Virus record (IMG/VR): IMGVR_UViG_3300034069_000595
Span: 27,478 to 91,477 of that record
Length of the DNA: 64,000 nt
From: a virus
Reading direction: 5' to 3' (one strand)
Position 1 is the stretch's first letter. The number at the start of each line of letters is the position of its first letter. Below are positions 1 through 64,000 of this stretch, piece after piece. Both the position numbers and the translations under genes were made by a program. The notes beneath the pieces are model-generated. The model worked only from the letters and a program-made list of their open reading frames with translations, did no database searches and was not told the origin of the DNA.

Positions 1-1
1 C

Positions 2-445
2 TGGCTGTGGAGCAACGACCGAGACGGTGCGATGGGCGATGAGCGAGGCTGGTGGCACGCGAATGCCCCGTTCGGGCTCGGCGCCGATCATTGGTTCTCG
101 CAGCTGGTGTGGCTGGCCTATCGCAACCCAGCGAACAACGCGCGGTTCACCCGCTTCATGGGGTGCCCCGTCACCGAGTGCAGCTACGAGTTCTTGGGTG
201 ATGCGGTGGTGAAGGACAAGCCAGGCCTCGGGGGTGCCCGGTTCCTCGTGGCGACGCACAAGGAAACAGGACGCCGCTATTTTGGCTTCTACGGCGTGAA
301 GACCTGGAGCGACGAGCGTGCTTTGGTAGTTCAGATAGGGTTCAAGGGTGAGCCGTCCGACTGGGCGGAGGACTATACGGGCGACGAGAGCCGCCAGTGG
401 AAAGGTCTGACCTGCGAGATCAACCCCTGGAAGAACATTGCGTAA
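2..445 (+). CDS. Hypothetical protein, 5'-truncated by window edge
   Basis: Frame is open from base 2 to TAA at 445 and is followed by a terminator; Trp/Tyr-rich, no family recognised. Confidence 0.6.
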   Translation, partial: WLWSNDRDGAMGDERGWWHANAPFGLGADHWFSQLVWLAYRNPANNARFTRFMGCPVTECSYEFLGDAVVKDKPGLGGARFLVATHKETGRRYFGFYGVKTWSDERALVVQIGFKGEPSDWAEDYTGDESRQWKGLTCEINPWKNIA

Positions 446-449
446 TGGG

Positions 450-474
450 ACGGGGCTTCGGCCCCGTTTTTATT
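450..474. terminator. Rho-independent terminator between convergent genes
   Basis: acggggc-ttcg-gccccgt followed by ttttattt. Confidence 0.8.
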
Positions 475-865
475 TGATGTCGGACACCATGAATGGGCCC
501 ATGTAGTTGCCCCACTCGGTGAAGCCCGCGAGTTTCTTGAAATTCCCCGCGTCAACCTTGGCGTAGTCGAACTGTCTGGTCTGCTCGTTCAGCGACGAAT
601 ATTCTACGGCGCCGTCCCGGTTCACCACCCAGCACCCAACGCTCGTGCGCTGAGTCGAATTGGGGTCGCCGACACGGGTGACCAGGATTCTGGCGGCGAG
701 CTTGCCGAACTTGCAGGCGGTGTAGGCGTCAGCCTTCTGATCGCTGAGCTGGAGCTTCACTTCGAAGCCGTTCTCGACGGTGGACACCTCGGCAATCGGG
801 CCGGCGGCAAAAGCTGAGCTGATGCCGGTGAGCATGAGTACGGCCAGGATAGCGATGCGCTTCAT
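470..865 (-). CDS. Secreted/periplasmic hypothetical protein (131 aa)
   Basis: GGAGG RBS before ATG 865; signal peptide MKRIAILAVLMLTGISSAFA; two Cys. Confidence 0.75.
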   Translation of the reverse strand: MKRIAILAVLMLTGISSAFAAGPIAEVSTVENGFEVKLQLSDQKADAYTACKFGKLAARILVTRVGDPNSTQRTSVGCWVVNRDGAVEYSSLNEQTRQFDYAKVDAGNFKKLAGFTEWGNYMGPFMVSDIK

Positions 866-942
866 AGAACCTCCAGAGTGGTGGACGTAGCGGGTCAGTG
901 ACCCGCTGTCGATGAGTTTAGCGTCACTTGGGTGTGGGCGGA

Positions 943-2754
943 TCAGGCGGCGACCACCGCCGCCTCCGGCTCGCTCATGTTTGCGCGTACCAGAGCAGCA
1001 GACAGCGGCGGGCAGACGCTGTTCCCGCACATGCGAACCTGCGAAGCCTTGCTGAGCGGCTTACCTGTGGCCGGGTTGGTGAAGTTGTGGATGTAATCTT
1101 TCGGGAAGCCCTGAGCAGCGAACAGCTCGTGAGGCTCAAGCATCCGCATGCCGATATCGACGATCTGCCACGGCTCGCCATGGATCAGCACCAGGCCAAA
1201 CCGCGGCTTGGATGTCACGGTATGCAATGGGTCGCTGAGATCCTGTCCGTCGACCGCGCTGCCGAAATATTTGATCAGGAAGGCGCGGACCTCGGCGAGG
1301 TGGTTACCCTGCGCGCTGATGGTTGCGGCCGGCTCGGTGACTGGCTGCCCGTCACGGCAGGTGCCGCGCAGTTTGACGAGGTTGCTGGAGACCAACGCGG
1401 CCTTGCCGCTACCGCCGGCTGTTATCGAGCCCAAAGGCTCATCAGCGCCATGGCCCACGCTCTTTCCAAAATCGCGCTGGATGTGTGCGGTAACCAGACT
1501 GTGGTGGTCGACGCTGGTCACGGTGCCGATCGGTGACTCCAGCTCGCTGCCGACCACGCCGGTGTAGTGTTTGGCGAGGAAGGCACCAACGAGCGCGGCT
1601 TTCCCCCCACCGGCGACGACTGTTCCCAGCGGCTTGTCGAGGCCTGGGACACGAGGCGCCTGGCCCTCACGCTCGCCGTAGCCGACCTGCACCAGCGTTG
1701 GTGACACCACGGCGAAGTGTCCTCCCTTCGTCTGGGCACAGATGGTCCGCAGCGGGTCGTCGGCGGCCATGTTGCGCTGGCTGCTGCCGTTCGCGTGCTC
1801 GGTGATGAATGGCGCAAGCTTCGGCACGATGACGCCAGTGCCAAGCTTGCTGGTGATGGTCTGCAGCGGCTCGTCGATCGGCTGACCGCGGAACGCATCG
1901 TAGCCGTGGTTCACCTTCACCAGGAATGGCGTCTCGGCATTGACCACGTAACGCATGATGCCAGCCGCGATCCGCCGCATCGTGTTGTCGGCGAGCGGTC
2001 TTTTCCGGTCGAAGATCGAGGGGCACGGCAGGGACCAGTCGATGATATCGGCGGCCGTCTTCCATGGCATCAACAGGCCGTCACGCACCGCCTGGCTGGT
2101 CGGTTTCCCGTGAGTCGGCTTCGGCCAGACAATCGGCAGGCCGTCGCGACGAGCTACCAGAAACAGGCGCTTACGGATGGTAGGCGCACCGTAGTCGCAG
2201 GCACGCAGCTCCTTCCACTCTACGGCGTAGCCATGGCGGCGGAGGGCGTTCACGAAGGAGTTGAAGGTGCGGCCCTTATTCTTCGGGCAAGGCCTGCCGT
2301 CGTCAGCGATCGGGCCCCAAGTGACGAACTCCTCGACGTTCTCCAGCATGATCACCCGCGGCGCCACGGTGGCCGCCCAGCGCAACGTGACCCATGCCAG
2401 GCCACGGATCAGTTTGTTGACCGGCTTGCCGCCCTTGGCCTTGCTGAAGTGCTTGCAGTCGGGGCTGAACCAGGCCAGTCCGACCGGACGCCCGCCAGTG
2501 ACCGCTACAGGGTCAATTTCCCACACGGACTCGCAGAAGTGCTTCGTGTGAGGATGGTTGATCTCGTGCATGCTGATGGCTTCGAGATCGTGGTTGATGG
2601 CGATATCAACGGGGCGGCCAAGGCCTTCCTCGATGCCGGTGCTGGCACCGCCGCCACCAGCGAAATTGTCGATGGCAAGTTCGTGGAAGTTGAAGCCGGC
2701 CTGCGGATGGATCCGGAAGCGGTTGTTGTCGTTCGCGTGAGTACGTGCCTTCAC
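943..2754 (-). CDS. DNA (cytosine-5) methyltransferase, phage Dcm-like
   Basis: Motif I FAGGGG, catalytic SPDC, ENV, RKRLF and C-terminal GNSV. Confidence 0.93.
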   Translation of the reverse strand: MKARTHANDNNRFRIHPQAGFNFHELAIDNFAGGGGASTGIEEGLGRPVDIAINHDLEAISMHEINHPHTKHFCESVWEIDPVAVTGGRPVGLAWFSPDCKHFSKAKGGKPVNKLIRGLAWVTLRWAATVAPRVIMLENVEEFVTWGPIADDGRPCPKNKGRTFNSFVNALRRHGYAVEWKELRACDYGAPTIRKRLFLVARRDGLPIVWPKPTHGKPTSQAVRDGLLMPWKTAADIIDWSLPCPSIFDRKRPLADNTMRRIAAGIMRYVVNAETPFLVKVNHGYDAFRGQPIDEPLQTITSKLGTGVIVPKLAPFITEHANGSSQRNMAADDPLRTICAQTKGGHFAVVSPTLVQVGYGEREGQAPRVPGLDKPLGTVVAGGGKAALVGAFLAKHYTGVVGSELESPIGTVTSVDHHSLVTAHIQRDFGKSVGHGADEPLGSITAGGSGKAALVSSNLVKLRGTCRDGQPVTEPAATISAQGNHLAEVRAFLIKYFGSAVDGQDLSDPLHTVTSKPRFGLVLIHGEPWQIVDIGMRMLEPHELFAAQGFPKDYIHNFTNPATGKPLSKASQVRMCGNSVCPPLSAALVRANMSEPEAAVVAA

Positions 2755-2828
2755 TTTCTTTCCTGAGCAGGGCGACGCCCCGCTGTAACGTGATCGTGGG
2801 ATGCCCGGCCGTGACCGGGCGGAATGGA

Positions 2829-3407
2829 TCAGGCCAGCACGACTTGAGGCTTGTGCTGGCGGGCGTAGTGGCGGATCAGCAGGGCGGTGATCAGGATGCC
2901 GCCGCCGATCGCGATAGCCACGATCAGGATCACTAGGGCGACCTTCTGATCATCCTTGTCGCCGCTGAACATATCGGACACCTTATCGAAGGCGTCAGGC
3001 ACGTCGCTGAAGGCGTTGTACAGGTTCATGCCACTGGCGAACGTGTTCCAGGCAGCAACGCCCATGTTTGCGATGCTGCGCTCACGCCACGCGGTGATGA
3101 GCGAGTGCACGGTGATGATCAGGCCGGTGCCGATCGCGGGGAAGACCACCAGCAGATACCAGAGGCTCGCGGCGCCATCGGCATACTTCACTGGCAGGTA
3201 GCCAGTCGCGTAGGCCGAAAACACCAGCAGCAGCATGATCACCGAGCTGAAGCCTACGGCCGCCTGTATGGCGCCGCACCAGGCAAGCGCTCGCATGAAG
3301 CCGCCCACGAATTTGCTCTCGTGCCAGATCGAGCCAACGACCCGACAGTTCCACCAGCTGATCACCAGGTTCAGCACAAGCAGGCCGAAGATAAGTATTG
3401 AGGTCAT
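2829..3407 (-). CDS. Multi-pass membrane protein
   Basis: About five hydrophobic segments; start placed at MTSIL, downstream of the AT-rich promoter region. Confidence 0.7.
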   Translation of the reverse strand: MTSILIFGLLVLNLVISWWNCRVVGSIWHESKFVGGFMRALAWCGAIQAAVGFSSVIMLLLVFSAYATGYLPVKYADGAASLWYLLVVFPAIGTGLIITVHSLITAWRERSIANMGVAAWNTFASGMNLYNAFSDVPDAFDKVSDMFSGDKDDQKVALVILIVAIAIGGGILITALLIRHYARQHKPQVVLA

Positions 3408-3464
3408 GGTTGAATCCACGTTATTGGCCGCGCTTCGGGGCGACTGTCCGTGGAGCAATAGTAA

Positions 3465-3504
3465 TTGATCATATTTGATTATTGCAACAGCAATATAAGA
3501 TCAA
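3465..3504. promoter_or_regulatory. Operator copy (TTGATC-N6-GATCAA family) plus half site in the early leftward promoter
   Basis: TTGATCATATTTGATTAT at 3465-3482 and GATCAA half site at 3499-3504. Confidence 0.6.
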
Positions 3505-3531
3505 TAAACGTGCCAGCATTTATCGTGCCAA

Positions 3532-3547
3532 GTCGTGATGAAAGGAT
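3532..3547 (+). promoter_or_regulatory. Late promoter motif variant
   Basis: GTCGTGAT-GAA-A-GGA-T upstream of the 3576 operon. Confidence 0.5.
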
Positions 3548-3575
3548 TATTTTACGAACCTTAGCAGCGTGCATC

Positions 3576-3848
3576 ATGAACTTCGGAAGCAAAACCATCC
3601 CTGCGGGACAGACCTTGACCATATCTGACGTCCCGGCCGGTACAGCGCTGGGCGTGAACCCGGGTCCAGGCGGGACAATGCGGGTGCAATATCGGATCAG
3701 CTCGAACGGGCAATTGTTCGACTGGCCATCGGGCCCGGTGACCGCGCAGATGTCTGACGTAACTGGATCGCCCTCATTCCAAGTCGTGTTCTCGGCGCTC
3801 GATGCGGACGGCTTCGCGGAATGGAACTCGCCGAAGCGGCGACCATAG
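3576..3848 (+). CDS. Small beta-rich virion accessory/adaptor protein
   Basis: ORF just downstream of the late motif; resembles small phage adaptor proteins (VNPGPGGTMRVQY..WPSG). Confidence 0.5.
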   Translation: MNFGSKTIPAGQTLTISDVPAGTALGVNPGPGGTMRVQYRISSNGQLFDWPSGPVTAQMSDVTGSPSFQVVFSALDADGFAEWNSPKRRP

Positions 3849-4087
3849 GAGGCAGACCCATACCAACAATATTTCAGCGCGGATCTGCCTCCCTCATGGG
3901 CGGCGCCTCCGCGAGCAAGCGCGGCATGTCAGGCGGCGTTCCGGCCCCGAGTGTCGGCGATCAAAACATGTTCCTCCGTGGCGATGGCACTTGGTCGCCA
4001 CCGCCAGCAGCTGATGCCGCCCTGAGTGTCGATGACCTATCCCTTCCCTTTGACCCCGTTGCAGCGTTCGAGAACGCCATAGGCTGA
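3821..4087 (+). CDS. Small fibre-like protein
   Basis: GGVPAPSVGDQNMFLRGDGTW is a motif typical of phage fibre proteins. Confidence 0.55.
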   Translation: MELAEAATIGGRPIPTIFQRGSASLMGGASASKRGMSGGVPAPSVGDQNMFLRGDGTWSPPPAADAALSVDDLSLPFDPVAAFENAIG

Positions 4088-4090
4088 CCC

Positions 4091-4585
4091 ATGTCTCTCG
4101 TTACCCAAGTCCAAAACCTGATCACCCGCACCGGCACCGAATTCAAGTCGGTGCGGGCGGCGATCGGCAATCTCGCCAATCTGACCACTTCGGCAAAAGG
4201 AGATGTGGTTACGGCAGTGAATGAGGTCCGCGCGCTGGCGAACAGTGCCGCTGGCATGATCAACGACTCGGCAGCCTCGACCGGGACAACGTACTCAAGC
4301 AGCAAGACCGACGCCCAGATCGCAGCAGCGCTCGCCGCCTTCACATCGGGAGCGCCGGCCGCGTTGGACACCTGGAACGAGTTGGTAGCCGAGCTGCAGA
4401 AAGATGCGACGGGCATCGCCGCGCTCACGGCAGCGCTGGGCAACCGTCTGGCGACAGATGCTGTGCAGACCCTCACGCCGCAACAGAAGGCTCAAGCCAT
4501 CGCGAACCTTGGCTCGATCGCAGCTGCTGATGTCGGCGACGTGACCACGGACTTTGTGGCTGCCTTCAATCAGGCCCTCCTGTGA
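4091..4585 (+). CDS. Head-fibre/collar-like coiled-coil protein
   Basis: MSL..R..TEFKSVR..IGNLANLTT.AK..VV.AVNE and APAALDTW.EL motifs of phage fibre/decoration proteins. Confidence 0.6.
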   Translation: MSLVTQVQNLITRTGTEFKSVRAAIGNLANLTTSAKGDVVTAVNEVRALANSAAGMINDSAASTGTTYSSSKTDAQIAAALAAFTSGAPAALDTWNELVAELQKDATGIAALTAALGNRLATDAVQTLTPQQKAQAIANLGSIAAADVGDVTTDFVAAFNQALL

Positions 4586-4995
4586 GCCTGGCCGGCGAGG
4601 TCGTTAAGGGTGTCCTGAGGATCGCAGCGGAGTTCAAATCAGTCAGGACCGCCCTGGCGAGCCGCGTGGCATGCTGGGACGCGCTCGGCCTTATGCCTGC
4701 TCCGGTGGAGTGGCAGGGGACGGCAACCTCTCTGTCGGATGGCACCTGGTCGGTGAGCTTTCCCGCGGGCCTGTTCACCAAGGCTCCGCTCGTGTTCACG
4801 CAGGCAATATCCCCCGATAAGACGGCAGCTGCCACCTATGTCGCTGCGCCATGGCCGTCCACAATCTCTGGCTGTAGCGGCCACGTAGTCACTGGCAACA
4901 TCGTCACCACGCTGCTGATCAACGCCGGCGCCAACGGCCTCAAACTGTCCGGCGCGGGGATCACGGTGAACGTCCTGGCGAAATCTGTGCGCTAG
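4582..4995 (+). CDS. Fibre-tip-like protein paralogous at its N-terminus to the 4091 gene
   Basis: GTGA overlap with the previous gene; MSLAGEV..RIAAEFKSVRTAL; C-terminal lectin/gp53-like beta domain (WSVSFPAGLFTKAPLVF). Confidence 0.55.
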   Translation: MSLAGEVVKGVLRIAAEFKSVRTALASRVACWDALGLMPAPVEWQGTATSLSDGTWSVSFPAGLFTKAPLVFTQAISPDKTAAATYVAAPWPSTISGCSGHVVTGNIVTTLLINAGANGLKLSGAGITVNVLAKSVR

Positions 4996-5086
4996 TCCTG
5001 CGACGCTTCGACTCCCGTGCAAAATGGCTATTCCCCAAAGTCGCTCATCGCAATAGGACGACACCGCTCTCACAAAGGAGTTGTGT

Positions 5087-5368
5087 ATGGGTATAGGTAA
5101 GCGACCGGGATGGACAGCCGCTGAGCTTGAGTTGCTTGGCGGGTTAGCCGCCCACTTTCCACCAGACACCTTGGGCGAGCAGGGCTGTACAGAGGAGGGA
5201 GATCCTTGGTTTGTCTTGGAGCGGCCTGACGGATCAGCTCTCGTGCACTTTGCTAAAATTGAAAAACGCTACGTCAGCGCGACATCGCAGGCCGGTGAGT
5301 TTGATGCTCACGATCAAATAGTGCCGCTGGTGCTGAGATTTCTCCGGCGCAACAACAAGACTGACTGA
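5087..5368 (+). CDS. Hypothetical protein with a TEEGDPWFV...VHFAKI motif
   Basis: AAGGAG RBS; visibly more A/T-ending codons than the structural genes. Confidence 0.6.
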   Translation: MGIGKRPGWTAAELELLGGLAAHFPPDTLGEQGCTEEGDPWFVLERPDGSALVHFAKIEKRYVSATSQAGEFDAHDQIVPLVLRFLRRNNKTD

Positions 5369-5394
5369 CTAGAAATGTAGACTTTCGAATATGG

Positions 5395-5420
5395 AAAACC
5401 CCGCCGGAGCGGGGTTTTTT
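5395..5420. terminator. Bidirectional terminator
   Basis: aaaaccccgc-cgga-gcggggtttttt between convergent genes. Confidence 0.85.
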
Positions 5421-5425
5421 GTGCC

Positions 5426-6016
5426 TTACAGAAGATTTCCGACGTAGGCGTTTGGGTCATCCAGAGCGGCTGCGCGCAGCATCGAGTTGATGTTGGCGTA
5501 GGTGCGGTTGATGAACTCCTGGCCCTCGCTGAAGGCGACGATGCAATTGGAGCGGGTCAGGGAGCCGCTGTCCAGCGCGGCGGTATAAGCTGCCAAGCCA
5601 CCAGCGTCTGGCGAGCGGCCGAGGACAACCTCGTACAGGATGGTGACGAAGGTGCTGTTCGACGAGCTGGGCGAGTAGACGGCCTGGAATTCGGCCGAGG
5701 TTGCCAGGGCGGCGGCAACAGCCTGCACCGCTGCGGTCTGATTTCCGAGGGCATTGCGGTTGGCGACCAGGCTCGCAGCCCAGCTGTCCAAGCCTGCGGT
5801 GTCTGGCTTGCGTCGGAACATTGCCTGGTAGAGGCGGCAGATCGGGCGGACGTTGGAATCCACTTCGCCCTGGCCGATCAACTCTTCCACCATAGTGGCA
5901 TAGGTCGTACCGCTGCCAAGCCGGACGTTGTAGGCCTCAAGGTAACCAGATGGAGCAGAGGGGGTGCGAACAGTCGCGTGCCAGGCTTTGTTAATTTGCG
6001 CGTCATAAACGCCCAT
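5426..6016 (-). CDS. Stand-alone DUF4214 / S-layer-anchor-like protein 1
   Basis: RLYQAMFRRKPDTAGLDSW and FVTILYEVVLGRSPDAGGL motifs; GAGGT RBS before ATG 6016. Confidence 0.75.
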   Translation of the reverse strand: MGVYDAQINKAWHATVRTPSAPSGYLEAYNVRLGSGTTYATMVEELIGQGEVDSNVRPICRLYQAMFRRKPDTAGLDSWAASLVANRNALGNQTAAVQAVAAALATSAEFQAVYSPSSSNSTFVTILYEVVLGRSPDAGGLAAYTAALDSGSLTRSNCIVAFSEGQEFINRTYANINSMLRAAALDDPNAYVGNLL

Positions 6017-6046
6017 GAAGCACCTCAGTACAATGGATGAGGGCAC

Positions 6047-6062
6047 ATGGTCAGGTCACGAC
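6047..6062 (-). promoter_or_regulatory. Late promoter motif
   Basis: GTCGTGAC-CTG-A-CCA-T on the minus strand. Confidence 0.7.
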
Positions 6063-6073
6063 AAATACGGCGC

Positions 6074-6103
6074 AAAAAAAGGCCCACCGAAGTGGGCCCT
6101 TTT
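6074..6103. terminator. Terminator
   Basis: aaaaaaa-ggcccac-cgaa-gtgggcc-ctttt. Confidence 0.8.
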
Positions 6104-6115
6104 ACTGGGTGCTGA

Positions 6116-6715
6116 TCAGGCGGCGACGTCGTGGTCCGTCACCTGGCGGGCATAGGCGTTCGGCACGTCGAAGAAAGCTTCCTTCAAGGTGCGCTCAAAC
6201 GAGGCGTCGAAGCGCCCGATGAACTCTGGCGAGCCGGCAAAGCGAGCCACGGTGCCCGGGCGGGTCCACTGACCGCTGTCAATCAGGTTGACGACATTGG
6301 TGATCTCGCTCGCCTCGCCAGGTCGACCAAGAAGGTCGGTGTACAGCTTCTGGACGAAAAAGATGGTGGTCATGGTCTGCGGAAAGCGAGCCAGGTACTC
6401 AGCCGTGTTCGCCCAGTACGTTTCCATGAAGTAAATGGTGTTCTGGTTCTGGATGCCCCGCAGGATCCCTGCCCACAAATCCAGCCCGGCAGAGTCGGCC
6501 GATCGACCGAATGCAGCTCGATAGAGACGCATCATTTGCAGCGTCTCCAGTTGCACGGTTGTTGCGCGGAACACGTTGCTGAGCACCTGGTCAAGCGGTG
6601 TTCCGGCGTTGAGCATATTGGTCAAGTAAGTTCGAAAATCGGCGGGAACCGTAGTCGAAGTCAGTCGGAAGTACACGGCGTAGATTTTGTTGATTGCAGC
6701 GTCGAATGAGACCAT
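6116..6715 (-). CDS. Stand-alone DUF4214 / S-layer-anchor-like protein 2
   Basis: RLYRAAFGRSADSAGLDLW and FVQKLYTDLLGRPG motifs; GAGGT RBS. Confidence 0.75.
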   Translation of the reverse strand: MVSFDAAINKIYAVYFRLTSTTVPADFRTYLTNMLNAGTPLDQVLSNVFRATTVQLETLQMMRLYRAAFGRSADSAGLDLWAGILRGIQNQNTIYFMETYWANTAEYLARFPQTMTTIFFVQKLYTDLLGRPGEASEITNVVNLIDSGQWTRPGTVARFAGSPEFIGRFDASFERTLKEAFFDVPNAYARQVTDHDVAA

Positions 6716-6741
6716 AGGCACCTCAATTGGGTTGAGGCTTT

Positions 6742-6757
6742 AGTCTGCTGTCACGCC
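6742..6757 (-). promoter_or_regulatory. Late promoter motif variant
   Basis: GGCGTGAC-AGC-A-GAC-T on the minus strand. Confidence 0.55.
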
Positions 6758-7005
6758 ACACATTGAGCCTCAACCTTTTGCGTTCGCGCGCGGTACTGAC
6801 GGGTCCGTTCAGCTTCACACGCACGGCACCAGCTTCGATAGTGACCGACTGACGGAATCCAGCCGAAGCAGGTCTCATCGTGCGGCCACCACTCACCGCA
6901 GCAAGGGCAGAGTTTTTCCCGCCCGTCTTCCCCTTGCCTTGTTGAAAGTTCTATCCAGTGTTGTTCCAGCTGGTTCCTATTTCTTTGCTTCAGTGCGAAT
7001 CTCAT
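6751..7005 (-). CDS. Small C4 zinc-finger protein
   Basis: CPCC..WWP and WCRACE cysteine pairs; basic C-terminal helix. Confidence 0.6.
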   Translation of the reverse strand: MRFALKQRNRNQLEQHWIELSTRQGEDGREKLCPCCGEWWPHDETCFGWIPSVGHYRSWCRACEAERTRQYRARTQKVEAQCVA

Positions 7006-7080
7006 TTTTCTGCATATTCTCCAATGATTGCTGGAGCATACATCAAATATGATCATAGCCTCAAGCGAGCCGCTGAAAAC

Positions 7081-7096
7081 GTCGTGACGGCACTAT
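7081..7096 (+). promoter_or_regulatory. Late promoter motif; predicted leaderless portal mRNA
   Basis: GTCGTGAC-GGC-A-CTA-T, 7 nt before ATG 7104; no SD. Confidence 0.75.
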
Positions 7097-7103
7097 CGCG
7101 GCT

Positions 7104-8744
7104 ATGACTGATATCGCCCTCGAAGTTGCGCACAACCCGAATGCTCCGAAAGATGAGCAGCAGGACGCTATGCGTATCGCGCAGAAAGCCGCGATGCCCT
7201 CGTCCGTCCCGGATATGCTCCCCCTTGTCCAGTACGTGGCCGAGCAGTACCGCGAGCAGGAGTTCGCCAAGTCGCTGTCGAAGCAGAACGTCATCCCCTT
7301 CCCGAGCCGCAGTGCCGAGATGGGCCAGATCGGTATGCAGTCGGTCTGGCTGGACGATCAGCGCACGAACATCCAGGGCGAATGGTACGAGCGGCCGACC
7401 GCATTCAGCTTCGACACCATGCGCACTATGGCGGATAACACCCCGATCCTGGCTTCGGTGATCATGACCCGGCAGCGCCAGATCAAGCGCTTCTGCCGCG
7501 CCAGCGCGGACGGCAAGGGGCCAGGTTTCCAGATCAAGCTGAAGGACGGCGGCGCCAAGGTTGGGGCCGAGGAGCAGAAGAACATTCAGCTCCTGCAGGG
7601 CTTCTTCACCAACTGCGGCTGGGAGAGCAAGCCACGCATCCGCCAACGCCTGCGCCGGGACAACTTCTCCGGCTTTATGGCGAAGCAGATCCGCGACAGC
7701 CTGATCATGGACAGCGCGCCGATCGAGATCGAGTGGAAGCGCGACAAGAGCAAGGGCATCGACGGCTTCTATGCCGTTGACGGCTCGACCATCAGGCTTT
7801 GCAACGAGGTTGGCTACCAGGGCGACGATGAGATCTACGCGCTCCAGGTGCTCGAAGGCCGCATTCGTGCCGCCTACACCTATGACGACCTGATCTACGT
7901 GCCTCGCAACCCGCGCTCCGATGTCCTGGCCGGCGGCTACGGCATGTCCGAGACCGAGCTGCTGATCAAGGTGGTGACGGGCTTCCTGAACGCTTTCACG
8001 TACAACACCAAATACTTCGACTCGAACGCCATCCCGAAGGGACTGTTGCACCTCACAGGCGACTACAGCCAGGAAGATCTGGCCGCGTTCAAGCGGCAGT
8101 GGAATGGGATGGTCAAAGGCATTAACAACGCCTGGACGATGCCGGTGATGGTCTCGAAGAACTCGGAGTCGAAAGTAGGTTTCGAAAACTTCAATGCCGA
8201 CGTGAACGAGATTATGTTCGGCAAGTGGATGACCTTCCTGACGTCAATCATCTGCGCCATTTACGGCATGGCGCCAGACGAAATCAACTTCGAAAGCTTC
8301 ACCACGGGTGCCAGTTCGCTCTCCGGAAGCGACACCGAGGAAAAGCTGATCAACTCGAAGGATAAGGGTCTACGCCCTCTCCTGTCCCACTACGAGGATC
8401 TGCTGAGCGACTACATCGTCGGGGAGTTTGGCGACAAGTACGTGTTCCGCTGGACCGGCCTCGACGAGAAGGATCCGAGTCAGCTCTGGGCTGAGGAAGT
8501 CGCCCTAAGCACCTGGAACGAAGGCCGAAAGGCGCGTGGCTGGGATGAGATCAAGGATGAGATCCTTGGCAATGCTCCGCTGAACCCGAACCTAATGGGC
8601 GTCTACATGCAGGCCAACATGCCTGATGCGGCGCCAGGTGACGATCAGGGTGACGGCGACGACAAGCCGCCGAAGCCGAAAAAGCCCGGCGATGACATGG
8701 CGAAGGCTTTCGGGCTGCCTCCCATCTACAAAGTCCAGCCGTAG
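7104..8744 (+). CDS. Phage portal protein
   Basis: HK97/Herelle-type portal features (VDGSTIR, RNPRSD..GYGMSETELL, F.SNAIPKGLL); first gene of the head module. Confidence 0.9.
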   Translation: MTDIALEVAHNPNAPKDEQQDAMRIAQKAAMPSSVPDMLPLVQYVAEQYREQEFAKSLSKQNVIPFPSRSAEMGQIGMQSVWLDDQRTNIQGEWYERPTAFSFDTMRTMADNTPILASVIMTRQRQIKRFCRASADGKGPGFQIKLKDGGAKVGAEEQKNIQLLQGFFTNCGWESKPRIRQRLRRDNFSGFMAKQIRDSLIMDSAPIEIEWKRDKSKGIDGFYAVDGSTIRLCNEVGYQGDDEIYALQVLEGRIRAAYTYDDLIYVPRNPRSDVLAGGYGMSETELLIKVVTGFLNAFTYNTKYFDSNAIPKGLLHLTGDYSQEDLAAFKRQWNGMVKGINNAWTMPVMVSKNSESKVGFENFNADVNEIMFGKWMTFLTSIICAIYGMAPDEINFESFTTGASSLSGSDTEEKLINSKDKGLRPLLSHYEDLLSDYIVGEFGDKYVFRWTGLDEKDPSQLWAEEVALSTWNEGRKARGWDEIKDEILGNAPLNPNLMGVYMQANMPDAAPGDDQGDGDDKPPKPKKPGDDMAKAFGLPPIYKVQP

Positions 8745-8776
8745 TCATCCGAACGTAAATTTCCAGCGAGGCAGAC

Positions 8777-9109
8777 ATGAGCGTCAAAATCAAAACCGTT
8801 ACAGGCCGGACTCAGGCGCAGGGCGTATTCGTCATTGCTCTCGACCGAAATCACTCATCCATCCAGATTGATGCCGAGACTTCCGCGAAGGCTCAAGGTG
8901 GAACGCTGAAGCTTCAGTTCGTCTCGCCAGGCATGTCGGTTGCGAAGGATTTTCTCGGCGCCACTGGATCCGCTGTTGTGATCGACCTAGCAAAACCTTA
9001 CCCAGTCGTATTCAAAGACCTTAGCGTAGATCAGCTAATCGTCACTCCGATCGGGTTCGATGCTGACAAGTCCTTCAGCGTTGGCATCGTACTCGGCGGG
9101 CAGCTCTGA
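8777..9109 (+). CDS. Small beta-sandwich virion protein
   Basis: ORF coupled to the downstream SGNH gene. Confidence 0.55.
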   Translation: MSVKIKTVTGRTQAQGVFVIALDRNHSSIQIDAETSAKAQGGTLKLQFVSPGMSVAKDFLGATGSAVVIDLAKPYPVVFKDLSVDQLIVTPIGFDADKSFSVGIVLGGQL

Positions 9110-10509
9110 TGGGTTTCGCTAATCAGCAGGCCTTTGGTGCGGACACGCCATTCGCCCTCAAACTGATCGCCGATGCGACGTCGGACCTCGGCACGGTCGG
9201 CGACTCGCGCATCGCTCAGCACTTCACCGGCACGGCACCGAACATCATCCGCGAGCACCGAGGCATTGCCTACTGGCTGGGCCTGCTCACGGATGGCGCC
9301 GTACAGGTCCAGCAGGCCTTCGCAGGTGGCGTCGGTGGTGACACCACTCCGATGTGCTTCGTGCGGACGCCAGCCCTGTCAGCGCTCAAATCTGGCACGG
9401 TCCTGTCGCGGTTCGGCACCAACGATCCGACCAGCTCGACCTACACCGCGAGCTGGACCGTGGACATGGCGATCGCAGCGTCGATCGAGTACATGACCGC
9501 CATCATCACCAACTTCCTCGACAACGGACACCCGGTTGTCCACGTCTCCCAGACCCCGCGTGGTGGCGTGGATGGCCCCGACAAGGAACTGACCGGCGAC
9601 AAGCTCAAGCACTTCCTCGGCATCCTGAATTGGGAGCTGAACGTGCTGCCGACGCTACGACTCGGGCGATATCAGCGTAGCGTGGATGGTGTCGGTAACG
9701 CCTGGAAGCTGTGGCTCGACCCAGCCTCAACGCCAGATCGCCCGCTGCCACTGCCAGGCCTGACCGTTGACGGGCTACACGACACCCACACGGGTGCCTT
9801 CCTGGCGACGCTGTCCGTGCTGCCGTTCTACAAGCGCCGCTACGCCACTAAGGCGCACTTGCCGAACACGCCATCTCGCAGCTTGGCCTATTCGAGCCTC
9901 GCCGCTACGCCTGTGCCGCTCGGCGTGCTGACCCGCAACCCGACTATGCTAGGCACCGCCGGCAACATTCCTGCGTCCGTGAACGCCCTGCCTAGCAGTG
10001 TGCTGCCCGATACCTGGAACGCGGTTGCCGCCAGCTTCACCGGTGTCAAAACCAAGTTCGATATCGTTGACACGCCGGCTGGCAAGGGCATCAAGGTGAC
10101 CTTCAGCGGTAACGCGACCACCGCAGGGGCTTACCTCTCGATCGAGCCAGCAGCGGTGGTTGCCCTGGCCGACGTCGTGGCAGGCGACAAGCTTGAGGCG
10201 ATCGGGTGGATGAAGGCCGAGGGCAAGCTGTCTGCCTGCCTGCAGGCGGCGCCGGAGATCCGCTTCGTCCGCGGCGGCACCACCTCCTATGTTCGCGACG
10301 GGAACAAGTACACCACCGTGGTGTGCCCGCTCCTGATGGATGCGTTCGTGGGCAGCGGTGTCTCCGGCGTAACGCGCACTCCAACACTGGCGGTCGATAA
10401 AACCGAAACCGAGATCAAGCAACGGTTCACGATCTACCTGCAAAACGGGGTCGATCTGAACTTCTCGGTGACCATTGCCGCACATGGAACGAGGAAGATC
10501 TATTCCTGA
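9109..10509 (+). CDS. SGNH/GDSL hydrolase with C-terminal beta domain (putative virion esterase)
   Basis: Block I GDS, block III GTND, block V DGLH. Confidence 0.75.
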   Translation: MGFANQQAFGADTPFALKLIADATSDLGTVGDSRIAQHFTGTAPNIIREHRGIAYWLGLLTDGAVQVQQAFAGGVGGDTTPMCFVRTPALSALKSGTVLSRFGTNDPTSSTYTASWTVDMAIAASIEYMTAIITNFLDNGHPVVHVSQTPRGGVDGPDKELTGDKLKHFLGILNWELNVLPTLRLGRYQRSVDGVGNAWKLWLDPASTPDRPLPLPGLTVDGLHDTHTGAFLATLSVLPFYKRRYATKAHLPNTPSRSLAYSSLAATPVPLGVLTRNPTMLGTAGNIPASVNALPSSVLPDTWNAVAASFTGVKTKFDIVDTPAGKGIKVTFSGNATTAGAYLSIEPAAVVALADVVAGDKLEAIGWMKAEGKLSACLQAAPEIRFVRGGTTSYVRDGNKYTTVVCPLLMDAFVGSGVSGVTRTPTLAVDKTETEIKQRFTIYLQNGVDLNFSVTIAAHGTRKIYS

Positions 10510-10516
10510 CGCCCAT

Positions 10517-10532
10517 GTCGTGACGTGAAGAT
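10517..10532 (+). promoter_or_regulatory. Late promoter motif
   Basis: GTCGTGAC-GTG-A-AGA-T. Confidence 0.7.
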
Positions 10533-10538
10533 TCAACT

Positions 10539-10788
10539 ATTCAAGCCCGTGTATTCCCTGAAGTCTGACAGGGCCGGTGGGGGCTAAGCCGCCGGATACT
10601 TTTCACCTTGCATCGCTCAAGGTGCTGCCATGGCAACATGGTGAGCCAGACAAAGCGGAGAGCGCAGCCCCTCTGTCCCTCGGGATAGTCGTAAGGGGGG
10701 AAGTCCGGATTGTCGGGCGGTGACCCCATACTCCCCGATGGGATCACCGCCCGGGGCGCATCCCTCCAACCTGATCTAGGATCTGGCA
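10539..10788 (+). ncRNA. Candidate structured ncRNA / long structured 5' leader
   Basis: At least seven helices including a GCAA tetraloop hairpin and a 10-bp GC stem; no convincing ORF; preceded by the late motif. Confidence 0.5.
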
Positions 10789-11943
10789 GTGTCCCTTCTC
10801 CTCGACATCACCCCTGTCAGTCAGCACGCTACCGACGCGGCTCTCGAATTCCTGTTCAAATCCACCCATGACCACGACAAGGGCATCTGGAACCCGCACG
10901 AGTCTGTGCTGATCCGGCGTCTGGTCGAGCTTTTCAGCGACCGCGGCCTCGATCGCCTCGAACACGTCAAACAGCAGATCATCGCGTGGGAGGCCGGTGA
11001 GCACCATAAGCCTGGCGCACCGGTGCCGACGAACGTTCCTGGCATGATGACGCGTTGGACCGAAGCCGAGCTTGGACTGGTCCGTGTCTACCTCGAAGCA
11101 CTCCCGCCAGGCGCATGGACCCTTGCCGACCACATGATGGCGGTCGACTACGTCGTGCAGCGTTACCTGCCGGCCGAGGAGATGAAGACCGAAGCCGAGT
11201 GGATGAGCACCCGAGCAGCGCTGATGGGCAAGGTGCAGGCCAACATGGCGGCCGCGGCCACCCCGCAGCAGGCGGACAAGATCCTCGCAGCCCTGCCTTC
11301 GACCGAAGCCGCGGCGAACCACCAGTTCAAGCTCAACGCGCAGCAGCAGTCGGTGATGGCGTTCGGCAACGCCCGGGCTGCCGAGAATGTGCGCGCCTTG
11401 GCCGAGGACGTTCGCCACCGGATGCGCAACACCATCATGCAGCACCTGGAGCAGCAGCAGACGTTGCCACCAGGCGTGCCCGGCGAGGCGCTACAGAGCA
11501 AGCTGGTCGATCAGTTCGGCACCCTGAACCGAGACTGGCGCAGGATCGCCGTCACTGAGGCTGGCGAGTGCCAGACACAGGGTTTCATCGCCAGCCTGAA
11601 GCCGGGCACGAAGGTCCGCCGCGTCGAGATGTACGCTACGGCGTGCAACTTCTGCAAAAAGATCCACGGCAAGATCGCTACCGTCGTCTCTCCGGACAAG
11701 CCCGATAAGGACTGGGAGAACGAGATATGGGTCGGCAAGAACAACATCGGCCGATCGGCATCGCCCCGCAAGCGCGTTGGCGATACGTTGGTCGATCGCG
11801 AGCCAGAGGAGATGTGGGCGCTTCCCGCCGGCCTGGCTCACCCACATTGCCGCGGGCGCTGGGTTCTGGTCGAAGAACTTGCTCAGGAAGGCGATGATCC
11901 CGACTTTGCGGCATGGCTTCGCGAGACGCTTGCCGGCGAATAG
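10789..11943 (+). CDS. Head morphogenesis protein, Mu gpF/SPP1 gp7-like
   Basis: RIAVTEAG, ACNFC and HPHCRG motifs; position between portal and protease. Confidence 0.8.
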   Translation: MSLLLDITPVSQHATDAALEFLFKSTHDHDKGIWNPHESVLIRRLVELFSDRGLDRLEHVKQQIIAWEAGEHHKPGAPVPTNVPGMMTRWTEAELGLVRVYLEALPPGAWTLADHMMAVDYVVQRYLPAEEMKTEAEWMSTRAALMGKVQANMAAAATPQQADKILAALPSTEAAANHQFKLNAQQQSVMAFGNARAAENVRALAEDVRHRMRNTIMQHLEQQQTLPPGVPGEALQSKLVDQFGTLNRDWRRIAVTEAGECQTQGFIASLKPGTKVRRVEMYATACNFCKKIHGKIATVVSPDKPDKDWENEIWVGKNNIGRSASPRKRVGDTLVDREPEEMWALPAGLAHPHCRGRWVLVEELAQEGDDPDFAAWLRETLAGE

Positions 11944-11980
11944 CTGCTATATTTGAGCAACCGCCTAACGAGTGCTCGCC

Positions 11981-12178
11981 ATGAAACTGCTATCCGCCTT
12001 TGCCCTGTCGCTTCTATCCCTGTCAGCAGCTGCCGCCGACTCCGGCAGTTGCTATGGCGTCAATGATGCCGATGCCCGCTCCTACTGTCTTGCCAAGGCT
12101 CACCAGGATCCGAGCGCCTGCTACACCATCCAGAACAGCGCCACTCGATCGATGTGTCTTGCAGAGGTGCGAAAATAG
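11981..12178 (+). CDS. Small secreted Cys-rich protein (moron-like)
   Basis: Signal peptide plus two repeats, SCYGVNDADARSYCLA and ACYTIQNSATRSMCLA. Confidence 0.7.
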   Translation: MKLLSAFALSLLSLSAAAADSGSCYGVNDADARSYCLAKAHQDPSACYTIQNSATRSMCLAEVRK

Positions 12179-12234
12179 ACGATATGCTGTCCGCCGGACT
12201 GATGGAGTTCCGTAGCCTGTAAAGGCACCATCAC

Positions 12235-12264
12235 AAAAAGCCGCCCTTCGAGGTGGCTTTTTTT
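12235..12264. terminator. Terminator
   Basis: aaaaagccgcc-cttcga-ggtggctttttt. Confidence 0.85.
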
Positions 12265-12289
12265 ATGCCTGCGGTTCGCCGCGCGAAGT

Positions 12290-12305
12290 GTCGTGACGGC
12301 ACTGT
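12290..12305 (+). promoter_or_regulatory. Late promoter motif; predicted leaderless protease mRNA
   Basis: GTCGTGAC-GGC-A-CTG-T; predicted +1 is the A of ATG 12312. Confidence 0.75.
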
Positions 12306-12311
12306 AGCGGC

Positions 12312-13196
12312 ATGAACCAAGACGAACAGCTTCTTGCTGACATCCCCGATTTCTTAAGCATCTCCGAGATGCTGAAAGCTACGCCTTCTGAGGAAGGTGG
12401 GGAGCGCTACATCTATCTGGAAGCCAGCAACGAGGGCGTCGACCAGCAGGGCGAGCGCGTTCTTGCCAAGGCACTGGAAGAAAGCGCGAGCCACTTCCTC
12501 AAGTTCGGCAACATCGACCTCGACCACTACACCATCATCGGTCAGCGGATGGGCCTGGCTAACCCCATGGCCTACGAGGTCGGCCGCCCGGTCGACGTGA
12601 CCGTTCGTGGTGATCGCACCTTCGTCAAGGCCCAGCTGTATCGCGGCACCGGCGAACTCGCGAAGAACGCGAACATGGTCTGGGAGTCGATGACTCAGAT
12701 CAGCCCGCCGGCGCGCTGGTATCCGTCCGTGGGCGGGTCAGTGCTGGCTAAGAGCGTGGCTGTTGACCCGAGCGGCGGCGGCAAGATCGGCGTCGTTACC
12801 AAGGTGCGCTGGACGAACATCGCCCTGAGCCGCACGCCGGTGAACCAACACCTGCCAGCTGCTGGCACTGTTCCCCTCGCCACGTTCGCCAAATCCTTCG
12901 GTGGCCTGGTGATGAACAAGTCCCTCGCTGCGGGCTACGGCTCCGACATGGCGACGCTGTTTGGTGGTGATGCGATCCGCATGCAGTCCCTGGATAGCAC
13001 ACCGCAAGGTTACTTCGAGTTTCGCGATGAGATCGCTGGCGCTGTCAGCAGTCGTGAAGCCAATAATCAGACCCGAGATGGTTTGATCGCGTTTTCAACG
13101 CACAAATTCAATCTGTCGGCTCCTGAAGCTGCGGAGTGGGTGGATCGCTTCCTGAGCGATTTGAAAAAACATCAATCTAACCGGAGCAATCCATGA
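12312..13196 (+). CDS. Prohead protease
   Basis: ASNEGVDQQGE, IDLDH, SVGG catalytic-Ser region, IALSRTPVN; canonical position. Confidence 0.85.
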   Translation: MNQDEQLLADIPDFLSISEMLKATPSEEGGERYIYLEASNEGVDQQGERVLAKALEESASHFLKFGNIDLDHYTIIGQRMGLANPMAYEVGRPVDVTVRGDRTFVKAQLYRGTGELAKNANMVWESMTQISPPARWYPSVGGSVLAKSVAVDPSGGGKIGVVTKVRWTNIALSRTPVNQHLPAAGTVPLATFAKSFGGLVMNKSLAAGYGSDMATLFGGDAIRMQSLDSTPQGYFEFRDEIAGAVSSREANNQTRDGLIAFSTHKFNLSAPEAAEWVDRFLSDLKKHQSNRSNP

Positions 13197-13852
13197 GCAA
13201 ATTCAACGAATTGCTCGCTGCTATCGATGCTGAAGCGGTAGAGCAGAGCGAACTCGCAAAATCCCTCCCAGCAGCTAACGCGAAGGATGATGCCACCATC
13301 GCCGCCGCTGCCGCTGATGGCACCAAGGTCGACGCCGAACTGACCGATGCCGAGAAGGCCGCGAAGGCCGGCGAAGCCGACCTGACCAAATCTCTGGGCG
13401 AAGGCGCTGGCGCCGTGGCCGACGAGAACGTCGAAGTCATTGAGGTCGACGAGCTGATCAAGTCGATGGGCGAGCTGAACCAGCGCTTCGATGAAAACGA
13501 AGGCCTGATGGCGAAGGCGCTCGGCAACACGCTGAACCTGGTGAAGACCCAGGGCGAGATGATCAAGTCTCAGAACGAGCTGATCAAGTCGCTGAGCACC
13601 CGCGTGGACGCCCTGGGCAGTCAAGGTGCCGGCCGCAAAGCGTTGCTGGTAGCTACCGAGCGCGCCCAGCCCGGCGAACATCTGGCGAAGTCGCTTCCTC
13701 AAGTGGACGCGCCGAAACCCCAAGAAATTCTTGCCAAGTGCCTGGATGCTCAGCGTGCCGGCAAGCTTACCGGTGGCGACGTTGCTCGCGCCGAATCTCA
13801 ACTGAACCACGGTGTTGCGATCGATCCGCGCATCCTGGCAGTCATTTCCTAA
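13193..13852 (+). CDS. Scaffolding protein
   Basis: Acidic coiled coil between protease and capsid genes with repeated hydrophobic-x-KS motifs. Confidence 0.75.
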   Translation: MSKFNELLAAIDAEAVEQSELAKSLPAANAKDDATIAAAAADGTKVDAELTDAEKAAKAGEADLTKSLGEGAGAVADENVEVIEVDELIKSMGELNQRFDENEGLMAKALGNTLNLVKTQGEMIKSQNELIKSLSTRVDALGSQGAGRKALLVATERAQPGEHLAKSLPQVDAPKPQEILAKCLDAQRAGKLTGGDVARAESQLNHGVAIDPRILAVIS

Positions 13853-13867
13853 GCCCCGGAGGCATCG

Positions 13868-15328
13868 ATGGACTTCCTCAACAACCCCAACACCTCCGGC
13901 GAAGGCATTGCCGGTGATATGGGCCAAGCGGACCTGGTAGCGCTGCAGAAGTCTCTGCAAGCGGGCTACGGCTCCGACATGAACGACCTGAGCGGTGGTT
14001 CGGCCCTGCGTATCCAGTCTCTGGATACCACCCTGCAGGCCACTGTGCAGGACAACCAGCACTTCGCGCTGTTCAACGCTCTGCCGAAGCCCAAGGCGAC
14101 TGCGGTGCTGGATGAATGGACCGAGCAGTCTGACATCGGCGGCTTCCTGGGCGACAGCTTCAACGACCAGGATGGTGCTGCGTCTGAGACCAATGGTCAG
14201 TACGACCGCCGCATCGGTCGTGTGAAGTACATGACCACCTACCGCAAAATCCCGATCGTTCTGCAAAGCCAGAACAACCTGGCCGACGCGGTTTCCCTGG
14301 AGACCATCAACGGCTCCAAGCAGCTGCTGTCCTCGATCGAGTTCAGCCTGTTCGAAGGTAACGATCAGGTCACCCCGAAATCCTTCGCCGGCATTCGCCA
14401 GCAGATCGAAAGCCTGGGCAGCCCCGACCACGTGATCGACATGCGCGGCTCGTCCCTGGACAGCGCCGATCCGATCATGAAGGCCGCTGAGACCGTGTTC
14501 GGCTTCGGCAACTTCGGCAAGCTGACCGACATCTACATGCCTCCGAGCGTGCAGAGCGACCTGAACACCAACCTCGACCCGGCTTTCCGTGTCGCGTTGG
14601 ACAACAGCCCGAACAGCATCTCGTACGGCACCCACGTCCGCGCGATCCGCACCTCCTGGGGTGACATCGCCACGAAGAACGACGTGTTCATCCGTGACGA
14701 GAAGATGCAGAAGCCGTTCGAGATCCGTAACGGGATCCACGCAGCTGCCGCTGTGGCGAACGCTGCGTACAAGCCTGTCGGCCTGACCGCTGTGGCTGCT
14801 GCTGGCCCTGCTGACTCGTACTGGGAAGCGTCTCACGCTGGTGCCTACGTGTACTACGTGACCGGCATCACCGAGAAGGGCGAGACTCAGGTCGTTGCGG
14901 CAACTGGCGGCGCTGTCACCGTCGCTGCTGGCGGCAAGGTCACCCTGTCCATCACCCCGTCTGCCTCCGGCATCGAGACTGGCTACGTGATCTATCGCGG
15001 TCGCAAGGATGGCACCGCTGCCCTGACCGACGTTCGCGAGATGGTTCGCGTGCCGAAGAACTCCGGCGGCAACACCGTGTACGTGGACCTCAACCGCGAG
15101 ATCCCTGGCACCACCTGCTCCTACGCCCTGAACCTGTCGGCCAGCGACCACGCCATTGCCTGGCGCCAGTACCTGCCGATGATGAAGATCCCGATGGCAG
15201 CGGTGAACAGCCCGATCATCCCTTGGCTGCAAATGATCTGCGGTTACCTGCGGATCACCAAGCGCAACCAGCACGTGGTTCTGAAGAACATCGTGCCTCG
15301 TGGCGCACTCTGGAAGCCTTTCGGCTGA
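13868..15328 (+). CDS. Major capsid protein (Herelleviridae-like)
   Basis: KSLQAGYG...GGSALRIQSLD resembles phage K-type KSFQTGYG...AGALRREILD; strongly biased codons. Confidence 0.92.
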   Translation: MDFLNNPNTSGEGIAGDMGQADLVALQKSLQAGYGSDMNDLSGGSALRIQSLDTTLQATVQDNQHFALFNALPKPKATAVLDEWTEQSDIGGFLGDSFNDQDGAASETNGQYDRRIGRVKYMTTYRKIPIVLQSQNNLADAVSLETINGSKQLLSSIEFSLFEGNDQVTPKSFAGIRQQIESLGSPDHVIDMRGSSLDSADPIMKAAETVFGFGNFGKLTDIYMPPSVQSDLNTNLDPAFRVALDNSPNSISYGTHVRAIRTSWGDIATKNDVFIRDEKMQKPFEIRNGIHAAAAVANAAYKPVGLTAVAAAGPADSYWEASHAGAYVYYVTGITEKGETQVVAATGGAVTVAAGGKVTLSITPSASGIETGYVIYRGRKDGTAALTDVREMVRVPKNSGGNTVYVDLNREIPGTTCSYALNLSASDHAIAWRQYLPMMKIPMAAVNSPIIPWLQMICGYLRITKRNQHVVLKNIVPRGALWKPFG

Positions 15329-15380
15329 TGAATGCGGGGGTGGCTTCGGCCACCCCTCTCCAGTTCAACGAGGAAACGAT

Positions 15381-15863
15381 ATGCCTATCCTAATTCGCGC
15401 TTTGCCCGGCCTGCTGACCCCCATCAATGGTGTGGCGTTCGCCGTTCATGAAGCTGGTTCGATCTCCGATGAAGTGGACGACGAGCTGGCTGAGCTGTTC
15501 CTGTCTGTCCCGAGCTTCCGCCTGGCGACCGATGCCGATCTGCCTGAGCCGGCTCCAGCTCCGGAGCCGCAAAAGAAGGACGAGCCGAAAAAGCCTGCTG
15601 AGACCGCGGCTCAGAAGAAGACCCGTGAAAAGCTTGAGGCTAAAAAGCTGGCTGATGACAAGGCCGAGCAGGAAGCTGCCGCCGCCGCGCAGGCCGAGCA
15701 GGACCGCTTAGCTGAAGAAGCTGAGGCGACTCAGAAGGCCGAGGAAGAACGCCTTGCCAATGAAGCCGAAGCTGCGCGCCTGGCGGACGCTGGCGAGCAG
15801 AGCGAGGACGAGCCGGAAAGCGACAAGCCGGAAAGCGAAGCCCCTACCGACAACGTTTTCTAA
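15381..15863 (+). CDS. Capsid-associated protein with low-complexity A/E/K/P tail
   Basis: GAGG RBS; directly follows the capsid gene. Confidence 0.65.
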   Translation: MPILIRALPGLLTPINGVAFAVHEAGSISDEVDDELAELFLSVPSFRLATDADLPEPAPAPEPQKKDEPKKPAETAAQKKTREKLEAKKLADDKAEQEAAAAAQAEQDRLAEEAEATQKAEEERLANEAEAARLADAGEQSEDEPESDKPESEAPTDNVF

Positions 15864-15872
15864 GGAGGCCAC

Positions 15873-16028
15873 ATGGCTGCCAAGACTCCGACCCCTGAGC
15901 AGATCGCGCATCTACTCAACAACATCAACATCGGTACGAACAAAGCAAAGATCGGCGATCTGATCGCTGCCTTGCTGGATCGCGTAGCCACGCTGGAAGT
16001 CGCCGTCAAAGCGCTCCAGACCCCCTGA
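15873..16028 (+). CDS. 51-aa coiled-coil protein (MAAKTPTPEQIAHLLNN...), below ORF-track cutoff
   Basis: AAGGAGG RBS; heptad pattern; followed by a terminator. Confidence 0.7.
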   Translation: MAAKTPTPEQIAHLLNNINIGTNKAKIGDLIAALLDRVATLEVAVKALQTP

Positions 16029-16059
16029 CCGCAGAACCAGTGCCGAGCTTCGGCGAACC

Positions 16060-16084
16060 AAAGGCCGCCTCGTGCGGCCTTTTT
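16060..16084 (+). terminator. Terminator ending the capsid operon
   Basis: aaaggccgc-ctcgt-gcggccttttt. Confidence 0.8.
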
Positions 16085-16093
16085 CATGAGTGA

Positions 16094-17191
16094 ATGACCA
16101 TGCCCACAATCGTAGCCGGCAGCCCGGCACAATTCGTCGTCAACGTGCAGCGCGATGGAAAACCTGTCCCGCTCGTTGGCGATGTCGCAATGCGCGTGCT
16201 CAGCATGGGCGGCCGGCAGACGCTGATCCAGCAGCGCACGCTGGACCCGGACCTGGCAGGCTCCGACTTCGCCAATGGGACCGTGGCGATCGAGCTGTCG
16301 GTTGAGGACACGAACAGCCTCCCGGGCGGTGACTCGCTGCTGGTGCTGTCCGGCGCCTTCGGCCTTCACCGCTTCAAGCTGTCCGTCGAGACGCTGTTCG
16401 AGGGAACGCGCAACTCGCTGTTCATTCGTGACCTGGTGATCGACGAGATCCGCGGTGACCGGCTGATGTCGGCCGCGGCCGGCGTCCTTCAGGGCATCAG
16501 CGTGTCAGATGACTATCTCTGGGAGAAGGTCAGGGCTGCGGAGTCGGAGATGTCCCACACGCTCCGCGTGCCGCTGGTCCCAACCCACTTCTTCGCGATC
16601 GACCCGACACCCGAGCAGATCGCCGAGCTGGATGGCATGGCCTGGGCGATCGACCCTGCCTACGACTACTCGCCCGATATGTTCCACGGCGAGAAGTGGG
16701 GCTTCATGATCACCCGCCAGCACCCGATCATCGACATTAAGCACCTGCGGTTCGCCTACCCAACGCCGGACAAGGGCTTCGTCGATATCCCCCACGACTG
16801 GATCCGCTACGACGCCAAATACGGCCACGTGCGCATCGTGCCGGCCTCGCCAGCCATTTTCCTACAGATGGACACCTTCATCATGACGGCCCTGACCGGT
16901 GGCCGATCGGTCCCATTCATGATGCAGCTCGAGTACACCGCCGGCCTGACCGACGTAGAGACCAACTTCCCCGAGCTGCTGGACGCCATCAAGAAAATGG
17001 CGGTGATGAAGATCGTGGGCGACGCCTTCCTCCCACAGTCGGGCTCGATCAGCGGAGACGGTCTGTCCGAGTCCATCTCGGTGGACCTGAGCAAGTACCA
17101 GGACATGGTCGATCACATCATCAACGGGCCGCCTGGCTCGAATGGCGGCCTGATGACCAAGATCAACGGCATTCGCATGCTGGTCATGTGA
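16094..17191 (+). CDS. Putative head-tail adaptor/neck protein
   Basis: Position; C-terminal Y.AG and SISGDGLSES motifs typical of adaptors. Confidence 0.55.
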   Translation: MTMPTIVAGSPAQFVVNVQRDGKPVPLVGDVAMRVLSMGGRQTLIQQRTLDPDLAGSDFANGTVAIELSVEDTNSLPGGDSLLVLSGAFGLHRFKLSVETLFEGTRNSLFIRDLVIDEIRGDRLMSAAAGVLQGISVSDDYLWEKVRAAESEMSHTLRVPLVPTHFFAIDPTPEQIAELDGMAWAIDPAYDYSPDMFHGEKWGFMITRQHPIIDIKHLRFAYPTPDKGFVDIPHDWIRYDAKYGHVRIVPASPAIFLQMDTFIMTALTGGRSVPFMMQLEYTAGLTDVETNFPELLDAIKKMAVMKIVGDAFLPQSGSISGDGLSESISVDLSKYQDMVDHIINGPPGSNGGLMTKINGIRMLVM

Positions 17192-17201
17192 GGGAGGCGG
17201 C

Positions 17202-17837
17202 ATGAGACTTAATCCAGGACACTTCAACCGCTTTCTCGGCAACATCGGCCAGCAGTTCCTATGGCGACGCGCCTACTCCTGCTCATGCTTCAATCCCGCA
17301 TCAGGAGCACCTGACACGAAGTGCACCTTCTGCCTTGGCAAGGGGCACCAGTGGGTTGAGCCCCTTCAGGCCTCTGCCGCATCGGCAGGGCAGAAGACGC
17401 AGGTCGCTTGGGCGCAGATGGGGCTGTACGAGCAGGGCGACATGGTCCTGACGGTTCCGGAGAATTCGCCGCTTTGGGATGCTGGCCAGTTCGACCGCGT
17501 GACCATGCTGAATGCTACCGATCGCTTCTCGATGCCGTTGACCCGTGGCGCTCCTACCGAAAAGGTCATGTTCACGGTCAAGAAAATCGATCGAGTGTTC
17601 TGGATTAATCAGAGCACGAAGTCGATCGTCGAGGGAGGCATTCCAACCATTGACGCGAACGGTCGCCCTGTGTGGACTGCAGGTGAACCGCCGCCAGGTA
17701 TGTCCTATTCGATATCAGGAACGCGCCTGTCGGAATATTTCATCTACATGGACCTGCCACGGAACCGGAACATGCACGATGGGGCGCGCCTGCCGAAACT
17801 GACGGTGCTGCGTCGCTGGGATCTGCTGGGGCGTTAG
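17202..17837 (+). CDS. Putative head-closure/neck protein
   Basis: WRRAYSCSC...CTFCLGKG metal motif; position. Confidence 0.5.
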   Translation: MRLNPGHFNRFLGNIGQQFLWRRAYSCSCFNPASGAPDTKCTFCLGKGHQWVEPLQASAASAGQKTQVAWAQMGLYEQGDMVLTVPENSPLWDAGQFDRVTMLNATDRFSMPLTRGAPTEKVMFTVKKIDRVFWINQSTKSIVEGGIPTIDANGRPVWTAGEPPPGMSYSISGTRLSEYFIYMDLPRNRNMHDGARLPKLTVLRRWDLLGR

Positions 17838-18691
17838 GACTTCTTCGCCAGCGTCCGCTTGATCGCCTCGGCGAAAGCGGCGTTGGCCTTGGGTTGGATG
17901 GCGTCTACGGTCTTCTTCGCCAGGAACAGGCCTGGCTGCGGAGGGATAACCCAGCCGGCCGAGCCCTCGATCATGATCCGGAACGTCAGGAACGCCGAGG
18001 ACTTCGCGCCACCTGGTGTGCTGGTGTCGAAGCGGTGCATGCCGGCCGCCCACTTCCGCGCCGCAGGGCTGATGCCCGCCTCCTTCATCGCGGTCTTCTT
18101 CAGCCGATCGCCCCACGCGTAGTTGTTCTTCGGCACCATCAGCGCCTGCTTCGTTTTCGGGTTCGACAAGAACGGCGTTTGGCTTTTGGACGGCGACATG
18201 CCCGACGTAGGCGACAGGTGGGTCACCTCTCCGCTCGGACGCTCACCCTGGCCGAGGATGGTCGAGGCGTTCAGCTCGGAGGCCATGCCGTAGACCCCGG
18301 CGTCTTCGAGCTTCTTCACGTTGTGGCGCATCGGGATCACCAGGAACCGGCGCCCGTCCTCTGTCCTTCGCACCTTCACGCTCGTGCCGAGCATCTTCTT
18401 GAGGTCGCGCGCCGGCCTGCCGCTCTCGATCTCCTGCGCGTAGCGGTAGTCCGACTCCACCAACGCGGTGAAATCGCCCGTCATCGACCACTTGATCGTT
18501 TTGGCGTAGGCGTCCTTTTCGCCCGACCAGAGCTTCGCCTGGTAGACGTTCGCCTGCCAGTTCGAGGCCGTTTGAGCGGCAACAGCCCTCACCGCCTGAT
18601 TGAGCAGCGGGAAGACTTGCTTGTTCACAATGCCTTGGACGTCGAGCGTGCTGCCGAGGTCAAAGCTGAATTTGATATTGAGGTCTGCCAT
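17834..18691 (-). CDS. Putative neck/tail-completion protein on the opposite strand
   Basis: Natural-looking ORF (YAQEIESG...DLKKML, RFLVIP); own late motif; position among neck genes. Confidence 0.6.
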   Translation of the reverse strand: MADLNIKFSFDLGSTLDVQGIVNKQVFPLLNQAVRAVAAQTASNWQANVYQAKLWSGEKDAYAKTIKWSMTGDFTALVESDYRYAQEIESGRPARDLKKMLGTSVKVRRTEDGRRFLVIPMRHNVKKLEDAGVYGMASELNASTILGQGERPSGEVTHLSPTSGMSPSKSQTPFLSNPKTKQALMVPKNNYAWGDRLKKTAMKEAGISPAARKWAAGMHRFDTSTPGGAKSSAFLTFRIMIEGSAGWVIPPQPGLFLAKKTVDAIQPKANAAFAEAIKRTLAKKS

Positions 18692-18698
18692 ACCATCC

Positions 18699-18746
18699 AG
18701 CATCGCGTCACGAGGGAGCGCCGACAAACCGTCGTGACGCCATCAT
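18699..18746. promoter_or_regulatory. Back-to-back divergent late promoters
   Basis: CTCGTGAC-GCG-A-TGC-T (minus, 18699-18714) and GTCGTGAC-GCC-A-TCA-T (plus, 18731-18746). Confidence 0.75.
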
Positions 18747-18752
18747 CGGCGC

Positions 18753-19577
18753 ATGATCTCAATTATCCGGCCGCTTCCGATCGGCAACGCGCTTCGAATC
18801 TTCGTCGAGCCCCCAGCAGGCGCGAAGTATTGGCGCGTCCTGCGCAAAGCCTCCGACACATTCGATGGTGGTCCGGACGATGACTACGCCCTGAAGGTCT
18901 ACGAGGGCGATGAGAAGTCGTTCGTGGATGCCGCCTCGCTGCCGAATGAGCAGATGGCGTTCTACAAGCCGTTCTACCGGATCGGCTCGGCATGGGTTCC
19001 TGGCGAAACAGGCTATGGAACGCCGGCCTCCACCTTCGAAGACCACAGCACAGATGTGATCGCCATTCTGCGCAGTCGCCTTGAGGCTGGCATGCGGGTC
19101 GAGTGTGAGCGCGGCAACTTCGCAACCGAGCTGGGCTACATCCAGGTGTTCACCGCGCCCCCCTCGCTGGGCAACGTCGAGCTGCCGGTAGTCACCGTCG
19201 AGCTGGACCATGCCGGCCCCGGCGATCGCGCGATCGGTGAGGACATCATCGGAGATGAGTTCGACGATGACGGCTGGATGGATTCCGAAGGCTGGCTGGA
19301 GAACGTCACCGCCACCATCGTGGCCTGGTCGCTGAACAGCGATGAGCGCATCGAGCTGAGAAAGGCGTTGCGCCGCATCCTTCTGGCGAATCTGCCGGTC
19401 CTCAATGACGCTGGTGTCCAGCAAGTAAGCTTCAGCTTTACAGATATGAATGCAGTCGGCGGCGAGTTTGACGCCCCGATGTACCAGGTCATCTGCAATT
19501 TCTCATGTATCGCACCAGCTCGCGTCAGTGGCCGCGTCGGTTCGATCGAGGATGTCGAGGTCACCGTTCGCGACTGA
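18753..19577 (+). CDS. Putative tail terminator / tail completion protein
   Basis: Position before the sheath; LPVVTVEL..., SLNSDERIELR pattern. Confidence 0.5.
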   Translation: MISIIRPLPIGNALRIFVEPPAGAKYWRVLRKASDTFDGGPDDDYALKVYEGDEKSFVDAASLPNEQMAFYKPFYRIGSAWVPGETGYGTPASTFEDHSTDVIAILRSRLEAGMRVECERGNFATELGYIQVFTAPPSLGNVELPVVTVELDHAGPGDRAIGEDIIGDEFDDDGWMDSEGWLENVTATIVAWSLNSDERIELRKALRRILLANLPVLNDAGVQQVSFSFTDMNAVGGEFDAPMYQVICNFSCIAPARVSGRVGSIEDVEVTVRD

Positions 19578-19628
19578 TCTCAACGTAACCCCGCCAGTGC
19601 GGCGGACAGCTTCAACAAAGGACCAATC

Positions 19629-19946
19629 ATGGCAACCACAAGCAACAAAGCAAGCAAGACGGCTGATGAATCGACAGAGGTTGCCGAAACTTCCTCCGCC
19701 GCACCGCTCGTCGAACAACCTCCACTCACTACTGCCGAGGACCAATCGATGTCGGCGAGTCCAGTGCAATCCGCGGTGCAGATCACCCTGCAGGAGTTCA
19801 TGCAGAAGCTTTCGCAGCGCGATAACCGTGTCGAATTGATCAACGGTTTCTACTTCACCGAACGTCAGCGTGGAACGATCAAGGACTACGAGTCCAACTT
19901 CCAGGCCCGGTTCATTGAGTTCACTCAACTCGTCATCGAGGACTAA
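19629..19946 (+). CDS. Small tail-associated protein
   Basis: AAAGGA RBS; disordered N-terminus and compact C-terminus; directly before the sheath. Confidence 0.6.
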   Translation: MATTSNKASKTADESTEVAETSSAAPLVEQPPLTTAEDQSMSASPVQSAVQITLQEFMQKLSQRDNRVELINGFYFTERQRGTIKDYESNFQARFIEFTQLVIED

Positions 19947-19951
19947 CAACG

Positions 19952-21670
19952 ATGTCCTATTTCTTCAACGGGCGGCTCTACACCACCCCAACGACCATGT
20001 CGAAGGTCGATGACTCTGCGTTGCAGAGCGCAAACCTCGGCGTTGGCAACTTCGCGGCCTTCGTTGGCAGCGCGACTGGCGGAAAGCCTAATACCGAACT
20101 GGCGTTCAGCTCGCCAGCTGAGGCGAAGGCGGTCCTGCGCAGCGGTCCGCTGCTGGATGCGATCACCAAGGCATTTGCGCCGAGCGCCGACACTGGCGGC
20201 CCGACCACCGTTTACGGTGTGCGCGTCAACCCTGCGCTCCAGGCTTCCCTCGTGCTGTCTGACGCAAACAGCAGCCCGTCGATCAACCTGCTGTCCACCG
20301 ACTACGGGCTCTGGACCAATCAGATCAAGATCAAGATCGAAGCTGGCACCGACGTAGGCCTGGCTGTCACCACCCAGTACCAGAGCGATTATTACAGCCA
20401 GGATAACATCGCCCGCGATGCACTCTCGGTGCAGTATGGCGGTGCGGCTGCGACTGCCACCATGTCCGTAACCGGCACCAGCATCGTGCTGCAGGCTCCG
20501 AGCGGTAGCACCGTCGCCACGGTAGATCTGAACGTCTACTCCACCTACTCGCAGGTGGTCGACTACATCAACACCGTGGCTGGCTTCTCCGCCATGATCG
20601 TTGATTCGCAGAACAGCGAGCTGGCGTCGCTGAATGGCTTGGACTTCCTGACCTCTGCGGACGTTAAGACCAACCCGGTCACCGTCACTGCGAACCTGCA
20701 AGCGGTCATCGACTGGTTCAACTCCACTGGCGAAGGCTTCGTCACGGCTGCGCGCGCGGCGGGTGCAGGTGCCATCCCAGCTCAGACCTCGCTCGTTTAT
20801 CTGAGCGGCGGCTCTGACGGTGTTACCAGCACCCCCGAGTGGTCTGCGGCCTTCAACACGCTCCAGTCCATCGACGCGCAGTGGATCTGCCCCGTCAGCA
20901 GCAACGCGGCGATCTGGGCCATGGCCGACTCGCACGTGCAGTTCATGTCTGGCGTAGGTCGCATGGAGCGCCGAGCGATCGTGGGCACGCCTGTCGGCAC
21001 CACTGACGCGGCTGCAATCGCGTTCGCCAAATCGTTGAACAGCGATCGCACCTCGCTCGTGCACCTCGGGTACTACGACTACAACGCAGCTGGGAAGCTG
21101 GTGCTGTTCGCCCCGATGTACATGGCAGCCCTGCTGACCGGCATGTTCTCCGGCGTCAACCCGGGCACCGCGCTGAGCAACAAAACGATCAGCGTCAGCG
21201 GCCTGGAACGCAAGCTGCGCAACCCGACCGACACCGATGCCCTGATCCGCGGCGGCGTGCTCTGCATCGAGGACACCAAAACCGGCTACAAGGTCGTTCA
21301 GTCGATCAGCACCTGGCTCAAGGACAAGAAGTTCAACAAGGTCGAGCAATCCTGCGGCTGGGCAACGGACTACACCGCCCGGATCGTTCGCGAAGCGCTG
21401 GATATCTTGCGCGGCGAGAAGAACAACCAGGTCAACATTGGTCGCGCCGCGAGCATTACCGAAACCGCCCTGAAGGCCCTGTCCGTTTCGGAGCCTGCTG
21501 GTCCAGGTGTGCTGGCCGGTGACAAGGACAACCCTCCGTTCAAGGGCATCACCGTGACCGCAAATGGCGACGTGCTCGCCGTGGCGTTCCAGTGCTCTCC
21601 GGTCATTCCTATCAACTACATCCCTGTGTCGATCTCGCTTCAGATCTTCACCGGCACTGCCTCGGCATAA
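19952..21670 (+). CDS. Contractile tail sheath protein
   Basis: GGKPNT...AK..LRSGPLLDAI resembles the phage K-type sheath; C-terminal sheath domain. Confidence 0.9.
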   Translation: MSYFFNGRLYTTPTTMSKVDDSALQSANLGVGNFAAFVGSATGGKPNTELAFSSPAEAKAVLRSGPLLDAITKAFAPSADTGGPTTVYGVRVNPALQASLVLSDANSSPSINLLSTDYGLWTNQIKIKIEAGTDVGLAVTTQYQSDYYSQDNIARDALSVQYGGAAATATMSVTGTSIVLQAPSGSTVATVDLNVYSTYSQVVDYINTVAGFSAMIVDSQNSELASLNGLDFLTSADVKTNPVTVTANLQAVIDWFNSTGEGFVTAARAAGAGAIPAQTSLVYLSGGSDGVTSTPEWSAAFNTLQSIDAQWICPVSSNAAIWAMADSHVQFMSGVGRMERRAIVGTPVGTTDAAAIAFAKSLNSDRTSLVHLGYYDYNAAGKLVLFAPMYMAALLTGMFSGVNPGTALSNKTISVSGLERKLRNPTDTDALIRGGVLCIEDTKTGYKVVQSISTWLKDKKFNKVEQSCGWATDYTARIVREALDILRGEKNNQVNIGRAASITETALKALSVSEPAGPGVLAGDKDNPPFKGITVTANGDVLAVAFQCSPVIPINYIPVSISLQIFTGTASA

Positions 21671-21683
21671 GGAGGGGTAGACC

Positions 21684-22106
21684 ATGAGACAAAATCGCAA
21701 GGTCAAGAGCGGCAACCGGATCGTCATCACTTACGATGGCTTTCAGGTTGGCCTGATCCAGTCGGTTCGCATGAACGACGACTACTCGCCAGAGCCGGCA
21801 TCGGGCATCGGTGACATCCATGTCGCCGAGTGGGTGCCGACCATGGCGCGTCACAGCCTGACCGTCAGCCGCATGATTCTGGAATCCGACAAGATGCGCG
21901 AGCGTGGCATCATGTCGGAGAACGGCGACGCGGTCCTGGAAGGCCTGGTGTTCGACATCGAGACCTACTCCAAGGACGACGGCACTCTGCTGCGCAAGTA
22001 CGTCGGCTGCTCCTACGCATCCGGCGACCTGGAAGTGTCCAAGCATCAGATCCTGATGGGTTCCGGGCAGTTCAACGCACTGGATGTGAGCGGCGGCGGC
22101 GCTTAA
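21684..22106 (+). CDS. Tail tube protein
   Basis: 140 aa after the sheath; KSGNRIVI...VGLIQS...GIGDIHVAEWV resembles the K-type tube. Confidence 0.85.
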   Translation: MRQNRKVKSGNRIVITYDGFQVGLIQSVRMNDDYSPEPASGIGDIHVAEWVPTMARHSLTVSRMILESDKMRERGIMSENGDAVLEGLVFDIETYSKDDGTLLRKYVGCSYASGDLEVSKHQILMGSGQFNALDVSGGGA

Positions 22107-22126
22107 CCGCCCCGACAGCAACACCG

Positions 22127-22168
22127 GAAAGCCCGCCTCGCGCGGGCTTTCTGTCGTGACGGGACAAT
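22127..22168 (+). promoter_or_regulatory. Terminator (22127-22151) directly followed by late promoter motif (22153-22168)
   Basis: gaaagcccgc-ctcgc-gcgggctttc then GTCGTGAC-GGG-A-CAA-T. Confidence 0.75.
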
Positions 22169-22203
22169 GGCTGAACAAGCCCATTCCCTGACCGAGAGCT
22201 GTT

Positions 22204-22587
22204 ATGACCAACGAGCAACGCGAGCTTCGCGCCCCCTCAACCTCCGACTTCCATCTCGACGTTGAGGGCGTCGGCACCTTCGTTTTCGCTCGGCGCACCA
22301 TGCGCGACGAGCTGCGGATCTCCGCCGAATACTCCCGCCTGACAGAGGGCGTGCTGACCCCGACCCCTTACCTCGACACCGTTGCCGGCTGGATGGCGAC
22401 GCTGAAGGTGCTGACCGTCAAGTGCCCGCACAACTGGGATCCAGAGACCATGGACCCGTTTGATACGGACACCGAGGAGAAAATCCTTAAGGTCTACGGT
22501 GCACTCCGCGTCAAGGAGGGCTCTTTTCGCAAAAAACCGCAAGTGGACAGCCAAGCAGAACGGCCGGGAACTGTCCCAGACGCTTAG
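22204..22587 (+). CDS. Tail assembly chaperone (G-like)
   Basis: Position between the tube and tape measure genes. Confidence 0.75.
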   Translation: MTNEQRELRAPSTSDFHLDVEGVGTFVFARRTMRDELRISAEYSRLTEGVLTPTPYLDTVAGWMATLKVLTVKCPHNWDPETMDPFDTDTEEKILKVYGALRVKEGSFRKKPQVDSQAERPGTVPDA

Positions 22588-22864
22588 CTTTTGGTACCGG
22601 CGAAAGTACAACTTGCCGCCGAATGACCCGGGCTTTTTGGACCTCACGCTCGAAGAAATCGAGACCGAGTATTGGGCAATCCACTACTTCGAGGAAGAAC
22701 CCGGCAAGAGTGAAGAATTCGAGGACGATGATTTCGACATGGATGCGGAGATCGCCGCAATCGAAGCAAGAGCCCTGGAAAAAGAACGCCAACGCGAGGC
22801 TGAGCAAGGCCCGCCGGACCCGGGTGACTGGGAAGACATCGAGAACGAGCAGCCCACGACATGA
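22526..22864 (+). CDS. Frameshift extension of the tail chaperone (GT-like), +1 frame
   Basis: Conserved-looking FWYRRKYNLPPNDP segment with no nearby start codon; overlaps the chaperone 3' end. Confidence 0.6.
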   Translation, partial: FAKNRKWTAKQNGRELSQTLSFWYRRKYNLPPNDPGFLDLTLEEIETEYWAIHYFEEEPGKSEEFEDDDFDMDAEIAAIEARALEKERQREAEQGPPDPGDWEDIENEQPTT

Positions 22865-25800
22865 CCGGCATCAAAATCCCCGTAAGCGCCGAGCTGAACC
22901 AGCAGGACATCCAGGCCCAGATCAAGCAGCTTGAGACCGCCCTGAATGACCTTGGCACAGTGGCCCAGAACGCAGGCAAGGTTCGGTTCTCGCCTATCAC
23001 GAAGACCACCGTCGACGACGTGAAGCGCATTCGGGCTGAGTTTGATGCCATGGTGCGCATGGCGCCTGGCCTGAAGCGTGCGCTTGAAGCGGGCGGGCAG
23101 GGCGGCAAAAAGTTCGACACCGTTGACTGGGGCAAGGTCTGGAGCGATCCGAACCAACGCGCTGGGCATGCGGCAACGATGCTGAAGCGCTTCAAGCCTG
23201 GCTCCGCTGAGATCCTTGTTCCGCCGGCTGAGAAGGTGCCTCCAACAACGCCTCCCACGCCTACGCCTTCTGGTGGGGGCGGTAGTCGTCGCCGCCGCCG
23301 TCGCCCGGCAAGCGAGGAGGGTGAAGACGATACCCCTCCAAGCGCTGGCGGTCGGTGGAAGCGGGCGGCCGCTGGCGGTATCGCCGGCATTGCAGGCGGC
23401 GTTGCCAGCCAGCTCGGCGGCGTTGCAGGCGGCGTTGCCACTGGCGCACTCTCAGGCGGCCTTGCGGGCGGCCCTATCGGCGCTGCGGTCGGCGGCCTTG
23501 CTGGTGCCATCACCAGCCTGCTGGGCTCCATTGGCGAGGCTCGGGACATCGCCATCAGCCTCGACACACTCAAGCGCACGCTCGGCGATACGAACGTGTC
23601 GTTCAGCAAGCTTCAGGACAACACGCATCGCCTGGCGGATGAGTTCAGCCTGACGGACGCTGAGGCCATTGGCCTGACCAAAAACTATTCCAACCTGTCG
23701 GGCCACGACAAGGATCTGCCCGGCCTGCGCGATGAGGTCGGCGTTGGTGTGGGCTTCTCCCGCTCGTTCGGTCTGGACCCTTCAGCCGGCGTCGGCTTCT
23801 TCGGGCAGATGCGCGGCATGGGCATCACCGGCAGCGCGGACGACAACAAGAAGCTCGCCCTGCTGATCGGCGAGAGCGTGGCTAAGGCCGGTGACCTGCC
23901 ACGGCTCGGTGACGTGCTGGCGGGTCTCACCCGCTATATGGAGGGCGCTGCACGGACCAGCCTGACCGCGCCGAACTCGGCTGCCTGGCTGTCGCGGTTC
24001 GCGGGCCTGGAGAAATCCGGCCTGGCGGGCATGGACCCCACCACGGCATCCAGCATCATCGGCAGCATCGACGGTTCGATCCGGCAGGGCGGCCTAAGCG
24101 AAGCCGGCAAGAACTTCATGTCCGGCGCCCTGCAAAAGGATCAGGGCCTGAACCCGATCCAGGCAGCCATCCAGCTGGAGGGCGGCGCGTTCGGCTCCGG
24201 TCGATCGACGTTCGGTCCTAACTCCCCGATGTCGCGCTTCTACTCCCGTTTCGGCGGTGGTTCGCCTCTCAGCTCGTGGTCGTCCGACGAGAGCAACGTC
24301 AGCGTGCTCCAGCGGAACCTGACCAAGCAGTACGGCAACAAGTCGCCTGACCTGATGCTGGATGCCTTCAAAAACACGTTCGGAACCAGCTACGGGCAGT
24401 CCGCTGCGTGGCTGGCGACCGACCCTGAGCAGAACGACAGCATGCTCAAGCGCATGCAGCGCCTGGGCCTGAACTGGAAGGACGTGAACGCCTCCGGTGT
24501 GTCGAAGCTCAGCCAGATCGAATCCGATGGCAGCCTGAGCGACGAGCAGAAGGACCAGATGGTCCGTGAGACCGCGTCCAAAAACCAGGAGGACACCATC
24601 GGCTCCGAGGCGCGCCGGGCATCCATTGACGGCAGCAACGCCATGGTGCGCCTGGCAGCTGAGGGCCTGCCGATGCTCAGCTCTATCCAGGCTGGCGTGC
24701 TGAAGCTTGCCGGTCTGGACCCAATGGGCCCGCAGAAGGCGAAGCTGAAGGAGGAGCACGAAGCAAACCTCCAGGCGATCGCAGCCGACCAGGGCGCGGT
24801 CCGTGACAAGGCTGTCGAGGCCTATAAGGCGATCACGCCATGGGCGAAGCGGGCAACCGGTCTCGGTCTGACCGAGGAGCAAGCCAAGGCCAAGGAGGCT
24901 GCCGATATCGCGGGCGGCAACCTGCGCACTGCCGAGCGGGCGGAGAACGACCGCTACGATACAGCCGTATCGGATCTCGACAAGAAAACCGGCCCTGCAC
25001 GCAGCCCGACGCCAGGCACCTCAACCAAGCCCCCGGAAGCTGCGCGCCAGATGGATAAGCAGCAGCAAAAGCTGCTGGCTGAAAACGACGCCAAGCATCA
25101 GACCGCCCTGAGCAAAATCAAGAGCGAACAGGGCGTTGCTATGGCGGAGGCGGTCCGCGACGCCTACAAGATCATGACCCCGGAGCAGCTTAAATCTGGC
25201 GGGCCGGATCTGTCCGATGACCAGCTGTTCGCAAAGGATCGGTTTGACGCGGCGAAGGACGACTACGACTCCGCGATCGCCGAGGCGAACGGCAGCTGGT
25301 CGTCCAAGCGCGAACAGCTGACAGCGCCGCCGTCTCCTGGAACGTCCAGCCAGCCAGTGGCGTCCGGCCTGCCTGGCAAGGCGAGTGGCGTAACCCCGGA
25401 ACTGCTCGCACGGGCGGCAGAGTCCGATCGCAAGGCCGGTCTACCCGAGGGCACGACTGCTGGGCTGATGATGCAGGAGAGTTCGTTCAACTCCGGCGCC
25501 GTCAGCAGCGCCGGAGCCCGCGGGCTGCACCAGCTCATGCCGGCGAACGTGAACACGTTCTCCCAGCGCGTTGGCCGCCGTCTCGACCCGACCAACACCG
25601 ATGATTCGTTCTACATGTACGACGAGCTGATGAAGGAGCGGAAGTCCAAGTACGGCGGCAACACCGACAAGATGCTGAAAAGCTACCACGGTGGCTATGA
25701 CGAGGATCAGTGGGGCCCGGTCAATGCCGACTACGTTCCGGCGATCGAGCGCCGCAAACGTGAGATGGCAGCAGCAGGCCAGACCGTGCAGCAAATGCAG

Positions 25801-25911
25801 CACAGCGTTGCGGTCGATGTCACCATGCGCGATCAATCCGGTAACCGCATCGAAGATGCGCAAATCAATACAACTGTCGGCAAGCCTGTCGCCAGTGGAG
25901 TACCCCAATGA
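22861..25911 (+). CDS. Tape measure protein with C-terminal lytic transglycosylase (SLT) domain
   Basis: 1016 aa, Ala/Gly-rich; MMQESSFN...GARGLHQLMP and SYHGG SLT motifs. Confidence 0.88.
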   Translation: MTGIKIPVSAELNQQDIQAQIKQLETALNDLGTVAQNAGKVRFSPITKTTVDDVKRIRAEFDAMVRMAPGLKRALEAGGQGGKKFDTVDWGKVWSDPNQRAGHAATMLKRFKPGSAEILVPPAEKVPPTTPPTPTPSGGGGSRRRRRRPASEEGEDDTPPSAGGRWKRAAAGGIAGIAGGVASQLGGVAGGVATGALSGGLAGGPIGAAVGGLAGAITSLLGSIGEARDIAISLDTLKRTLGDTNVSFSKLQDNTHRLADEFSLTDAEAIGLTKNYSNLSGHDKDLPGLRDEVGVGVGFSRSFGLDPSAGVGFFGQMRGMGITGSADDNKKLALLIGESVAKAGDLPRLGDVLAGLTRYMEGAARTSLTAPNSAAWLSRFAGLEKSGLAGMDPTTASSIIGSIDGSIRQGGLSEAGKNFMSGALQKDQGLNPIQAAIQLEGGAFGSGRSTFGPNSPMSRFYSRFGGGSPLSSWSSDESNVSVLQRNLTKQYGNKSPDLMLDAFKNTFGTSYGQSAAWLATDPEQNDSMLKRMQRLGLNWKDVNASGVSKLSQIESDGSLSDEQKDQMVRETASKNQEDTIGSEARRASIDGSNAMVRLAAEGLPMLSSIQAGVLKLAGLDPMGPQKAKLKEEHEANLQAIAADQGAVRDKAVEAYKAITPWAKRATGLGLTEEQAKAKEAADIAGGNLRTAERAENDRYDTAVSDLDKKTGPARSPTPGTSTKPPEAARQMDKQQQKLLAENDAKHQTALSKIKSEQGVAMAEAVRDAYKIMTPEQLKSGGPDLSDDQLFAKDRFDAAKDDYDSAIAEANGSWSSKREQLTAPPSPGTSSQPVASGLPGKASGVTPELLARAAESDRKAGLPEGTTAGLMMQESSFNSGAVSSAGARGLHQLMPANVNTFSQRVGRRLDPTNTDDSFYMYDELMKERKSKYGGNTDKMLKSYHGGYDEDQWGPVNADYVPAIERRKREMAAAGQTVQQMQHSVAVDVTMRDQSGNRIEDAQINTTVGKPVASGVPQ

Positions 25912-27410
25912 AGATGTCGGTTCACCAACCGCGCATTGAGGTCTCGCTGTTTAAGACCATCAAGCGCAGCACCACGAACGGGACTGAGCCGACGTCGTCG
26001 CGCTTCCAAGGCACCAAGCCCATCATCTCGCTGGGCCCATGGCTTGGCGAAGGGTCTTCGGTCAGCACGTCCAAAAACATCAACGCGGGAGCTGGTGGCT
26101 TCTCAATCACGCTGGTCGATAAGCCATACGACCGGGACGGGCTCGACAGCCTGTACGGGATCATCGAGCCGATGGACATCGTCACCATCCGTTTCCGGCA
26201 CGGAATGAACCCCACTGACGGCGATACGAGCATGCCGATCGTCATGCGCGGATTTGTATCGAACGTTTCCCGCAGCGAAAACATGTCGCCAGACGGAAAG
26301 CCTCAACGCACCGTGACCATTCAGGGTCAGGACTACGGGAAAATCTGGCAGATGCTCCAGATCTTCTACGGCCCGAACTACATCACCGGGGAGGACATCC
26401 TGTCGGCGTTCAAGCTGATGGATAAGTTCGGCGCCGGCTTCAAGGTTGCTCTGACCAATGTCGAATTCCTGAAGATCGCGATCGAGCAGATCGTCAACCC
26501 GTTCCTGAAACGACTGCTGCCTGATGGCGGGTATCTCCCGCAGATCACCCTCGACACGTCGCACGTTGTCGAGGCGGCTGTGGGTATCGCCGGCATCCAA
26601 TCTGCGGAGGGCAACATCTATGACCTGCTGCGCAGATACCTCGACACGGGGCCGTTCAACGAGCTGTTCCTGATGGATGACGAGGATACGGTTCGGTGCG
26701 TGTATCGGCAGAACCCGGCCTTGGGCCTGGACGCCTTACCGCTCGCGCCAAAGGTCACTGATGCTCCGAGTACCGATCGGGCTAAGGGCCGGGATGATGC
26801 CTCAGTGCTGACGCTCATCACCCTGAAGGATGAGGACATTCTGGGCATTGACGTGCAGCGCTCGGACTCGAACGTTGCCAACTATTACTGGGTCGCTGCG
26901 CCCGCGTTCAGCCTGAACAGCGACGTCCTGCAGCGGCAGATGGGGTACAGTGCGGCGGATCGCGCATCCACGGACCTGTCGGCCTACGACAACTGCGCCT
27001 CGAAGCTCTACGGCATGCGCCTCATGTGGCTGAACACCAGCCTCGGCGGCAAGGTGACCAACGTCAAATCCGGCCTCACAGAAGCCGAGCACGACCGCCG
27101 GGATGGCGACCTGAACGAGTGGATCCGCGATCGACGCGAGTTCGTGGTGGCCCAGAACCGGGACAACAGCATCCTGGAGCGCGGCTCGATCCGGATCTCC
27201 GGCAACGAAGGCATTCGCGCAGGCAACTACGTCCAGGTGGTGCGTGGTCGGTTCAAGTCGATCTACTACGTCGTGCAGGTTTCCCACCAGGTGATCCCTT
27301 TCCGCGGCATTTACACAACACTCCTGGTCGAGCGCGGGCTTGGCTTCGCAGACAGGATCAAAATGGGCGGCGGCGTCGACTCGCCTTACCTGAGCGAGTT
27401 GGCACGATGA
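25908..27410 (+). CDS. Baseplate hub protein
   Basis: Position after the TMP; TIQGQDYGKI motif. Confidence 0.65.
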   Translation: MKMSVHQPRIEVSLFKTIKRSTTNGTEPTSSRFQGTKPIISLGPWLGEGSSVSTSKNINAGAGGFSITLVDKPYDRDGLDSLYGIIEPMDIVTIRFRHGMNPTDGDTSMPIVMRGFVSNVSRSENMSPDGKPQRTVTIQGQDYGKIWQMLQIFYGPNYITGEDILSAFKLMDKFGAGFKVALTNVEFLKIAIEQIVNPFLKRLLPDGGYLPQITLDTSHVVEAAVGIAGIQSAEGNIYDLLRRYLDTGPFNELFLMDDEDTVRCVYRQNPALGLDALPLAPKVTDAPSTDRAKGRDDASVLTLITLKDEDILGIDVQRSDSNVANYYWVAAPAFSLNSDVLQRQMGYSAADRASTDLSAYDNCASKLYGMRLMWLNTSLGGKVTNVKSGLTEAEHDRRDGDLNEWIRDRREFVVAQNRDNSILERGSIRISGNEGIRAGNYVQVVRGRFKSIYYVVQVSHQVIPFRGIYTTLLVERGLGFADRIKMGGGVDSPYLSELAR

Positions 27411-28183
27411 GCGAGTTCAAGAAGGGGCGCGTTGTCGCCATCCACCCAGAAGATCACTCCTGCGATATCGTCATGCTGGGCGATGGCTCGCGCCTGGCCG
27501 GCGTGCAGATCCAGTCCCAGTCGGCCAGCACCAATACGGGCCTAAACGACCTGGTGGCTCCGGCTGCTGCGCCAGACGGCAATAAGTGGAACGCCAGCCA
27601 GAAGACTGGCCGCGATATCCTTGCCATCGTCGGGTGGTGCGAGGGCGTGCCGTTCGTGAACGGCTTCCTGTTCCCGCAAATCTGCCAGATGACCTTCCCC
27701 GAGGCGAACCGGAAGATCGATCGACACGCTTCGGACTTCTACCAAACGATCGATGCCAAGGGTAACGTCGAGTGGTCTCACCCGAGCGGCACCTACCTGC
27801 GCATTGGCGAGAGCCCTGCGCACGAGGATCTGACCGGCAAGGACTTCGACAAGAAGTGGGCCATCAAGAACAACACCGGGACGGCGCCGCACGTGCACCT
27901 GACGGTGGCCAGTGCCGGTTCGGTCGTCGCTACAATCGATATCGCACCATCTGGAGCCATCACGGTGACGGGCGCATCGCTGATGGCGACGCTCACCGGG
28001 GCAGCCACCTTGATCGCGCCTGGTGGGGTCACCGTCGATACGCCAGACGCGCACTTCACCGGCAACATCAAGGCCGATGGCAATATCACCGACCTGGTGC
28101 GCAGCATGGCGGCGGATCGCCTGATCTACAACAGCCACACCAACCCGAACGGCGGCAGCAGCGCGCCTCCGCAGCAGATGTGA
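27407..28183 (+). CDS. Baseplate spike (gpV/gp45-like)
   Basis: OB-fold N-terminus (KGRVVAIHPEDHSCDI), beta-helix repeats, C-terminal YNSHTN; ATGA overlap. Confidence 0.8.
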   Translation: MSEFKKGRVVAIHPEDHSCDIVMLGDGSRLAGVQIQSQSASTNTGLNDLVAPAAAPDGNKWNASQKTGRDILAIVGWCEGVPFVNGFLFPQICQMTFPEANRKIDRHASDFYQTIDAKGNVEWSHPSGTYLRIGESPAHEDLTGKDFDKKWAIKNNTGTAPHVHLTVASAGSVVATIDIAPSGAITVTGASLMATLTGAATLIAPGGVTVDTPDAHFTGNIKADGNITDLVRSMAADRLIYNSHTNPNGGSSAPPQQM

Positions 28184-28185
28184 TC

Positions 28186-28201
28186 GTCGTGACGCCATCA
28201 T
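28186..28201 (+). promoter_or_regulatory. Late promoter motif; predicted leaderless mRNA
   Basis: GTCGTGAC-GCC-A-TCA-T; predicted +1 is the A of ATG 28208. Confidence 0.75.
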
Positions 28202-28207
28202 GGCGTC

Positions 28208-29362
28208 ATGGACCTATCTACGCCTGCATCTCAGAAAGCCGAGGAGTGTCCCATCACCTTTGTGATGGATGACGACTCCGCCGGCACGTCCGAAGAAATG
28301 ACCCTCCTGATCCGTCCGGAGGAGCTTTCGATCGGGTTCCCAAGCCGCCTGTCTGTGAACCAGACGCTGGGCGGCGCGTGGGCGGACAGCTTCGGCGAAG
28401 GGCTTGAGGAGGGAACCTTCTCGGGCACCCTCGGGTGGCGCGCCACCAGCAACGACAGCGGCGGCACTGAGCGCCTGGTGAACCTGAAGAACTTCGCCTA
28501 CTCCGACTGGCATGCACGGCGAGCAGCTGCGGTGGCAAAGGGCAACGACCCGGCCATGGTGCGCTTGCAGCTGGTGGACACGCTGAACAACTACTCGCGG
28601 GTCATCGCGCCCCGGGTGTTCGAGCTGAAGCGCAGCAAGAGCCGGCCGCTGCTGGCGCAGTACCGGTTCAACTTCGTCATGCTGTCGCGCGACCTGACGG
28701 GCAAGGATCTGCTCCAGTCGGACAGCGCGCTCGGCGGCTTCCTCGGCACCATCGGCTCGTGGATCGACAGCTTTACCACCTCGATCAACAACATCACCGA
28801 CCGCATTCGGACCGCGTACCGCTGGATCGATAAGACCATCATCACGCCGGTCAAAGCCTTCGTGGCGAAAACGATGCAGATCTACAAAGCCGTCAACAAC
28901 CTGGTCACCGCGGGCGTCGGGATCATTCGGCAGGTCGGCAGCATTGCGACACTGGCTACCTCCGCAATTACGAACGTGCTGCGAACCGCTGCGCTGGCAG
29001 TCAACATCCCCAACATCGCCAAGGCGGCGATCATGAACGTCGTGCGTGAGTACACCAACATCTTCTGTCTGCTGCGCAACGCCCGCGGCCTGCTGAGCTA
29101 CGAGGATTATTCGGACATCTACGGCGCCTCGAACTGCTCCTCGACGTCGGGTGGTCGCTCGATCTCGATCTACTCAGGATCGACCAACAACACGTTTGCC
29201 GCCATCTCGAAGCAGGACGCCTCGCCGATCGTGGTCACTCAGGGCGCATCGAACAGCCTCAAATCACTCGCCAGCGCGGACCTGGTCACCACCAGCCTGT
29301 CCTCGACCACGATCAACGGAAACCTCTCGGTAGCGAACGCCGGTATCACGGTGACCGCATGA
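28208..29362 (+). CDS. Baseplate/tube-initiator protein
   Basis: LLIRPEEL...QTLGGAWADSFGEG motif of tube-initiator-type proteins. Confidence 0.6.
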   Translation: MDLSTPASQKAEECPITFVMDDDSAGTSEEMTLLIRPEELSIGFPSRLSVNQTLGGAWADSFGEGLEEGTFSGTLGWRATSNDSGGTERLVNLKNFAYSDWHARRAAAVAKGNDPAMVRLQLVDTLNNYSRVIAPRVFELKRSKSRPLLAQYRFNFVMLSRDLTGKDLLQSDSALGGFLGTIGSWIDSFTTSINNITDRIRTAYRWIDKTIITPVKAFVAKTMQIYKAVNNLVTAGVGIIRQVGSIATLATSAITNVLRTAALAVNIPNIAKAAIMNVVREYTNIFCLLRNARGLLSYEDYSDIYGASNCSSTSGGRSISIYSGSTNNTFAAISKQDASPIVVTQGASNSLKSLASADLVTTSLSSTTINGNLSVANAGITVTA

Positions 29363-29982
29363 CGGACTTCACCAAGGAGATATCAGGGTTCCGCTACGCC
29401 AAAACGCGGCGTGGGGACACTCTGCAGCTGATCGCATACCGCGAGCTGGGCGATGCAACCAAGTGGGCGACGTTGGCGTGGTTCAACAACCTGGTGTCGC
29501 CGTTCATCACCGACGATGAGGCGCTATCCAGCGATCGCGTGCTGCTGACCGGTACGCCGATCAAGGTGCCTGCAACCGTTGCAGAATCGGAGCCGACCAA
29601 TAACGAGGCCACCAACGTCCTACTGACCGACTGCCGGCTCAGCCAGGGCAAGCTCACGGTGGACGCTGCGACTGGCGACCTCACGGTCGTCACGGGGCGC
29701 GATAACCTCAAACAGGCCATCGTGCACCGCATCGTCACGGACCGAGGCGAGCTGATCTACCACCCTGAGTACGGGTGCAAAATTCAGCGGAGGAAGGGCT
29801 CGAAGAACACACCGGTCGCCTTGCTGCTCGGGCGAAGCGATATCCAGGACGCCCTGGAGCAAGAAAACCGCCTCAAGCGCATCAACAAAATCACCACCAC
29901 CAGCAGCGGCGATGTTTTGGCGGCTCAAGTGGATGTCACCCCTATTTCAGGCGACTCAGTACAAGTCGACGCGAGCGTATAA
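29359..29982 (+). CDS. LysM + gp25-like baseplate wedge protein
   Basis: RGDTLQLIAYRELGD..KW..LA..N (LysM); GRDNLKQAI..R..T.RGEL..HPEYG (gp25). Confidence 0.8.
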   Translation: MTDFTKEISGFRYAKTRRGDTLQLIAYRELGDATKWATLAWFNNLVSPFITDDEALSSDRVLLTGTPIKVPATVAESEPTNNEATNVLLTDCRLSQGKLTVDAATGDLTVVTGRDNLKQAIVHRIVTDRGELIYHPEYGCKIQRRKGSKNTPVALLLGRSDIQDALEQENRLKRINKITTTSSGDVLAAQVDVTPISGDSVQVDASV

Positions 29983-31097
29983 TGGCATTTCAGGTAAAGG
30001 ACTTTATCTCGATCGTCGCATCGATGCTCAACTGGTCGAAAGCGAGCACCAACAAGATCAGCGATTACAACGTCGGATCGGTGGCGCGAACGCTGATGGA
30101 GGCTCCTGCCGCCGAGATCGATGAGTTGTATCAGCAGATGTTCATCGGGATCAAAGAAGCGATCCCCGTGGCAACTTACAACAGCTTCGATTTCGGCAAA
30201 CTGGATGCTATCAGCGCAGGCGGTCTGATCCGCGTGCAGATCACTCCAGCGGCCACTGGAACCGTCATTCAGGCCGGCACGACCTTCGCGGCGCCAGGCC
30301 TCGCATCCACTTACACTTCCATCCAGGACACCACGATCCCGGCTGGTTCGTCGTTCATGGACATCAGCGTCAAGGCCGACACGCCTGGCACGGCCGGCAA
30401 CATCGCTGCTCAGCAGGCCTTCACGCTCACACCGTCGCCGAGCAACTTCGTCAGCGCGTCCAACCTGTCCGCGTTTGCATCAGGTCAGGATGTCGAGAGC
30501 GATGATGAGCGCAAGCTTCGATTCGCCGCCTACATCAGCTCGATTAGCCGCGCCACCAACGCGGCAATCCGGTACGGCCTCAGTACGGTCGCCATCCGGG
30601 ATGCGGCAGGCAACATCACCGAGCGCGTCGCGACGGGCATCACCATCGAACCCTACCTGGCGGACCCGAACCAACCGATCGCGCTGGTGGAGTGCTACAT
30701 CCACAACGGCGTAGGCGGAACGTCCGCGGCGCTCGTCGCGGAGGCCACGAAGGTCATCAACGGCTATTACGACGTGAATGGCGTGGCCGTGCCTGGCTAC
30801 AAAGCGGGCGGCATTCCAACCCCTGTGTATGCCGCTACCGAGGTCGTCGTGAACGTAACCGCGGCGCTGACCGCGCTGGATGGGTATGACGAGCCAACGC
30901 TGATCAACGACGCAACGCTGGCGATCTTCGCCTACATCCAAGGGCTTCAGATTGGCGCGCCCGCGATCGTCTCGGAAATCATCCGGCGGGTTAAAGACCT
31001 TGAAGGCGTTTACGACTTCATCCCGAGTGCTCCGACCGTGAACGTGTCCGTGTCCGGCAAGCAAAAACTGATGCCGGGGAGCATTTCTATCACATGA
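29982..31097 (+). CDS. Baseplate J-like wedge protein
   Basis: DYNVGSVARTLMEA, G.AGNIAA, G.DVESDDERK.RF motifs. Confidence 0.88.
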   Translation: MAFQVKDFISIVASMLNWSKASTNKISDYNVGSVARTLMEAPAAEIDELYQQMFIGIKEAIPVATYNSFDFGKLDAISAGGLIRVQITPAATGTVIQAGTTFAAPGLASTYTSIQDTTIPAGSSFMDISVKADTPGTAGNIAAQQAFTLTPSPSNFVSASNLSAFASGQDVESDDERKLRFAAYISSISRATNAAIRYGLSTVAIRDAAGNITERVATGITIEPYLADPNQPIALVECYIHNGVGGTSAALVAEATKVINGYYDVNGVAVPGYKAGGIPTPVYAATEVVVNVTAALTALDGYDEPTLINDATLAIFAYIQGLQIGAPAIVSEIIRRVKDLEGVYDFIPSAPTVNVSVSGKQKLMPGSISIT

Positions 31098-32194
31098 GAC
31101 TGACCCAGAAGCTCCTCGGCCTTCTCCATCGTGTGTTCGATCCAGATCCGGATCGTTTCATAGCGCTGCGCATTCGGTACGGCGGCGGACTGGTCTGGAC
31201 CGTGTCGGAAGGCGTGCTGACCACGACAGTTTCCGGTGGCATCGGCAGCAATTTGACCATCAACCTGGTCAACTACACGATCAGACAGCTGATCAATTTC
31301 CTGTCGCAGCAGCCAGGGTACTCGGTCACCAGCGCCGCCAGCAGCGAGCAGATGTCGCTGTCCGCCAGGATCCTGATCGATGGCACTGGAAACATTGCAG
31401 CATCCAATGGTGATCGCCTATTCGCCTACACCAGCCTGGTTTGGGTCTACCTGGAGTCGGTCGGTGTCGAGTTGCGGGCGGCCAAGGCGCAGATCCCGCA
31501 AGCCCTGAACCAGATGAGCATTCCGACAGCGTCGGATGACTGGATCGACGAGCTGGGCGCCTATTACGGCGTGCCGCGTCTTCAGGGTGAGAACGACGCG
31601 AGCTACGGTGCCCGGATCATCGCCGAGGTGGTTCGGCCACGCTCGAACAACGTCGCCATGGAAGCAGCCATCAGCTACTACACCGGGCAGAAGACAAAAG
31701 TCACAGACGTCACGGTCTATGGCGACCAGTTTCCGAAGTACAACGGGGCAATCACGCGCAACAGTGCCTACAAGTACCAGACCCAGAGCACGCCTAGGTA
31801 TGGCTTGTTCGACGTCCAGTACGGCTACGACCTTCTGGGCGGCCAGGATCCGAGCACGTTTGCCTCAACGGTGGCAGGTATCATCGATCGCCTACGGGCT
31901 GCTGGCACACACCTGCGCGCCCTGTCGCTTCAAGCAGGCACCATCTCGGACGATTTCACGCCACCTACTGATGGCGACCTGCCGATCACCGTGACGCCGA
32001 TATTGTCCGACAGCTTCACGGCGCCGGCCGATGTAGAGCCAACTTTGATCGCGACCATCGGCGAAATGTCGGACCCGCTCGACGCGCCAGCAGATACCTT
32101 CGCCGGCTCGATCGCGTACGCCTACAAATACAACAGCACGAGGACTCGCAACAGCGCCATCACCTATGCGGGCGGGACCACAGCCGCCCTATAA
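31094..32194 (+). CDS. Baseplate wedge protein (gpI-like)
   Basis: TASDDWIDELGAYYGVPRLQGENDASY motif. Confidence 0.75.
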   Translation: MRLTQKLLGLLHRVFDPDPDRFIALRIRYGGGLVWTVSEGVLTTTVSGGIGSNLTINLVNYTIRQLINFLSQQPGYSVTSAASSEQMSLSARILIDGTGNIAASNGDRLFAYTSLVWVYLESVGVELRAAKAQIPQALNQMSIPTASDDWIDELGAYYGVPRLQGENDASYGARIIAEVVRPRSNNVAMEAAISYYTGQKTKVTDVTVYGDQFPKYNGAITRNSAYKYQTQSTPRYGLFDVQYGYDLLGGQDPSTFASTVAGIIDRLRAAGTHLRALSLQAGTISDDFTPPTDGDLPITVTPILSDSFTAPADVEPTLIATIGEMSDPLDAPADTFAGSIAYAYKYNSTRTRNSAITYAGGTTAAL

Positions 32195-32202
32195 GCTGTT
32201 TC

Positions 32203-32218
32203 GTCGTGACGCCATGCT
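32203..32218 (+). promoter_or_regulatory. Late promoter motif
   Basis: GTCGTGAC-GCC-A-TGC-T. Confidence 0.7.
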
Positions 32219-32245
32219 TCCGAGAGGTTTCTTGGAGCACGGCGC

Positions 32246-32701
32246 ATGTCCGGTCTAAATATTACTGACAATTATGAGGAGGCCCCCAGTGGCCTTTTCC
32301 TGCTGCGCGTTTTCCGCGGCGATGAGCTGATCGAGGTCTTCGAAGAAAAGAACCTGATCGTCAACGGCTCCAAACAGATCCACGCCCTTCTGCTCGGCGG
32401 CTCGGTGGCGAACCAGAGCGTGACGAAGATTGGCTACGGCACGAACACAACTGCGCCCGCAGTCGGAAACACATCTCTGACCGGCGCCTACATGAAAGCG
32501 CTTGACGGGGTCACGTTCCCAGCAACGAACCAGGTGTCGTTCCAGTTTTCGCTCGGCCCCACTGAGAACAACGGCGTTTCCATTGGAGAGTTCGGCCTGT
32601 TCACTGCGGGGAACGTTCTCTACGCGCGCAAGACGCGCACGACCGCAATTCCTAAAGCGTCCGATTTGTCCTTCTCGGGCTCTTGGATCATTTCTTTCTG
32701 A
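32246..32701 (+). CDS. Tail-fibre attachment (collar) protein
   Basis: NLIVNG, IGYGT, IGEFGLF, LYARK motifs. Confidence 0.75.
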   Translation: MSGLNITDNYEEAPSGLFLLRVFRGDELIEVFEEKNLIVNGSKQIHALLLGGSVANQSVTKIGYGTNTTAPAVGNTSLTGAYMKALDGVTFPATNQVSFQFSLGPTENNGVSIGEFGLFTAGNVLYARKTRTTAIPKASDLSFSGSWIISF

Positions 32702-32712
32702 GGCCCTGAGTA

Positions 32713-34833
32713 ATGGCTAACCAACCCGAAGTCACCAGCTATGATGCTGGCGTCTACCAGCTTGAGATTACAGACCCGGTCGACGGTGGCGTCGGAGCGG
32801 TATCTAACGCCCCCTTGCTCGCCCTGGCGAACCGCACAAACTATCTGAAAAAACACTTGGACGACCTGGAGTCCGGTACAACCATTCCAGCTGGGATCGC
32901 GCGAATTGCCTCTCCTGCTTTTACTGGGTCGCCGACCGCACCTACGCAGGCAGCTGGTGACAACTCCACGAAGCTGGCTACCGATCAGTTCGTGCAGACT
33001 GCCGTGAACGGCATTGTGGTGGTGGACATTTCGGGTGCGGCGACCACCACGCTTACGCAAGCGCAGTGGGGTACCGCAATCATTGTGCTGACCGGCGCAG
33101 TTACAGCCAACAAGGCTGTAGTGTTCCCCGCTCAATCGGGGCACTGGCAAGTCGTAAACAGCACTACCGGGAACTTCACGGTTACCTTGAAGACCGCAGC
33201 AGGCGCTGGGGTGGATATCACTCGCGGACGCTCGTCGAACATCTATTGCGATGGCAATGGTGTCAGCCTCCAGCAAACTGACTTTGTCAGTCCAGCACTT
33301 ACCGGTTCGCCAACTACGCCGACGCCCACGGTCGGCGCGAACAACACTTTGATCGCGAATATGGCCGCCCTTCTACAGGGTATGGCGGCATTCGGGATCG
33401 GAGCTGTCAACGGGCCACAGGTGACAGATCTCAATGCGTTGAGCGCTGGCGGGATGTACTACGCAACGTCTTCTGCCAATGGGCTCCCAATCGCTGCAAA
33501 TTCGTCAATAGCGCACCTTCCGTACAGCGACGGCAGCGCGGCGTTGCAGATTTGCAGTACCTTGGCGGTGCCAGTTCGTATTTATTATCGGACACGCGCA
33601 TCGGGCACATGGAACCCGTGGGACGAGTTTGGCAAGCTGAATTCGCCTGCCTTCACCGGCGCTCCTACCACGCCCACTCCAAGCTTGGGCGACACATCAA
33701 CCAAAGTCGCAAACATGGCCGCATTAGCGCAAGCGCTTACCGCGCGCAGTCGAGCTTATGCCTCGGGCGTCCCAACCGTTACTGCTGACACGACATTACT
33801 TCCTTCCGGAGTTGGTCTTGCCTATCGGATCAACGGCGCAAGCGCGCTGACTGTCACTTTGCCCAGCCCAGCCGATGTCACATCCGGCTGCAGCTACACC
33901 ATTCGCAATGAAAGCCTTTTCCCGGTTACGGTCACCACGCCTGTTGGCAACATTTTCTCAGCTTACGCCGCGCAGGCCACTTCTCTGGTGCTGGCGAGCA
34001 ACGAATGGATTGAAATCCAGGCGTCAGGTACAGGAGCCTGGGTGGTTGATACCCGCGGCAAGCTCAGCGAAACAGCTGCGATCAACTCCCCATCTTTCAC
34101 GGGCGCTCCAACCGCTCCAAGCTTAGCTCGTTTCACCGCTGGTAGTGGCTTGGTAAACGCCGACACACTGAAAGCTTCCGGCATCCAGGCCAACACATTC
34201 CGTAGCGTAGACCTGTCTGTCGCCACCGTTAACCTGGCAGCCTCAGACGCCGGCTCGGTCATTGCTATCACCGGATCTGGTGGCGGCACCCTCGTACTGC
34301 CAGCGGCAAACGCTGTACCAGCAGGGGCGTTGATCACGATCCGATGCAATAACACCGGGGTTTCGACGAACACCCTAAAGGGCTCGGGCACAAATACGAT
34401 CGGCGGCGAAGTGGGTGCCGGAGCGAACACAGCATTGTTGATTTCCGGCGATTGCATGGTGCTCGTGTCGGATGGCGTATCGAAGTGGGATGTTGCTGTC
34501 GAGGCGACAGCGGCTTTCGTAGCCAACCTGTTCACGACTAACCAGCAACTGACCGCCAATGGATATCAGAAGCTTCCCGGCGGATTGATCATGCAGTGGG
34601 GAGGCGCTCAAACATCTGCATCTGGCGTTGTATTGGTTGTTATGCCGGTGACTTTCACGAACCCCCCGAGAAGCATCGTTGCAACCGTTGCGAACAGTGC
34701 TGCTAACAACGTTTCCGTTGCAGTCAACGTTGTGACTAACGGCTCCTTCAGAGGGTACACTACTGCCGGGTCTTCTGGCTCAGTCGGTACGGCCGGACCT
34801 CTGGCATTCAACTGGTTAGCGATCGGATATTAA
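32713..34833 (+). CDS. Tail fibre protein
   Basis: YQLEITDPVDGG..NAPLLALANRT.YLK N-terminus; four SP(A/S)(F/L)TG.PT(A/T)P repeats; C-terminal GYQKLPGGLIMQWG domain. Confidence 0.92.
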   Translation: MANQPEVTSYDAGVYQLEITDPVDGGVGAVSNAPLLALANRTNYLKKHLDDLESGTTIPAGIARIASPAFTGSPTAPTQAAGDNSTKLATDQFVQTAVNGIVVVDISGAATTTLTQAQWGTAIIVLTGAVTANKAVVFPAQSGHWQVVNSTTGNFTVTLKTAAGAGVDITRGRSSNIYCDGNGVSLQQTDFVSPALTGSPTTPTPTVGANNTLIANMAALLQGMAAFGIGAVNGPQVTDLNALSAGGMYYATSSANGLPIAANSSIAHLPYSDGSAALQICSTLAVPVRIYYRTRASGTWNPWDEFGKLNSPAFTGAPTTPTPSLGDTSTKVANMAALAQALTARSRAYASGVPTVTADTTLLPSGVGLAYRINGASALTVTLPSPADVTSGCSYTIRNESLFPVTVTTPVGNIFSAYAAQATSLVLASNEWIEIQASGTGAWVVDTRGKLSETAAINSPSFTGAPTAPSLARFTAGSGLVNADTLKASGIQANTFRSVDLSVATVNLAASDAGSVIAITGSGGGTLVLPAANAVPAGALITIRCNNTGVSTNTLKGSGTNTIGGEVGAGANTALLISGDCMVLVSDGVSKWDVAVEATAAFVANLFTTNQQLTANGYQKLPGGLIMQWGGAQTSASGVVLVVMPVTFTNPPRSIVATVANSAANNVSVAVNVVTNGSFRGYTTAGSSGSVGTAGPLAFNWLAIGY

Positions 34834-34845
34834 GGCGAGATCCCA

Positions 34846-35274
34846 ATGATTTTATACAGCGCGTCAACTGGCCTTTTTTACGATACCGATTTAGGCGCGG
34901 AAACCCCGTCCGACGTGGTTGAAGTCTCCCGCGAAGATCATCAGAAATTGCTCGACGGGCAGACCGATGGGAAGGTTATTTCCTCGTCCGCCGATGGTCA
35001 GCCCGTACTGATCGAGCGGCCTCCGCTGACGGTCGAGGAGCTGACCGCGATGGCCTTTGGCAGTCGCGACAACATGCTTTCGTTTTCCGCCATTCGCATC
35101 GCGCCACTGCAGGATGCGGTAGATATGGATCAGGCCAGCGATGAGGAAGTTGCGAGCCTGGCGACGTGGAAGCAATATCGGATTGATCTGAACCGGATCC
35201 ATCTCCAGAAGGGATTTCCGGAGAAGATTAAGTGGCCCGCATCGCCTGAAGAATTGGCCGCAACTGTCTCGTGA
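34846..35274 (+). CDS. Tail fibre assembly chaperone
   Basis: IAPLQDAVD...WKQYRIDLNRI...WP motif, typical of Pseudomonas prophage fibre chaperones. Confidence 0.88.
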   Translation: MILYSASTGLFYDTDLGAETPSDVVEVSREDHQKLLDGQTDGKVISSSADGQPVLIERPPLTVEELTAMAFGSRDNMLSFSAIRIAPLQDAVDMDQASDEEVASLATWKQYRIDLNRIHLQKGFPEKIKWPASPEELAATVS

Positions 35275-35284
35275 CGCACATAAT
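35268..35284 (+). promoter_or_regulatory. Late promoter motif (N4 spacer variant)
   Basis: CTCGTGAC-GCAC-A-TAA-T. Confidence 0.6.
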
Positions 35285-35307
35285 CTGCTGCTGCAATCCG
35301 CAGTGTC

Positions 35308-35994
35308 ATGAGCGTTTCATATATGCCAGCGATCGGCCCGTTTGAAAAAGTCAGCTTTACCACCTACGCCAATATTCGCGCAGGGAACAATGGCTCTGTC
35401 GTCATCACTACCGGTGACGATAGCGCTCCTGGCGCAGAATTTATCCTCGGCACTGATGGCAGCCTGCTCTCCAACGGGGTTGCATTCAGCAAAGGCGGTG
35501 GCAGTGCGCCTACTGGCGGCGCAACTGAGCAGTACGTCGATGAATCGATCGCTGCCGCCGTGGATGGCCTGGCGAGCGAAGCCTACGTTGCCGACCAGAT
35601 CCAGGCGGCTGTCGGCGCCGGCAGCGGCTCTCCGAGTGCCGTTCCGGCCTGGACTAAGCCGGCGCTGCTGAACAACTGGCGTGCGCACCCGGATGGCCCA
35701 ATTGTAGCGATGGAGCGTCCAGGCTTCCGCAAGGTCGGCCACCGCGTCGAGTTCACCGGTTCGCTGGCTGGTGGTGAGGTCGTAGGTGCGGGGCTCCAGC
35801 CTGGTCATACCTGCGTGATCTTCCGCCTCCCGGTCGGCTATCGCCCGTTGGTAGGTCAGAAGACGCTACTGGTATCGGCACCAGGCAACACCGTGGGCAC
35901 CATCAAGGTTTTCCCTGATGGACAGGTCGTCTACATCGCTGGCGCAATGCAAGGCGAGATCTCGCTGCACGGCGTTTCGTTTCCCCTCGACTGA
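35308..35994 (+). CDS. Accessory receptor-binding-like protein A
   Basis: C-terminal LLNNW...RK...VEFTG.LAGG...IFRLPVGYRP phage RBP head domain. Confidence 0.65.
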   Translation: MSVSYMPAIGPFEKVSFTTYANIRAGNNGSVVITTGDDSAPGAEFILGTDGSLLSNGVAFSKGGGSAPTGGATEQYVDESIAAAVDGLASEAYVADQIQAAVGAGSGSPSAVPAWTKPALLNNWRAHPDGPIVAMERPGFRKVGHRVEFTGSLAGGEVVGAGLQPGHTCVIFRLPVGYRPLVGQKTLLVSAPGNTVGTIKVFPDGQVVYIAGAMQGEISLHGVSFPLD

Positions 35995-36010
35995 TCTTTG
36001 CAGCTGTAAC

Positions 36011-36040
36011 AAGCGCGCCCTACGGGGCGCGTTTCTATTT
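36011..36040 (+). terminator. Terminator
   Basis: aagcgcgccc-tacg-gggcgcgtttctattt. Confidence 0.75.
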
Positions 36041-36065
36041 GCACATCTAATCCGCAAAATGTGTC

Positions 36066-36081
36066 GTCGTGACTGAACAAT
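36066..36081 (+). promoter_or_regulatory. Late promoter motif
   Basis: GTCGTGAC-TGA-A-CAA-T. Confidence 0.7.
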
Positions 36082-36118
36082 CTCTTTGCTGCAATCCGTA
36101 GCGATAGAGATCTTCCTG

Positions 36119-36640
36119 ATGTCCGATATTGGCCCATTCGATCACATTTTTCTCAATGACACCGCAAACCTGGAAGCGCAGCCTGATGGCGCTGTGGTCC
36201 TGTATACCGGCGGCGATGGTGTCTCCGGAAGCCAGTTCACCTTCACGGCCGAAGGCAAGATCCTGGTTGATGGCAGCGAGTACGCTGGTCCGGCCCCGGC
36301 GGCGCCCGCAGTGCCTGCTTTCATCGCTCCGATACTCCTGAACAGCTGGAAGAATCACGGCGATACGGCCAACTACAAGCAATCGGTGGCTGGCTATCGC
36401 AAGCACGCTGACGGCACCGTTGAGCTGACTGGCCTGGTGGATGGTGGGGCTGTTGGCACCAACATTTTCAACCTGCCAGCCGGCTACCGTCCTGCCAACC
36501 AGAAGGCCTTTGCGGTCTGCTGTGCCGCGAGCGGCGACACCATTGCCTTCATCAAGATCCAGCCTAACGGCAACGTGCTGTTCTCCACCGGCACGCCAAA
36601 CTCGGTCTTCTTGACTGGCGTTCGCTTCCCACTGGCTTGA
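36119..36640 (+). CDS. Accessory receptor-binding-like protein B (paralog of A)
   Basis: IGPF N-terminus shared with A; LLNSW...RK...VELTG.VDGG...IFNLPAGYRP. Confidence 0.65.
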   Translation: MSDIGPFDHIFLNDTANLEAQPDGAVVLYTGGDGVSGSQFTFTAEGKILVDGSEYAGPAPAAPAVPAFIAPILLNSWKNHGDTANYKQSVAGYRKHADGTVELTGLVDGGAVGTNIFNLPAGYRPANQKAFAVCCAASGDTIAFIKIQPNGNVLFSTGTPNSVFLTGVRFPLA

Positions 36641-36652
36641 TCCAGACGTAGC

Positions 36653-36681
36653 AAAAAATGCGCCTTCCGGGGCGCATTTTT
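36653..36681. terminator. Terminator
   Basis: aaaaaatgcgcc-ttccgg-ggcgcattttt. Confidence 0.8.
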
Positions 36682-36717
36682 GTTTCCGCCTGTCTGATCG
36701 GCGATTTGCCAGCAGCC

Positions 36718-36733
36718 GTCGTGACATCAGCCT
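36718..36733 (+). promoter_or_regulatory. Late promoter motif for the lysis operon
   Basis: GTCGTGAC-ATC-A-GCC-T. Confidence 0.7.
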
Positions 36734-36764
36734 CTGCTTTGTACTCACACAAAGCGGAACACCC

Positions 36765-37073
36765 ATGACTTCCTTCAAACGTACCAAGGCCCTTGCCGAT
36801 AAGTCGGCCTGGCTGCTCATGCTCCCCTCAATCGTTGCGCTGTGTTTCATCGACCTGTCGATGCTCAAGACGCTGCTCCAGTGGCTCGTCTTCGCCCCAG
36901 TCCTGGCCGGTGTGGCGGTCATCGTCAGCCGCATCGTGTTCCCCCAGATCCATCTCAGCGACCTGGTTGATCAGACCGAGCAGGGCAACACGGCCTCCGC
37001 CATCCTGGCGTCCGCTCTGGTGATTTTCGTGGCTCTTGTGGTGCTCGCCCTGGTCATGTGGGCGAAGGCGTAA
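36765..37073 (+). CDS. Putative holin
   Basis: 102 aa, three hydrophobic segments, directly upstream of the endolysin. Confidence 0.6.
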   Translation: MTSFKRTKALADKSAWLLMLPSIVALCFIDLSMLKTLLQWLVFAPVLAGVAVIVSRIVFPQIHLSDLVDQTEQGNTASAILASALVIFVALVVLALVMWAKA

Positions 37074-37786
37074 TGAAGCGCCTCCTGCTCGCCCTCATCG
37101 TCCAGGCGATCCTGTCTGTCCCGGCGGCTGCCGCGGACGCAGTGCCAGCCCGGGCGGCTCAGTACCTGCCGACCCTGGTGGGTGCCCAGCGTTCGATCTG
37201 GCCGGGCGCACCTATGCCGTCCTTCCTGGCCGCTCAGGTCGAGCAGGAAAGCTGCATCACGCTCAAGCACTCCAAGTGCTGGAACCCGACAGCCCAGCTC
37301 AAAACCTCGCGCGAGTGGGGCCGCGGACTGGGCCAGGTCACCACGGCCTACCGCACAGACGGCTCGGTGCGCTTCGACAAGCAGGAGGAGCTGCGCCAGC
37401 AGTTTCCCTCGCTGCGAGGCTGGACCACTGCCAGGTGGTCGGACCCAACCTACCAGCTGACCGCCATCGTCGAGATGGACAAGTCGATCTACGGGCGCCA
37501 GCGCGACGCGGCCGATCCGATCGAGCAGCTGAAGTTCACGCTGTCAGCCTATAACGGCGGCGAGGGTGGCGTGCTCCAGGACCGCCGGCTCTGCGCGAAC
37601 ACGAAGGGTTGTGACCCTTCGCGCTGGACTGGACACGTCGAGCGCACAAGCCTGAAAAGTAAAATCGCCTCGAAGGGCTACGGAAAGTCCTTCTTCGCAA
37701 TAAACCGGGAGTACGTCACCAATATTCTGGATGTACGTCGGCCCAAATACGAACGATTTTTCAGGGCCACATCCGATGTCAATTGA
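37073..37786 (+). CDS. Endolysin, lytic transglycosylase (SLT) family with N-terminal signal
   Basis: AAQVEQES catalytic Glu, GRGLGQ, LSAYNGGEG. Confidence 0.85.
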   Translation: MKRLLLALIVQAILSVPAAAADAVPARAAQYLPTLVGAQRSIWPGAPMPSFLAAQVEQESCITLKHSKCWNPTAQLKTSREWGRGLGQVTTAYRTDGSVRFDKQEELRQQFPSLRGWTTARWSDPTYQLTAIVEMDKSIYGRQRDAADPIEQLKFTLSAYNGGEGGVLQDRRLCANTKGCDPSRWTGHVERTSLKSKIASKGYGKSFFAINREYVTNILDVRRPKYERFFRATSDVN

Positions 37787-38000
37787 ACGCGAGGAATTTC
37801 GCGAGTTGGAAAAGGCGGTCGATGCGGTCGATCGCAACACCATCCGCCTGCAAGAGCAGGTGAGTAGCATGCAGAAGAAGATCGACGACCTTGTGTCCCG
37901 AGCTGAATTTGCTCCCGTCAAACTGATCGCTTACGGGCTCGCAACTGCCGTTGGCTCATCGGTTATCATGGCGATCCTCGCCAAGGTGATCATCAAATGA
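37776..38000 (+). CDS. Coiled-coil plus C-terminal TM lysis-associated protein
   Basis: 74 aa with a single C-terminal TM segment, inside the lysis cassette. Confidence 0.55.
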   Translation: MSIEREEFRELEKAVDAVDRNTIRLQEQVSSMQKKIDDLVSRAEFAPVKLIAYGLATAVGSSVIMAILAKVIIK

Positions 38001-38455
38001 ACCTCGATCTCAGCTTCAGAGACCGCGCCTTTATTGGCGCGGCTCTCTACCTCGGTTTCCTGTTCGTCTCGATGATCACGCTGTATTGGCTGATCCTCAT
38101 CGGCGGCAACCCGATGACGGTCACCAACGTCGGGATCGTCAGCGCAACGGGGTTCCCGAACGATCGATTCCACGCAGGCGATGTTGTCGGCATCAAGCGT
38201 CAGCTCTGCTCGAAGCACGAGTTGGCGGTGCAGTTCTTCCCGTCTCTGGTCGATTCACGCGGATACAGGTTCCCGCTGCCTGGCGGCATGGCTGAAGTCC
38301 AGGAGGGCTGCCACACGACCACCTACGGGTTCGTCGTCCCTGACCTGCCGGCCGGCGAATACACCTACTCGAACGCCGTCCGCTTCCAGAACAACCTGGT
38401 GGGCCGCGACGAGGCCGCAACCTTTCCCCCGCTGCGCATAAGGATCATGAGATGA
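37997..38455 (+). CDS. Membrane-anchored periplasmic protein (antiholin-like?)
   Basis: N-terminal TM and beta-rich domain with two Cys; ATGA overlaps. Confidence 0.5.
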   Translation: MNLDLSFRDRAFIGAALYLGFLFVSMITLYWLILIGGNPMTVTNVGIVSATGFPNDRFHAGDVVGIKRQLCSKHELAVQFFPSLVDSRGYRFPLPGGMAEVQEGCHTTTYGFVVPDLPAGEYTYSNAVRFQNNLVGRDEAATFPPLRIRIMR

Positions 38456-38889
38456 GCATTGTTACCGATCTGGCGCTGGGCACAGCATCGTCCGCCGTCA
38501 AGCGCTCCCTTCTTCCCTGGTTCCTCGTGGCCGCCATGCTGGCCCTCGGCTCTGCTGGCGCAGCTGGCATGTACGGCGGCTATGAGATCGCCAACGCCCG
38601 CTACGCCAAGGAGCGCGCTGCACTGCAGGACGCACAGCTCGAAGCATTGAAAGCCAAGGGCGAGGCGCTGGCAGAGGCGACCAAGCGCGGCGATGAGGTC
38701 GCAGGCAATTTCCTTGCTGCGCTGAAGGACATGAAGATCGTGAACACCACGATCAACAACGAGGTGCGCAAGGAGACTGAGAAGCTGGTCTACACCGACT
38801 GCAAGCTCCCCGACAGCGGCGCTGACCTGCTCAAGAAGAACGTGGACGCGGTCAACCTGCGTCTGCTTGGGAAGGGGAAAACGAAGTGA
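38452..38889 (+). CDS. i-spanin (Rz-like)
   Basis: TM anchor, coiled coil, C-terminal YTDCKLPD. Confidence 0.7.
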   Translation: MSIVTDLALGTASSAVKRSLLPWFLVAAMLALGSAGAAGMYGGYEIANARYAKERAALQDAQLEALKAKGEALAEATKRGDEVAGNFLAALKDMKIVNTTINNEVRKETEKLVYTDCKLPDSGADLLKKNVDAVNLRLLGKGKTK

Positions 38890-39140
38890 GATATCTGGCA
38901 CTGGCCATCGCCCTGATGCTGGGCGGCTGCGGCACAACTTATGAGTTCAGGGTTGATGCCGATCAGGCAAAGGCCGATCGAGCGCTGACAGAGACTTGCG
39001 ACATCGTGCCGGACCCGCCGTCCCGTGGATCGTCGTTCGGAACGGTCTATGAGTTCGGCAACAAAATGGTCGGGCTGTACGGTGAGTGCGCGGTACGTGA
39101 CCGCGCGAAGTACGATTACATCAAGAGCCAGGGGCACTAA
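38886..39140 (+). CDS. o-spanin (Rz1-like lipoprotein)
   Basis: LGGC lipobox; YGECAVR motif. Confidence 0.7.
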   Translation: MRYLALAIALMLGGCGTTYEFRVDADQAKADRALTETCDIVPDPPSRGSSFGTVYEFGNKMVGLYGECAVRDRAKYDYIKSQGH

Positions 39141-39367
39141 GCCCGCTGGGCCGCGGCCTTCTCCTGGAGCGTCTTGCACCCGACGCAGATGCGAAAACCG
39201 TGGGACCGCCTGGCGTCCGGCATGTCATCGCCGCAGCTGTCAACGACGCAGAACTCCGGACCGTAGCCGGGCTCACCAGGTGCATATTTCACGGGCGCCG
39301 GCCGCGACCGGTTGTTGCGTTCCCACTCCAGCAGCTCGACCGCCTGCGTTTGATCTTCCAAAGACAT
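39137..39367 (-). CDS. TraR/DksA C4-type zinc-finger protein
   Basis: C..C.DDMPDARR....ICVGCK; 76 aa. Confidence 0.75.
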   Translation of the reverse strand: MSLEDQTQAVELLEWERNNRSRPAPVKYAPGEPGYGPEFCVVDSCGDDMPDARRSHGFRICVGCKTLQEKAAAQRA

Positions 39368-39419
39368 CCTGTGTTCCTCGCATAAAAATGGCCCCGGGTT
39401 CGTTCCGGGGCCTGTTGTC

Positions 39420-39435
39420 ATTCTGGTGTCACGCC
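39420..39435 (-). promoter_or_regulatory. Late promoter motif variant for the TraR-like gene
   Basis: GGCGTGAC-ACC-A-GAA-T. Confidence 0.5.
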
Positions 39436-39438
39436 GCC

Positions 39439-40749
39439 TCAGGCAGCGAGCTTGAACGCCATGGCCGCCGGGGCTTTCGCCTCGACGTTATCCGCCAGCC
39501 AGGCGGACCACTTATCCATCGCGGCAGTCATCTCGGGCAGGTAGTCGGCCCTGTCGTAGTTCTTCGAGCCGGTGTCGTTCTTCGCGTGCTGCTGGATCAG
39601 GTCGCGGGTGAAGCGATCGACACCAGCGTCATGGGCACGCGACTTCCAGGTTCGTCGGATGTCGCGGGTCTGGAAGTGGTCGAGCTTGCAGCCCTCGCTG
39701 TCCAACCAGCGGGTGATGGCGCGCCCTACCAGCCTGAAGTCCATCATCTCGCCCTGACCGTTGTTGAACAGGGGCCCGTCGCCAAATTGCATAATCAGCT
39801 CGCGCAGCGGCTCGATCGCCTGCGTCGGCAGCGGGATCGTATGGGCGCGCTTGCGGCCCTTCGTTTTCTCTTTGGGCATCTTCCACAAGCCGTTCAAGAG
39901 GTCGATGTCGGCGCCGTCGATCCGCAGCGTCTCCTGCACGCGCTGCCCGCAGCAGATGAGCATGCGGATGCAGATCGCAATCTTCTGGTTGAACACCTCG
40001 GCACCCGGGTCGCTGGCTTTCCAAAGGATCTTCAGCTCGGCGGCATCGAGGTTCCGGTCGCGGGTTCCGACTGCCTCGGGATCTCGTGCGACGTCGGCGG
40101 CCGGGTTGCGGGTCAAGGTCCAGGTGTACTGCACCTTCGCCGTGTAGTCGTTCGTGGACCGGATCGCCCAGTTGTAGGCCGAGGAGATGTAGCCGCGCTG
40201 CTTGTCGGCTGCTCCACGGTGGCCCCTTTGGAAGAACTCGGCCACGTGGGCGACCACGTCCTTCGGCTGCACGTCAGCCGCCGGCGTATCACGCCCGAAG
40301 GCCTTCGCCGCTGCGTACCTGCCCGTCAGCAGCGCGCGCTCGACGTTGATGGCGCTGGCCTTGCCCTTGGCCCGCATGTGGGCCACGTAGCCCTCGAACA
40401 CCTCCGCAACTGATCCAGGCTTGGCGAGGTTCGGATCGACCGGCTCGCCCTGATCGGCTGCCTTGACGGGCTTCAGGGCAAGGGCAGGGTCATGGCCCTG
40501 AGCAATCTCGGCGAACTTGGTGCGGGCCAGGTCGCGGGCCTTCTCGGGCGGCATGTCGGAGGTCCGGCACAGGCTCAGTTTGCGCGCTGTCCGTTCGGCC
40601 GTCTTGGTCCGATATCGGATCACATAGGCCTTCCGGCCGCTAGCCTGGACACGGACGCCGAAGCCCTCCAGCTCGCTGTCCCAGTGGCACACGTAGCCCG
40701 TCGCGGGGGCTGCCAGCTTATCCACAAACGCCTTCGTCAGTTTCGGCAT
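39439..40749 (-). CDS. int: Tyrosine integrase with arm-binding N-terminal domain
   Basis: KLTKAFVD...WDSELEGFGVRV arm domain; CGQR, RDIRRT, H and YDRADY catalytic motifs. Confidence 0.93.
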   Translation of the reverse strand: MPKLTKAFVDKLAAPATGYVCHWDSELEGFGVRVQASGRKAYVIRYRTKTAERTARKLSLCRTSDMPPEKARDLARTKFAEIAQGHDPALALKPVKAADQGEPVDPNLAKPGSVAEVFEGYVAHMRAKGKASAINVERALLTGRYAAAKAFGRDTPAADVQPKDVVAHVAEFFQRGHRGAADKQRGYISSAYNWAIRSTNDYTAKVQYTWTLTRNPAADVARDPEAVGTRDRNLDAAELKILWKASDPGAEVFNQKIAICIRMLICCGQRVQETLRIDGADIDLLNGLWKMPKEKTKGRKRAHTIPLPTQAIEPLRELIMQFGDGPLFNNGQGEMMDFRLVGRAITRWLDSEGCKLDHFQTRDIRRTWKSRAHDAGVDRFTRDLIQQHAKNDTGSKNYDRADYLPEMTAAMDKWSAWLADNVEAKAPAAMAFKLAA

Positions 40750-40956
40750 GATGGTCTCTTTTGTCGGTCGTCCGGTGCTCGATCGCGATCGAACTCCTTG
40801 GGTTGCACGCCGGAGAAAGCTGGGCCCAATCGGGCCCCGACTTTCGCGACATGGCAGTGAATTTACGGGGTGCAACGGCGGGCCGAAACCCTGTTAAGCC
40901 GTTGATGCAATGATCATAAATGATCAATCGGTAATTGGCGAGATTTTTCCGAAAGC

Positions 40957-41003
40957 GACTACGAATCTGGGGGTCAGAGGTTCGAATCCTTTCGGGCGCG
41001 CCA
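40957..41003 (+). other. attP core: 3' half of tRNA-Arg(ACG)
   Basis: GACT-ACG-AATCTGG GGGTC AGAGG-TTCGAAT-CCTTT CGGGCGC G CCA: anticodon loop, T-arm and CCA present, 5' half absent; beside int. Confidence 0.88.
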
Positions 41004-41208
41004 GTTTCTTCCCTGTAAATTCACTTACAGGTCAACGACTTGCACAGCGGTGAATCCGCTGTCAATGAGGCCCCCTTGCGGGGCCTTTTTCGTTCGGGCC
41101 CCTCATGGGCCTCAAGTCGTATCGGGATGGGCCGTGATGAGGCCCACTTTCGGGGCCCATTGCGTGAACTCGCGGGGGTGCGACGTTCTGTCAAAGCAGG
41201 CTTGAGGT

Positions 41209-42117
41209 CTACCATATCTGGGGGGCGGACACGGCAACTGGCATGTCGCCCGGCACCGGCTCGACACCCTCCTTGCTCATGTCTTGAACCCGCCGGAAAA
41301 AGTCGCGAAGGCGTTGCACCTCGCGGTCTCCCTCGATGCGTCGGGCCGCCCCGCGCATCGCGGCTGCCAGCTCCGCTGTTGAAGCTTCGGGCGGCAACCC
41401 CAGCACCCTTGCCAGCTCCAGCTGAGCCTCGTTGATGCGGGCGGCCTCGCGGTCCAGGGCATCCTTACGCCATTGGATCTCGCGAAGGACTTCGGCATGC
41501 GTGCCTTGGCGGATCTCGTCGCGCTCGCGCTGCGCTGCCTCATTGGCCGTCTTCAGAGAGTCGGCGCTGAGGTAAGCGGTTCGGACGAGCCCTCCCAGCT
41601 CATCGCCCAGCTTCTTGCGAAGCGCTGTGTCGGCAGCCCAGATCGACCCCTCGCCACGCGACTGGATCCGCGCTCGGGTCGTCTCGCGATCGATGCCGTC
41701 CATGAGCAGCTTGAGCCAGGCGTCACGTGGCAGGTTACCGAGGTTGCCCAGCGTCGGGCCCTTGGCGACCTTCCAGCCGCTTTCATGGCGAATGATCAGG
41801 CCGCACCCGTTCGGGATATCGGCCTTGGTGATCAGCCCGGCCGGCGCGGCGAACACAACGGCGCTGGCGAACTGCAGGTAGGTCTGCCATTTGCCGGCGG
41901 TCACATCCCGGCGGAAATCCGCGATCGAGATCTTGGCCTCGTAGGCGATCGGCGCGAATCGGCTGAAGCTCTTTTTGACCGCGTACACGTCAGGACGCGG
42001 CGAGCCGGAAGGCCCGAGCTGCATGTTCTCCCACGCCATGACATCGGACGTGGTGCGCAGGTGATTCGCGAGGTCGGTTGCCAGCTCGTCATGGCCCCAC
42101 TTCCGCGGGGCGCTCAC
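41209..42117 (-). CDS. MmcB-like PD-(D/E)XK nuclease with C-terminal coiled coil
   Basis: RPDVY...YEAKISIADFRRD..KWQTY motif. Confidence 0.7.
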   Translation of the reverse strand: MSAPRKWGHDELATDLANHLRTTSDVMAWENMQLGPSGSPRPDVYAVKKSFSRFAPIAYEAKISIADFRRDVTAGKWQTYLQFASAVVFAAPAGLITKADIPNGCGLIIRHESGWKVAKGPTLGNLGNLPRDAWLKLLMDGIDRETTRARIQSRGEGSIWAADTALRKKLGDELGGLVRTAYLSADSLKTANEAAQRERDEIRQGTHAEVLREIQWRKDALDREAARINEAQLELARVLGLPPEASTAELAAAMRGAARRIEGDREVQRLRDFFRRVQDMSKEGVEPVPGDMPVAVSAPQIW

Positions 42118-42626
42118 ACGGCCACCAGCGGCAGCAGTGGCGTCGTGTACGGCAGGAACAGCGGGTGCTTCGGGTCACCGCCATCGGTCGAGCCGAAGTG
42201 GAGCACCGGTTTGCCGCTACGATGCAGCCAGGCCAGCAGCAGATCGAGCTGTGGACGCAGGTTTTTCGGCACCTTGTCGCGACCGCCCCAGCAAGGGACC
42301 AGCACGTCAGCCTCGGCGATGATTCGCTCCAGGTGCGTAAAGTGCTGCGGGCCCTGCGGGAACGGCACCTTGCCGATCTGCTTCACGTCGGTCGCCCGGT
42401 AGCTGAACACGTTGCCGACGATGAAGCGGTGCCCGCCGTTGCGCTGGGTGAAGCCGATCCACTTGCGAACGGTAGGGTCGTCGAGCATGGCGTCAGCGGT
42501 CGACGGGTTGATCCCGAAGTAGGCGAACACCTTGCTGTCTTCGTCGTATTCAGCGGGGATCAACCCCTCACAGCTCCGATCGAGGCGATAGCGGTACAAG
42601 CCGCACTCGCTGATCACAGCGCTCAC
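42114..42626 (-). CDS. DUF1643 family protein
   Basis: YRYRL, GINPSTADA..DDPTVR, GNVFSYRAT, PKHPL. Confidence 0.85.
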   Translation of the reverse strand: MSAVISECGLYRYRLDRSCEGLIPAEYDEDSKVFAYFGINPSTADAMLDDPTVRKWIGFTQRNGGHRFIVGNVFSYRATDVKQIGKVPFPQGPQHFTHLERIIAEADVLVPCWGGRDKVPKNLRPQLDLLLAWLHRSGKPVLHFGSTDGGDPKHPLFLPYTTPLLPLVAV

Positions 42627-43837
42627 GGATGCACCGCCGGGTCGGTCAGGCGGTAGGCTACAACGCGGGTACGGCCCATCTCTGGCTCATGGCGCCAATC
42701 CCAGCGCGAGGCGTAGCCAGGCCGTCCGAACGTCGTTGGAGCGTCGCCCTCAAGACGCACCCAGATCATGGCATCCAGATCCGCAACGGGGCACAGGCCA
42801 CCCGTCCACTCTATCCAGCCATCATCGGCAGCCTTCGGCAGGTAGGCCACCACCTGGCAATGGCGGAAGCTGTCTGACTGCGGCGCCCAGTTCACTCCGC
42901 TGACGGAGGTGGTCTCGTCGCCATTCTGGAAGCGGACCTTTGCCACGTTCTCGGGGCGCGGCCCGCAAGCGTCAGCGTTCCACTCGATCCAGCCGTCATC
43001 GGACGGCGCTGGGCGCTTAGCGATCACGGTCCACATGCTTTGCGGGCTGTCCAGAGCCGCAGTCTGCGAACTTCCGGCTGGTCGCCGATCAAATTCAACC
43101 GCCAGGACGCCTGTGGTGGCGCAATCCAACTCCGGCACCCAGACAAGAAGCCGTCGCTCTGGATCTTCAGTGCTGGTCGTGCCTGCGATTAGCGCGATCG
43201 CATCGGCCGGCGCGACATCCCAGGTCAGGCCATGGGGCAGCTCCCCGGCAGGCTCGAAGCCAGCTTGCAGCATGGCGGCATCAGCCAGGCCCTTGCTCAG
43301 CTCCCGATCCAGACGCTCGATCTCGGCGAGGATCAGCGCTCCGGCTTTGACCAGGTTGCGGCGTGGGGTGCCGAGCTTGAACCACTTCGCTTCCCACGGC
43401 CACCAAGCCGGCGTGCCGTCTAAAGTGGCAGCATCGTAGGCGTGCAACGCGTAGGTGCCGGCGGCTTCCGCCAAGTCGCCTTGGGCATATTTGTCGTCAT
43501 GCTCTGGCGTCCGGCCTTCCACTTCAACCTGGCGCCGCCGCTCTATCAGCACGTCACGGGAGGCATCGGTCCGCCACTCGGACGCATGGATATCGATCAG
43601 AGCGTCGCAGGCCACGAGCGTCTGGCCCTTCGCGTCCTCAAGCCTGGCCCGTAAATCCTCAAGCTGCCGACCCGTCAACGATGGGTCTATCGTGATGAAT
43701 TGAGGTTCTTCAAAACTGGTATTCAGCAGGGCGGCAGTGATCTCGCCCATTGCTGTCGCACCATCGGTGGTCTGATCTGTCAGCCAGTTGCTGGCTACCT
43801 TGCGGATCTTCTCGACCGCTTCACGTACTGAGTTCAC
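42623..43837 (-). CDS. Multidomain phage protein
   Basis: ERRRQ..EG.TPEHDD...RRNLVKAGALILAEIERLDR domain plus two DDGWIEW repeats; GTG start with GGAAGG RBS. Confidence 0.65.
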   Translation of the reverse strand: MNSVREAVEKIRKVASNWLTDQTTDGATAMGEITAALLNTSFEEPQFITIDPSLTGRQLEDLRARLEDAKGQTLVACDALIDIHASEWRTDASRDVLIERRRQVEVEGRTPEHDDKYAQGDLAEAAGTYALHAYDAATLDGTPAWWPWEAKWFKLGTPRRNLVKAGALILAEIERLDRELSKGLADAAMLQAGFEPAGELPHGLTWDVAPADAIALIAGTTSTEDPERRLLVWVPELDCATTGVLAVEFDRRPAGSSQTAALDSPQSMWTVIAKRPAPSDDGWIEWNADACGPRPENVAKVRFQNGDETTSVSGVNWAPQSDSFRHCQVVAYLPKAADDGWIEWTGGLCPVADLDAMIWVRLEGDAPTTFGRPGYASRWDWRHEPEMGRTRVVAYRLTDPAVHP

Positions 43838-43912
43838 CTTCCTTCCCCTTGCCGTGCTGATCACGGCCATGCGCATAAAAAAATGGCGGGACGCTAGGCC
43901 CCGCCGTTTTGA

Positions 43913-44185
43913 TCAGTTGATGCCGTCTTTCAGGACTTTGCCAGCGACGAACTTCGCCACCTTCTTCGCCTCGATCGGCACTGGCGCCCCGGTTGCTGGG
44001 TTGCGGGCGACGCGGGCGGCGCGGTCGATCCCTTTGAATTTGCCGAGGCCTGGCAGAGGCACTTCCTCACCGTTGCGCAGCAGGGCGATGGTTTCATGCG
44101 CCAGCGCGTCCAGGACGCGGGTGACAGTGGCCTGGCTCTCGTTGGTGCGGGTAGCGATGCTGGCGATCAGGGAATGTTTGCTCAT
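43913..44185 (-). CDS. HU/IHF-family DNA-binding protein
   Basis: GLGKF...RAAR.ARNPATG..V.I...VAKFVAGK.LKD. Confidence 0.92.
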   Translation of the reverse strand: MSKHSLIASIATRTNESQATVTRVLDALAHETIALLRNGEEVPLPGLGKFKGIDRAARVARNPATGAPVPIEAKKVAKFVAGKVLKDGIN

Positions 44186-44214
44186 GATGCTCCAATGTAT
44201 GCGGTCAGGCCGCG

Positions 44215-44433
44215 TCAGTTTGATGCTTGATATTCGCAGGTGCCGCCCACGGTGCGGGCGTTTTCGTAGCTGTTGATATCCTCAACACGGTAAGCAACTC
44301 GCCCACCGATTTTGATGTAGCGGGGGCCTGTTGACGTGGATCTCCAATTCGCCAGGGTCCGAGTGGTGATTCGGTTATCCCAGCGCTCAACCAGTTCCAC
44401 GGGGCTCAGGTAACGCTTCCCTGCGTCGTTCAT
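44215..44433 (-). CDS. Excisionase-like winged HTH
   Basis: YLSPVEL.ERW...TLANWR...GPRYIKIGGRVAY. Confidence 0.8.
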   Translation of the reverse strand: MNDAGKRYLSPVELVERWDNRITTRTLANWRSTSTGPRYIKIGGRVAYRVEDINSYENARTVGGTCEYQASN

Positions 44434-44451
44434 CGGTCCTAATCTTTCTTG

Positions 44452-45540
44452 TTAAAAAACGTCTTCTACCGCGCCGTCCGCCTTCGGATCGGTGTCGGAT
44501 TGCTCGGGCGTATCAACTGCATCGGCCTTGTCGTCTTCGGCTTTAGCCTCGGTATCCGCCTCGACCGCGGTGACTTCTGGCTTGGCGGTTTCTACGGGTT
44601 CAGCCTTCTTCCCGGCTTCCACGTTTTTGCTGTCCTTGTTCTCGGTTTTGCCCTTTGCACCGGCGGCCGGGCCGTTCTTTTTGGCACCCTCCTTGGCGGT
44701 CTCGGTGATAGCTGTTGAAGTTTTCGCCGCGGCGCCGTCGTCGTCCTCGGAAGCGCCGAAGTGGTCAGCGATCTTGTCGCCGCCCTTGATGGCGTTGTAG
44801 ATCGCGATCAGGTCGGTCAGCTCGTCGACGTTGGTGCTGTCCAGGGCGTGCCCGAGGTGCGTTTTCAGGATCTCGGTGGTGACGCCCATTTTCGCGAAGG
44901 CGTCAGTCATCTTCTCGACGCGCTGTTTCAGCGATACGCCGTTGCCGCCTGCGATGGTCAGCTTGCAGCGGGCGATCGCGGCCTCGGTGAACGACTTCGG
45001 CACCAGGGCCAGGATCGCACCACGCATCTGCTTGGACGCAACGTTGGCGATCTTGTCGTCGATGTCCTTGCTGTCGCGCAGCTTCTGCGGACCGTTTTTC
45101 GTGTCGCGGAAGTGGTCGACGGTGATCTGGCGGATGCGGCGGTTGTTCTTCTGCTTGTCCCAGGCGTAAACCTCGACCTCGGACTTCCCGTCGCCGCGGG
45201 ACAGCTCACGGTGGCCCCACTCCATGTGCCCATAGGCGCTCGCCACGGCCTCAGCCAGGCGGATGCTCGGGCCGGTGACGGTGCCACCAGCGCGCGGCAC
45301 GGCGTAGGAGGCGACCACCGCGAACTCGTACACGTCGCACTCAGCCATCAGTTCAAGGCGGGCGGCTGCCACGTCACGCGGGAACATCTGCGCGACTTGG
45401 ATCTGACCGCGCGCCTCGGCGATCGCACGCTCCGACTCAATCGCTACAGCGCCAGCGTTCAGGTTGACTGATGGGGAGCGCCCTTGCGCGGCAAGCAGAT
45501 GACCCTGTTGTGCCGTCTGCTGGATTACTTCTTGAGACAT
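44452..45540 (-). CDS. Putative single-strand annealing/recombination protein
   Basis: Y.VPRAGGTVTGPSIRLAE motif; acidic tail; next to a RecE-like exonuclease. Confidence 0.55.
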   Translation of the reverse strand: MSQEVIQQTAQQGHLLAAQGRSPSVNLNAGAVAIESERAIAEARGQIQVAQMFPRDVAAARLELMAECDVYEFAVVASYAVPRAGGTVTGPSIRLAEAVASAYGHMEWGHRELSRGDGKSEVEVYAWDKQKNNRRIRQITVDHFRDTKNGPQKLRDSKDIDDKIANVASKQMRGAILALVPKSFTEAAIARCKLTIAGGNGVSLKQRVEKMTDAFAKMGVTTEILKTHLGHALDSTNVDELTDLIAIYNAIKGGDKIADHFGASEDDDGAAAKTSTAITETAKEGAKKNGPAAGAKGKTENKDSKNVEAGKKAEPVETAKPEVTAVEADTEAKAEDDKADAVDTPEQSDTDPKADGAVEDVF

Positions 45541-45579
45541 GTTTTCACCTTCATTTATTGGTGCGTTGATTATAAATGA

Positions 45580-46965
45580 TTATTCAGCGCTGTCGGTAGC
45601 CTGAATGTTAAAGTCTTCGCCGCTGACTGTAGTGACGAACAACTGCAGCCCGGACTCAAGGATCTGTCTGCGGAATTCGTCGAACGCCTCAGGATCCAGA
45701 CACTCAAGGCGGTCTACGCAGCAGATGCCCAGCTCACCGGCGCGCAACTTGGCGATCTCGACCGCGATCTGGACCTGCTGGGCGGTGTTGAGGCGGTCGA
45801 ACACCACGCCATCGCGGTAGATCTCGCCGTCGATGATTTCCACGCCAGGGATCGGCAGCGACTTCAGCAGCTCCAGCTTGTAGGCGTCGATGTCGTTCAG
45901 CGCCTTCGTCTGGGCCTCTACGTCGCTCTGCAACTCCTCCAGCTCGGACTCCATCTGTTTGACTGTCTCCAGAGCCTGCTCACGCTTGGCATGGGCGCTG
46001 CGATTGGTCTTGATCGACTCCAGCGTCTGGTTCAGCGGCGTGACCTTGTCGGTATGCGCCTGGATGGTCTTCTCGCGCTGAATGCCTGCCTTGCCCTCGA
46101 ACTCAGTGAACGCCTTGTTCAGGGCGTCAACCTCGGCAGTGGACGCAGCCTTGGCCTCATCGATCTCAGCCTGAGCCTTTGCGCGGATGGCGTCGATCGT
46201 CTCCTGCAGGGTGGCGCGCAGGACATCGACCTTTCCCTGGTTCTCGGCGCGCAGACCGTCGAGCTTGTCGCGGACGCGGTTCAGCTCCTTGTCCTTGGCG
46301 ATCGTGGCTGCCTCGACCTGCGCCCGCAGCTCATCCTCGTTCCCCTCGGCGCCACCAGGCACATCGGGCATCGCCAGGCGCAGCTGGTTGATCGTGCTGT
46401 CCTTCTCCTTGACGGCGCGGTTCGTGCCGGTGCGCTCGTCGAACACCTCCTTGCGAACGAAATCGATCAGGGCCAGCCCGCCGATCGAATCGTCCTGGAA
46501 TGGGGGTCGACCGCTGATCTCCTCCAGGCGCTTCAGGTCGACGTTGATCGGCATTGCTTCGAGCAATACCTTCACGCGGTCCTTCTTCGGCGCATCCAGG
46601 AACTCGATCGGGTTCACGCTCAGGGTGTCGGTCAGCTGCTGGATGAACTCGCCCGGCTTGCCGACCTTCTTGCCATCGGCGTCGGTCACGTCCGTGGTGC
46701 TACGGGCCTCGGCGATGCGCTTCTTGATCTCGGAGCCGTCGTCCAGCACCAGCACGATCTCGCCCTTGGTCTCACCCTTGCGCAGCAGCGTGGCGTCATG
46801 ACCCTTGCCGGTCGCCGCCTTGATGGCTTCGAGGACGCTGGTCTTGCCGGTGCCGTTCTTGCCGCGAATGTCGTTGAAGCCGGCCGGGCTAAACTCCAGC
46901 TCGTCAATGCCGAGGATGTTGGAGATTTTCAGGTGCGCAATGCGCAAGTGGTTTTCGGTGGTCAT
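45580..46965 (-). CDS. SbcC/SMC-like AAA ATPase
   Basis: Walker A GKNGTGKTS, long coiled coil, degenerate signature LNTAQQ and Walker B CVDRLE. Confidence 0.85.
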   Translation of the reverse strand: MTTENHLRIAHLKISNILGIDELEFSPAGFNDIRGKNGTGKTSVLEAIKAATGKGHDATLLRKGETKGEIVLVLDDGSEIKKRIAEARSTTDVTDADGKKVGKPGEFIQQLTDTLSVNPIEFLDAPKKDRVKVLLEAMPINVDLKRLEEISGRPPFQDDSIGGLALIDFVRKEVFDERTGTNRAVKEKDSTINQLRLAMPDVPGGAEGNEDELRAQVEAATIAKDKELNRVRDKLDGLRAENQGKVDVLRATLQETIDAIRAKAQAEIDEAKAASTAEVDALNKAFTEFEGKAGIQREKTIQAHTDKVTPLNQTLESIKTNRSAHAKREQALETVKQMESELEELQSDVEAQTKALNDIDAYKLELLKSLPIPGVEIIDGEIYRDGVVFDRLNTAQQVQIAVEIAKLRAGELGICCVDRLECLDPEAFDEFRRQILESGLQLFVTTVSGEDFNIQATDSAE

Positions 46966-46991
46966 GCCTTTTCTTCCTGATTTGATTGGAG

Positions 46992-47957
46992 TTAAGCGGC
47001 TTCTTCGAAGTCGCGATATGCGTAAGGGGGGAGCTGTGCCTGGATGACTTTCCCGCCATCGGCGCCAGGCCAGATGTCGTGCGCCTCGCACCACAGCAGA
47101 CGAGCCAAGTCGCGCTGATACGTCCGGCGGCCGAGTTCGATCTGGTCTGCGGTGAGGAAGTGAACTGCTACGTCGTGCGGGCGCGCCTTCTGAGCAGCAA
47201 CAAACGCGAAGATCTCCGGCGCATCTTTGCCGTAGAGCCCGTAGAGAATGTCCAGATACCAGGCGGCCTGTACGTGGTATCGACGCTGGAAGATCGTGCG
47301 ACCGAAGCCGACCTCGCTGACATCTTCAGTCGTCTTCAGGTCCGGAATGACCAGCCCGTTGGCGCTGATGGCGTCTGTACGGCATTTGCGCAGAACGCCC
47401 TGATCGTCACGCCAGTAGAACGATTGCTCAGTTGCAGCGCCTTTGAGGAGCCCGCCAGCGGTATGGTGGCGCTCGACTGAGCGGAGCATGCCGAGCATGT
47501 TCTTATAGTCGCTCGCAGGGATAGCGATCTTGCCCGCCATCTTTGCCTCATGGTCCTGCTTGAGCAGCATCATGATCTTTTCGCGAGGGTAGCCGGCCTC
47601 CTCGATGAGGCGGCGAGACAGCTCAGCCTTCGTACCGCTGGTAACCAGCATCTCTCTGGCGAGCGCCTGCTTCAGATCGTCAGCGCTATCCAGCGCATTA
47701 GGATGCGCCGAACGATCGAAACCGACCGCGTAGGTCTGCTCGAACGTGCCGGGCTCCAGGATGATCTTGTGCGTGCCGTCACCTACGGCGAAAGCGTGCT
47801 TGTATTCACGTTCTTCGCGGTTCGGATTGACGTATTGATCCCAGTAATTCAGGCCGCTGATCGCGATGGCGTCGAGCTTACTCTTACTGATACCTGGTCC
47901 CGCGTGATACTGCTCGTTGGTTTGCTCAACCAAGCCGAGCGGATGGTCATCGCTCAC
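46992..47957 (-). CDS. RecE/exonuclease VIII-like PD-(D/E)XK nuclease with inserted SAP motif
   Basis: YHAGPGISKSKL, KCRTD, PDLKTT, YHVQAAWY. Confidence 0.85.
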   Translation of the reverse strand: MSDDHPLGLVEQTNEQYHAGPGISKSKLDAIAISGLNYWDQYVNPNREEREYKHAFAVGDGTHKIILEPGTFEQTYAVGFDRSAHPNALDSADDLKQALAREMLVTSGTKAELSRRLIEEAGYPREKIMMLLKQDHEAKMAGKIAIPASDYKNMLGMLRSVERHHTAGGLLKGAATEQSFYWRDDQGVLRKCRTDAISANGLVIPDLKTTEDVSEVGFGRTIFQRRYHVQAAWYLDILYGLYGKDAPEIFAFVAAQKARPHDVAVHFLTADQIELGRRTYQRDLARLLWCEAHDIWPGADGGKVIQAQLPPYAYRDFEEAA

Positions 47958-48100
47958 TGGTGTTTGCCTCGGTGGATGGGTGTGAGGCAAAGGATAGCGT
48001 CAAATTTGAATAACGCGCAAGCATTTACAGGCGCTTTTCACGCGAAGTACCTGAATTGACCGACAGTTACTTGCGATTACCTATAAAAGCTTTCACCCCA

Positions 48101-48118
48101 TTGATCAAATAAGATAAA
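48101..48118. promoter_or_regulatory. Operator copy in the divergent promoter region
   Basis: TTGATCAAATAAGATAAA, 17/18 to the perfect copies. Confidence 0.7.
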
Positions 48119-48149
48119 CTGGCCCGACATTCACTTGGCTGAGACCACC

Positions 48150-48488
48150 ATGAGCGGGCAGAAAACGACAGAAAATAACGGCGCTGAACCACAGGGCTTC
48201 CAGGCGCTCTTTTATGGGCACCTCGATGCTCTGGAGCAGCGCGCTCACGCGGTAGGTCTGACCCTCACCGATATGTGCCGTGACGCCGATGTGGCGCGGG
48301 CGACCCCGGATCGCTGGCGCAAGAAGCTCCCGAAGACGATCCAGAACGTCTGCGACCTGGAAGCCGTCGTGGTGAAGGCCGAGCGCGAGGATGCGAAGGA
48401 CGCCGCGAGGCTCGAAGCCCGCGACCCTGACCAGCCGCCCGCGCCGGACACCCGAGCTGCGCTGCTGGCGGCACGCGCCCGCAACTGA
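48150..48488 (+). CDS. Cro/XRE-like HTH regulator
   Basis: LTLTDMCRDADVARATPDRW helix-turn-helix; first gene of the rightward operon. Confidence 0.6.
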   Translation: MSGQKTTENNGAEPQGFQALFYGHLDALEQRAHAVGLTLTDMCRDADVARATPDRWRKKLPKTIQNVCDLEAVVVKAEREDAKDAARLEARDPDQPPAPDTRAALLAARARN

Positions 48489-48522
48489 CCCCGGTCAACA
48501 TCGACTTTCAAGGTTTTGACCG

Positions 48523-50163
48523 ATGAAAATTACGCCCCGCGACTATCAGCAAGAGCTGATGGATAAAGTGCTGTCGTCATTCCGCTCCGGGAAGCGCTCT
48601 CCGCTTGTTGTTGCGGCGACCGGCGCTGGCAAAACGGTTGTATTCAGTGCCATTGCTTCAAGGGCTGCCAGTAAAGGCAATAAGGTTCTAATCCTTGCCC
48701 ACCGTGACACCCTAATCAAACAGGCCAGCAGCAAGCTGAAGGACTACGAGGTAGGCCACGGCATCATCATGGCGAGCTACACGCCGGATGCCCTCGCCAA
48801 GGTGCAGGTGGCATCGGTTCAGACCCTGGTGCGCCGCCTCGGCAAGATGCGGTTCGTTCCCGACCTGATCATCATCGACGAGGCCCATCTGTCGGCCGCG
48901 AAGTCGTACCTGGCGATCCTCGCGCACTTCGCGAAGGCGCTGGTGATCGGCTTCACCGGTTCGCCCTGCCGTCTCGACAACAAGCCGCTCGGGAAGGAAT
49001 CCGGCGGGATCTACGACGACCTGATCCAGGCCATTTCGATCCGCCAGCTCATTGATCGCGGGTTCCTGGTGCAGCCGACCGTATTCGGCGCCGAGGAAGC
49101 GCTGGATCTGTCCGGCATCAAAAAGAGCATGGGCGACTACAACACCGAGGAGCTGGCGGCGGTCGTCGATAAGCCGAAAATCACCGGTGACGCGGTCAAG
49201 CAGTACCAGAAGATCTGCCCGGGCGCCCCGGCCGTCGCCTGGTGCGTGACCGTCGAGCACGCCCAGCACGTAGCGGACGCCTTCAACGCCAACGGCATCA
49301 AGGCCGTCATGCTGTGTGGCGAGCACGACACCGCGTATCGGGACAAGACGCTGAAGGGGCTGGAGACCGGCGAGGTCCAGATCGTCACCTTCGTCGGCAT
49401 CCTGATCGAGGGCGTGGATTGCCCGGCGATCAGCGCCATCATCCTCCTGCGCCCGACCATGTCACTCGCCAGCTACTTGCAGGTGATCGGCCGTGGCCTG
49501 CGCCCGTACACGCTCCCGAGCGGCGAGAAGAAGTCGGTCTGCTACGTGCTCGACCACGCGGATCTCTGGCGCAAGCACGGGTTCGCGGACGAGGAGCGCG
49601 AGTGGGATCTGAACGGCGAGGTCAAAAAGAAGGGCAAGAAGAAGGACAAGGAGCCCACGGTCGATTTGATCCAGTGCCGCGGCTGCTTCGCGGTGTTCAG
49701 CCCCACCGCCGCTGCCGAAGCGGGCCAGAAGCATGACCTGGCCGGCGAGAAGCGTGGCCCGTGCTGCCCGAACTGCGGCAAGGCGATCGAGGTCAAGGTT
49801 CGCAAGCTGGAGCAGGTCGACGGCGAGCTGACCCAGATCACGCCCGAGATGGTCGAGGCGATGCGCAAGGATACCCGCCGCGAACAGGGTAGCGCACAGA
49901 CGCTAGAGGATCTGAAGGCGCTGGGCGCCAAGCTGGGCCGGTCGCCCAAGTGGGCCGAGCACGTGTTCAACGCTCGCCAGACCAAAAAGCCCAAGCCGAA
50001 ACGCCTGACGGCGCCGCCTCAGATCGAGCTGCCACCGGTACCCACCGATATCGAATTGAACAGCATGACGCTGGAGGAGCTGGAAGGCGTCCGCCTGGCG
50101 CAAGGTTGGCCGCTGTCGTGGCCGGTCGAATACTACAACCAACTTCGCGGCAACGCGTCGTGA
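48523..50163 (+). CDS. SF2 (DEAD/DEAH-like) helicase with C-terminal Zn finger
   Basis: ATGAGKT, DEAH, TGSP, QVIGRGLR; CRGC...CPNC. Confidence 0.92.
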   Translation: MKITPRDYQQELMDKVLSSFRSGKRSPLVVAATGAGKTVVFSAIASRAASKGNKVLILAHRDTLIKQASSKLKDYEVGHGIIMASYTPDALAKVQVASVQTLVRRLGKMRFVPDLIIIDEAHLSAAKSYLAILAHFAKALVIGFTGSPCRLDNKPLGKESGGIYDDLIQAISIRQLIDRGFLVQPTVFGAEEALDLSGIKKSMGDYNTEELAAVVDKPKITGDAVKQYQKICPGAPAVAWCVTVEHAQHVADAFNANGIKAVMLCGEHDTAYRDKTLKGLETGEVQIVTFVGILIEGVDCPAISAIILLRPTMSLASYLQVIGRGLRPYTLPSGEKKSVCYVLDHADLWRKHGFADEEREWDLNGEVKKKGKKKDKEPTVDLIQCRGCFAVFSPTAAAEAGQKHDLAGEKRGPCCPNCGKAIEVKVRKLEQVDGELTQITPEMVEAMRKDTRREQGSAQTLEDLKALGAKLGRSPKWAEHVFNARQTKKPKPKRLTAPPQIELPPVPTDIELNSMTLEELEGVRLAQGWPLSWPVEYYNQLRGNAS

Positions 50164-50219
50164 ACACAAACTGAACCCCACGCCATTTGGCGATGAGTGG
50201 AATAACCGAGGAATAAGCA

Positions 50220-50714
50220 ATGGCTCGTGGTGTAAACAAGGTGATTTTGGTCGGTACGTGCGGCCAGGATCCAGAGGTGAAGTACCTCCCCAACGGCAAC
50301 GCAGTGACCAACCTCAGCCTCGCAACCAGCGAGTCGTGGAAGGACAAGCAGAGCGGGGAGAAGGTCGAGAAGACCGAATGGCACCGCGTGTCGATGTTCG
50401 GCAAGGTCGCCGAGATCGCTGGCGAGTACCTGCGCAAGGGCTCCCAGGTCTACATCGAGGGCAAGCTACAGACCCGCGAGTGGGAGAAGGACGGCATCAA
50501 GCGCTACACGACCGAGATCGTCGTGGACATGCAGGGCACCATGCAGCTGCTCGGCGGCCGGCAGGACAATAACGGCGGCCAGGGTCGTGACAGCAACAAT
50601 CAGCCCTCACAGCGCCCGCAGCAACAGTCGCGCCCGCAGCAGCAAGCTCGGCCACAGCAGCCGCAGAACCCGGCCCCAGACTTCGACAGCTTTGACGACG
50701 ACATTCCGTTCTGA
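50220..50714 (+). CDS. ssb: Single-stranded DNA-binding protein
   Basis: [20 protein letters not shown]...FDDDIPF; closely resembles Pseudomonas SSB. Confidence 0.97.
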
Positions 50715-50769
50715 CGGGCTGCGCGGGAAAGGATGATGACCAATATCAATGTTGTTGAGGGCGGTACAA

Positions 50770-51216
50770 ATGGCCTCTGAAGGCGCAGTACAAAAGACGA
50801 TCTGGCTCGGCCTCGGCGTGCTCTCCCGCCTGTTCCGACTCAATAGCGGGAAGGCTTACCTCTCGAACCTCGGCCCGGCCGGCGTACAGCGCCTTCAGGA
50901 TGGATCCGTCCTGATCAGGTCGGCGAGAACGGTCAGCCTCGGGATCGCGCTTCCATCTGGAGATCCGGTCAACGGGCAGAGTGACCTGGCTGGCTGGACC
51001 AGCGTCGTCATCACACCCGAGATGGTCGGCAAACGCGTCGCCGTCTTCACCGCCATCGAAACTAAACGATCGAAGGGTGGCAAGATCTCCAGCGACCAGG
51101 TGAACTTTGTGACGCAGGTGGCGGAGCAAGGCGGAATTGCGGGAATCGCCAATAGCTTGGATGCGGCCCGTAAAATTTTTGATGAATGGGCCAACAAAAT
51201 CGGGGCGGTCTTGTAG
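50770..51216 (+). CDS. VRR-NUC nuclease
   Basis: SDLAG, AIETK, Q.NF motifs. Confidence 0.8.
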   Translation: MASEGAVQKTIWLGLGVLSRLFRLNSGKAYLSNLGPAGVQRLQDGSVLIRSARTVSLGIALPSGDPVNGQSDLAGWTSVVITPEMVGKRVAVFTAIETKRSKGGKISSDQVNFVTQVAEQGGIAGIANSLDAARKIFDEWANKIGAVL

Positions 51217-51299
51217 TATCATTTCAACACCGTTTCGACTTTCAAAGAATTAATTGAGTTACAGACTGCAGCATTTCCCGTGCTGTAGTCTCTGAGTTT

Positions 51300-51356
51300 G
51301 GGCTAGGAACAGGTTAGCTACCTGTTCCGAAAAGCGTCTTCTGCGGGCGCCTGCCC
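51300..51356 (+). ncRNA. C4-antisense-like structured RNA
   Basis: GGGCTAGG...TAGCT...CCGAAAAG...CCTGCCC closing stem with two inner hairpins. Confidence 0.5.
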
Positions 51357-51425
51357 ATTTTTTCTATTACGCAGATCGGACAGAGCAGGGTCGGAAAATG
51401 ACAAAGCAACGTGGCAGCGTCGCGT

Positions 51426-54278
51426 ATGAGTGACCACGCCGTTATCCAACAGTTCCTCAAAGCAATGTCAGATCAGGACATCGTTCCTGGCGACAATCTC
51501 AATTTCGACGGCACTCTTGAGCGTTTTTTCGTCGAGGGTGATCGTAAAGGCAGCAAAAACGGTTGGGCCATCCTGCACATCGACAAGAGCCCTGTAGGGC
51601 AGTTCGGCTGCAACAAGCGCTATGGCGACCACAAGTTCGTCTGGAAGGGCGATCGCGACACCAAGCCCATGAGCCCGGCCGAGCGCAAGTCGCAGCAGGA
51701 CGAGTGGGACCGCAAGAAGGCCGAGAAGGCTGCCACCGAGCGCAAGCGTCACGCTGATGCGGCGGCCCGAGCGCAATCGACGTGGGCCGCTTCGGCGCCA
51801 GCGACCAACGACCATCCTTACCTGGTTCGCAAGGGCGTCAAGGCCCATGGGCTGCGCGTGGGTAAGTGGGAGTTCATCAACGATGAGACCGGCGAGATCT
51901 GGAACCTCACCGACAACGCGCTGCTGGTGCCGCTGTGCGACAAGACCCGGGCGATTCACAGCCTGCAGGGCATTTTCCCAGGCAAGATCCTTGGCAAGGG
52001 CGACGGCGCCCGCGACAAGGATTTCCTCAAGCACGGGGCGAAGATCGGCCTGTTCCACGTCATCGGGAAGCCGCAGACGGTCGATGACTGCCTGGTGTTC
52101 ATCCTGTGCGAGGGCTACGCGACGGGCGCCAGCATCCACGAGGCCACAGGCCACTGCGTGCTGGTGTGCTTCGACACGAGCAATCTGCTGCCCGTCGCGG
52201 ACGCGATCCGCGAGAGCAAGCCCGAGGCGATCATCGTCCTGGCGGCCGACAACGACCAATGGACCAGCAAGCCAGTCCAGAACCCCGGCGTGCATTTCGC
52301 CAGCAGAGCAGCTGCGGCTGTCGGTGGGCTCCTGGCCGTTCCCCAGTTCCCCTCAGACCACCCTGACCAGCCTACCGACTTCAACGACCTGGCTGCTCTC
52401 ATGGGGAATGAGGTGGTTGCCGACGTCATTCACGAGGTCATCGCCGCCAACAAGGTCGCTCAGGATGAGCCTGAGCCGGCCGCTGAGGTCATGCCGTGGG
52501 AAGATGGGCCGCCATCGCACCACGAGGACATCCCGCTCCCTGGTGGCTACGACAGCGAACCAGCGGTGCAGCCAGATCCTGAGCCATCGCCAGCCGCTGC
52601 CGTGCCGCCGTCGAAGCCGCTCGATCCGAGCGATGAGCATGATGATGACGAGCTGACCAACAACGGCTACTTCACCATCCTCGGCTACGATCAGGACGAC
52701 TACTTCTTTTTCCAGCACGAGAAACGGCAGGTGCTCGCCCGCAAGTCGGGCCAGTTCAGCGAACCCGGCCTGCAGGAGCTGGCGCCGATCAACTGGTGGG
52801 AGACCTACTTCCCGAGCGAGAAGGGTTTCAGCCGCAAGCAGGCGTTGGAGTTCATTTTCCGCACGGCGAACCGCCGCGGCATCTATGACCCATCCAAGGT
52901 GCGCGGGCGCGGTGCCTGGACTGACAAGGGGCGCGCTGTCTACCACCACGGCGACTACCTTACCGTCGATGGCGTCGAGACGGCGCTGACCAAGATCAAG
53001 TCGGGCTACGTGTACCCGATGGGTCGCAGCATGCCGAGCCTAGCCGATCAGCCCATGAGTGACGAGGAAGGCGGCCACCTGGTGGACGTGGCGAGCTTGG
53101 TTCGATGGAGTACGCCCGGCAGCGCGGCCCTGATGGCTGGCTGGGTCATCCTCGCACCGATATGCGGCGCCCTTGGCTGGCGCCCACACATCTGGCTCAC
53201 CGGCGCGGCCGGCAGCGGTAAATCGACCGTCCAGGGCAAATACTGCGCCGCTCTGGTACGCAACATCGGCCACTACTACTCCGGTGACAGCACCGAGGCC
53301 GGCATCCGGCAGGATCTGAAGGCGGACGCATTGCCGGTGCTCATCGATGAGGCGGAGAGCAACAACGAGCGGGACAAACAGCGCGTCGAGAGCGTCATCG
53401 GCCTGATCCGGAAGACCTCGACCGAGTCGCAGATGAAGACCGCCAAGGGCACTGTGTCCGGCACAAGCCAGCAGTACCAGATCCGGTCCATGTTCTGCCT
53501 GGCCTCGATCAACGTGAACCTGCCCACCAAGGCGGACATCGACCGTCTGACCAAACTGGTCATCAAGGCCCCCAAGGATGTTGGCGAAGACCACTGGCCA
53601 CAGCTGGAAGCCGAGCTGAACAGGATTGATCTGGACGACACCATCTCCAGCCGCTTGCTGGCGCGCTCCCTTCACATGATGCCCACGATCCTGGAGACCG
53701 TGAAGGTGTTCCGGAAGGTGGCGGCGAAGCACTTCGGCAGTCAGCGCGACGGCGACCAGTACGGCACGCTGCTGGCTGGCTGCTGGTGCCTGCAAAAGAG
53801 CTACGTCCCGAGCGATCTGGAGGCCATGGTCCTGATCAAGGGCTACGACTGGAGCGAGCACACTGAGGATGCCGATCAGGACGAAAGCACCAAGGCGATC
53901 GGAGCGCTGCTCAGCGCGAAGATCCGCATGGGCGGCGGCGCTCCGGACCAGACCATCTTCGACCTGGTGCGCGACGCGACCACCTCGTACGGGACCGGGA
54001 AGACCAAGCTCGATGATGCGGTCGACATCCTTCGCCAGCACGGGATCATCGTCGATGCCACGTCCGACAAGCTGATCTTCGGCACCAGCCAACCGAACCT
54101 GACCGCGCTGATCGAGAAGATGTCAGCTATCACCGACCTCCGCGGGCAGCTGCTGCGCGTGAACGGCGCCGAGCGGATGGCTTCCAAGAGCTTCAACGGC
54201 GCGAAGTCGAAGTGTGTATCCATCCCCCTCTCGCCGATCCTTGGCGACCTGAAAGAGCGAGAAGACGAGCCATTCTGA
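51426..54278 (+). CDS. Primase-helicase (Toprim plus P-loop NTPase)
   Basis: CEGYATGAS, AADND, TDFNDL (Toprim); GAAGSGKST and IDEAE (NTPase). Confidence 0.9.
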   Translation: MSDHAVIQQFLKAMSDQDIVPGDNLNFDGTLERFFVEGDRKGSKNGWAILHIDKSPVGQFGCNKRYGDHKFVWKGDRDTKPMSPAERKSQQDEWDRKKAEKAATERKRHADAAARAQSTWAASAPATNDHPYLVRKGVKAHGLRVGKWEFINDETGEIWNLTDNALLVPLCDKTRAIHSLQGIFPGKILGKGDGARDKDFLKHGAKIGLFHVIGKPQTVDDCLVFILCEGYATGASIHEATGHCVLVCFDTSNLLPVADAIRESKPEAIIVLAADNDQWTSKPVQNPGVHFASRAAAAVGGLLAVPQFPSDHPDQPTDFNDLAALMGNEVVADVIHEVIAANKVAQDEPEPAAEVMPWEDGPPSHHEDIPLPGGYDSEPAVQPDPEPSPAAAVPPSKPLDPSDEHDDDELTNNGYFTILGYDQDDYFFFQHEKRQVLARKSGQFSEPGLQELAPINWWETYFPSEKGFSRKQALEFIFRTANRRGIYDPSKVRGRGAWTDKGRAVYHHGDYLTVDGVETALTKIKSGYVYPMGRSMPSLADQPMSDEEGGHLVDVASLVRWSTPGSAALMAGWVILAPICGALGWRPHIWLTGAAGSGKSTVQGKYCAALVRNIGHYYSGDSTEAGIRQDLKADALPVLIDEAESNNERDKQRVESVIGLIRKTSTESQMKTAKGTVSGTSQQYQIRSMFCLASINVNLPTKADIDRLTKLVIKAPKDVGEDHWPQLEAELNRIDLDDTISSRLLARSLHMMPTILETVKVFRKVAAKHFGSQRDGDQYGTLLAGCWCLQKSYVPSDLEAMVLIKGYDWSEHTEDADQDESTKAIGALLSAKIRMGGGAPDQTIFDLVRDATTSYGTGKTKLDDAVDILRQHGIIVDATSDKLIFGTSQPNLTALIEKMSAITDLRGQLLRVNGAERMASKSFNGAKSKCVSIPLSPILGDLKEREDEPF

Positions 54279-54296
54279 CCATCGGCCAGATATGAC

Positions 54297-54320
54297 AAAG
54301 CCCGCAGATGCGGGCTTTTT
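54297..54320. terminator. Bidirectional terminator
   Basis: aaagcccgc-agat-gcgggcttttt. Confidence 0.85.
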
Positions 54321-54333
54321 GCTGGGCAGCGGT

Positions 54334-54513
54334 TCAATCGTTGGGCGTGTGCTTCACGATCCCAAAATCGGCATAGAGATCTTCACGCAGGCCGCAGCAC
54401 GCGCACTCGCGCATGTTCCAGGTGTGGTAAATCACCCATGGGTGCCGCTCGCCAGGTGTGCAGACGCCATCCGGCCGCCACTCCCAGATATCGATATCGT
54501 CGACCGCTTCCAT
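54334..54513 (-). CDS. 59-aa Cys/His protein (MEAVDDIDIWEW...ECACCG)
   Basis: GAGGGG RBS; manually translated. Confidence 0.55.
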   Translation of the reverse strand: MEAVDDIDIWEWRPDGVCTPGERHPWVIYHTWNMRECACCGLREDLYADFGIVKHTPND

Positions 54514-54583
54514 AATCCCCTCGCATAAAAAAGCCCGGTCAGTGCCGGGCGGGTTGATTGGTTCATGGTGGCATCACTAGTGA

Positions 54584-54748
54584 TTAGCGTGGCAACCTGG
54601 TCAGCTCGATGTCGCAATCGTTCCAGCCTGCCAGCCACCAGGCCCAAAGCCGGGTCATGGGCTTGTGGGGCACAGTGTCTTTGGCCTGGTTACGCCTGCG
54701 CTCGCTTTTACCGTCGTAATAGGCGCCGGGCAGCTGCTGGTTACTCAT
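54584..54748 (-). CDS. Rmf/CrpP-fold-like 54-aa protein
   Basis: AYYDG...P...R..WWLAGWND; manually translated. Confidence 0.55.
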   Translation of the reverse strand: MSNQQLPGAYYDGKSERRRNQAKDTVPHKPMTRLWAWWLAGWNDCDIELTRLPR

Positions 54749-54875
54749 GGACGCGCATCCTTTCCACGAACACCGTCCAGCGCTCGAAGGAATTAATCGG
54801 GCTGCTGCCGAATGAGTGAAGGCCCAGGCCCGCGCATTCCCACAGGCCTTTCCAGTATTTTATGTGAGGTTTCAT
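54741..54875 (-). CDS. 44-aa hypothetical protein (MKPHIKYWKGLWEC)
   Basis: ATGA overlap with the upstream ORF. Confidence 0.5.
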   Translation of the reverse strand: MKPHIKYWKGLWECAGLGLHSFGSSPINSFERWTVFVERMRVHE

Positions 54876-55033
54876 CGCGGCCACGCCTTGTGCGAGGTGT
54901 AGTTGTGGAAGCGCATCGACCAGTTGCTGTAGCCGCTCAGGGCCATGGCTGGATGTGCGACCAGATCGTGCAGGATGGCCCACAGCCGGCGCTCGCCTGT
55001 GTTCTTGCAGGCCTTGTTCGGGTCGGTTTTCAC
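54872..55033 (-). CDS. 53-aa hypothetical protein (KTDPNKACKN...LHDLVAHP)
   Basis: GTGA overlap, coupled in the operon. Confidence 0.55.
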   Translation of the reverse strand: MKTDPNKACKNTGERRLWAILHDLVAHPAMALSGYSNWSMRFHNYTSHKAWPR

Positions 55034-55389
55034 GGCTCACCGCCTTGCGCAGCCGCCGCCGCGGCGCTGTATCCGGCCATTACGGTGTCGAGATCCGCCA
55101 TGTTGCGGTCGGACACAGATGCGTAGACCTTGGCTGCAGGAACCCCCCGAGCAAACAGCCTGGCGCCTTCCTGCTCAGGCGTCTCTAGCTTGGGTTTACC
55201 CTCCTGGCGACGCTCATAATCCTTCCAGTTCGCGCACGCCAACCAGCCGTAGAAGCGGCGGTTTAGACTGGCGTCACGGAACCGACGCATGTTCGGGTTG
55301 TTCGTCATGCCCTTAGCAAACTGAGGCTTGAAGCGATCGCCACAGTTGGCAATAAAGTCTCTCAGCTCCTTTTCTTCATCGACAGCCAT
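55030..55389 (-). CDS. Hypothetical early protein
   Basis: Overlap-coupled ORF in the leftward operon. Confidence 0.6.
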   Translation of the reverse strand: MAVDEEKELRDFIANCGDRFKPQFAKGMTNNPNMRRFRDASLNRRFYGWLACANWKDYERRQEGKPKLETPEQEGARLFARGVPAAKVYASVSDRNMADLDTVMAGYSAAAAAAQGGEP

Positions 55390-56171
55390 TATTCACCATC
55401 CTTCATGGCTGGCTTCAGCTTCAGATTGCAGCGAGTGCAGGCCGCTGAATGTCCGCCTTGGGTGATTACGCGAGGGTTGCCTGGCTCTAATACGCATTGG
55501 CAGAGCTTTGCGGTCTCCTTAGCCTTGAGCCATTCCTTGAAATCAGCCCATTCTTCGACCGATACGCCCAGTTCTTCGCGCAGGGTCTTTCCAGGGGTGG
55601 CTGGCACAGATTTGGGGGCGAGGTACTGCTTAACGTCGGTGCTCAGGTCAGGGAATCGACCGAAAGCGCCTGCCAGATCGCCTCTCTCAATCAGCTCCCG
55701 CGCCTTGGTCAGTTCGGATTGCAGGTTTTCAGCGTAGTCCTGCGCCTCGATGCAGAGGTTCTTCTGATGCGTGAGTTCGTCGTTGTGGGCATCGCGAGCC
55801 AACGAGGCGAGATGAAGATCGGCGGTCAGGCGGGTGACGTGGATGCGGTCTATCAGTTCGACAACCTCAACAGCGCGGCCGAATCTAGCATGATGCTTCA
55901 GCGCGTCCTCTACGAGTACCGCATGTTCGTGGTACTTCGTTGAGTGGCCTTCGACAGCTACACGCCACGCCAGCACTTCCACATCGCCAGCAGGCGGCAC
56001 AGTCGCACCGCTCGACGCCGCGTAACCGACGTTGGTGTCTTTGAGGATCGTCGGCTTGACGACCGCGGCGCTCGGTTTTCCAGCGCCGAAGCGACCAGGG
56101 CAATCAGTAGCATGCCACTCGGGCGCAGCGCTGAAGCCGGCCAGGCAGTTGCAAAGGGTGAAGCGGCTCAT
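55389..56171 (-). CDS. Hypothetical early protein with coiled coil and Cys motifs
   Basis: Overlap-coupled; Ead/Ea22-like mosaic character. Confidence 0.55.
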   Translation of the reverse strand: MSRFTLCNCLAGFSAAPEWHATDCPGRFGAGKPSAAVVKPTILKDTNVGYAASSGATVPPAGDVEVLAWRVAVEGHSTKYHEHAVLVEDALKHHARFGRAVEVVELIDRIHVTRLTADLHLASLARDAHNDELTHQKNLCIEAQDYAENLQSELTKARELIERGDLAGAFGRFPDLSTDVKQYLAPKSVPATPGKTLREELGVSVEEWADFKEWLKAKETAKLCQCVLEPGNPRVITQGGHSAACTRCNLKLKPAMKDGE

Positions 56172-56755
56172 ACCGCACCGCCATCAGCAGCCGGCGCGGG
56201 TTGGAACTCGATCGCCTTGCACAGCTTCCGAGCATGATCGAGAAGTGGCGCCGACCAGTCGCGACCAACGCCGTCGTCAAAGGCGAACAGCATGCCGCCT
56301 AGAGCAGTTTCCAGCTCGGCGACCCGTTCCAGCAGCGCAACCTCGCGGCGCTCCGCATCATTGCAGTCGGCCACGGCCACGTCGGCACGGACGCGTTCTG
56401 GCGCGCTGGCCGCTTCGAGCAGCTGATCGCTTTGAGCCCTCAGCGCCGCCAATGCCCACGCCATCAGGCCCGTGGTGTTGCCAGGGCGAATGGCGCGGGC
56501 GTTGCCGACCAGCCAGCTTTGCAGCTCGGCGGCCTCGGCATTGTCGTCGTGGCGACGCTGCTGGGGAGTGACGGGCGCGCGCAACGGCTGGCGCGCTGCG
56601 GCGTCGTCAGCGATCACGGCACTGACAGGATCATCGCCGCGGCAGAAAGCCAGGCGTTCGGTTGGGTTCATGTTGCTGTAGTCGATCTGGCGGACTGTCG
56701 CGCACGAGCAGGTCAAGCGTCCTTGGTTGCAGTCACACATTTTCGCTGCGTTCAT
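56168..56755 (-). CDS. Hypothetical early protein
   Basis: CDCNQGRLTCSC N-terminus; GAGG RBS; directly after the operator/promoter. Confidence 0.6.
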   Translation of the reverse strand: MNAAKMCDCNQGRLTCSCATVRQIDYSNMNPTERLAFCRGDDPVSAVIADDAAARQPLRAPVTPQQRRHDDNAEAAELQSWLVGNARAIRPGNTTGLMAWALAALRAQSDQLLEAASAPERVRADVAVADCNDAERREVALLERVAELETALGGMLFAFDDGVGRDWSAPLLDHARKLCKAIEFQPAPAADGGAV

Positions 56756-56800
56756 TTCCCTTTCCTCGGTGTGTTGTTTGATGCCCAAATAATAGCGCCG

Positions 56801-56818
56801 TTGATCAAATAAGATCAA
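56801..56818. promoter_or_regulatory. Operator, perfect copy, overlapping a leftward sigma70-like promoter
   Basis: TTGATCAAATAAGATCAA; on the minus strand TTGATC-N18-TATTAT. Confidence 0.8.
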
Positions 56819-56851
56819 CGGCGCAGGTAGAACTGTTTGGAATAAGGAAAG

Positions 56852-57040
56852 CTATTTACAAGCAAATTCCTTGTGCTTCTGCGGGTACTGCTCGGGCGGC
56901 AGCAGCAAGCCCTTGTCATCGGCGAACGCCTTACGAACGATCATGCACTGATGCAGTGTGGTCTTCGCCGGCAGTTTGACTTCCATGGTGGTGCAGTCGA
57001 GTTTCGCCGCGCTGGCGCACAGCAGGATTTCAAGGATCAT
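56852..57040 (-). CDS. 62-aa Cys-containing protein
   Basis: ATGA overlap. Confidence 0.5.
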   Translation of the reverse strand: MILEILLCASAAKLDCTTMEVKLPAKTTLHQCMIVRKAFADDKGLLLPPEQYPQKHKEFACK

Positions 57041-57669
57041 GGTCGGTTGTCCTGGCCGCAGTTGCGGCAGTCGTATTGGAAGCGCTGGCGATCGGAGACG
57101 AAGCGTCCGCAACCGCCGCAGTTGAACACCATCTCGCGGGCGCGCTGAGGTCTGGGAAGCTTGATGCCGGTGCCGAGCAGGGCCTGCCTCAGATCAACAT
57201 CTTGGCGGTGAACCAGCCGGCGGCGGATTGCGTCGATATAGTCGGCAGACCAGATCTTGCGGCTCCCTCCCATGAGGCCTCCGGCGAACTGCTTCCTGGC
57301 GTCCTCGATCGACAGGTGCGCTGCCCGTCCGAGATCTTCGGTCACCTGCCCCTTGTTCCAGCCGATCCAGTAGACGTCGTTACCGTTCCAGTCGCCTGGC
57401 ACATGCACGTAGACGCGACAGCCTGGCATCAGCAGCGCATCGCTCGCGGCCTCATCCATAACCTGGTGGTCGACGCCGTAATGCGCCCGAGCGTCGATGT
57501 AGTCCTTCGGCCACGGGACATCGGTGTCGCGGTGGCTGGAGGCCTGCTCGGCGGTGAACAGCTCGGCGCCGTCGAGATCCGTGACGTAGCCGCGGCGATC
57601 TTTGCCCCAGAACTGCAAGCCGTCGCCAACATGGCTGCGGCTGTCCTGCAGGTAGAACAGGCGGGTCAC
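57037..57669 (-). CDS. Conserved prophage protein with duplicated domain and C-terminal Zn ribbon
   Basis: FYLQDSRS.VGD...FW...GY.TDL; CGGC...CRNC. Confidence 0.7.
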   Translation of the reverse strand: MTRLFYLQDSRSHVGDGLQFWGKDRRGYVTDLDGAELFTAEQASSHRDTDVPWPKDYIDARAHYGVDHQVMDEAASDALLMPGCRVYVHVPGDWNGNDVYWIGWNKGQVTEDLGRAAHLSIEDARKQFAGGLMGGSRKIWSADYIDAIRRRLVHRQDVDLRQALLGTGIKLPRPQRAREMVFNCGGCGRFVSDRQRFQYDCRNCGQDNRP

Positions 57670-58283
57670 ACAGCACCGCCTGCGGCTGTTACGGCATCGA
57701 TCTCCTCAGATTCCTTCTCGATCTGCCAGCGTTTCACCTCGGTCCAGCCGGCCGGAACCTCCCAGAGCAGGTGATCCAGTTCGCGATCGAAAGTGGTTTT
57801 GGCTGCCCGGTCGACTTTGTACTGCGCGAGCTTTTCGGGATCGACGTCCTTCCACGGAACGCTGACGTACCAGATGGGCGTCGGCTCGCTGAAGCCCCAC
57901 ACCGTGGGCGCATACCATCGATTGCCGTGAGTGAGGCAAGGCAGGCCCGGCGTCAGCTCTACTAGCTTGAGCGCATTTTCGATCGGCTCAGGGCGCGGCA
58001 GTGAGTCGATTTCCTTCCAGATCTCAGCACCTGGCCCACGGCGGCGTGGCACCCACATGCGGTGCTTCTGGATCAAGCGATAGACCGTGGTGTCTGGGCG
58101 CTCCTTGAAGATAAAGCCGGCGAACTGACCAGTGTGGTCGTAGTTGTTGACCTGGCTGGCGCCGTACTTGTCGCCCAGCTCCTTGAACAATTTCCCGGCA
58201 GCGTTGCGCAGCTCGAACAGGCGAGCGATTTCGTCAACAACAGGCCCTTCGGTGATGCGGAAATAGCGTTGATATACGGACAT
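57666..58283 (-). CDS. Hypothetical early protein
   Basis: Overlap-coupled ORF, natural composition. Confidence 0.65.
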   Translation of the reverse strand: MSVYQRYFRITEGPVVDEIARLFELRNAAGKLFKELGDKYGASQVNNYDHTGQFAGFIFKERPDTTVYRLIQKHRMWVPRRRGPGAEIWKEIDSLPRPEPIENALKLVELTPGLPCLTHGNRWYAPTVWGFSEPTPIWYVSVPWKDVDPEKLAQYKVDRAAKTTFDRELDHLLWEVPAGWTEVKRWQIEKESEEIDAVTAAGGAV

Positions 58284-58293
58284 AGGTAGGGTC

Positions 58294-58440
58294 TCAGTTC
58301 AGGTGGTAGCCGCCGCACTTGGTGCAGCGCTTCGGGGTCACAGTGACGCGATCGCGCCGGTAGATCGCAGACGCCGCTGCGGTCGCGCTCTCGACACTGG
58401 CGAAACGCTTGCGGGGGTGGCAGGCGTGGCGCTCTGGCAT
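58294..58440 (-). CDS. 48-aa zinc-finger-like protein (C..RKRF...RCTKCGGYHL)
   Basis: GGAG RBS; manually translated. Confidence 0.55.
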   Translation of the reverse strand: MPERHACHPRKRFASVESATAAASAIYRRDRVTVTPKRCTKCGGYHLN

Positions 58441-58484
58441 GGCGATGCACTCCAGGATGGGCGCCGGAGCGCCCGGGTGGGGGA

Positions 58485-59606
58485 TCAGATGTGGCAGTCG
58501 TAGACCGACAGCAGGGTTTCATCCGGCAGGCCATCGAGCAGCTTGCCCAGCTCTGTCAGCCAGGTGTTGTCGTCCTTCTCGTCGGCGACCATGCCCCACC
58601 AGCCCATCGAGCCACGCTCGTGCCAGACGCCGTCCTTCAGGATCGCGAAGGTCGAGGCTGACTTCAGACCGGAGAGGCGGATGTAGGTCTCGCGATCGAC
58701 CAGGAATTCGTCCGGGCCTTCCCAGCTGCGCGTCGCTTCCTTGTAGGCCAGCACGCCAGCCTGAGCGTGGTAGACGTCGCGAGCAGCATTAATTCCGCCG
58801 GGCAGCTCAGGGGTCTCGCCGAGGTATTTGGCGCGCAAGGTTACCCAGTCGGCGACCTGCGGATGCAGCGCCAGGATCGCGGCAGCGCGATCATATTGTT
58901 CGGCGGCCTTCACTTCGGCATCGACGCGCATTCCGTCAAAGTCGATGTCGAGCTTGAACGCTTGGTCGGCGGTACCCTCAGGAGCGCCCGAGGTCATCAA
59001 GCCAGGCTTGCCGGTGATACCGTTGGTGCGTGGCTTCATCTTGAAGAAGCCTGACCAGCGACCGCCCAGCTGATGCCAGTCCCACTTGCGGTTCGGGTTG
59101 GTGCGGCGGACAACCTTGGTGACTTCGCCGCCTTCCGTCAGCACGTAGCCGTATTTGTGATCGCCCTCGATGTCGATCGGGGTATCTTCGTTGGCTTCGC
59201 TCATGCCGTGGTAATCGCACAGATGCTCGCGCAACGTCATGATTTCTGGAGTCGGGATCTCCAGCTCGACGTAACCGTCAGGAATATTATGAACGGTACG
59301 GTTGGACATGATATCGCCGGGCTTGTACTCGGGATTTGGAACCTGGAAAAGATTCGACCATTTGCGGATGAGTGCGCCGTGCACGGGGTGGATCACTACT
59401 TCCTTCTGCTGCTCGCCGTTCATCAGCGTGCCTTCGGGAATCTGCACCATCGACATGGTGTCGTTCGCGTATTCGGTGCGCTTTTCTTCGGTCTCGTCGA
59501 GGTCTTGAACGTAGCGGTCGTTTGTGCCGGTGCATTCAAACTCGTGGAACGGTGCCAGTTGCTTTTCTGGATCCTGGCCGATGACCAGAACTGTGAAGTG
59601 GCTCAT
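58485..59606 (-). CDS. Conserved phage protein (MSHFTVLVIG family)
   Basis: NPNRKWDW..LGGRWSG and GEWHE.G.MGWWG-like motifs; AAAGGA RBS. Confidence 0.75.
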   Translation of the reverse strand: MSHFTVLVIGQDPEKQLAPFHEFECTGTNDRYVQDLDETEEKRTEYANDTMSMVQIPEGTLMNGEQQKEVVIHPVHGALIRKWSNLFQVPNPEYKPGDIMSNRTVHNIPDGYVELEIPTPEIMTLREHLCDYHGMSEANEDTPIDIEGDHKYGYVLTEGGEVTKVVRRTNPNRKWDWHQLGGRWSGFFKMKPRTNGITGKPGLMTSGAPEGTADQAFKLDIDFDGMRVDAEVKAAEQYDRAAAILALHPQVADWVTLRAKYLGETPELPGGINAARDVYHAQAGVLAYKEATRSWEGPDEFLVDRETYIRLSGLKSASTFAILKDGVWHERGSMGWWGMVADEKDDNTWLTELGKLLDGLPDETLLSVYDCHI

Positions 59607-59692
59607 ATCCTTTCTCTCTTGAGTGCCAGCAGCGGGCTGGCTCCGTTACCGCGAAACCCCGCACTCGGCGGGGTTCGTTGATAGGGTGAGGG

Positions 59693-59860
59693 TTAGCGGA
59701 GGCTGGCGACCTGGGCGCGAGCATCGCTGTCATCAAGCTGACGCTGCTTGGTGAGCTTCGCCAGCATCGGGGATACCGGGGTCGCGGCGCGCACGCGTGC
59801 TTTGCTGTGCTTCTCGATCAGATCAGCCGCGGATGGGCGTTTCGGTTGAGGATGGGACAT
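59693..59860 (-). CDS. 55-aa basic protein
   Basis: GGAG RBS; followed by a GC hairpin. Confidence 0.55.
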   Translation of the reverse strand: MSHPQPKRPSAADLIEKHSKARVRAATPVSPMLAKLTKQRQLDDSDARAQVASLR

Positions 59861-60023
59861 TGTGTTGCTCCTTGGTGGCGTGGTTACCGGTCTGAGTTAC
59901 CGGCACGGTTACGGTTGATTGGGTCGGCTTGCTGAACGTCCAAGCCAGGCACAGAGCCAGCAGCACCACACCAGCCCACAGACCGAAGTCATCAACGTTT
60001 TTGCGGGGCTGTTTGTCTGTCAT
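59823..60023 (-). CDS. Small single-TM protein
   Basis: AGGAG RBS; one hydrophobic segment. Confidence 0.6.
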   Translation of the reverse strand: MTDKQPRKNVDDFGLWAGVVLLALCLAWTFSKPTQSTVTVPVTQTGNHATKEQHNVPSSTETPIRG

Positions 60024-60067
60024 GCTGCTTGCTCCTGTGTGCTTTTGTTGGAGCAATTATTGCTCTA

Positions 60068-60085
60068 TTGATCAAATAAGATCAA
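60068..60085. promoter_or_regulatory. Operator, perfect copy
   Basis: TTGATCAAATAAGATCAA, identical to 56801-56818. Confidence 0.8.
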
Positions 60086-60111
60086 TCGAATGCTTAGAAC
60101 GGTTTGGAATA

Positions 60112-60759
60112 TCAGAAAGGAAGACCTCCGTTGTAAACGCATATGGCGTTGCCTGATGGATCGCGCCCGGTGCCGTCGCAGCACCAGCACTCTGGGTCGT
60201 GGCAGCGTCGATCTGCATCAGCCACCGGCTCGGCAATCTCGCTCCATGGTGCTGGTAGCGGTGTGATCGCCCCGGCCTTCATCGACGCATCCATGTCGAT
60301 GCCGAGCATGGCAGCACGGTTGCGAGCACGGTTGCCGTTGCCTGGCGAGAAGTCGGGGATGTCATCAGCGTCGGTGGCGGTCCCTGGCGGATTGTCTGGG
60401 GCATACATCCAGCCAGTGACGGTGACCGTGTCCGGGATGTTGAACCAGGAGCCGCCGTAGCAATAGCGATCGACAATCCCACCGCAGCCCAGGCCAGGCC
60501 AGAACCCGTCGAACTTCATGATGACGACGTGCATGTCTGGCGGCAGGCTGTCCGTGATCCACCCGTGCGCAGCTTGCAGCGCCTCGATCGCGCCCACCAG
60601 ATCGGCGACGTGATCGAGCAGCGTGTCATCGCAATACGAGTGGCGAGCGATGAGCCATTGCCCATCGGCCTCGAACTCCCACTGCCAGCCTTCGGGCCGA
60701 GCTGGGTTGCGGCGGAACTGGACGCCGGGGAACAGCTCGATGATGGGGAGGTCGCTCAT
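60112..60759 (-). CDS. Mosaic hypothetical protein (DUF551-like segment, Cys-rich tail)
   Basis: WITDSLPP...VTGWMYAPDNP; IPDFSPGNGNRAR. Confidence 0.6.
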   Translation of the reverse strand: MSDLPIIELFPGVQFRRNPARPEGWQWEFEADGQWLIARHSYCDDTLLDHVADLVGAIEALQAAHGWITDSLPPDMHVVIMKFDGFWPGLGCGGIVDRYCYGGSWFNIPDTVTVTGWMYAPDNPPGTATDADDIPDFSPGNGNRARNRAAMLGIDMDASMKAGAITPLPAPWSEIAEPVADADRRCHDPECWCCDGTGRDPSGNAICVYNGGLPF

Positions 60760-60986
60760 ACCGACGCCTCCATCACCACGATCGGGTCGTACCACTCGGC
60801 GCAGAACAGGACGCGAGCACGCTTGTGTCCGCCATCGATCATGGCTTTCACGGCGATCGACGCGGCCAGGGCCTTGTCATCGTAGGCCTCGATCGCGCTG
60901 TCAGCCGCTTGCCAGGTGCGGCAGCCGCGACCGCGCACCTGTGGATGGTAGAGGCCTTTTGGAGCGTGGATGTGCAGGCCGGTCAT
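60756..60986 (-). CDS. 76-aa hypothetical protein
   Basis: Coupled through the shared junction motif. Confidence 0.6.
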   Translation of the reverse strand: MTGLHIHAPKGLYHPQVRGRGCRTWQAADSAIEAYDDKALAASIAVKAMIDGGHKRARVLFCAEWYDPIVVMEASV

Positions 60987-61447
60987 GGTTGCACCGCCTG
61001 CATCAGCTCGGCCGGGACGCTGACGGTTTCGCCGAACGACCAGCACACAATGCAGCGCATCGCGGCTACCAGCGGCTCATCAGGATGGTTGTGGGCTTTG
61101 CGACGGTGTTCGCCCTTGCGGAAGATGGTCGCTCCCCAGTAACCGCTTTCGCGCCAGCCAGCGTTCGGACCGCCGTGCACGTGGATCAGGGCTTCCTTTG
61201 GCGAAAGCAGGACGCCGTATTTCTGGACCAGTGGGCCGCCCTGAGCCCAGTCGGTGGAAGGGGAGTAGCTGGATTTGAGCCAGGACTGCGGATCAGCGGC
61301 GTCGTGCGCGATGCCGATCACCCAGCAGCCGATATCGGCGGTGGCGTCGCGCAGTACGAAGCCTTCCGGTTTTTCGATCTGCGCGACAGCCCAGTCCAGC
61401 GGGCGCCCGACCAAGTCCGCGACGCGCACCTCTATAAGCGCGGTCAC
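60983..61447 (-). CDS. DUF2591/NinX-like protein
   Basis: L.GRPLDWAVA...YSPSTDWAQGGPLVQKY. Confidence 0.75.
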   Translation of the reverse strand: MTALIEVRVADLVGRPLDWAVAQIEKPEGFVLRDATADIGCWVIGIAHDAADPQSWLKSSYSPSTDWAQGGPLVQKYGVLLSPKEALIHVHGGPNAGWRESGYWGATIFRKGEHRRKAHNHPDEPLVAAMRCIVCWSFGETVSVPAELMQAVQP

Positions 61448-62010
61448 GATTGCACCGCCTGGACCAACTCGACGGGAACGCTGACGACTTCGCCCAGCGC
61501 TGCCCGCACTATGAGGCGGCAGGCTGCAATGAGGTGGGTGGGACCGACGCCCTGTTGCTCCTCATCCGCAGGGGCGGCGAAGGCGAGCCAGTTGTCAGCG
61601 TCTTTGCCGACGAACCCGATGGCGTGCTTGGCGATCAGCGGGCCGCCGATGTCCCAATCGATGTCCGGTCGGTAGCAGCCCCAGTCGTCGGTCCAGATAT
61701 TGCCGAACTTGCCCGAGCCATCGTGGCGGCAGCACCACTCAACCGTTTCGGCCGAGCCCTCTGCCACCGCAACAGCGTAGGCCAGCAACGGGCCAGCCAG
61801 GTCCGCGACGCGCAGTTCGACGAGGGCAGTCAGCGGAGCTGGCGAGAGTTCGTGATCCTCAATGCCGCCTTCGATCCCGTCCTTATAGCGGACCTCGTAA
61901 TTAGTGCGGCCTTCAAAGCCATCATCGTCCACGCTGGACACGGTCGCAGGTTTGCCTCGGTAGATCACGGACTGGTTACGCTGAAATCTTGGCGCGCCTG
62001 GAGTGCTCAC
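61444..62010 (-). CDS. DUF2591/NinX-like paralog with extra N-terminal SH3-like domain
   Basis: LAGPLLAYAVA...YRPDIDWDIGGPLIAKH. Confidence 0.7.
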   Translation of the reverse strand: MSTPGAPRFQRNQSVIYRGKPATVSSVDDDGFEGRTNYEVRYKDGIEGGIEDHELSPAPLTALVELRVADLAGPLLAYAVAVAEGSAETVEWCCRHDGSGKFGNIWTDDWGCYRPDIDWDIGGPLIAKHAIGFVGKDADNWLAFAAPADEEQQGVGPTHLIAACRLIVRAALGEVVSVPVELVQAVQS

Positions 62011-62444
62011 GATTGCACCTCGTTTTCGTATGGAGGCAGGTTCTCCGGCTTGCGCGGCTCAAGGAACATCGCGTGTTCGCCTGCCGTGACGTAAGCCGGG
62101 ATGTTCAGGATGTGCGAATCCCAAGTCGCATGGGCGTGATCGCGATACGGTGTTTCGATGCTCTTATGGTCAAGCCAGACCACTGGTGACTTGCCACTAA
62201 ACCTGCGAACGGTGCAGCCCAGCTCTGTTTCCTTGCGGTCGCGCACCTGCTCGCCTTCCGCATCCTCGCGCCGGATATCCCACTTGGTGAGCGGAACAAC
62301 GAGCAGGTAGCGGCAGCACTTAGCGCCGGCCGAGTAACCCTCTGGCGGCTCGGCACCTTCGGGATCCCAGCGCAGTTCGAGGCGCGGCATCGGCAGTTCG
62401 CTGGCTTTGAGCAGTGGCGGGTTGGGGGTATTGGTGGTGCTCAC
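62007..62444 (-). CDS. Hypothetical early protein
   Basis: GTG start within the junction motif. Confidence 0.6.
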   Translation of the reverse strand: MSTTNTPNPPLLKASELPMPRLELRWDPEGAEPPEGYSAGAKCCRYLLVVPLTKWDIRREDAEGEQVRDRKETELGCTVRRFSGKSPVVWLDHKSIETPYRDHAHATWDSHILNIPAYVTAGEHAMFLEPRKPENLPPYENEVQS

Positions 62445-62986
62445 GATTGCACCTCCGGGACCGCCGTGAACATCCATGGCTCGGTGCGGAACGTCTTGAT
62501 CCGCTTTCCGTCGACAACCGGCTCAAGTATCAACGAGGTGGTAGTCACGGCCGGGCCTTCGAGGAACAGCACTACGGCATCTCGCGAAAAGACGATCGAA
62601 TGCACTTGGTCATGAGTCATGCCGTACCAGTCGCCTGCCCGGTAGCAGTGGCGATATCCCTCCCACCGGCTGACGGTCATGCTCTCCGTTTCGTACTGCC
62701 CAGGAGCCCCGCCGTATTCCATAGCGGTTAGGCAGAATTCATCACCAGCTTCAATCTCCTGGAAGACGATGTTCGTCACTTCGCCTCGCAGTACCAGGCA
62801 CTGGAAGTCGAAGCGGTGGCTGTGCGGGGTGATGTGTTCGTACTGCCGGCGACTATTGATGAACAGGCGCGCGACGCCCTGATCCGACTTGGCCGCAAGC
62901 AAACTGCTCGTCAGCCCTGGGATTATGTAGTTTTGCAGCGGCGAGTGCGACAAGCGCAGCAGCTGCTCCAGATCCAGTCCGTTCAT
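62441..62986 (-). CDS. Cupin-like metal-binding protein
   Basis: PHSHRFDF..LVL.G and HDQVHSI motifs; AAAGGA RBS. Confidence 0.6.
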   Translation of the reverse strand: MNGLDLEQLLRLSHSPLQNYIIPGLTSSLLAAKSDQGVARLFINSRRQYEHITPHSHRFDFQCLVLRGEVTNIVFQEIEAGDEFCLTAMEYGGAPGQYETESMTVSRWEGYRHCYRAGDWYGMTHDQVHSIVFSRDAVVLFLEGPAVTTTSLILEPVVDGKRIKTFRTEPWMFTAVPEVQS

Positions 62987-63029
62987 TCCTTTCTCCAGGC
63001 CCCGCAGGGCCGGTCGGTGGGTGGTGGGT

Positions 63030-63434
63030 TCAGTAGCGGGCGCCGCAGTCGTGGACGCGCTGGCGTTTCTCCAGTGGGCGCTGGGCTTCCAAGGCTGCTT
63101 GGCTCTCGCGGTGACGGGCCTCATCAATCTCCCATGGCGGCCGGCAGTTGGTGGGCAGCTTCTCGCCAGTTTCCACCAGGCGGCGGATCTCGGCGACCAG
63201 GGCTTTGGTGTCCAGCAGACGCTCGAACTTGCGACCGAGCGGGCGTGCTGGCTGATCGAAGATGTCCGAGTCGTGTTCGAACAGCGTCCAGCCGGAGCAG
63301 CTGCGGCCCATCGCGTAGAAGTAGCGGCCTTCGAGCGTGCAGCTGCGCTCGCGGCTGCTGTGCACGGTGAATTCAAGGCCGGCGACGCGAACGATCTTGC
63401 GCTCGCGGGCTGGCTGGGTGGTGGTGTCGGTCAT
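63030..63434 (-). CDS. Hypothetical early protein
   Basis: AAAGGA RBS. Confidence 0.55.
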   Translation of the reverse strand: MTDTTTQPARERKIVRVAGLEFTVHSSRERSCTLEGRYFYAMGRSCSGWTLFEHDSDIFDQPARPLGRKFERLLDTKALVAEIRRLVETGEKLPTNCRPPWEIDEARHRESQAALEAQRPLEKRQRVHDCGARY

Positions 63435-63480
63435 GTCCTTTCTCCGGGCCTAAAAAAGCCGGTCACGAGTTGTTGGGTTT

Positions 63481-63999
63481 TCAGAAATCATCCAGACCAA
63501 GGCGCAGCACGTTGCCGGCCAGGTCGATGATCGTTGCGTGAGGTTTATCGCTGGCGGCTATCGCATCGCGGCGCTGGTCAGATGTCAGGGTGCGGTGGCC
63601 CTTCGGGAACCGCGGCGTCAGTCCGATCGATACCTGCTGCATGAATTTGGTTCGGCTGCGCGTTGGGTTGGCAATGATCACGGCATCCACCTCGGGCCAT
63701 CGGATGCCCGTCAGCAGCACAGCGACGTTGACCAAAACCTTCAGATCTCCGGACAGGAAGCATTCAATGTTCGCTGTCCGCTCGGCTTGGTTTTGGCTGC
63801 CGAGAAGGGTTGCGGCGCGGATGCCTGCGTTTTCGAACAGTGCGCAGGTGCGCTCGGCGTGCTCGACGGTGATGCAGAACACGATCGCCTTCTTGCCGTC
63901 GCAGTGCTTGCGGTACTGGTCAATTGGCGAGCCGATGTGCAGATCGTTGAACTCGTCGGCGGTCACGAAAAACTTCGGCTGACAGACGCGGCCATCCTC
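63481..63999 (-). CDS. Second SF2 helicase, C-terminal part (5'-truncated by window edge)
   Basis: IVFCITVEHA, VLLTG...PEVD, PTRS...QQV; frame open to the window end. Confidence 0.8.
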   Translation of the reverse strand, partial: EDGRVCQPKFFVTADEFNDLHIGSPIDQYRKHCDGKKAIVFCITVEHAERTCALFENAGIRAATLLGSQNQAERTANIECFLSGDLKVLVNVAVLLTGIRWPEVDAVIIANPTRSRTKFMQQVSIGLTPRFPKGHRTLTSDQRRDAIAASDKPHATIIDLAGNVLRLGLDDF

Positions 64000-64000
64000 G

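What the first reader, a model, noticed from the sequence alone, without database searches (positions are those of the whole stretch)
22511..22864. Candidate +1 programmed frameshift (TCT TTT CGC) with internal SD in the tail chaperone
The downstream conserved-looking segment (LSFWYRRKYNLPPNDP) is in the +1 frame and has no usable start. The -1 frame after the AAA AAA run is non-protein-like. Phe-tRNA slipping UUU to UUC at 22525-28 gives ...EGSF-AKNRKWTAKQNGRELSQ. The site resembles the UCC-UUU-CG +1 signal of influenza PA-X, and AAGGAGG (22513-19) lies 5 nt upstream, as internal SDs do in bacterial recoding. Most tailed phages use -1 here and Mu uses -2, so a -2 slip on GC AAA AAA C is the alternative.
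Basis: partly seen in the sequence, partly recalled or inferred. Interest (0 to 1): 0.65.

Follow-up and report, generated by a model that had tools for sequence, protein, structure and literature searches.

The report
Phage tail chaperone +1 frameshift site
This phage most likely makes the long form of its tail-assembly helper protein by letting a few ribosomes slip one base forward at a fixed UUU-CGC spot; the trick is real and deeply conserved, but it is already annotated in related Bacillus phages such as SPO1.

Summary
Between the tail tube gene and the tape-measure gene lies a 127-codon chaperone ORF (22204-22587). A conserved 112-codon extension follows in the +1 frame (22526-22864) and has no conserved start.

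In 57 distinct related loci (66 fetched) the in-frame tetranucleotide TTT_C is invariant. The next codon is CGC, CGA or CGT in 56 and CAG in one. Other conserved Phe codons in the same genes vary freely between TTT and TTC.

Stop codons in relatives confine the shift to codons -4 to +10 around this site. Amino-acid conservation crosses from frame 0 to frame +1 exactly there. None of 79 database homologs is fused. The A6 run is not conserved, which argues against the -2 alternative.

The AAGGAG element six bases upstream shows excess synonymous conservation. It is absent from the Gram-positive relatives, and its spacing differs from prfB, so its role is unproven.

The same TTT_CGN site occurs in the homologous chaperones of nine Bacillus-type myoviruses (Herelleviridae), including SPO1, and of Morganella phage Mecenats66. 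The +1 frameshift is already annotated in SPO1, Shanette and Adastra.

This is an unannotated new member of a known kind. The open papers I could search do not name this motif in phages.

The parts
19952..21670 (+). tail sheath gene (context)
   Evidence: phrog_279 tail sheath, E 1.8e-65
21684..22106 (+). tail tube gene (context)
   Evidence: phrog_985, E 1.6e-36; annotated as tail tube or major tail protein in relatives
22204..22587 (+). tail assembly chaperone, short form (127 aa, frame 0)
   Evidence: phrog_25000 tail assembly chaperone. AF2 pLDDT 86; the last helix, 88-108, ends at F108 and the tail 109-127 is disordered. Best structural match is the HK97 chaperone 2OB9, Z 4.8, rmsd 4.0 over 84 residues.
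22513..22519 (+). Shine-Dalgarno-like AAGGAGG, 5 nt upstream of the UUU codon
   Evidence: Sequence. In 57 relatives the -3 codon is GAG in 46 of 52 Glu (background 49% GAG) and the -4 codon is AAG in 35 of 37 Lys (background 68%). Absent in Herelleviridae. Its role is inferred.
22522..22524 (+). UCU, the codon 5' of the shift codon (E site at the shift)
   Evidence: UCY in 35 of 57 relatives, otherwise variable
22525..22528 (+). shift tetranucleotide UUU_C (tRNA-Phe re-pairs from UUU to UUC)
   Evidence: TTTC in 57 of 57 distinct loci plus 10 distant phages. Other conserved Phe columns are 25-57% TTT.
22528..22530 (+). frame-0 A-site codon CGC
   Evidence: CGC 31, CGA 22, CGT 3, CAG 1, CGG 0 among 57 loci. 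Background: CGA 8%, CGG 24% of Arg codons.
22526..22864 (+). +1-frame extension (112 codons plus TGA), the C-terminal domain of the long form
   Evidence: Conserved over its whole length in relatives. AF2 pLDDT 81, helical. Its stop overlaps the tape-measure ATG as ATGA.
22531..22536 (+). A6 run, not part of the conserved signal
   Evidence: Among GenBank relatives seen only here and in Touem01
22861..25911 (+). tape measure protein with C-terminal SLT lytic transglycosylase domain (context)
   Evidence: Pfam SLT PF01464, E 5e-13; phrog_669

Best explanation
The gene at 22204-22587 encodes the tail assembly chaperone of a 93.6-kb myovirus related to Pseudomonas phage Touem01 and Bordetella phage PHB04. 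Most ribosomes read it in frame 0 and make a 127-aa protein: a folded domain ending at F108 plus a short disordered tail. A minority, with peptidyl-tRNA-Phe on UUU (22525-22527) in the P site and CGC in the empty A site, slip one base forward. The GAA anticodon then pairs with UUC (22526-22528), a full Watson-Crick match in place of a G-U wobble. Decoding continues with GCA in the +1 frame to the TGA at 22862-22864. The result is a 219-aa long form with the junction ...EGSF-AKNRK..., whose extra helical domain presumably does what the T part of lambda gpGT does. The AAGGAGG 5 nt upstream may pair with 16S rRNA and raise the shift frequency. No 3' RNA structure is involved. Shown here: the frames, the invariance of the site, the narrow window, the lack of fused or independently started forms, and homology to annotated +1 chaperones. 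Inferred: the P-site slippage mechanism, the low efficiency, the SD contribution and the function of the extension.
For: The gene sits between the tube and tape-measure genes. ORF1 and the +1 frame each match phrog_25000. The +1 fusion matches it contiguously (residues 17-192 to profile 32-193, E 1.8e-10). Every one of the 68 related loci examined keeps the downstream domain in the +1 frame: 66 have TTT_C at the junction and the pair L064/L065 shifts a few codons further down. In 57 distinct loci TTTC is invariant and the next codon is CGC, CGA or CGT in 56, while other conserved Phe columns mix TTT and TTC. Stops confine the shift to codons -4 to +10. Residue conservation is high in frame 0 up to R(+1) and then switches to frame +1. 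All 79 homologs among 5.8 billion proteins are 120-145 aa, none fused. The last helix of ORF1 ends at F108 and the frame-0 tail is disordered, whereas the +1 peptide folds confidently. The same TTT_CGN site occurs in Mecenats66 and in nine Herelleviridae. Among these, the SPO1, Shanette and Adastra records carry a two-part (joined) long-form CDS, which SPO1 and Adastra label as a +1 frameshift. [quoted passage not shown] UUU_CGN is the +1 site of influenza PA-X and amalgaviruses, at about 1-2% efficiency (PMC5052127, PMC3498833).
Against: No protein or ribosome-profiling data exist for this phage, so the junction peptide is unverified. CGC is the commonest Arg codon here (91 of 157), so a slow A-site codon cannot be claimed for this genome. 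The SD-like element is 5-6 nt from the shift codon, not 3 nt as in prfB (PMC12421855), and also encodes the conserved Lys-Glu. In-frame TTT_C occurs elsewhere in ORF1 of some relatives, so the tetranucleotide alone does not define the site. The invariance of TTTC could partly reflect Phe being needed in both frames, although that does not explain the invariant CG.
Confidence: 0.85

Rival explanations
1. -2 slippage of tRNA-Lys on the A6 run (22531-22536), as proposed for phage Mu, giving ...SFRKKNRK...
For: AAA AAA allows perfect re-pairing two bases back, and -2 reaches the same frame. Mu uses -2 (PMC5009743).
Against: Among the GenBank relatives the run occurs only in this phage and Touem01. 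Dolphis, PHB04, ST4, ECML-606-1 and the IMG/VR loci I inspected have no run there yet keep the same frame relation.
Confidence: 0.03
2. The downstream segment is a separate gene with its own non-canonical initiation, for example the TTG at 22460 or an internal TTG.
For: A TTG opens the +1 ORF at 22460. GenBank relatives annotate small downstream ORFs.
Against: Touem01 and many other relatives have a +1-frame stop only 5-14 codons upstream of the site, downstream of where this TTG would align. The annotated small ORFs start after the most conserved block, FWYRR.Y.LP.NDP. No conserved start or SD precedes that block. phrog_25000 spans both parts as one protein.
Confidence: 0.05
3. Transcriptional slippage (one base deleted or two added in the mRNA) at the T4 or A6 run makes the fused message.
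For: Homopolymer runs are adjacent.
Against: Relatives have only T3 at the site (for example ACA TTT CGC) and no A run. Runs this short are not known to support polymerase slippage (my own knowledge).
Confidence: 0.02
4. The +1 shift happens at this site but without P-site re-pairing: the incoming GNN aminoacyl-tRNA binds out of frame, as at yeast Ty3.
For: The base after TTTC is G in 56 of 57 loci, so the +1 A-site codon is always GNN, a class I expect to be read by abundant tRNAs.
Against: The strict invariance of U-U-U-C is what re-pairing of tRNA-Phe requires. An occlusion mechanism would not need TTT rather than TTC.
Confidence: 0.05

Closest known systems
SPO1 gp10.2/gp11.1 and other Herelleviridae tail assembly chaperones (Shanette gp103/104, Adastra 083/084, Moonbeam)
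   Same: Homologous protein family (phrog_25000). Same gene order: sheath, tube, chaperone, tape measure with lysin domain. Same +1 frame relation and the same in-frame TTT_CG(T/C/A) at the end of the N-domain. The extension ends in the same acidic D/E-W-E-E motif. The +1 shift is annotated in GenBank and called 'unusual' for Moonbeam (PMC4299906).
   Different: Only about 30% identity. Gram-negative hosts and a 93-kb rather than 130-160-kb genome. An SD-like AAGGAG lies 6 nt upstream here but not in Herelleviridae. None of the nine GenBank relatives of this clade annotates the shift.
Influenza A PA-X (UCC_UUU_CGU) and amalgavirus UUU_CGN +1 frameshift sites
   Same: The same minimal cassette: UCU_UUU_CGC here, UCC_UUU_CGN in 15 relatives, and UCC_UUU_CGU exactly in SPO1. 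No 3' structure. Expected low efficiency (PMC3498833, PMC5052127).
   Different: Bacterial ribosomes and tRNAs. CGG is never used here, whereas all four CGN occur in amalgaviruses. CGN is not rare in this GC-rich phage. The resemblance is one of mechanism, not of descent.
Lambda G/GT and the conserved chaperone frameshift (Xu, Hendrix and Duda 2004)
   Same: Position between the tail tube and tape-measure genes. Two N-terminally identical products from overlapping frames. [quoted passage not shown]
   Different: Lambda shifts -1 on a heptanucleotide; this one shifts +1 on a tetranucleotide. No sequence similarity was detected.
E. coli prfB (RF2) +1 frameshift
   Same: P-site pyrimidine-run slippage with an upstream SD-like purine tract (PMC12421855).
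   Different: prfB has a stop codon in the A site, 3-nt SD spacing and autoregulation. Here the A site holds a sense codon (CGC) and the spacing is 5-6 nt.
Pakpunavirus and Andersonviridae chaperone frameshift
   Same: About 90-kb Gram-negative myoviruses with an unannotated chaperone frameshift detected by comparative genomics (PMC12846349).
   Different: Those use -1 on an invariant GTTTTT motif.

Membership tests
G/GT-type tail assembly chaperone with programmed frameshift | Gene lies between the tail tube (major tail) gene and the tape-measure gene | tested here: met
   Sheath 19952-21670, tube 21684-22106, chaperone 22204-22864, tape measure 22861-25911
G/GT-type tail assembly chaperone with programmed frameshift | Two overlapping frames; the downstream part lacks its own conserved start and is conserved in relatives | tested here: met
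G/GT-type tail assembly chaperone with programmed frameshift | Both short and long products are made in a fixed ratio | not testable with these tools
   Needs western blot or mass spectrometry of infected cells
G/GT-type tail assembly chaperone with programmed frameshift | N-domain fold like solved chaperones (HK97, PDB 2OB9) | tested here: inconclusive
   2OB9 is the top match by Foldseek (E 0.2) and VIA-align (Z 4.8, rmsd 4.0, 84 aligned). It stands above the next unrelated row (Z 2.8) but is weak.
SPO1-type +1 chaperone (phrog_25000) | Sequence match to the family profile across both parts | tested here: met
   The +1 fusion matches phrog_25000, E 1.8e-10, residues 17-192 to profile 32-193
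SPO1-type +1 chaperone (phrog_25000) | Extension in the +1 frame, with in-frame TTT_CGN at the junction | tested here: met
   Window; SPO1, Shanette, Adastra, SP-10, Nachito, LysYB1, EalM-132, LpeD, Xoo-sp15
UUU_CGN +1 frameshift cassette (PA-X / amalgavirus type) | In-frame UUU followed by CGN inside the overlap | tested here: met
   22525-22530; 56 of 57 relatives
UUU_CGN +1 frameshift cassette (PA-X / amalgavirus type) | CGN is a rare, slowly decoded codon in the host | tested here: not met
   CGC is 91 of 157 Arg codons in the neighbouring genes. In relatives the rare CGA is enriched, 39% against 8%.
UUU_CGN +1 frameshift cassette (PA-X / amalgavirus type) | Junction peptide shows Phe followed by the +1-frame residue | not testable with these tools
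   Needs mass spectrometry
prfB-type SD-stimulated +1 frameshift | SD-like tract 3 nt upstream of the shift codon, and a stop codon in the A site | tested here: not met
   Spacing is 5 nt here and 6 nt in most relatives; the A site holds CGC (PMC12421855)
Mu-type -2 chaperone frameshift | Conserved homopolymeric slippery run that allows re-pairing at -2 | tested here: not met
   The A6 run is not conserved

The most novel reading that the evidence does not exclude
UUU_CGH may be a minimal +1 frameshift cassette that works on bacterial as well as eukaryotic ribosomes. It would have been kept in one phage chaperone lineage since before that lineage split between Gram-positive and Gram-negative hosts. 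Its A-site requirement may be specific to codons read by the inosine tRNA-Arg(ICG): CGG occurs in 0 of 67 sites, against 24% of background Arg codons in the 57 proteobacterial-clade loci. That would point to a decoding property of this tRNA or codon class rather than to codon rarity.
Probability: 0.3. Interest if true: 0.65.

Novelty: new member of a known kind. Interest (0 to 1): 0.45.

Why it matters
For annotation, the long chaperone form is missing from all nine GenBank relatives of this clade. It is also missing from several Herelleviridae records, and in two of them the extension is labelled 'RNA polymerase'. A simple rule would fix these: an in-frame TTT_CGH at the end of the N-domain, followed by a +1 join.

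For recoding biology, the site offers a natural, phylogenetically replicated test bed in bacteria for the UUU_CGN +1 motif, known so far from influenza PA-X and amalgaviruses. It comes with built-in variation: CGC, CGA or CGT at the A site; one CAG; an SD-like tract present or absent; and one lineage that moved the site. It is readily testable with reporters in E. coli, Pseudomonas and Bacillus.

Tried and rejected
- Pfam gave no family for either part of the chaperone.
- A downstream stimulatory RNA structure was sought and not found. The 90 nt after the site fold no better than shuffles (z -0.36), and RNAalifold on 22 diverse sequences predicts no pairs.
- No tRNA genes lie in the window, so a phage tRNA cannot be invoked.
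The two parts were folded separately instead.
- Scans of metagenome and genome contigs with the N-domain alignment failed for lack of a conserved stretch. The extension alignment worked on metagenomes.
- The SPO1 genome paper is not held, so I do not know where its authors placed the shift.
- Literature searches for UUU_CGN returned only eukaryotic viruses and genes, and no phage paper. This is not proof that none exists.
- The consensus terminator scan did not flag the hairpin after the tube gene.

Full report
**What is there.** The window comes from a complete 93,589-bp virus record. Around the finding the plus strand carries four genes in order:
- a tail sheath gene (19952-21670; phrog_279, E 1.8e-65);
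- a tail tube gene (21684-22106; phrog_985);
- a 127-codon ORF (22204-22587);
- a 1016-aa tape-measure protein with an SLT lytic transglycosylase domain (22861-25911).

ORF1 ends ...KEGSFRKKPQVDSQAERPGTVPDA*. The +1 frame is open from 22415 to the TGA at 22862-22864, which overlaps the tape-measure ATG. It encodes ...LFAKNRKWTAKQNGRELSQTLSFWYRRKYNLPPNDP.... The third frame is not protein-like. TCT TTT CGC lies at 22522-22530, AAGGAGG at 22513-22519 and A6 at 22531-22536.

**What the gene is.** ORF1 and the +1 frame each match one PHROG, phrog_25000 'tail assembly chaperone', a 230-position profile. ORF1 residues 17-118 match profile 32-128, and the +1 frame from 22535 matches profile 118-193. 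Reading TTTC as a single step gives a 219-aa product. That product matches the profile contiguously, residues 17-192 to profile 32-193, at E 1.8e-10.

An AlphaFold model of ORF1 (43-sequence alignment, pLDDT 86) has its last helix at residues 88-108. The helix ends on F108, the Phe of the TTT codon, and the frame-0 tail 109-127 is disordered. The +1 peptide alone folds as a confident helical domain (pLDDT 81). The best structural match of the N-domain is the HK97 tail assembly chaperone 2OB9: Foldseek E 0.2; VIA-align Z 4.8, rmsd 4.0 over 84 residues. The next unrelated row scores Z 2.8. This match is weak but points the right way.

**Relatives.** The closest GenBank relatives are listed below; none annotates a frameshift.
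- Pseudomonas phages Touem01 (82% nucleotide identity), Dolphis and Jeremy
- Bordetella phage PHB04
- Aeromonas phage ST4
- Escherichia phage ECML-606-1
- Enterobacter phage phiT5282EW
- Yersinia phage fHe-Yen8-01

IMG/VR and metagenome scans added 63 loci (34, 29). The site could be read in 66 loci, 57 of them distinct; I also examined the variant pair L064/L065. In every locus examined the conserved downstream domain lies in the +1 frame relative to ORF1. A search of 5.8 billion proteins over lengths of 120-384 aa found 79 homologs. All are 120-145 aa and none is fused. This rules out a sequencing indel, and no fused form is known.

**Where the frame changes.** Frame-0 stops lie 10 to 42 codons after the TTT. 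The nearest +1-frame stops lie 5 to 76 codons before it. If the site is shared, the change must therefore happen between codons -4 and +10. Within that span only five nucleotides are invariant: T-T-T-C, plus G at 98%.

Codon counts among the 57 distinct loci:

| Position | Counts |
|---|---|
| TTTC tetranucleotide | 57 of 57 |
| Frame-0 A-site codon | CGC 31, CGA 22, CGT 3, CAG 1, CGG 0 |

As an internal control, six other conserved Phe columns in the same genes carry 25-57% TTT. In this phage's own structural genes TTT is only 12 of 93 Phe codons. Background Arg usage in the same genes is 8% CGA and 24% CGG, so CGA is enriched about five-fold and CGG is avoided.

Amino-acid conservation is high in frame 0 up to the Arg (98%) and then collapses. 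Frame +1 conservation starts right after the Phe. The invariant Arg sits in a disordered, otherwise variable tail. Its conservation is therefore better explained by the nucleotides than by the protein.

**Mechanism (inferred).** With peptidyl-tRNA-Phe (anticodon GAA) on UUU in the P site, a one-base forward slip replaces a G-U wobble with a G-C pair on UUC. The next codon read is GCA. Three published points bear on this:
[quoted passage not shown] It also states that tailed phages use -1, -2 or +1 at this gene (PMC5009743).
- UCC_UUU_CGU is the influenza PA-X +1 site (PMC3498833).
- UUU_CGN is the amalgavirus +1 motif, with about 1-2% efficiency measured for the influenza site in reticulocyte lysate (PMC5052127).

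That level is of the same order as the 30:1 product ratio described for lambda G and GT (PMC5009743). No downstream structure is predicted, as is usual for +1 sites.

**The upstream SD-like tract.** AAG GAG occupies the -4 and -3 codons in 31 of 57 loci, and some form of GGAG occurs in about 40.

| Codon position | Use at the site | Background in the same genes |
|---|---|---|
| -3 (Glu) | GAG in 46 of 52 | 49% GAG |
| -4 (Lys) | AAG in 35 of 37 | 68% AAG |

These counts come and argue for selection on the nucleotides. Three points count against a clear role. The tract lies 6 nt from the UUU (5 nt in this phage), not the 3 nt that is nearly universal in prfB (PMC12421855). Several relatives lack it. 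The Gram-positive relatives lack it altogether. I treat it as a probable accessory stimulator of unproven role.

**Rivals.**
- The -2 slip on the A6 run fails because the run is not conserved. Among the GenBank relatives it occurs only here and in Touem01.
- Independent initiation fails for three reasons. The TTG at 22460 is cut off by +1-frame stops in the closest relatives. The small downstream ORFs annotated in GenBank begin after the most conserved block. No start is conserved.
- Transcriptional slippage is unlikely on T3-T4.

**Comparison with what is known.** A low-stringency tblastn reached Morganella phage Mecenats66 and Bacillus phage SP-10. Mecenats66 has TCC CGA TTT CGC and a +1 extension. 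SP-10 has ACC TTT CGA and a +1 extension that ends ...DDDWEEVDD just before its tape-measure gene.

Using the SP-10 chaperone as a query found 38 records, nearly all of Bacillus-group and other Gram-positive-host Herelleviridae. I inspected eight of them besides SP-10: SPO1, Shanette, Adastra, Nachito, LysYB1, EalM-132, LpeD and Xoo-sp15. Each has a single in-frame TTT_CG(T/C/A) near the end of ORF1, followed by a +1 extension. The SPO1 site is TCC TTT CGT, identical to the PA-X cassette.

The shift is already annotated in this group. The SPO1 record annotates gp10.2/gp11.1 as a +1 ribosomal-slippage join. Adastra labels its long form a '+1 frameshift product', and Shanette carries a two-part (joined) long-form CDS. 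The Moonbeam genome announcement calls the +1 shift 'unusual' (PMC4299906). The Shanette join is 230 aa, which explains the length of phrog_25000.

So the kind of event, and its presence in this protein family, are known. Three things are added here. First, the shift extends to an unannotated clade of about 90-kb Gram-negative myoviruses. Second, the shift site is pinned to UUU_CGH by 57+10 independent sequences. Third, the motif is the one used by eukaryotic RNA viruses. I found no phage paper that names this motif, but the SPO1 genome paper is not held, so I cannot claim priority for that point.

**Variants seen.**
- L066 keeps UUU_C but has CAG in the A site.
- L064 and L065 have TTC GAC instead of TTT CGA C. 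A +1-frame stop follows four codons later, and a +1 shift is still needed further downstream. Candidate sites are AAA_A, or GCA_UGA_C preceded by AAGGAG. The frame relation has therefore outlived the original site in that lineage.

**Verdict.** Confidence that the long form is made by a +1 ribosomal shift at 22525-22528 is about 0.85. This is a new member of a known kind, of moderate interest, chiefly as an annotation fix and as a bacterial test bed for the UUU_CGN motif.

Noticed in passing
L064:1100-1260 and L065 (metagenome contigs ERZ724522 NODE-249, ERZ724505 NODE-1124): This lineage lost the TTT_CGN site (it reads TCC TTC GAC) and has a +1-frame stop four codons later, yet still needs a +1 shift. 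Candidate new sites are GTG AAA_AGC, or AAGGAG-AC-GCA-TGA-C, which resembles prfB.
   Followed up: partly
L066:1199-1204: The one locus with UUU_CAG instead of UUU_CGN at the otherwise conserved position. Its +1 A-site codon would be AGG.
   Followed up: partly
window 22530-22537: After the +1 shift the A run reads GCA AAA AAC, a perfect A_AAA_AAC -1 heptamer that could send some ribosomes back to frame 0. In this phage the third frame also stays open for 135 codons after the site (4-96 codons in relatives). This is probably chance in a GC-rich genome.
   Followed up: no
window 22126-22150: A GC-rich hairpin (GCCCGC-CTCG-GCGGGC, followed by TTTCTGTCG) lies between the tube gene and the chaperone. 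It may be a leaky terminator that lowers chaperone and tape-measure transcription relative to sheath and tube. The consensus scan did not flag it.
   Followed up: partly
L078 (Xoo-sp15) 1391-1867; L079 (LpeD) 1292-1762: In these GenBank records the +1 extension of the chaperone is annotated as 'RNA polymerase' or 'RNA polymerase beta subunit'. The Xoo-sp15 chaperone ORF is labelled 'tail tape measure protein'. These are likely mis-annotations. SP-10, Nachito, LysYB1 and EalM-132 also lack the join.
   Followed up: partly
window 22825-22861 and the ends of the extensions in L001-L082: The extension ends in a conserved acidic-aromatic motif (D-D/G-W-E-D/E-hydrophobic) in both the Gram-negative clade and Herelleviridae. 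It is probably the contact for a tail partner.
   Followed up: no
window 22861-22864: The stop of the extension and the start of the tape-measure gene overlap as ATGA. This suggests translational coupling of the tape measure to the rare long-form ribosomes as well as to its own initiation.
   Followed up: no
proteins P0021, P0037, P0044: Chaperone homologs are deposited under bacterial names (Pseudomonas helmanticensis, Paraburkholderia phenoliruptrix, Caballeronia pedi), on contigs of about 49-123 kb. This suggests phages of this clade co-assembled with, or carried by, their hosts.
   Followed up: no
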